43,883 nt of DNA. Origin: Folioceros fuciformis (Eukaryota). Both the position numbers and the translations under genes were made by a program. Numbering within the stretch: the first letter of the stretch is position 1; each line of letters starts with the position of its first letter. Shown piece by piece: positions 1-43,883 of the stretch. Location: positions 1 through 43,883 of the forward strand of contig JBNGIO010003217.1 in the NCBI GenBank assembly GCA_049999805.1, given 5' to 3'. The notes under the pieces are model-generated. The model was not told the DNA's origin, ran no database searches, and saw only the letters and a list, made by a program, of their open reading frames with translations.

Positions 1-78
1 CAGGACCAGGACCAGGACCAGGACCAGGACCAGGACCAGGACCAGGACCAGGACCAGGACCAGGACCAGGACCAGGAC
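1..78 (+). repeat. (CAGGAC)13 hexanucleotide repeat
   Basis: 13 perfect units counted directly; the array runs off the window edge. Confidence 0.98.
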
Positions 79-549
79 GACGCGCCCTCGACGTCGCCTT
101 GGCTGGATCAAGAGCAAGACAACGGCTTCCACCACAAGTACGGCTTCCCTTGGGACTCGCAGTGGCCGATCAATGGACACCCCATCAGGTCAGCATGCTT
201 TGCAACCAAGTACGCTCCTAGCGCGGGAAGACGACAAGGTCAGGTTCAAGGCCATGGCCAAGGCCTAGGAGCAGGAGCTGTCATATCGCCCCAAGCCTAC
301 ACAGAGCGAGACAAGGATTTCAAACATTTCCCAGCCAACCTGAGCTTGGGCGCTAAGAAGCACATCCCGCTCTGTGAAACAGCAGAGTACAGGGGCCTGG
401 TGGGAGCCACCGTTGAGAAGGCTCCTCCTACTCGAACCTTTTTCCAAAGAGTCGCCGAGCCCCACGGGCTGCCCTCCTCCTATTACCAGCTAGGAATGTC
501 AGGTTATGGAGCTGCTGCCGCCATGGGGAACTTAACCAGACTTTACTAA
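1..549 (+). CDS. 3' end of an unknown protein with a (Gln-Asp)13 tract, truncated by the window start
   Basis: Frame 1 has no stop from base 1 to TAA 547-549: (QD)13-DAPSTSPWLDQEQDNGFHHKYGFPWDSQWPING...GNLTRLY*. AT-rich UTR-like sequence follows. No family recognised. Confidence 0.55.
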   Translation, partial: QDQDQDQDQDQDQDQDQDQDQDQDQDDAPSTSPWLDQEQDNGFHHKYGFPWDSQWPINGHPIRSACFATKYAPSAGRRQGQVQGHGQGLGAGAVISPQAYTERDKDFKHFPANLSLGAKKHIPLCETAEYRGLVGATVEKAPPTRTFFQRVAEPHGLPSSYYQLGMSGYGAAAAMGNLTRLY

Positions 550-1400
550 TTGTATTGTTTCATAATCACTAACCTCTTAAGTTAACCACGGATTTGGTGA
601 GCCGGAATCTCAGGCGTATCGGAGTCAGAGGCTCCAGAGTCCGAGCCCCGCAATTGGGTCCGTATCTTGTTTCTGTCGTCCTTTGGCTATTTATGTAGTA
701 GCGTTGGACTCTTATCCTCCTTAAGGCGACAACGAGGTGAGCAGTGTGAACAGGGTTTGTGCCGGCCCAGGCTTGGGGGATACCGTGGTGCCACATATCG
801 GTCCTGTTTGCGCTGGCCCAGTTCGTCCCTTTCCGCTCGGGGCACGCAATCCTCGTCCCCTTCAATTCCATTCCATCCGTCCCCCATCCCCCCTCGCCTT
901 CGTCCTCCACCTTCCATCTCCTCTCCTCTGGATTTACCACATCCGATTCTTTTCCTTGGGCGCTTTCTCCTCCCGTTCTTCCCCTGAGGAGTATTGTGGG
1001 CAGGCTAGGACTAGAGCTATAAGGTGATCTCGTTTTGTGTGGCACTGCTGGGAGTTTCCCTAGGCTGTGGGTGCTGAAGGTGTGGATTATTCTGACCAAA
1101 ATTGGATCGGACTGCAGCGGAGACGCTAGAGTGCGCAGCCAGCTGCGTGCGCTCCTGCTCCCTGTAAATAAATTTGTTCAGGAAATTGGGATGTTTTGGT
1201 GTGGATTTGGCTCAGGAGAGGTTGCGGAGGCTAGGTGGGCGCCTTAGTGAGGTGGAAGTGGCTGTGTTTGTTGGGCGCGGGCCAAGGCTGCGACGTGGTT
1301 GGGGTCGGTGCTTGTGGTGATTCGAGCAGTAGGTGGTGGGGTGATTGGAAAAGGAAGCCATATCAGACGTTTGCGGAGCCTGTAGAGGCTAGAGGTCGTC

Positions 1401-4322
1401 ATGATGTTCGACTTTAAGGATTTCTTCGAAAAAATTGAGAATTGGTGGCCTTGGCATAAGGATGAGGCCTTCGTAAATCCAGATTTGAATCCCGTTCTGT
1501 TGATACCTGGCATCGGGGGTTCCATCCTGCAAGCTGTGACAGAGAAGGGGAAAAAGGAGCGCATCTGGGTGCGTTTGTTTGCTGCGGATCATGAGTTCAA
1601 GTCTAAGCTCTGGTCTTTCTTCAATGTCGAGACAGGTGACGAATTGTGCCTGTTTTCTCGTTTGACCTAGCTTTGCAGTATGGTTTTGATGCGACTGACT
1701 CCGAATTTGGAGCAACGTGGCCCGTTCTTCTCTTCACTGTGAGACGGGAGCGCGCTGTCACTGTTTGTAATTCTTCCATCCAGCCACAACCTCTGGCTGC
1801 GAGTTGTTTGATGTTTAGCCTGTGTTGTTTCCTCGGGATGCAGGGAGGACGGAGTCGTTGGATCCCGACAGCACAATACAAGTTCCAGACGACAGATATG
1901 GGCTCTACAGTTGTGATGTGTTGGACCCTGATGTGGTGAGTGCTTTGATCCATGTGAATTGTGTGACACGAACTCTTGCTGTAGTTTTCCTGCAAGTTGG
2001 CCCCTTCACACTGGAGCATGACATCCTTGTCCAACTGCTATGTGTGTAGTTTTTGAGACTGGAAGTCGTGTACTACTACCATGACATGATACAAAAGATG
2101 TTGGAGTGGGGTTACCAGGAGGGTACAACACTCTTTGGGTTTGGGTATGATTTCCGTCAAAGTAACAGGTACACTTAGTTGCACTGGAGGTGGTTGTGGT
2201 TGTGGCTTGCCGGCAGCAAGCGGATGCTGAAAGCGCTGCTTTATTGTAGGGTACCTGAGGTTATGGAAGGTTTGAAGGAGAAGCTGAAAGTTATGTACGA
2301 GGCATCTGGAGGGAAAAAAGTGAATATAATTGCTCATTCCATGGGTGGCGTTCTCGTGAAGTTGTTCCTCGCACTTCATAAGGAGGTGAGCAGAGAGGGG
2401 TACTTGGGTTTGATTGATGAACTCCTGCTAGTTTGCATTGGACTTGTTTGCTCTATTAAGGATGTTTTTTTCTTGTCTTGCAGGAGTTCGACAAATATGT
2501 AAATATGTGGATTGCGATTGCTGTGCCTTTTCAAGGTTCCGGGCTTTCCTGATCTCCCATTGATTCTGCGAGGACATCGAGCTACGTCAATGATTTATTT
2601 TGCTCATCAACTACGTACCTTGCTTGGCAGGTGCACCTGGGTTTATCATGGATTGTCTTCTCACTGGCGTAGAGTTTGTAAAAGGATGGCAGAGGGAACT
2701 GTTCGTCGCAAAATGGAGTATGCATCAACTGGTATATATTGTAGGGCAGGTGTTGGATTCATTTTTCAAATCTGTCTTAGTTGGGCCCTAATGGTTGCAC
2801 GTTTTGGCACTTGTATTCCTTCTGCTGCAGTTAATAGAGTGTCCATCGGTGTACGAGCTCATGGCGAATCCAGAGTTTGACTGGGAAGAACCTCCGGAGT
2901 TAAGGCTGTGGCGAAAGAGGGAAGATGAAAATGGGGTTGCGACAATTGGAAGGGAAGTGTTTGGTCCTGATGAATATGTATCCATTATGATGGGGGCTCT
3001 GAAGGACAATGTGGTACGAGCTTTTTTGGACTATCTTGCTGCTAAATGTGTAGATGTCAAGTTTTGGGTGCTGTTTGAGACAAGCATTGCGGAAGGTCCT
3101 CACGTGGTCAAGTTATGTGGCAGATGGAGTACGACGGTGAAATTTTCCCAGTACCCTTGAACAGCAACATTCTGAATCTGGCCAAAGAGACTCGCCGTAT
3201 TTTGACCACTGCACAACTGTCAGACGACATCAAGTTCTACAATATATTTGGCACCACTTTTGACACTCCGTTCCATGTCAGGTCTGTGGAAACGGGTTAT
3301 ATCTCTGTAGAGATCAACGGCTTCGATGTTTTGGAGTTGAATATGCTGAGAGACGGTTTTCTGCTGTCTTGCAGCTATGGGTTAGAAGCGAATCCAGTTT
3401 CAGACTTGTCTGATATCCTGAAGATGGAGGTATTGTAATCTGGGAGGGTGATTAGGTTCTTGTGTTGATGGCACTATTAAGAATCTTGACCAGTTCATGC
3501 TCTTGCCCGTCCAACTCATCTGAGCGCCTGTTGAATTGGGTGCAGTGGTGGAAGTTTTTCGTGTAGTGGTCTCACTCTGTGCCTTTTTTCTGTATGGCAG
3601 GCAGAATTTACGTGCGTTGAAGGTGATGGGACAGTACCTATAGAGTCTGCCATGGTGAGACTTCTAATGTGACCGGTGTGCTAGGATGTCCTTGAAATTT
3701 GAGACATGGAGCGGTATGCTGACACAATGAATACCCAGCTCGTCACTCTAACATGCAAGATGAATCTAACTTTCTATCTTGTACCCAGGCTGATGGTCTG
3801 AAGGCTGTAATGAGGGTCGGGATTCCTGGTGACCATCGTAACATTCTGAATGATGAGCGGACATTCCGGGTCCTGGAGCACTTCCTTCAAATTGGAGACT
3901 TCGATCCATTCTACAACCCTTTCATTGACTACGTCGTCCTTCCCACTAAAGCGGAGGTCGAAGAGCATAGGAAGAAGTGCATTGCTGTCCCAGTAGACCT
4001 TGACAACTGGGATGTTATATCAGAAGACAGTGAGGACTACAGGGAGATGGAAGGCGAAGTTGTGGCTACCGTGTCTTCTGGTCCCACTGGTTCTGATACA
4101 AGGGCGGAAGCTCATGCCCATGTGCACCTTCACGGTCCTCACAAAGATGGAATCCAGGATCCTCATATTGAGGTTGAAACCATCGGTATAGCAGAGGGAA
4201 GGGATGCCAAGGAGGCGGCAGCAGCTCTTGATCAGGCAATGTCAGCTGCCTCAGACGAAGCCGTGGCAGTCAACTTTCGGGGCAGGGAAAGGGCTCACAA
4301 GACGTGCCATCTCAAGAGGTGA
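1401..4322 (+). CDS. LCAT4: Lecithin:cholesterol acyltransferase-like phospholipase A (LCAT4-like), 11 exons
   Basis: Exons 1401-1635, 1844-1935, 2050-2168, 2250-2385, 2484-2535, 2631-2731, 2831-3013, 3124-3281, 3375-3429, 3601-3654, 3789-4322, all GT-AG and phase-consistent. Motifs: NPVLLIPGIGGSIL, GFGYDFRQSNR, AHSMGG (Ser), GDGTVP (Asp), PGDHR (His). The DPFYNP..DYVVLP C-terminal extension is typical of LCAT4. Confidence 0.93.
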
Positions 4323-5106
4323 ACTCTTATTGGGATCGTAGGTGGGGGGCACTTCTCGTGGGCGCTTCATGCTGGCATTCATATCGTTCATTGTTCATCA
4401 CCAATAGTAGATGATGGACACTGCGGATGTACATATATATGGCGCTACCGACACCAGCATTGAAGCGAAATACCAAGAGCTAATTGTACAGACCGTGACG
4501 CTCTTGCCACCACCTTTCAGGTATACTCGTAGGTATCTAGATATATTGTGACCTGCTTTCCCTGTTTGTCTGGGTACCCTCAGTTCTAACAGTTCACTCG
4601 ACCTCTCACTCCACAGCAGGGGACCTAGAGGTAGGTAGTGTAGGTGATCCAGAATCTAGTCACCACATGCTCGATGTACGTAATCTATGTAAGGGGTAAA
4701 TGGAGGCAGTATTAGTTCCTCCCTGGTTCGAGAATTAAACAGACGGCACTTCTCGCCTTGAGTAGTGCTCATCCTCGTGGAGAAGGAGATGATGGAGGTC
4801 CACCAAGTCAAATTGAGAGAGGTCCGTTAATACTTGTGTCTGCTTGCTTCATGACCCAGAGAGCATCAAGGTGGGCAGATGTCTCATCCATGTGCCTGTC
4901 TCCCAACTTTGACAATCTGGACATCGATAGTACACTTCTATCTGTTATTAGCCTCGAACGTTCTCCAGTGGTAATGAGATATGCGAGGTTAATGAGACGA
5001 CTTTCTCATACAGGGAAAGGAGACGGAACCATACTCCACAGTACTGTACGAACGTTCTGTGTCTTCGCATTTGGCCTGGCAATCTTGTGTTCCGCCTTAT
5101 GCTACT

Positions 5107-5240
5107 GAGCACGAGGGCGGGTGGCACATGGGCGGCCAACAATCATTGTGACTGCTGCAAGCGCATCGGGCTGCGGGTGCGTGATGCCCCCGAGCACAAG
5201 AGCAGGTGGCACACGGAAGGCCACCAATCGCTGCGTCTGC
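5107..5240. repeat. Imperfect direct repeat (~40-50 bp, 85-bp offset)
   Basis: gagcacgagggcgggtggcacatgggcggccaacaatc at 5107 versus gagcacaagagcaggtggcacacggaaggccaccaatc at 5192. Confidence 0.7.
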
Positions 5241-7851
5241 GTCTGCTCGTGGGCCCTCGCTGCAATGCTTCCCTGTATCCCTGACATCACCTGCGGCGGC
5301 ATTGGCCGAAGTACGCCAACCCCTGCGTGTGGGACGTGAATCGACCCCTGGTAAAAAGCATGGAGGTGGAGGCATACCATTGAGCAGCTAGCAACCACGA
5401 TCAACCCACTTTGCCAAGTGGCTACAATCGATTAGGAGGTATTAATATATTTTACGATTATTTTTAAGAATATATTGAAATGTAGAACGATTGTGTAAAA
5501 CATACGACAAACTACCTAAAATGTGCAAAACTGATAAAATATAGAAGCCAGAAGTAAAATCTTGTAACGTAGACCAAAAAGTAAAATTTTGTGAGCTAAT
5601 AGGGTAATAGAATAAAGAGTACCTTATCTAAAGAAATTTACTATGCAATTATATAGAATAAAAGTATACTTTTATTGTGAAGAAGCCAGCAAGGAACCAC
5701 TTCTATTGTTTCCTAGTATATGATGGCATTTGTGATATCATGTGTTTTATCACTAAGGAGACTGATTTGCTTTTCTTTTTCTTTTCTTTTTTTTTATTTT
5801 TTTTAGTATAGGTAGCCCATGTACTAAAAGCTCAACCTTGTCTAAGGACAAGAGATTGTCGCCTCCCTTTGTAGCAATACCATGAAGAAAAACAGTAGAA
5901 AGAGAAATTTTATAATTTTTTAAAAAATTATTATGAGTGTAATTGTAGAAAGAGAATGCTTTATAATATATTTTTAATAATACGATGAGTGTGATGACGT
6001 ATCCGTGCAAGCCATGCTATATGCTTTGTGGATATTTGGCAACCTTTCGGGGTGCAAGGTGAACTGGAGTAAAACCAAAATGCTTTGCTTAAATAAGGGT
6101 GAACCAAAATGCTTTGCCTAAAAATGGGCGATGACGTTCCAGCTTCTATAAGACACATTTACAGGATCCAAGGAGAGTTTATCCACAAAGCTAGAGAGAT
6201 GTAGGTTCTACAACTTAGAGACACATTGATAGGATCCAAGGAGAGCAATTCCAAAAGTACCCGGAATATCATTGGAAGAAGATGATAAAAGGTTCTATTA
6301 TTGGTAAATACATCTTCAACAAGTTTATCTGCGAAGCCAAAGGGATGTAGGTTTTGCAACTTAGCATGCCGGCTAGAATCATTCAATTTGCCAGCAACCA
6401 CATCCTTACTGAAGCCTTATAGTATAATTTACATTTTTGTGTGGACTCCTTTTGTGCAAGACATGTACAAGTTTAAAGCCTTGATTTTGCAGGTCCTCTA
6501 GAATTGCCTATGGACAAAGCTTCCAAAGCTCGTAAGGAGAATTCTGGTTAATCCTAAGTCCAAAGGTGTGGCTCAAGGTGGTGGATCCCTTTTTTAAGAC
6601 ACAATCCTTGCATGCCCTAGTCTTGGTGTCCAAGTTCACATGGAAATGTGTCTTGACCCACAAGCTCAAGAGTGTTAGACTTACGTGTTATGGAGCCCAA
6701 CATATACACATGTTAACATCTTCTCTTCGAGTCCCAAACTTGCGGGGTCTGTGGTGGCTCTCTACTTTCGAACTCCTTCTAGGCTAGCTTCAAAGGTCTT
6801 GTTGCTAACTATTTCGAAACCTCCTACTTTGATGGTGGACGCTCTTGCCCTTCCACTCAGGGGTTGTTGGGACGGTTGGCTATCTCACAAGGTGGTTGCT
6901 ATTCAAAGGTCTCAACACTTATGGAATGCAAGTTGGTAGGGTTTGGTCTTCTTGCCAGATTTTTGGAACCACAACACGAGCACTTGGAAACCAGACTGGG
7001 TCCAACATAGTCAATATCATTTGTCGAAGTGATATGCTTGTTTTATTTTGTAGTGTGTGTAGTAAGTCCTGTTGTTGCCCTGGGTCTCAACAAGACCCCA
7101 CCGGATGGGCACCATTACTTGGTCAATCCACCTCTAGTTCATGGGAAACTGCTATGTCCCTATGTTGTCTTCCTTTGTAAATTGACAAATGATGGGTGCT
7201 GCTCCCTTGACAGGTTATGCTTGATAAGAAGGGATTTCTACACATGGAACAATAGGGCATCCCCTCAAATGGCTTTGGGCTCATTGAAATCATCCTTCTC
7301 GTCGGTAATGCGGACTCTAAGCTGTTCTCTTCATGACGAGTTGCTTTGAAGCTAACAAGAATGGCCAAGAGATTTTAGGTTTTGGTGGGAAGGGTTTGCC
7401 ACCTTCTTTAGTAAATTCCACCTTGGAAATTGGAGGTGGCCACTACTAGAGAGGAATCCTAACAATATGCAAAGGTCCTTCTTTAATGTCTCCACATTGT
7501 TCCTTTACACCCGCTGGATGGCAAACTCCAAGCCAAAAGTATGTAGAAAGATGGCTTCCAAATTTTAGGTATGCTCCTCTTAGCACACTAGAATTCTCTA
7601 GAAGAGTCTAGGAGTGCTAGAAAGGCAACTATGCACTCTCTACCATATGCTCAAGACAAGCCTTCCTAAATTAGATTGATGGAATGGCCTTTTTGAGGCT
7701 GTGGAGCACCCGACCTACATTCTATGCGGCCTTGTAGCACAAACACATGAGTTAACACCTATTATACAGGTGTCTTATTTGTAGAGACGACTCGAACTTG
7801 CACCTTGTAGAGGTCCTTGTCATGTTCGAGCTCAAGACCTCTTCAGATAAG

Positions 7852-7959
7852 CCTATGCTATGCATTAATAGTGGCCCATCTTACGTGCTGCAACCATCCA
7901 CACTCCCTATGCTATGTATTAATGGTGGCCCATCTTATGTGGTGCAACGATCCACACTC
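7852..7959. repeat. Tandem duplication, 2 x 54 bp
   Basis: Copies 7852-7905 and 7906-7959 (cctatgctatg.attaat.gtggcccatctta.gtg.tgcaac.atccacactc) differ at 5 positions. Confidence 0.92.
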
Positions 7960-8889
7960 TATGGATTCACTGGACGTTGGTAATGTTCAATGGTGATGAC
8001 CTAGCTACCAGCAACAAGCTCCTTTGCCTTATTCCGGAGTCAACTAGCTACAGTGCTAGTGGCCTGCTCAAGGACAAGGTGCAGAAATTCTAGCTGGCAA
8101 ATTGGAAAAAAGTAGTCTCTAGGAGGCAGGCCTTCAATGGTGAGGAATACAACTTCCTAAAGGCAAGGCGATGGCTTCCCTTCATAATCATATATGGTGG
8201 CACTATCACTACTCGTTCCTCTTACTTGCTGGACTCCCATAATGCCCATGGAACACAATTCCGGTGTGGTTAGCCCTCCTTGTGACTCTCTTTGCTTCAC
8301 TTGTGTACAAATCTAGCTACAAGAGTTGTTGTAGCGTCCTTAGCCCCGTGTGGTCATCACTTCATTACTTCGTGGCCCATGGTTGCACTATGAGTGTCTT
8401 CTCCAACTTAGGTTCTTTCTCTTTTTCTATTTGATCATTTTTGCTTCAGGTTGTGCTTGTCTTGGCTTTGACTTTGGTTTGGGATAAGATGTAATCTTCT
8501 TGGTTTGTATAAATTGATGTGCCATTCTCCGCAAAACATAAGACAATGCAATCACAAAATAAAGAATGATATGGGACTAAATTAAGTACTATTGTAGTGA
8601 AGCATCACACCATCCACAATATCATCTTCACGCACTTTCCCATAGCATGCAGCTAAGTATTCATAACCCTCGTTTCTCAATTAAGGATCTACTAACACTT
8701 GATCTAATGTCTTTTTCCTCCTTGATTTACTAGGAGGGGGCTCCTAACATCCTTCTTTAGGGGCATTCACAAATGTAAGAAGACATGACACTGATCCACA
8801 TGTACACTAAACAACAAAATAGTACTTGTTACCTTAAAAAAGAAAGCTAACATTTCTAAACCTGGATACACTAGATCCTTTGTATGTTG

Positions 8890-8975
8890 CACTAGCTCCT
8901 CAACTTGTTCCACTCATCTAAACATCAAGTGGTACACACTAGCTCCTCCATTCTATCTAAACATCAAGTGGTACA
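8890..8975. repeat. Imperfect tandem duplication (47 and 39 bp)
   Basis: cactagctcctc...atctaaacatcaagtggtaca at 8890-8936 and 8937-8975. Confidence 0.85.
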
Positions 8976-9631
8976 AAAGAGTAGTAGAAACTTGCATGTA
9001 AGAACTTGCCTTCCTCCTAGATGTAAGAACTTGTTGAGGAATACACATGCTTTGTTATACATTGCATGGAAAGAGGGAATTACGGTGGCTCATTGCAAAG
9101 AAAGAAGGCAAGATACATCTTTGGAAAGAAAGGAGAAATGACACATGCTTTGATATTCGAGCAAGGACTTCCTTACGTTAAGATTTAGGGTAAAAGAACC
9201 TTATCATAGCCAAATGAATGGAAGAGGTCTCTTTTCTCTCCCAACATGGCTTTCTTTTGCCAATAGGCTTGCAATGAGAACGAAGGTTAACAGGAGGGAC
9301 TAGCCGCTCTTTGAGCACCAGTGGTAAGTAGACCTTTTTTATCATCTCTAACCACTTCTTCAGCACAAGTAGCAGGCAGCACAAGTAGCAGGCAACACGC
9401 GGAAAACCTGATTAGTTCTTCGGTAATATTTTATCCAAACAGTTAACAAGGTATGGTTTTATCATGGGCCTTAATTGTGAAGAAGAGGGTAAGGTAAGTG
9501 TCCAGGAAACCGAGCGCCAGGAAGTGGAGGCGTTTCGATATCCAAAATGCAGCCTTGGATGCGAACCCTGGTGGGAGCATAATGCGCGAGCTGGTCTGGT
9601 CAGCTTGCTGTAGTCCGCAGCATCGCAGGGG

Positions 9632-12600
9632 ATGGATGCCCAGAGGCGGATGGGAGAGGGGCCTCTTGGGCTGCGGACGCGCAAACAGGATGGTGGGTGC
9701 ATTTCCATGAGCTGTGCTTCGGTGCCTTTGCTGGCTTTGGTCTTCCTGCTATGGATGCCTGTGCTGGGAACATCAGCGCTCGCTCAGCAGCCCAAGAACA
9801 TTAACGTGGCGGTACGGGCCAAGTGGACAGGAACTCCTCTTCTTCTAGAGGCTGGGTGAGTACAGTGAGGCTAGTCAATTTCGTTAAATTCATCATCCCA
9901 TTGGCTGGGGGTGAAGCGAAGGTGATTAGTATTGTGGTTGAATTGGGCTCCAAGATTTGTTGCTCTGTGTGCAATTCAGGTGGTGCGGATGGCAACTTGA
10001 GTTCGTCTGCTGGTGGGTTAGCGTCCTGCTCTGGAATTAAATGCTTGGGGTTTTTGCTGCAGGGAGCTTGTAGCAAAAGAGAACGAGGAAGCTTTCTGGG
10101 ATTTTGTAAGGAAATGGGTAGGGGATGGGCAGGGATCTGGCTCTGAAACAGATGCAGAATGCGTCCATCGTATATTGAGGCACGGAAAGTCTGTCCTTGG
10201 TGATCACCTCGGGAATCTTCTGCATTTGTCCCTGGCTGTACGAGCAGCGTCTCCTAAACTCGTTCTGTTTCGGCAGCTGGCGCAAGAATCACTGTCGATC
10301 AGAGCAGGGGATAAGGATGTGCCGAAGGATGGATCAGGGGGGCCTGATGGTAATCGATGGGCTGTTGGCTCCAACCCACAGGCGCCGGACGGGGAGTGCT
10401 GCTGGGTGGATGTGGGGTCTCGTCTGGTGTTTGGTGAAGGGGATCTGTCTCACTGGCTTAAGTCGGTTGAAGACCGACCTTCTGATCACACTGTTTCTCC
10501 GGAGTTATTCGAGCTTGATCATATTTTCCCTGGTTCCGAGGGGGGAAATGTTGTGGCGGTACTGTACGGTGCTCTGGGCACGCGCTGCTTTCAGAGACTT
10601 CATGCTCTGCTATCCAAGTCTGCTGAGCAAGGTCTCGTGAAGTATGCACTGCGCCCTGTGCTGCCTTCTGGATGCGAGGCTGCCAGTGGAGCATGTGGGA
10701 CGGTGGGAGCTGGTGGAATCGTGAACCTGGGAGGTTATGGTGTGGAGCTCGCTCTTAAGAACATGGAATACACTGCCATTGATGACAGTGATCTGAAGAA
10801 GGGCGGTGATGGAACATCTGAGACCCGGGAGGAGGGTAATGCGGAAGAACAGCAGGCTGACTCGGATGGAGAGGTTGACAGCCTTAGGGATCACCTCCTG
10901 TCATCAGAAATCGCTGATCAAGTCAATGTCGAGGAGCTGAAGGACCTGGGGTTCCAGGCAGCTCAGGTCATTCTTGGAGCACCAGAGACTCTGCAGATGA
11001 TGCAAGACATCAACCAAAACCTTCCCAAGCTTGTATCCTGGCTTGCACATGCACAGCCTAACGAGACACTTAGACAAGAGATTGTGTCCAATCAGAAGCT
11101 GGTGCAAGCAGGTAAGAACCTACTTGCAATCAATGGGGCCCTTATCGGTACTGATACTGTTGATTTGTTCACTTTGCTTGATCTAATCCAAGGGGAGCTG
11201 TCCCTGGCTGACAAGATCAGGAAGCTGACGGTGCCGTCCAAGTATGTTAAGAGATTGCTTCAAATATCCGAGCCAACAGAGCAAAGTACAGTTCGTGTTG
11301 ACTTCCGCTCCCAGAAGTTTGTTCATTACTTGAATAACCTGGAGGAGGATTCTGTCTACCGGAGATGGTCAAATAATCTGAACCAGCTACTGATGCCAGT
11401 GTACCCTGGGCAGCTCCGCTATGTGCGAAAGAATCTTTATCATGCGGTTTATGTCATTGACCCAGCTTCAGCTACTGGTCTTGGATTGGTTGAAACCATA
11501 ATGATATACTACCAGAATTCTGTTCCTATGCGATTTGGTCTTATTTTAGTGGCACCAAAGGTCTTGCATAAAGTTGACCTGCAACATGGTGATGAAGAGC
11601 ATAAGGAGGGAACATCCAGCATTGACGAAGATCCTTCAAGTATGGCAATCAAGGCTTTTTTCTATTTAAAGGAGTCCTTGGGAGTTGCCTCAGCTTTTGA
11701 ATTTCTTCACGCACTGAACACCATTCGCGAGGATTATGATGACGATGAAGTCGATTACGTTTCTCTTTCTAATGTACACTCTGCCTTCTTGGACTTCCTG
11801 AAACAGTATGACAGAGCTGGTCAGGATCTTTGGAAGGATCTGCAGAGTGGGGCTCAGTATGGCGACGTGGCTTTGAAAAGCAGTCTGCATGCTCATAAAC
11901 TTGGCCTTTCCCAGATTCAGCCTTGTCTGTTGATGAATGGTTTGTTCTACGATGAAAGCCAGGTGCAGCAGGCCGCAATGTTGGCTATGAATGAGGAGCT
12001 TCCTCGGATCCAGGAAGGAGTCTACTTCGGCACCATCAATTATCGAACTGATGTACTTGACAAATTTCTCTCAGAGAACGGCCATGCTCGGTATAATCCC
12101 CAAATTCTTGGACCTGCATCTGATTCAAATAAGTATGTGTCTCTGACAGAGCCTATAACTGTAAATCAGTCAACACTGGCAAAGCTTCAGTACGTCCATT
12201 CTCCTGGTACTGAGGATGACGTGAAGCCAATCACCCACTGGCTTGCTCTTGATTTATCTAGTAGTACTGGGCGAGATCTTCTTCTAGAAGCAGCTCGCTA
12301 TCTGTCCAGGAGCCCAACTAAGTCTCGAGTTGCAGTGCTCCACAATGCTGAAAACCTCAGCCATGTGGCTGCGACACCTAAAACCATCAGCATTGTATAT
12401 GCAGCCATTAACTCCCCAACTCGTCGAGCTAAAGTGGTACCCTTCCTGGAAAGCTTCCTGGCTTCACAAGCATTGCAGGATTTTGATGAAGGCAAGCTAG
12501 ATTCTGAAGATCTTTTGAAAGAATCATCACACATTGCAATCCAGGTTGGCCTCAAGGCTGATCACATAGAGGCTTCTCTCTCTGATGCCACATATCTTGC

Positions 12601-14773
12601 TTCAGCTATGAAAAGAATGGCCGAGGAACGGGCTCTCTTGTCCACTCTGTTTGGTCTCCGGCCAGGTCAGGATGCTGTGATAACAAATGGACGAGTCTTT
12701 GTCCAGGACAAGGGGAAGTATTTTGTTGCAGAAGACTTTCCACTGCTAGATGCGGTCCACTATGAAAAGAGGGTTAAGCCTGTGCAGGAGGTTGTCTCTG
12801 AGATTGAATGGATGGATGTTGAGCCAGATGATATAACCAGTGAATTTCTAAGCACGGTTATTATGGCGGTCTCGTCATCCATGGCGGCAAGATCAAGAAC
12901 TCCTGATTCTGCGCGGTTTGACTTGCTGCAGGGGGACCACAGTGCCATTGTAAGGCAAGTGGATGATGCCGACGTTCATGTGGATGCTATTATTGATCCT
13001 TTGAGCTCAAACGGACAGAGACTGACTTCGCTTCTGGTGCTTCTGGAAGAATGGTTGCATCCAAGCATGCGGATCCTCTTGAATCCATCAAGTGGTCTAT
13101 CTGACTTGCCTTTAAAGAATTTTTACCGATATGTGGTGCCAGCGAAAGAGGATGGCGCCTCACGCGGTCCGCTTACTCCTGGTCCTGTTGGCCAGTTTTT
13201 AAACATGCCTCCTTCTAGGACAATGACCATGAACCTTGACGTTCCAGAACCTTGGTTGGTGGAACCAGTCATAGCAGTACATGATCTGGACAACATTGTG
13301 CTTGAGAAGCTCAGTGGACGAACCATGCTTGCAGTTTTCGAGCTGGAAGCATTGGTTGTCACGGGGCAGTGCTATGAGAAGGGTCTTGAACCACCAAGAG
13401 GACTCCAATTGGTTTTGGGCACTAAGTTCGTGCCACACATGGTGGACACCATTGTCATGGCAAACCTAGGCTACTGGCAATTGAAAGCCGCGCCTGGAGT
13501 TTTTAACCTCAAGCTGGCACCAGGCAAGTCCACGGAGCTGTACACTCTGCAGGGACCAGGAGAGGGCACTGATACTGGTCCAGCTGAGAGAAGACTTGTC
13601 GTAAAGTCTCTCGCAGGGGAGGTGGTTCGTCTGGAAGTTGTGAAGAAGAAGGGCAAGGAGAATCAGAAAATGGTTGATGCAGACGATGACCTGGATGATG
13701 CGTCTTCAAATGAAGCAACTGAACGAAAAAGGGGGAAGTCGAAGACTGCAGGTATTTTTAAGTGGGCTACAAACTTCATGGGTTTGCACAGAGAGTCCGA
13801 GCTCCAACCTGCATCCTCGGGTGGACATCATAAAGACAGGCATGGCGAGACTATCAACATATTTTCCATAGCATCTGGTCACCTTTATGAAAGGTTCTTG
13901 AAGATAATGATGTTGAGTGTTTTGAACAACACGAAGCGACCTGTCAAGTTTTGGTTCATCAAGAACTATTTGTCACCCCAGTTCAAGGATGTGATCCCCC
14001 ATATGGCCAAGGAGTATGGATTTGAGTATGACCTTGTGACCTACAAGTGGCCTTCGTGGTTGCACAAACAGACAGAGAAGCAGAGACTGATCTGGGCCTA
14101 CAAGATCTTGTTCCTTGACGTCATCTTCCCCTTGTCCCTGAAGAAGGTGATTTTTGTTGATGCTGACCAGATCGTCCGAACTGATATCGGCGAGCTTTAC
14201 GACATGCATATCGGAGGGAGGCCTCTAGCTTATACTCCATTTTGCGACAACAACAAAGACATGGATGGATACCGCTTTTGGAATCAGGGGTTCTGGAAGG
14301 ATCATCTACGTGGGAAACCGTATCATATCAGTGCCCTTTATGTAGTTGACCTCGTGAAGTTTCGACAGACGGCAGCGGGTGACAAGCTTCGTGTGTTCTA
14401 TGAAAGTCTTAGCAAGGATCCAAACAGCTTGTCCAACCTGGATCAGGATTTGCCAAATTACGCACAACATACGGTTCCAATCTTCTCGCTGCCGCAACAA
14501 TGGTTGTGGTGTGAGTCCTGGTGTGGGAATGTCACCAAGTCACAAGCAAAGACCATTGATCTGTGCAACAATCCTATGACGAAGGAACCGAAGCTTGATG
14601 GGGCTCGTCGAATTGTTGCTGAGTGGCCTGCCCTCGATGAGGAAGCCAGAGAATTCACAGCAAGGATACTCCATGGGGATGATGTTCAACCACGTCCTGC
14701 AACACCTGTTGTTGAAAATATCCGGGAAACTTCTCAGGCTAGCAGGGATCCGGAAACTGTGGCCGAGTTGTAG
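9632..14773 (+). CDS. UGGT: UDP-glucose:glycoprotein glucosyltransferase, 2 exons
   Basis: Exon 1 is 9632 (or 9707)-9855, with a signal peptide and KNINVAVRAKWTGTPLLLEAG. Intron 9856-10062 (GT..AG, phase 2). Exon 2 is 10063-14773, uninterrupted. Motifs: GYGVELALKNMEY, DTIVMANLGYWQ, GT24 domain INIFSIASGHLYERF, FVDADQ, NLDQDLPN, WLWCESWC; C-terminal VAEL is ER-retention-like. Confidence 0.97.
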
Positions 14774-15069
14774 CGGCAGTATGCATGGGTGCCCCACGGT
14801 CTGCCCATTGCTGGGGTTTTTGATGGTTTGGCCTCTTCCCTGCAAAGCATCTCCATGTGAATGAGAAACGTCTTTCTTAGATCGATGTAATCCTTCCCAG
14901 AAGGAAATAAGTTATAGATGGTCGAAACTCTCTTTACTCTACGGCAAAGTCCATGGCCAAATGGTCGAATCACATTCGCTCAGATCGGGTAAGTCGGGGC
15001 CCCAAATTCCCTCTGCGCCCCCCCCTAACTGTGCGAACAGTGTGACACGGTGACATCAGCCGAAGTATC

Positions 15070-15735
15070 TCATTTCTTCTTCTTGTCACGCCTACCCTTG
15101 CCAGAGCTGGCAGCTGCCCTTGACGACCCTGCTGCCTGGTCGTGCTTCTTGTCACGCCCTTGATGTCTCTTCACCAAATCCGCTACCTTGAGCATCAACA
15201 CCTTCCCTGCAAACGGGGATTCAAACTAGTCAGGACAAAGCCACAAGCAACTGTTTCACCTATGGCTGACAGTGGAGAAACAAAACAGTTCCATCTCTAG
15301 CCCTAACGCGCGATCTGAGAAGAGTCAGGATTGCGACTCAAACCTACCCTCAACCTCGGCCGAGCAACGAGGGCTTACTTGAAGGAAGCAAGGGATTGCT
15401 GAGGTCGCCAGCTTCGGTCTTGAGCTGCACCCGAGCTCTGCCTCTTTGCATGTAGTCTCTGGAGTACGCCTTATCCAGCTGTCCAATGACAACGGGAAGA
15501 CAGTAAGTCAGCATCGAATGACGCTGCAGAGCCGGTGAGACGAAAGCTCAGCACCTACCTCTAGCTTGTATGGAATTTTGAGGTAGTTGCAGCAGTCGCC
15601 TATCTCCTCAATGGTAGGGTTGTCCACTGCAGCAGCCTTGCTGATCCGGCGGCCCTGTGCCACCGTCTTTGTGGAATTGATGTAGACTGGGTAGATCACC
15701 ACCCAGCGTGAGGTGTCCACTGGATCCTCCATCAT
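15070..15735 (-). CDS. SRP19: Signal recognition particle 19 kDa protein, 3 exons, 137 aa
   Basis: Exons 15735-15559, 15478-15379, 15206-15070. Motifs WVVIYPVYINS, GRRISK, DKAYSRDYMQRGRARVQLK and a Lys-rich tail (RRDKKKK*). Confidence 0.96.
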
Positions 15736-16368
15736 CCTCGCCTATGCTCCAGGGCCGACCTCAAACCCGTGGTACCCACGGCACATTAGTCACACGTTCT
15801 CCCCTCACTAGCCTTAGGACATTCCTTTACGCCTCTACAAAGGTGAATTAAACCCAACGACAGCGCCAGGAAACAACTTGTGCGTTGCAGGCGAGCTGAA
15901 GAGGGTTTTGCAACTACTGTCTCTCTTGTTGCGTTCGCCTTCGGGTTATGGACCCCAGCTAAAACGTGCCGTGCTCTCTTGCCCAGCGCCAGGGCGTCGG
16001 TTAAGAGACGAGACCGACACGGATCCTCTGGTTGCATGAAGGAGGTTAGTTGTGGTCTTCTCTCTATAATATGTAGATCCCCGATCACACCCATATCGTG
16101 GAAGCTTTTCGAGATACTGTTGTACATGTGATTCAAATCTGTACATGGCAGCAAGGGAGTACAGTTACAAGCAGGCATTTGGTCTATGGACGCAGACCAC
16201 GCAGTGTGGGCCTCGGATGGGAAAAAAAAAAAGGAACCTGTCCTGGCGAGCAAAATCCTAGTGAGCAAAAAGGGAGACCATCTATTTTACAGATTCACAG
16301 GTCACCACTTGAACACTGGTCAAATGGCCACACGGCACACAACGTGGGAATGAAAGCCTCGCCTCAAC

Positions 16369-18092
16369 TTAAACATCTCTGGGATCAACGAACAGGCTGG
16401 ACGATGGTGCAGAGCTGCACCAGTCAAATAGATCTGAGCCGGAGAGTGGTTCCAGCGCAAGATTGGGATCAGTGAGAGCATCGAGGTTGCCATCACAAAG
16501 TATGGTGTTGTCCAGCCACTTAGCCCTGTTGCAGATGGCGACTGACTCTGTTAGATTCCTGTCTGAGCCCTTCTGCAACCGCTTTACACTCCAGAGATCG
16601 TCCGCAGAAGAAAGGACTTTCCAGTGTGGTATCACATTTCTCAAGGGATCTTGTGCCCCTACTTCCGACATCACCACACCGCAGCCATTCCTAAGAGCAA
16701 GGTTGTGAACATGCCAGCACAGTGCAGACAACAACTCTGCTGCCCTTGGGCCTTCCGCGTGTAACCCGAACATGAAGTGCATCCCGAAAGGTGTGAATAG
16801 ATTGGGAATAGAGGGGACGCCAAATCCGGGAAGGGCCCAGTCTGCTAACCTGGAGGCAGCGGCTAGTGCTCTGATAGTCCGCGACACTCCTGTCACTTCT
16901 AGGGAGAAAATCTCATTGCACTTCCAGATGCTAAGCATGGCCCAAGATCCAGGCTTCACTGCTCGTTCTGTTCCGGAACATGGCGTCCAGCACTCGTCGT
17001 GATTGGCACTCTTACAAGGACCCTCATTGCAAAGCCTCCCCAAACCCAGCAGTTCGTCTTCTTGCATTCTAGCAACCCAGGTCCCGGCACAGAGTTTGGA
17101 TCCGAGCACCGCGTCGATGTCTTTGGGGAAAAATTCTTGGGCACCAAGAACAGATCTGTAAAGCAGAGTAGCGCTGGTGGGGCTGATCTTCAACACTTTG
17201 ACATCTGCAGGGATGGGCCGCGGGTGAACGAACACGGGGTGAATCAAGATGACAGGAGTTCTAAAGGGAATATACTGGAGCTTCTCGTTGAAGAGCTTGA
17301 CAGATGGCTCATTATCCTTCACTGTCGCGACATACACATACTCTGCTCCATGTTGTTTGCACCAGTCTTCCATCTTCATAACCAACCTCATGGCAATCCG
17401 CAGTCTCCTGTGGACCAGTAACTACGGCATGGTCAGAACACAGTCCGCGGACCACTCAGAACTATTCCACGTCGAACCCAAAAAAAAAAAGACTTTCAAA
17501 CCACATCAGCAGCATCCCCCCCGCCAGTAGCACTGAAGGTGTGACTCCAAAGCAAAGATCCGTCGCCTAAACACCAGATCTCACTACCCCACCATGCCAC
17601 ATCCTCCATACACAAAGGCTCACCTGTGCGTGGGGGAGACACGCAATCCACAAAGATACCCAATCTTTGCATACAGAGGCGAGATGCCCACTTTAAGCTT
17701 AGCATTGATCGTTTCTTTGTGACACACCACTTCCTTCACCCCCGCTCTAACGACACCGACGATTTCATCCTGCAGCTCAGCCACCTGCAAAAACATTCCA
17801 TTCCACGACGACTGAGGCTCGTGGCACCATCCCATTTCTCAACAGGCAGGCGGAATCAAACAACACAACGGAGCTTGGACAGAAATAGTACCAGCATCTC
17901 GTACGCTGGAAAATGCCGAACTCGGCCCAACGGATCTCCCAGCAGGTCAGCGCGCAGAGAGGCAGTGCTACCGTTTCCCGTCTCGCATTTCCTCTCCAGC
18001 TCTTCCACTCTTCTCAAATCCGAAGGAGCGTAGGTTCTCACGGTCAAATTCTTCGCCACCGACAGCTCGTCTGTAGCAACACTTGAACCCAT
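16369..18092 (-). CDS. HLS1: HOOKLESS1-like GNAT N-acetyltransferase, 3 exons, 466 aa
   Basis: Exons 18092-17892, 17784-17624, 17407-16369. Motifs DLLGDPLGRVRH, GLRVSPTHRR, FRTPVILIHPV, EFFPKDID, IPHWK..S..DLW and C-terminal LFVDPRDV. Confidence 0.93.
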
Positions 18093-19299
18093 ATTCTCCA
18101 CAAAATTTCCTCTCCAATACTAAATTGCGGAATCCTCCAGAATCCCAGGAGCCAAGACCGCAGTGAAACGGTGAAGAAACGAGGAGGGCGTCCCCGGGCG
18201 GTGAAGGGAGGGGGCGGGAAGGGGAGAATGCGCAGCTGGTTCAAGTGAGCATAATTCTTTATACCCGGCGCAGCACAGGCGAGACGAAACAGAGAGAGGG
18301 GAGACAGCCGAGTAACAGAATCATCGGCAGTTGCCCGCACTTTCTCCACAGATTAAGCAGGTAAGATTCACGCATGGTGCCGCCGGGTGAGGACTGTGCG
18401 GAGGGAGACGCAGAGCCATGCGGAAGCAGCTGGGGGGAGAGAGAAAGAAGAGAACAGAAAAGAAAGGGAAGAAGGCAAGGAAGGAAACAGGCAAGGAAGC
18501 GACACCACGCCACAGCACACCACACCACACCAGCCCACCGGACCCGACCCGAGCTCCCGGCTCAACAGAAAACATTTTCCTCGACACCCGCTCCCACAGC
18601 CCCGCAGTGCAATATAAAAGCCATGGCCCCTCGCAATTGCGCCCCAGCCCAGCAGCCCTGGAATACAGAGGTTTCCACGAGAGTCCAGGGTCGTGCAGTC
18701 AAGGGTGGACGGTGCAATCCTGCAATTCCTCAGCTGCTGCCAGCGGGCGAGCCCCGCAGGCGCCTGGGGAGCCGGGAAAGGGAGGCAATGTCAGGACAGC
18801 CAAGTTGGTGTGATGAGCAAAGCCTGGCGGCAGATCCTGCCGCAGCTGCAGCTGCTGCTGCTGGCCTCATCCGCTGACTGCTGCCAGAACGGGTCCCAGC
18901 CGCTTCCTGTCCTGCTACAGTCGCAGCAGCAGCGCGCAGCAGCAGATGAGAGATGGCAACGTAAGCTCCGCAGGAAGACAAGACAAAAAAGCAGACTCCA
19001 CAGCCTCAGCCTCAGCCCGAGCCTTCAGCTTTGCCTTCGCCTTTCTTCACGCTCCTGTGCGCGCAAGCACAAGACGAGAGCCCGACACCAGCCGGAACGA
19101 CGGGTTAACTTCACGCCTCGCTTTAACTCGGGTTAGGTGTACCAACTTCGTTGATCCAGTGTCCCGCGCTGCCTTTGCCTGCTCTTTCCTCATGGTTTAT
19201 GCATTTTTCGGGCACAAATATGTTTCATGTGTTTGATTGCCAGTGCCAGCACCAGCACCACTCGACGTCTGCAAAGTACAAGAGGTTGGTGGAATTCTA

Positions 19300-20783
19300 T
19301 CATTTCTTATGCGCGTGCCTTTTAGCCTTGTTCTTCGCATCTCCGGTTTGACTTGGGACATCGAGGCGCGGGAGAATCCACAGGAGCGGGTGTTGGGTGC
19401 CAAAGAGCTCTATCAAGTTGCACCATCCTGCACTCGTTGAGGCCTTCTTCACTCTTGCGGTGAGGCCCACTTGTATGGACTCCAAGTAGTTGTGGCCTTG
19501 GTATATATAGTAGAGCTGATGGTACAGCAGGACGGACACGCCCACCAGGATGGACAAGCAAGAGAGTGTGAGGAAGATGAGAACCAGAGCTCTTATGGAT
19601 AACATCACATGTGCTGATATCAAAGCATTCAATGCATTTGAAGCTAGTGTGGTTTCAATGGGCAGTCCTAGGGCTTTCACACTTGAGCCATCCTGGAATT
19701 TGATGACACTTGGCCAAACAAGAAATCCAGCTAGCAGAATCAAGCATAATGCATATGAGGTGCCCACTAGAGTGTAAACCAAAAAGAGCAAAAAATATCG
19801 CATGTTCTTTGCTCCCACACAGTTTCCTATCTGCAATTCACAAAGTGATGCCATTAGTAGGCAGTCCATTTGGTTCCTACTTGATCTCCACGAATGCAAA
19901 TGAAGCATAAAGATCTCCACAAATGCAAAGGAAGCATAAAGAAGAAACTCACAAATGGACAGTGGTGATCCAAGTCTTGCACACAAACATAGCAAGTGCT
20001 GCAGTGATGGACTCTTGGTGCTTTAGGGATTTTGCACATGGTGCAAAATCGATATCCTTCAAGACCCCTTTCAACAACTACATCCACACTTCCCCATGGT
20101 GTTGGCAGAGGTGGTCCAGTAGATATAGAAGCAGCCATTATATAGTTGAAGAGAACATTCAATGCAAAAAATATAGTCACAACAGAATGAACAAAATAGT
20201 TCAATGAGTAGTCAAAAAATATCAGTGGGAATACAGCCCAAATTCCTCCATCTGCCGTCAAATCAAGATACAAGCATCAACAACAGACTTTGTCTTGCAA
20301 CAGCACTTTCACAAAGCATATGTTGCATTCATAAAGAAGACAAACATTGTCAAGGAGATGGAAGAAAGCAATAACAAAAGAATGCAAGAACGTACACACT
20401 ATGACAGTGAAGAAGATGAGAACAATAGCCATAAGCAACCAATCTCTAACTTTATTCCATCTCATCCATTGATTTTGTTTCTCCTTTCTCTCTTCATTGT
20501 TAGTAATGGCACCACACCACGCACACTTAAAGAGTCGTGCAAATGACACAAGATACAATTGCTGCCCACAACCCCAACATGTTGTTTCATATGGTTTTGC
20601 AACACCTTCTGTTGTGGCATCCTCCTAAGAAGAGAAGACTCTCAATAAGTATCAAGCATTCTTGCTTACAAGAGATGTTGAAACCTTCTGAAAAAGCCAA
20701 CAAACCTCACAAGATCTTTTGTCCTCCATGCTCTTCTTATCCAGAAGAAGCAAACGATCTTCATCCACCATTTGTTTGTGCAT
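19300..20783 (-). CDS. PAT11: DHHC protein S-acyltransferase (PAT11-like), 4 exons
   Basis: Exons 20783 (start uncertain)-20685, 20624-20396, 20251-19953, 19830-19300. N-terminal CWGCG...FKCAWCGAIT zinc motif, then HHCSTC..CVQDLDHHCPF|IGNCVG and 4 hydrophobic helices. Confidence 0.92.
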
Positions 20784-21436
20784 CTTTTTCAAAGTGGTGG
20801 CGCTTTCCTGTAGCACGGGAGAGAGTAGAGCAAAGGTCGGCCACCGACTGGAAGTGTATGCTCTGTGGGTTAGGCAAAGCTCCCAAAGGTTGGAACCAGG
20901 AAACCTAAAGACGGTGGGGCGCACACGGAAGGTGGAGATGTGACCGGGAAAGGAACACGACGCACCGGAATGGACGGAGGCAACGAAATAGACGAGACCG
21001 TCGTCTGCTGGCGGCAGCCGCAACTATGGGAGAAACATTACTCCGACCCCGGGTATTTCATAAATAGCAGAATCGGCGGGGGCCGTACAGGCGGCATTGG
21101 GTACAGAACAGCAGCTACAGGGGACGACGGGGTCAAAGCAAAGCGGGGGAAAGCGGTGGCGAAAGCCCGAAACGGTTGCGCCCATTTACAGGTCGGCCCC
21201 TGTACTTTTGCGGGCAGTTAGACTAAATGCAGCCCGATTGGGGCCGTTGGAGGTGCAGGGTCAACACCAACCCATGTACTTTGCAGCGTGTGGGAGGACG
21301 CGCCACGAGCCTGGCCAGCTGAAGCTGCTGCTCATCAGCTGCTGGCGATGGCGTTCAAGGACGGCGAGGACTGTGCCTGGAGCTGGATGTGAGGTCGAAG
21401 CTGCTCGGGAGGCCATGGCCGACGAGGGATGAGATG

Positions 21437-21440
<4 letters not shown>

Positions 21441-21468
<28 letters not shown>
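21441..21468. repeat. (TG)14 microsatellite
   Basis: Counted directly. Confidence 0.97.
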
Positions 21469-21470
<2 letters not shown>

Positions 21471-23063
21471 TTGTGATGGAGACATCGTACAGTATTGTGG
21501 CACGATTAGGTGCGATAACTGAGGTAGTGAGGCGGTGGAGGAACTGGATCAAGAGTGTGTCGCGCAATGGCGGCATCACCGTCCTCTGGTCTGTGGTGGC
21601 CAGTGGGGCCGGGAAGGAAGGCAGAGAGAGCTGGTCTGCCACTGCCGATGCCGTGCAGTGCAGAGCAGTGCAGTGGAGTGGTGCAGCAGTTTCTTGTTAC
21701 TATGTACACGTATGTGTAATTGTGCTGCTTTCTCGTGAGCAGCACTGAGAGTTTTGTATTGAATTGCCGGCCCCAGCCTGCATCATGGCCGATGATGGCC
21801 TGGCCTGCAGCGATCCTGTGCCAGCTAGTGGTTGCCACAAGCTCTGCGCATTCCATGTCTGTGCTGCGAGCCTCATCATGTGCGGTAGGCCCGGGTGCTC
21901 AGCGGGCAGCCAATTCCTTTCCTCCCTTCATCGAGCCCTAGTTGCTGCAGGCTTGATGGAACTGCCAGCATTTGTTATCTGCTTGACGCTGGCAGGGTAT
22001 GTACCTAAACGTTGGGACACGGCATTGGGACACATGACTGCCCCAGGGGGGGAGGCGGCCGGGACCTGTGCCTTGGGTACTGTACTTTTACCCTGATTGT
22101 TTGCTGCAGTCTGCAGGAGCGGGGACGGTACGTTGCTGGCGCAGAGCCATGTGGAAGGACTGTCACAGGAAGCTTGGCACGCTCATTGCTGCTCCTGAAG
22201 TAGCCGGAAGTCCCTTGAATGCTGCACCAGTTGGTAGGTCTCGTGCCTTTTGAGCCCTGCGGATTTCAAGGCAAGGATGTGGATGTCGTGTGCGTGTCTG
22301 TGTGTGGGTATGTGTGTAAATGCATATCTGCGCTGCAGCTTGCGTGGGGTTGGGGTTTCCCGGTTTTGCCCTCGGCAGGGTGTGTGCAGGTGCAGATGCA
22401 GATGTGTGCGGCCTAGTTTGCAGCTTATGTGTGCAGATGCAGATGTGCGCGGCGTGGGCAGGCCAGGCCTGGCCTCCCGGCTAGTCAAGACTGGAGTTCT
22501 CATACCTATGCATGTTGTACATGTGTCCATCCCTCGTCGGTTAAAGAGGAATCAGCAGCTAGTAAATAGATTCGTCTCCAGTTGCGACGAGTCTGACATT
22601 CTCATGCAGGTAACTTGAAAGCCAATGGGTAACTGGCCACGTGGTAAGATTCCCGGGCCATCTTCCCAAGCAGATGGGGCTGCACCATTTCACCGACAAG
22701 TCCCATCTTATCCTGCATGTTCCCTACATCACATATTTTACTGTGGGCTATGCATTGTGTGTGCGTCCTGCACAAGCCCAGTTCAGGCCTGTTGGTCAAC
22801 AAATCTGGCTAGGTTGGTTGGCTGGCTGGCTGGCTGCACCCCGATTTTACAAACAAGTGCGGCCCTCTCCCTCGCCATGTGCACTTTCTCACTGAGCTTG
22901 CATTGGCTGACATTTTGTAGCGAGCAACTGGTTTTTTAAACAGAATCGTGCAGCTGCAGCGGCAACAGGCACTGGGCCAGGCTCTGGTGGAGCTTCACCC
23001 AACCCGCACAGGGCAGCACAGGGCAGGGCAGGGCAGCACAGGGCAGCGCAGCGCAGGGCGGGG

Positions 23064-23108
23064 CTGGTTGCACTTGCCTCCCCAGAATTGGGAGGCAAGT
23101 GCAACCAG
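23064..23108. repeat. Perfect 19-bp inverted repeat with 7-nt loop
   Basis: CTGGTTGCACTTGCCTCCC-cagaatt-GGGAGGCAAGTGCAACCAG. Confidence 0.97.
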
Positions 23109-24138
23109 ACATCATGCCCCGTGGTACCTCAGGCTCCAAGCCCATTATTGGCTTTCGCGGGCGTGCCGTTGTATGTATGCTGCTGGCTTTGCAAGCTGTG
23201 TGGGATCGTAAGCGTCCCTTCAGCTTCCCCAAACATCAGGCATTCATCCCTGTCCTTGACTCACCTACTGCTGCCGCTGCCAGCACCGCCATTACTGTCC
23301 TCATCACGCACATATGTACTGTACTTAGCATCCATCTCTCTCAAGATGTTGCCCATGGTTCCAGCCACAGGTACTTGCTTCCTATTCAGGTGTTCAGGTG
23401 CCCTTTCTTTACTACAGTCCCTGCCCATGTTAGTCATGCTCTTCCTCCTCCAAATACCAGACCAGGACTAACTCTAGAGTAATAAGTCGTCTTCATCCTT
23501 TTGCTGCGTTTTCCTTGCTGATGAGTGAATGGCACAGGAATTCGGTACACCGACGCTGCCCACGAAGCCGCCGACGGAGCCTCCACGTTTTCCCCGGGAT
23601 CCTTGAGACGGGCTGTGGCACTCAAAAAGGTTGGGCACTACACAACAGCAGAAACACCAGATGCAGTTGCGTCCATGGAGAATGTTGTGCTATCATTCCA
23701 TTTATAGTTACAACCTTGAGGCATGCAGTCGGCATGGGCACCCTAAGTTCCGCCCCTTGTTTTGTCTGCAGGAATCTGGTTCACAACATTCTCTTCACCG
23801 CGAGATATATTAGGCGTGACGGTCTCGGACAAGATTTGTAGCACGACCCCAACTCCTGGCCCAAGAGCCCCTCTTCCAGGGCTGCGTGCACCCAACTCTA
23901 GTCTCCCTTTCTCGATCCCAGCTGCAGCTGCAGCTGCAGTTGCATGCGATAAGCCGTCCGCGTGCCATCCACTTGTTGCTTATCTAGATCCCTCATGGCC
24001 ACAAAATATCTGCTGTAATTCCCTGCGGGGCCCCTGCCCAAGCAATGGCATCCTTCTTCCCGGCTGCCATGCAAGCGGGCGACCCGCCTTGAACACGGCA
24101 GCGGCATTCAAACTTCCCCTTCCCTCCGGGCCCGGGCG

Positions 24139-24158
24139 CGGGGCCGGGCCCGGCCCCG
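24139..24158. repeat. 20-bp perfect GC palindrome in a G/C-rich tract
   Basis: CGGGGCCGGG|CCCGGCCCCG. Confidence 0.85.
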
Positions 24159-25010
24159 GCCCCGGCTGATTCCTCCCATCGGCATACACAAATCCTGTAT
24201 GCACGCTGCCGCTGGCAGCGTCTGCACTCACTTCTCTTCTCCTCACATTGTGTGCCGCCTGCAGGTTGTAATTACCGCCGCCCTGCATCCATCGTTAGAG
24301 ATGCCCTCTCCTTTCCTTTCCTTTGCGTTCCTCTCCCAGGGAGGGAGGAATAAGGTTGCGTGTGGCGAGGATCGAGGCGCCCCTGCTCCTTCCTTCCCAC
24401 CTACAGGCCCTTTCACTCCCATGCGGCCAGGATCATCACTCACCATCATGGACTGCGCGATTCGGATTCGGATTCCGATTCACGATTCGCATCAGTGGAC
24501 ACCTGCCCGGCCGCCTCCCCTATCCTCGGGCGCACCCGGCCCGGCCTGGCCTGGCCCGCGCGCGCGCCCATGCCTCCACGATGGAAGGAGGGCAGCCTGC
24601 CAGTGCCGCCGACTGGGCCCGCTTTAATGGGACCTGGGGGGGCGCGGGGCCGGAGCCGGAACCGTGGCCGGTGAGGGGGCGAAACCAGAGCGGCGAAAAG
24701 GGAGCCAGAATTGGGCCGGCGATTCCCAACCGATTTCTAGAGTGTAGTGTAGTGTTGCATATCATCTGGCGCTGTCGGGGTGACAGCAGACCCGCTCAAC
24801 TGTTTCCCCCATGCGATCGTGATGATTGACGGCAGCGGCGCTGGCAGCAGCAGCAGGCGGTCCCGGCACCGGGCCCGGCCGTGTTAGACGCTGCGAGGAG
24901 CTCTTCTCAACTCCGTCTGCAACTGCAACCGAGACAAAGAAAGTCAGTGCGTCGTGTGTGTGTGCGCAGACTGTACCACGGCACGGCACGGCGCAGCTTA
25001 CGGCTCATGG

Positions 25011-25084
25011 CCTCCGCCTTCCGCCTTCCGCCTTCCGCCTTCCGTCTTCCGCCTTTCGGCTTTCGGCTTGCGGCTTGCGGCTTC
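25011..25084. repeat. Degenerate 7-bp tandem repeat (~10 units)
   Basis: Units CCTTCCG grade into CTTTCGG and CTTGCGG. Confidence 0.9.
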
Positions 25085-25912
25085 TGGTACGCATATCGAC
25101 TCCAGTTGTTTCGACGTGCTCTGTAACGGAACGTGCTCTGTCAGGCCATTTCCGCGAACATGACCTCGCACGCTTCATCCAATGTGAACGCGCCGCATCC
25201 CGTGAACCTGCTCTGCTCTCTCATCCAAAGGTCACCGCTCCAGGTACTGTTTAGGGAAAGGCTCGCATACCTGGTCCTATATAGTCAGTTGTACCAACAA
25301 CCAAGTTACAAAACTATGGGAGGATGAACCGAGAGGTTCGAATCAATCAATTTTTATTAAAAAAAACGTAGTGTACATTTAGGGCACGCTTTCGTTCTTA
25401 GCAAAATACTTGGTTATAAGGCTCTTAGAAATGTGTGTCCGTTTAGACCAAGCTATTTGGAGTAGTATCACACTGTATCAAGATAGTAAAGATAATTAAT
25501 TCAAAGATATCTATTATGAAGATAACGTCGAACGCATTTGCTCGTTTCGAATTGATTAACTATGGTTTATGGATTGCCGCGACGCGACACGTTTGCTTTT
25601 GAAGTGCATTATGGCAACACCGTTTAGGAAACATCTGCCTCGTCGGGTGTGAAGCTAGCGAGCGGCTCGCTGTTGCATAGGGACCGTTGGGGTTTGTTCC
25701 TGGACTTGGACTTCCAAGGTAGAACCTCGAGCAAGCTGGGAGGAGGCTGTGTATAGGCTGCAAGTATCCATGCCTCAGCGTTTGGCACCAGGAGAAGAGC
25801 CGACGATTGCGGCTGGAGGTGGAGGTTCCGACACATGTGCGGTTATCAAGGATTGGAGCAGTCGGGGCGAGGCGAAGGATAGTTTAATCAGGATCCGCGT
25901 TCCATGTAAAGT

Positions 25913-26755
25913 ATGGAGTGTCCCCTTATCCGGGAGGTATGGGCAAGCAATCTAGAAAGTGAGTTCTACTTCATACGGAACATTGTAGATGATTACCCTT
26001 TCGTGGCTATGGACACGGAGTTCCCTGGCCTCGTGGCACGGCTGAATCCGGTAAATTTCAAGAACTCTGCAGAGTACCAGTATGCAGCTCTGCAGACGAA
26101 TGTGGATAAGCTCAAGCTCATACAGCTTGGCCTAACATTCTCTGACGCGAAAGGAAATCTGCCGGTCGTCGAAGGCAGAGATTGTGTGTGGCAGTTTAAC
26201 TTCCGAGATTTCAACTTGGAGAAAGATCCCTACGCATTGGACAGTATTAATTTGCTCCGCAAGTGTGGCATCGACTTCGACGGTTTCAGAGAAAAAGGCG
26301 TAGAGGCCATTCAATTTGCTGAGCTGCTCATATCCTCCGGTGTTGTGCTCAACGACAAACTGCTCTGGATCACGTTCCATTCCTGTTACGATTTCGGTTA
26401 TTTACTGAAGACAATCACAAATAAAGGCCTTCCATCGGACGAGGATAGCTTCTTCCGCTTGGTGCATTGTTACTTCCCCTTAGAGATAGATATCAAGCAC
26501 CTTATGAGCGTCTCCGGAAATTTACGGTGTGGACGATTCTATGGCGGCTTGGAGAGGCTGGCAGATATGTTAGGAGTGCCGCGAGTTGGACCTTCCCATC
26601 AGGCCGGGTCTGACTCTCTGTTAACTTCCCGTGTCTTCTTCGCCTTATTAGAACAGAAGATCGCCAACTTTGAAGACATAATGAAGCATCGAGGGATGGT
26701 GTATGGATTGGGAGGGGTAGAGGAAGTAGATTTGCCAAGTGTCGCGCCAGGTTAG
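25913..26755 (+). CDS. CAF1: CCR4-associated factor 1 (DEDD poly(A) deadenylase), intronless, 280 aa
   Basis: IREVWASNL, AMDTEFPG, KLIQLGLTFSD, WQFNFRDF, TFHSCYDFGY, HQAGSDSLLT. All DEDDh residues are present. Confidence 0.96.
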   Translation: MECPLIREVWASNLESEFYFIRNIVDDYPFVAMDTEFPGLVARLNPVNFKNSAEYQYAALQTNVDKLKLIQLGLTFSDAKGNLPVVEGRDCVWQFNFRDFNLEKDPYALDSINLLRKCGIDFDGFREKGVEAIQFAELLISSGVVLNDKLLWITFHSCYDFGYLLKTITNKGLPSDEDSFFRLVHCYFPLEIDIKHLMSVSGNLRCGRFYGGLERLADMLGVPRVGPSHQAGSDSLLTSRVFFALLEQKIANFEDIMKHRGMVYGLGGVEEVDLPSVAPG

Positions 26756-27582
26756 CGGATCCTAAGTTTAGGCAAGGATTTCTCTACACCAGATGTCTCT
26801 CCTGCTCCACCTGCACATAGTCGCGTTCACTTGTATTTTTAAAACAGTACCGTTAGGTTTCAAGGTGAACTTGGTTTGCCGCTCTACTCTTATCTGTGCC
26901 CGCCGACCATTTCGGGGTGCCAGTCTGTATTTGCTACTTCATCTGTATGTCCTCATATTAACATCGTGTCTCCCTGCTACGGAGCTCTCATATCAATGCC
27001 TCCAATCTACAAGGTAGCTGCTGCCGCTCTCCTTTTCTCCTGTTGAGATATGAACGGCAAGCCTATGGGAAATAGACACGTTTGTGTAGCCAGTTTATTC
27101 TTGCCCCAAGTTTGTTTGGTCCTTGTGGGATCTTACGGATTGGTCTAATGGGCGTTTACTTAGCCTGTACTAAAAGATTTGATGCTATATTTGGGTGGTT
27201 TCATCACACCAAGAGTCCTCCTAACCTGGCACTGGCACGGTCTGGTTTTTTAGTTTTTGTTTTCCCTGTTCGCACTGGACTTGCCTATCACCACGTATCG
27301 TTTTGAGCACCAGATTCCTTATTTGTCTGCTAGCGAAGTGTGGGAATTCCGAAAGCAAACTTTTAATATAAGCCGTGGAAAATTTCTTGTGCAGAATCCT
27401 CTATAGCTGTCTGCCATGTATGCAGCCCTGTTGTTTGCTCTTGTCGAATATCCCAGTTTACTAATTATCTGTTTGAGCCTATCTCAATGACTAGTTTTCT
27501 GTTTTGAATATTTCTCGACTACACTTGAAAAATTGGTCCGATCCTTCTTTTTCAGCCTGCACAACCAATCCAAGGACACACG

Positions 27583-29636
27583 TTACAGCACGAACAGGAC
27601 CTTGACCGCGTTGGAGATTCCCATCCACATTTTCCTGTGAACGAGGTGTCGATAGTACCTCATAGCAGAGCCCAGGTTGCCAACATTCTGATTCCGAGAA
27701 CGTTTAGCCTTTTCAGGCCCTTCTGGAGCCCTCTGGACTTTGCTTCCTTTGCTCTTCGAGTTCATCGTGTTCTTCAGCTTCCAAAACACGCGTTTCTCCA
27801 ATGCCTCTATCCTCGCCTCCGCTGCTTGCCGTTCCTCCTCGTCGGTCAATCGTTTCTTGGGAGCGAGTGTTCGACGACCAGTCTTATCCTTCAGCTCTGA
27901 TTTAAGGGCCTGTACCATTTGCTCCAACTCCTGTATCTTTTTGTCTTTGTCGTCCGCTACAGTAGTGGTTGGAGAATTGTCTACGTCTACCTCAAAGTTT
28001 CCAATAACTTCCCTTGGCCTCAATGCTCGGGGCTTCTTGCTTTCATCTTTAGCCCCCTCTGATTCCCGGGTCTCAACGTCAATTTCTAAATAGCCAAAAT
28101 CCTCGTAGTCATCAGAGTCCTGTCCATCACTTACTTCGCCTTTATCGTACAAATCTTCCATAGCTTGCACCTGTAAGGTTACCCCTGTGCCCCGCTCTCC
28201 TTCCAGCCCTTGAGAAACGGACTTCCTCCCTTGCAGATGATCTCCTGAATCTAATGACACTATCTGCTCAGCTCGGTTGCCAGAGGCCGCTTGGATCCTG
28301 GCCTCAGCTTCAAGAGACCCCTCCTGAACTTTTGCCAGTTCCTGACTAGATTGAGAACTGTCCAGAGCTTTTTCAGTCCGTACAACATCCCTAGCTTCGA
28401 ACAAAGCTGTTCCTTCATCGTTCTCCTCGAATGATTCCAACTCCGCATCAAGCAACTCATCATCCTCGTCCTCTAAAGAAATCCATATTTCCTCTTCAAG
28501 TGTTCGCAACTCCGTCTCACTAACAGGACCAAGATCATCCACAAGCTCCGTTTCACTGACCTTGGATGATGCATCCTTACTTCCAAGTCCCTTGAGATAC
28601 TCCCTGGCGGATGCAGATGCCGCAGGAGCTCTTGACAACCCTGCCTCTCTCACCCTGAGTCGTCCTGGAATGGTTGGAAGAGCGACATCCTGTGATGAGG
28701 TACTATCCGAGTTAGCACGGGAGAGTGACAGTTTCTTTTCCACCTTCCCAAACTTGAGAGGTTGTCCATTGAAAACTCTGACGAAACTGATGCAATCACA
28801 GAAGTCGGGAAGTCAGTCTGCCTGACATAATGTATGCCCTTAGAGTTAGAAACGATGGCCACACCCAAATTCCCGCAAACCTTACTTGTCCGCCTCTTTC
28901 TCTCTGGCAAAAGTGAGAAATGCAGTCCCTTTACATGTTGGCTCTCTTGTCTTATCGTCTCCCAGAAGCATGGGGCGAATGTGCAGAAGCCCTTGAACAC
29001 CTCGAAGAGCTGCACGTAAATCCCTTTCCACATTCCTTTTCTTGGGCAAATTGCTCACCTTAACCACGAATCCAGGGGGTGCCTCGCTAACTGCATCCAG
29101 TACAACAGCAGCTCAGTCGCTATCTACGCTCAGAAGCTCAGTCGCTACCATGCACGCATCTGCACATTAGTTTTGCAAACACATCCCAAGCCCGACCACC
29201 AACCTGCTTTCGCTGCATTGCTAGCAGGCTTCTCACTGCCGCTTTTCCTCCTGTTTTTTGCAGCAGCCTGCGCTTTCCTGTCTCGCTCGATCTCCTCAAG
29301 CAGCTTCGTTTCTAAGGACAAGTCATACGTGGCTCCTACACCGAACCCAGCAGGTTTGTTCTGCATCCATTCTTGCATCGACTCCAATTCCTCTCCTCCA
29401 TCCTCATCGTCATCCTCCGCAAAATCCAGAGTATCTAAGGCGTGCTCCTGTTTCTCCTTCAAAGCCCGACAGATCCGCCGCCGTGCATCCAATGGCCACT
29501 TGGACGCTGCAATTCCTCCATCGCACGAAACCTTCCTCGGGCAGTACAGCAGCAGCTCTGGCGGGGTGAGAAGCACCTCTGGATTGGTACAAACTTGACG
29601 CAATCCGGTTACACAAGCGACGGCTAAAGTCGCCAT
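27583..29636 (-). CDS. Plastid-targeted single-RRM RNA-binding protein (RBD1/At1g70200-like by recollection), 3 exons, 613 aa
   Basis: Exons 29636-29204, 29090-28886, 28786-27583, phase-consistent. Transit-peptide-like N-terminus, KPAGFG..YD.SLE.KLLEEIE motif, RRM (VKVSNLPKKRN...CKGTAFLTF...FVRVFNG) and a long acidic/coiled C-terminal region. Confidence 0.85.
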
Positions 29637-30385
29637 CGCCCAACCTCCACAAGCTGCAATTGGCAATTACAGTTAGGGATCTCCAGTTCCAAACCTCATC
29701 TTTCGCTGAACCGGTTACTCGATCTTGGCCCCAGGTGGTCGTGGCGATATGAAAGCTGTGAAGCCGGACCGAGTTAAATCTCATTTCACATGTCCCAAGT
29801 CCTTCCTTCTCCTTGCACTCTGCTCAAACTTTTCTTCCTCCTTTGTCTGAGGGCGGCCTCCGAACATCATTGACCGTCACCGTTCAACAAAAATTCTTGT
29901 CTGCATGCCGTTCGTTGCGAGCGAGTCTGCACCATGTACTTGGTGCACGTTGTTCGACAATGAACAATATGCCGGCTGTAAAAAAGCGCAGCTCCGGAAG
30001 GTGGAGCAAGAATTCAGGCCCTTGAGCTGCTCCACTAGGCATCCGTTACGGATCCTGAAAGGGAACCGCTATGGCCGGAAGTGGCCGGATGTCATGTGTA
30101 TTAAGAATCTGGCACACAGTTCCTTTCTTCTCATTCATTTGCCCTCTCGGCAGTGCAGCTGAAAAACGATCACAATTGTGATCCCGAAGTTGACATGATC
30201 TCGCCTTCTTCACTATCAGTAGACAGCAAGCAGGCAACCGCAATCGAGCCCTCCAGCATGCTAGCTAGAAATCGTGTCCGGATAAGAACATGAGATACGG
30301 GCATTCCCGATTGCTACCTGAACAAAAGCTCCTGAACACTTGCCACAGATGGTCTCCATCTCTGACCATGTACCGTCATAGCATG

Positions 30386-31079
30386 TCATGTCTTCGTTGG
30401 CTGGTAAGGACTAGCGAACTTGGACTGAGAGCTACCAGCCCTGAGAGACTTCTTCATCCATCTGAAGAGCCGATCGATCGGCAAGCAGCCCAGAGCGCAT
30501 ACCATGGCAAGAGTGAACAGGGGCTGAAGAAACACATCCTGCCTGTATGTACCCTCCGAGGTGACATACCAAAGCAAAGCAACCATGCCAGCTAGACTGA
30601 CATAAGAAGGGCCGAACATGGAAAGGATGGCCCCAACCAGGCTCAAAACACTGCCAGCCAGCAGGATAGGATGTATCGACGCGGGTTCTGCTGCTGCATC
30701 TGCTCCATCCCCTTCGTACTTGGTCAGCAGGGTGTTCCAGTCTGGTAGGGTGAAATCCTCGTTGTCTCCCACGATGGACTCCACCTTGGTCATGAAAGCT
30801 GAGGGATAGGCCACGGATTTCAGCACCGCCTTGTTCACCACGTTGGCGTGGTGGAGATAGGAAATCAGGACTTCCACTGAACTCGTGCAGGTACCCTTGT
30901 GACATGGAACGCTGCCGACATCCGGGGAGCTGATTTAGAAGCTTGCGGCAAGCATTCATCACCGTGCCAGTATCGTGAAGGAGCAAAAGCAAGCGGAGGG
31001 TTGGTGGTCACCTGAATATTGGAAACGAGAAGAGGGTGATCAGGAAGAAGAACTGGGCGAGGCGTCCTCGCAAATCCAT
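30386..31079 (-). CDS. Uncharacterised membrane protein, 2 exons, 197 aa
   Basis: Exons 31079-31012 and 30911-30386 splice in frame: MDLRGRLAQFFFLITLFSFPIFS|VPCHKGTCTSSVEVL...YPSAF...LPDW..LL. One N-terminal and about 3 C-terminal hydrophobic segments. Confidence 0.75.
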
Positions 31080-31234
31080 GTTGAACGGGTTCACCGGCCT
31101 TGGGTCTTCCCCGTTTCCAGCCATCGTAGTTCGCTCACAGACGGGATGGAATCTGATAAAAGAGCTGGCTGGTCTTTGGAGTCAGCTGAAGTAGTTTTAG
31201 AGTGCAGTTCTGTGGGGAGCATGCCAGAATTGGA

Positions 31235-34200
31235 ATGAAGCAAGCTGGTGGTCTCAAGGCTCTGATTAGAAGCAAGCCTGCTTCCCTTTGCCCTTTGGGC
31301 GATTGCTGGAGATGTCTTTCGCTGTCGCGGGGCTCATCAGCAACGAGCACTTCTGCAGCTTATGATTGTGCATGGGGGGACGGTGGATCGGAGAAGGTAA
31401 TTCTCACATTCATCAGCGCCCATTTGAAAGATCTGCTCTGAAAGGATTTAGGTGGCACAGTAGTTCTTGACATGGATCGTTTCAGGGGCGCTGCAACCCG
31501 TGGGAATCTGTGAGTGGGGCAAGTGTACAATTCACAGGCCTTCATAAAAAGCTAGGAGTCACAAACACTGCGTGGGAAGGATTCTACCAACGGAGTGAGG
31601 TCTCTGGCAGGTCTAACTTGCTCTCGCTCGCAATCATCTCCTTTGAATGGAATGTATGTTGTTGGCATGCTGAAGCTACATAGCAGTGGCAGGCTGATGG
31701 GGACCAGAATCAGCCTTGCAGGTTGGGAAGTTGTAAGGAGACTTTGGAGTGTGCAACTTGGGGGAAATCGTGTGAAGAAGAGCAGCTCAATGAAGTCGTT
31801 AAGGCTTTGGACTTCCTGGTCCAGCGGGAGTGTTATGTTCCGGCGTCTATTTTTCATACCGTCATCAAGGGGTGCACTGCAGATCAGGATGTGGTTGCTG
31901 GCAGGCATGTGCATGCGCTCACAGTTCAAAGTGGCCATGAGTCAAACACATCCTTGGCGAACAAAATCATCTCTATGTATGCTGCTCACGGGAAGTTACA
32001 GTGGGCTACACAGGTGTTCAGTAGTGTGGCTGCACCAAGTTCGTCTACTTGGGCTTCCATGATTTTAGCCTTCGCTCAGCATGGGGAGCCCTGGCAAGCT
32101 ATCAACATGTATCGGCAAATGCGAGAAGCTGCGGTAGAGCCAACAAGCCATATATTTGTGGCCGTCCTTAAAGCGTGTGCTAGGGCTGCAGACTTGGCAT
32201 CTGGCAAGGAGGTGCATGCTGACATTCTGGGCAGTGTGGTGCAGCCCAATACATTTGTTGGAAACTGCCTGGTGACCATGTATGCAAAATGTGGGAGTGT
32301 AGCAGATGCTCGCAGAGTATTTGACAGCTTGCCCACAAAGGATTTGGCAACATGGAACGCTATGATTGCAGGATATGCTCAACATGGCTTCGGTCAACAC
32401 GCCCTTTCTCTCTTTGCAATTAAGCAACAAGAGGAAATCGCTTCAGCAAATTATGTGACATTTCTGTGTCTCTTGAAAGCCTGTGCAAGATCGCGGGCTT
32501 CAAGTGAGGGCAAAAAGCTGCACTTCCAGATTCGGAAACGAGGACTGGAAGATGATGTGGTGCTTGGCAGCAGCCTGGTGGATATGTATGCAAAATGTGG
32601 TTTATTACAAGATGCTCAGAGAGTATTTGATAGGTTGCCCAGCAAGAACGTGGTTACATGGACAGCCATCATTGGAGGATACGCCGAGCATGGTTTTGGT
32701 CAAGAAGCCCTGAATCTTTATAGTCGGATGCAAGAAGATTGTGTTAGTCCTGCCAATCATGTCACCTTTGTTTGCCTCCTGAAAGCTTGTGCCAGTGTTG
32801 GAGCTTTACACGAGGTAAAACGTGTGCACTCCCAAATACAAGAAAAGGGCCTAGATACTGACATGGCGGTCGGGAATAGACTGGTAGACTCGTACGTCAA
32901 ATGTGGGAACCTGAATGATGCTCGTGCAGTATTTGACAAATTGCCCGCCAAAGACAGCATGTCATGGAATCTCATGATCTCTGGGTATGTCCATCAGGGT
33001 TTGGGTCATGAAGCCCTTATTCTGTATGCGAGGATGGAAAAAGAAGCTGGTTCTTCATCCGATTGTTCTACATTTGGCTGCCTCCTGAGAGCATGTTCAA
33101 GCGTCAGAGCTCTTCGTCAGGGCAAGGATCTTCATGATGCAATCAAGAGACAAGGACTGGAAACTGATGATAGGCTTGGAAACAACCTGGTAGAAATGTA
33201 TGCAAAATGTGGGGCCATGGAGGATGCTCGGGGAGTCTTTGAAAGATTGCACATGAAGGATATAACATCGTGGAATGCCCTGATTGCTGCGTACGTTGAG
33301 AATGGTCAAAACTATGATGCAGTTGCTTTGTATCAGCGTATGCAAGTTGAGGGTGTTACTGAAGCCGATCGCGCCACATTCCTATCCTTATTGAAAGCAG
33401 CTGCTAGCCTTGGAGCCCTACACCAGGGTAAACAACTTCATTTCAAGATAAAGGAAAGGGGACTGGAAAGTGATGTTGTCGTTGGCAGCTGCCTGGTGGA
33501 CATGTATGCAAAATGTCACAGCTTACAGGATGCCTGTGAATTGTTTGAGAGGTTGCCCACCAAAAATGTGGTAACATGGACTGCCCTGATTACGGGATAT
33601 GCTCGCCACGGGCTTGGCAAAGAAGCATTATATCTGTTTGAAAAAATGCAACTGGACGGTGCCACTGTGGCTGATAATGTTACGTTGGGGTGTGTACTGA
33701 GAGTGTGTGCAGATGTCAGGTCTTTAGATAAGGGTAGAGAAGTACACTCGCAGATTGAAGAAAGGGGGCTGGCAGGTGATGTTATTATCGACAACAGCCT
33801 GGTGGACATGTATGCAAAATGTGGAAGTCTCGAGGAGGCCCGCAGAGTATTTGACAGATTGCCAACCAGAGACGTGTTGGCATGGAATGCCATAATTTCT
33901 GGATACGCTGAGCATGGTCTTGCTCAAGAAGCTCTGTCCCTTTTTGCAAGTATGCAAGGTGAGAGTACCATTCAAGCAGATCATATTACTTACGTGGGCC
34001 TCCTGAAAGCATGTGCACGTGTCAGGGCGTTACAGGAGGGAAAAGAGCTTCATGCCCAGATTCAGAAAAGAGGACTGGAAGGTCATGTAATTGTTGGCAA
34101 CGGTCTGATAGATATGTATGCAAAATGTGGTGATTTAGATAATGCACGTATAGTATTCGAGCGACTCCCGGCAAGGGATGTGGTAACATGGACTGCCATG

Positions 34201-35691
34201 ATTTCAGGATATGCTCAACATGGGCTTGGTCAGGAAGCCCTCTCTGTCTATGAACGTATGCTAGAGGAGGGTCTGACACCGACAGACCATGTTACATATG
34301 CTTGCCTCCTCAGAGCATGTGCCAGCATCGGATCCATACATCATGGGAAACAAGTCCATTCTCAGATTCAAAAACGAGAACTGGAGGGCGAAGTCATTAT
34401 CGGAAATGGTTTGGTTGACATGTATGCGAAATGTGGGAGTTTAGAGGATGCTCGTAGAGTGTTTGACCGATTGCCAGCAAGAGATGTTGTAACATGGACG
34501 TCCATGATATCAGGTTACGCACAGCAGGGGCTAGGGCAAGAAGCCCTTGTTCTGTACGATAGTATGCAACAGGAGGATATCGCTGCTGATCCTGTTACTT
34601 TTGTTTGCCTCTTGAAAGCTTGTGCTAGCATCGGAGCCGTAAATCAGGGAAAGAAGATTCATTCTCAGATTCAGGAAAGGGGACTGGACTGTGATCTGGT
34701 CGTCGGGAACGCGTTAGTGGACATGTATGCAAAATGTGGAGATCTTGCTGACGCTCGCAGTGTATTTGACAAGTTTCCTTCCCGAGATGTGGTGTCCTGG
34801 ACTGCTCTGTTGAATGGATATTGCCAACATAGTAATGGTCAAATGGCAATTGACTGTTTTGAAGAGATGCGGCAAGATGGGGTGGAGCCCAATGATGCCA
34901 CATTTATTTGTTTGCTTGTAGCATGCAGTCACGAGGGCCTGGTGAATGAAGGTCAGCAGTTCTTTAAAGTAATGGTGGAAGACTATTCTCTAGAGCCCAC
35001 AGTTCACCACTATTGTTGCATGGTTGATCTTCTTGGGCGGTCCGGCCATCTAGAAGAAGCAGAGCATCTGTTGCGCAGTATGCCAGTTCCCAGTGACGTA
35101 GTGGGCTGGACGTCACTACTGAATGCCTGTAAATACCTCGGCGACATAGATCGTGGGAGGAAATGCTTTGACCGTCTCCATGCACTGGAACCTCAAAATG
35201 GAGCTGCTTACATGGTCATGGAATGCATCTATCGAGATGCTGGTAGGTGGGAGGACGTTGAGTGTCTCCAAGCCTTAAGAAAGTCCGCCGGGGTTTGCAA
35301 GAAACCTGCAAGGGCTTGGATTGAAGTAAACAGCAAGGTCCACACATTCTGCGTGGGGGAAGGAAGGGATGACATCTCCTCTAAGCTAAGAAGTGTGAAC
35401 ATGTGGCTGGAGGAAGATCTTGGACATGTGTCACAGGCAGAAGCTCCTGCTGACAGAAAGAAGCAGGATGCCTTGTGTGGACATGCTGAGAAACTGGCGT
35501 TAGCCTACGGTCTTCTGAACACTGCAGATGGCACAACTCTTCTAGTCACCAAGAATCTCCGTATGTGCAATGACTGCCACAGCGGCACGAAAGCTATGTC
35601 GAGGTTAGAACAGCGAGAGATCATAGTTCGAGATGCACACCGCGTTCACCATTTTGTGAACGGCTTCTGCTCCTGTGGGGATCTGGTATGA
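31235..35691 (+). CDS. PLS-class PPR protein, ~32 repeats + E1/E2 + DYW:KP-type deaminase-fold domain (candidate organellar U-to-C editing factor)
   Basis: Predicted exon 1 is 31235-31396 (MKQAGGLKALIRSK..., presequence-like, donor AG|GTAATT). Exon 2 runs from 31684/31687 to 35691. Ten L-S-P triplets, then L2-S2-E1-E2, then KKPARAWIE, ALCGHAEKLA, KNLRMCNDCH, HHF..G.CSCGDLV*. Confidence 0.95.
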
Positions 35692-36052
35692 CAACGCACT
35701 GCTGCTGACTCTCCACAGATTCTCAAAACTGTGCATTTTCAGATAAGGAATGCGCTTCATGAAAATTGTGACCCGCCGAACAGTCCTCCACTTTGTGAGT
35801 GGATCCTGTGCATGGGACCTCAGCAAATAACGAATGAAGTCTCAAAATCTTACCCTAAACCCTGATCGTTGCCACTGATGGCGACCACATTGCTGCCAAC
35901 TCTGATTCTTGATGCCTGGTTATGCAGATCTTCGACACTACAACAGCCAAGCACCTATGTCGGACCGTCAATGAACGACGGCACGAAGCCCTTCCCCTGT
36001 TACTCGGAACGTGGAAGAATGCGAAACAAGAGAAGTGCTCTCATTGCTTATT

Positions 36053-43883: not shown

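Follow-up and report, generated by a model that had tools for sequence, protein, structure and literature searches.

A gene for a PLS-class PPR protein with a C-terminal DYW:KP domain is present on the plus strand of the window, the whole stretch of 43,883 nucleotides that was analysed. The gene adds one member to the known DYW:KP family. Sequence, profile, fold and tree all support its KP class and its candidate role in U-to-C RNA editing. The status of a separate subtype is not supported. DYW:KP domains are described as the only known candidates for enzymatic U-to-C RNA editing, and the U-to-C editing demonstrated so far, according to the published accounts, comes from consensus-designed KP proteins only, with poor activity and stalling at a crosslink. 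The gene described here is a natural member with an intact sequence, and it is changed in two parts that are important in PG-type domains: the beta-finger of the gating domain and the residue covering the second zinc. As a candidate for testing the activity of natural KP proteins, it is reasonable but not exceptional.

Gene structure and genomic surroundings

Positions 31684-35691 (+) constitute a single open frame of 1335 codons, read from stop to stop. Its last 130 residues are encoded by 35299-35691 (+) and are followed by the stop codon; the opposite strand of this segment contains many stops. The Pfam analysis of the ORF detected PPR (E = 3.5e-151), the E motif (3.3e-11) and DYW_deaminase PF14432 (4.6e-31), and the 130 C-terminal residues used alone as a query matched PF14432 with an E-value of 5e-33. 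These matches of the PPR-E-DYW frame are far above chance.

There is no in-frame ATG upstream of the first PPR motif in the long frame, and the start codon appears to depend on a predicted intron of 212 nt. A putative exon 1 of 38 bases (31472..31509, +; ATG, 12 codons and 2 bases) would begin with the ATG at 31472 and would be followed by a GTGAGT donor at 31510. The putative intron (31510..31721, +), whose donor and acceptor were read from the sequence, would extend from GTGAGT to the acceptor CCTTGCAG, which ends at 31721. By the same reading, the AG ending at 31721 is the only frame-keeping AG in 31682-31721. Splicing from 31509 to 31722 would give an uninterrupted reading and a predicted protein of 1335 residues, with the main exon at 31722..35691 (+), which is based on the open frame and Pfam, and the TGA stop at 35689-35691. 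Relatives such as P0010, P0016, P0017 and P0019 start in a similar way, 20-30 residues ahead of the same N-terminal motif. The gene is presumably expressed, and its product is presumably targeted to an organelle.

The surroundings of the gene are nuclear land-plant DNA. The window includes a UGGT gene in a single frame of 1532 codons (10175-14773), and CAF1, DHHC and GNAT-like pieces. The minus strand carries a MORN-PIP5K gene with several exons. In the comparison with named proteins, the UGGT protein is closest to those of liverworts and mosses (47-49% identity), and its identity to those of ferns and lycophytes is 44-46%; one further protein is 59% identical. A second PPR gene is located directly downstream. 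It is of the E/E+ type, based on Pfam, and is frame-shifted, so local decay of PPR genes is possible. This gene was considered as a supplier of a DYW domain in trans or as the rest of a DYW domain, and was rejected: neither HxE nor CxDCH occurs downstream in any frame, and Pfam assigns it to E/E+. E+-type PPR genes are reported to be enriched in hornworts (PMC13386178). The same source describes hundreds or thousands of PPR genes per land-plant genome, especially in certain hornworts, mosses and lycophytes. As a genome feature, the present PPR gene is ordinary.

Domain architecture, KP class and active-site residues

The matches to Pfam PPR, E_motif and PF14432, together with a motif parse, revealed a PLS array, E1/E2 and a DYW domain in the order seen in DYW:KP proteins. 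The PLS-type PPR array (31843..35097, +) contains ~33 motifs (Pfam PPR families, E = 1e-151 to 1e-61). The motifs form regular S(31)-P(35/36)-L(35) triplets, with P2-L2-S2 at the end, and are followed by E1 and E2. E1 and E2 (35098..35301, +) are helix-turn-helix motifs of 34 aa each; they are represented by Pfam E_motif at residues 1141-1201 of the 1322-aa ORF and by helices 67-129 of the structural model.

The DYW:KP deaminase-like domain (35302..35688, +) is 129 aa in length and is recognized by PF14432, the KP profile, AlphaFold and fold matches. In the numbering of the KP papers (G64, H65, Lys88 and Met92), the DYW domain begins at the second Lys, at 35302. The KP box KPARAWIE (35302..35325, +), as in the published KP definition, is found in the translation instead of a PG box. 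The shortened beta-finger of the gating domain (35422..35481, +) leads directly to HAE (35482..35490, +), which comprises the zinc-ligand His and the catalytic Glu, with Ala replacing Ser. Lys85 (35551..35553, +), identified by its spacing from HxE, corresponds to Lys88 of DYW:KP proteins and K915 of OTP86. Translation and alignment also place the CNDCH zinc motif at 35566..35580 (+), with Met89, the M92 equivalent, just before it, and the second zinc site HHF...CSC at 35647..35676 (+). The protein ends with GDLV (35677..35688, +). Counted within the 130 C-terminal residues, HAEKLA occupies positions 62-67, CNDCH 90-94, HHF 117-119 and CSC 124-126. All the motifs listed in the initial annotation (KKPARAWIE, HAEKLA, CNDCH, HHF, CSC and the GDLV end) are present in the translation of 35299-35691.

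The published hallmarks of DYW:KP domains are Lys-Pro at the domain start without a PG box, the lack of a DYW tripeptide, a hydrophobic residue, usually Ala, replacing Ser before the catalytic Glu, the zinc signature HxE(x)nCxxC, and Met where PG domains have V95. DYW:KP domains are also described as being without the xHP residues, which leads to 132/133 residues versus 136. The domain at 35302..35688 has the KP box, HAE and Met89, and it has neither SHP nor a DYW end. None of the four features of the PG type (PG box, HSE, 136 residues and a DYW/DFW end) is present.

The domain scores 198.6 bits with the KP profile, 141.8 bits with the PG profile and 161.0 bits with the HCE-type profile, where the profiles are home-made from search matches (31 HAE-type and 71 PG-type domains) and are distinct from the published DYW:KP/PG HMMs. 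Its KP-minus-PG difference is +56.8 bits. The leave-one-out median of KP members is +51.0 bits (range 10.8 to 67.5), and the median of PG members is -60.7 bits. The initial annotation had called the domain KP-type and had named a profile comparison as the check, with a best score as PG as the contrary outcome. The home-made KP profile exceeds the PG profile, and together with the KP box, HAE, Met at the V95/M92 position and the lack of SHP and DYW, the sequence evidence supports a KP-type rather than a PG-type domain.

The AlphaFold model of the last 263 residues has a mean pLDDT of 90.6. The Foldseek search indicated that the best fold matches of the model are 9kfx, 7o4f and 7o4e, with a TM of 0.81 for 9kfx_A. 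PDB chains match the DYW domain with sequence E-values of 1e-31 to 6e-26 and with a Foldseek probability of 1.00. The chains returned by the PDB sequence search were all PG-type, as judged by their alignments and molecule names.

The residues required for the reaction are conserved. The His and Glu of HxE are invariant in 40 of 40 aligned sequences, and both Cys residues of the CNDCH zinc motif (CxxC) are invariant in the alignment. In alignment A1, His250 and Cys259 are invariant and Cys257 is conserved in at least 90%. HAA and AxxA mutants of designer KP proteins are reported to lose U-to-C editing entirely. Lys85 is located 23 residues past the His of HxE, the same distance as that of Lys88 past H65 and that of K915 in OTP86. 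Lys88 is described as essential for U-to-C editing in KP2, KP3 and KP6, and Lys88 mutants become C-to-U editors (PMC11845758). According to the same paper, near-complete C-to-U editing by KP proteins was obtained solely upon mutation of Lys88. All 55 HAE-type domains have Lys in the Lys88 column, and so do 155 of 156 HSE-type domains; thus, the Lys88 equivalent is necessary, not diagnostic. The M92 column is Met in 53 of the 55 HAE-type domains and in 24 of the 156 HSE-type domains.

Several other positions are related to the direction of editing or to the second zinc site. In KP6 (PMC11845758), D116A and I119V are reported to push the reaction toward U-to-C, while E64G, L113V and, in combination, F133H push it to C-to-U. 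The present domain has Ala and Val, the consensus states, at the equivalents of 116 and 119. It has Gly and Val at the equivalents of 64 and 113, which are general KP consensus states in that paper, and a non-consensus Val at the last position. The difference between HAE and HSE is described as not decisive for the editing direction. In 9kfx, a PG-type protein with RNA, the Asp of DYW is reported to be salt-bridged to a Lys, and the second zinc to be covered by the Trp. The alignment with 9kfx and 7o4e indicates that both salt-bridge partners, Lys98 and Asp128, a pair with a stabilising role in the domain, are retained in the present protein. Val130 occupies the place of the Zn2-covering Trp of PG-type domains.

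The beta-finger and the terminal tripeptide

A gap of four residues relative to the closest relatives is located between HVSQAE and APADRKKQDALC. The segment from the Gly at the end of helix 1 to the His of HxE contains 20 residues, versus 24 in 41 of the 55 HAE-type domains. The initial annotation had described this segment as ~4 aa shorter, which agrees with both the gap and the residue count. In comparison with 9kfx and 7o4e, two 4-residue gaps are observed: the SHP gap, which KP domains share, and another inside the beta-finger. Because of this second deletion, the domain has only 129 residues in the KP-paper numbering, versus the usual 132/133.

In OTP86 (PMC7611903), the insertion H837-G891, directly ahead of H892 of HSE, is described as the gating domain. 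Its beta-finger consists of residues 870-891, and the replacement of 875-890 with GGG is reported to markedly lower editing. The 4-residue deletion in the present protein falls inside the region equivalent to this beta-finger. In the structural model, pLDDT is below 50 at residues 180-183 and 187-189 alone, and both stretches are in the finger segment. The same segment of P0049, a canonical relative with 72% domain identity, has a block-mean pLDDT of 90-91. Part of the drop in pLDDT may be an alignment effect; few rows share the gap.

Finger lengths were compared in a census of 235 full DYW domains, in which 55 domains, including the present one, are HAE-type. The length of 24 aa is observed in 41 HAE-type domains, and 13 are shorter (12-22 residues) and one is longer. 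Among the 156 HSE-type domains, 141 have 24 aa, six are shorter and nine are longer. The 13 HCE-type domains include six with 24 aa, six shorter and one longer. Short fingers differ in frequency between HAE and HSE (Fisher, p = 6e-5) and between HCE and HSE (p = 4e-5) if kinship is ignored, and the HAE short count may be inflated, as the census was drawn by likeness to a short-finger query. Short-finger HAE-type domains also differ from the others in their ends: DRH or GRP ends are found in none of the 13 and in 17 of the other 42 (Fisher, p = 0.005, kinship ignored).

The last three residues vary strongly from domain to domain. In the HAE-type domains that were extracted up to the end of the protein, DRH was observed 12 times, GRP four times, DLF four times, and DNH and DHH twice each. 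Another 26 endings, including DLV, occur once each, and more than 30 different endings exist overall. The last three residues of the present protein are DLV, not DRH, and only the Asp is shared with DRH. The initial annotation had regarded DLV as unusual. This is correct in that DLV is not common, being found in this protein only (n = 55), but it does not hold for DLV as a mark of a subtype: because most HAE-type endings are rare, the rarity of DLV means little.

It is very improbable that the short finger and DLV together represent a distinct and conserved KP subtype with its own catalytic properties, as implied by the initial annotation, which had read DLV and the shorter segment as signs of a divergent subtype. 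The occurrence of DLV in a single protein among the 55 HAE-type domains is in favor of such a subtype. So is the first, unmasked tree, where the domain was grouped with P0012, P0011 and P0020 with an SH-aLRT value of 91, which is below the starred level. Short fingers are present in P0012 and P0020, the finger of P0011 is of full length (24 residues), and DRH or GRP ends are absent from all three. This grouping with short-finger proteins is a possible gap artefact; it dissolves when the finger and tail are masked. For the masked tree, the finger columns and the three terminal residues were taken out, and 108 columns were used. There, the domain belongs to a 29-row clade (SH-aLRT 95) together with every one of the 17 DRH/GRP rows. 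Its closest neighbors in this tree are full-finger proteins of the DRH, DNH and VDH types. Both trees were made by a quick method, and most of their forks are weakly supported.

The distribution of short fingers also speaks against a single group. The label "short" requires 10 changes for 13 rows, compared with a mean of 12.0 after shuffling, and 36 of the 500 shuffled sets gave a value as low. It follows that short fingers arose repeatedly and constitute no single group. Short fingers vary not only in length (12 to 22) but also in sequence. Once the finger and tail are set aside, the domain shows less divergence than a typical relative: its end branch in the masked tree is 0.13 versus a median of 0.21, and its best identity in this part is 77%, to a DRH protein. 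The subtype reading is unsupported, since the tripeptide is hypervariable, shortening occurred repeatedly (13 of 55 domains, ~10 independent changes), and the divergence elsewhere is low.

A different interpretation of the shortening is that it represents a recurrent, selected loosening of autoinhibition in reverse-editing DYW domains. This interpretation is doubtful. The counts related to it are the shortened fingers in 13/55 HAE and 6/13 HCE domains versus 6/156 HSE domains, and the shortening may be coupled to the loss of the DRH/GRP tail. If it is true, the present protein would be an example of a natural "gate-open" KP enzyme that differs in rate, in direction or in how it releases the edited RNA, and it would be useful as a template for better U-to-C editors.

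Proposed function and rival readings

It is fairly probable that the protein functions in the site-specific U-to-C editing of an organellar transcript. The protein was proposed as a candidate U-to-C editor in the initial annotation, and this proposal is strengthened by its KP-type class and, therefore, by its homology to the designer proteins KP2, KP3 and KP6. In the proposed mechanism, the locus would be a nuclear gene for a 1335-residue PLS-class PPR protein with a C-terminal DYW:KP domain, whose ~33 PPR motifs would recognize a single specific organellar transcript. According to the PPR code, with S2 aligned to position -4, the P and S motifs are predicted to select C at -34, U at -31, Y at -30, A at -28 and -27, U at -25, -24, -22 and -21, A at -19, G at -18, U at -16, -15 and -13, G at -12, U at -10, G at -9, U at -7 and A at -6. 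The target nucleotide, four positions downstream from the base aligned with S2, would be brought by E1/E2 and the DYW:KP domain into the zinc active site, composed of His62, Glu64, Cys90 and Cys93. Lys85 would attack C4 of the uridine to generate cytidine, which corresponds to U-to-C "reverse" editing. The DLV end and the finger shorter by four residues would have arisen as lineage-specific changes in a single member of the DRH/GRP (hornwort) clade. U-to-C is the most likely direction because of the KP hallmarks, Lys88, the residues at positions 116 and 119, and the placement in a hornwort clade with GRP-based designs that edit U-to-C only.

Some observations are counter to U-to-C editing. The DRH-based KP1, which represents the subgroup nearest to this protein, is not listed among the active designs in E. 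coli in the published description. The finger lacks four residues and has pLDDT below 50, and finger replacement lowers editing in OTP86. The last residue, which shifts the direction in KP6, is Val here. Lys at the Lys88 column is not specific to KP (155/156 in the HSE-type). The in-frame ATG is absent if the predicted intron is not taken into account.

Several of these observations would also fit a protein that keeps RNA binding but has a weak or inactive DYW:KP domain. Such a protein would be a recognition or stabilising factor, or a young duplicate drifting to a pseudogene, and the truncated finger and non-canonical tail would be signs of relaxed constraint. This is rather unlikely, although the finger is the sole poorly modelled part compared with P0049, the beta-finger deletion in OTP86 and the inactivity of KP1 point in this direction, and the absence of DRH/GRP ends from the 13 short-finger HAE-type domains and the lack of an in-frame ATG next to a frame-shifted PPR gene are compatible with it. 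On the other hand, the frame of 1335 codons contains no stop, and the zinc ligands, the catalytic Glu, Lys85, Met89 and the Lys98-Asp128 pair are all intact. The short end branch indicates low divergence outside the finger, the lengths of the PPR motifs are regular, and the clean predicted intron (GTGAGT...CAG) would restore a start codon. In addition, alanine changes in the gating region of PG-type proteins are reported to have little effect.

The third reading is that the protein is active but is a C-to-U or bidirectional editor like the designer KP6, not an obligate U-to-C editor. KP6 is reported to edit both ways in human cells, and single changes tip the balance (PMC11845758). The Gly and Val at the positions of E64G and L113V, the non-consensus Val at the position of F133H, and the report that HAE versus HSE does not set the direction would be consistent with this reading. 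However, Gly64 and Val113 are the general KP consensus, and Lys88, whose mutation was needed for near-complete C-to-U editing in the same paper, is present. The domain is also grouped with the hornwort DRH/GRP clade, and KP2 and KP3 are reported to have edited U-to-C only when tested. It is unlikely that the protein deviates from U-to-C editing, the preferred reading, by its direction.

Comparison with known systems

The original descriptions of DYW:KP are reportedly those by Gutmann et al. 2020 and Gerke et al. 2020. DYW:KP proteins have been reported from hornworts, lycophytes and ferns only, as far as the published accounts describe, and DRH and GRP are hornwort KP subgroups. The similarity of the UGGT protein to bryophyte proteins, the adjacent E+-type PPR gene and the placement of the domain with DRH/GRP proteins are all consistent with a hornwort as the source of the locus. 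Three of the seven designer proteins KP1-7 are described as active: the GRP-based KP2 and KP3 and the fern-based KP6 edited, and the DRH-based KP1 is not among them. KP1 was designed mainly on the DRH subgroup (Ichinose et al. 2022, PMC9478123). The KP reaction in vitro and in bacteria is reported to stall as an RNA-protein crosslink; its release step is hypothetical, and the full mechanism is a model. A search of literature titles found neither a natural DRH-type KP protein with an activity test nor short-finger KP variants, which does not prove their absence.

The hornwort DRH subgroup is the most similar to the present protein. They share the KP box, HAE, the equivalents of Lys88 and Met92, the lack of SHP, and the terminal Asp with its Lys partner. 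They belong to the same clade with SH-aLRT 95, and the identity is up to 77%. The present protein differs from the subgroup in its DLV end, its finger of 20 rather than 24 residues, its domain length of 129 rather than 132/133, and its unusually long PPR array of ~33 motifs.

The designer proteins KP2, KP3 and KP6 have the same HAE..CxxC active site and Lys88. In contrast to the GRP proteins, on which KP2 and KP3 are based and in which the terminal Asp and its Lys partner are reported to be replaced, the present protein keeps both. KP6 is different in having Glu64 and a Phe end (PMC11845758). At the level of the published text, no shortened finger is described for KP2, KP3 or KP6.

The PG-type proteins OTP86 (7o4e/7o4f), consPPR-DYW with RNA (9kfx) and DYW1 (7w86) share with the present domain the deaminase fold, the gating insertion and the two zinc sites. 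They have PG, HSE, Val and DYW, whereas the present domain has KP, HAE, Met and DLV at the corresponding places.

HCE-type domains and the length of the gating beta-finger

In a set of KP-like domains, HCE is present instead of HAE or HSE as the HxE catalytic motif. Related proteins found by sequence search, such as P0054, P0056, P0063, and P0064, belong to this set. Their boxes mix PG-like and KP-like features (KKPGRAWIE, KKPAKAFIE), and their C-terminal ends are highly diverse. In a quick tree, the HCE-type domains are positioned between the HAE and HSE groups.

The length of the gating beta-finger segment, the stretch before the His of HxE, was compared among DYW domains collected from outside the window, a sample that is biased towards the query. 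It is 24 residues in 141 of the 156 HSE-type domains, and is shortened in 13 of the 55 HAE-type and 6 of the 13 HCE-type domains. None of the shortened HAE-type domains ends with DRH or GRP, the tripeptides of hornwort DYW:KP subgroups. Such shortening may mean that the gate is loosened generally among reverse-editing domains.

A second PPR gene downstream

Another PPR gene (36797-38927, forward strand) is located 1.1 kb downstream of the PPR-E1-E2-DYW:KP gene. Its coding sequence is split over two overlapping frames, 36797-38248 and 38124-38927, which indicates a one-base shift within an S motif. The PG box (WKKPGQSWIE) is followed by the E+ motif and then by the stop codon. Neither HxE nor CxDCH was found after the stop in any frame. 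This gene is of the E+ type, and is either frame-shifted, affected by an assembly error, or interrupted by an odd intron.

Other genes in the window

The phosphatidylinositol-4-phosphate 5-kinase gene (40983-43883, reverse strand) has multiple exons and continues past the end of the window. MORN repeats at its N-terminus represent the plant-type architecture. Open frames matching GNAT acetyltransferase (partial; 16369-17391, reverse), DHHC palmitoyltransferase (19300-19995, reverse), and CAF1 ribonuclease (25913-26755, forward) are likely to be exonic parts of ordinary nuclear genes.

The UDP-glucose:glycoprotein glucosyltransferase gene (10175-14773, forward strand) encodes all seven Pfam domains in a single uninterrupted frame of 1532 codons. 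An unbroken frame is unusual among land-plant genes of this length. The gene may be a retrogene, or introns may be scarce in this lineage. Among named proteins, the closest relatives of the enzyme are from liverworts and mosses (47-49%), and one further protein matches at 59%.
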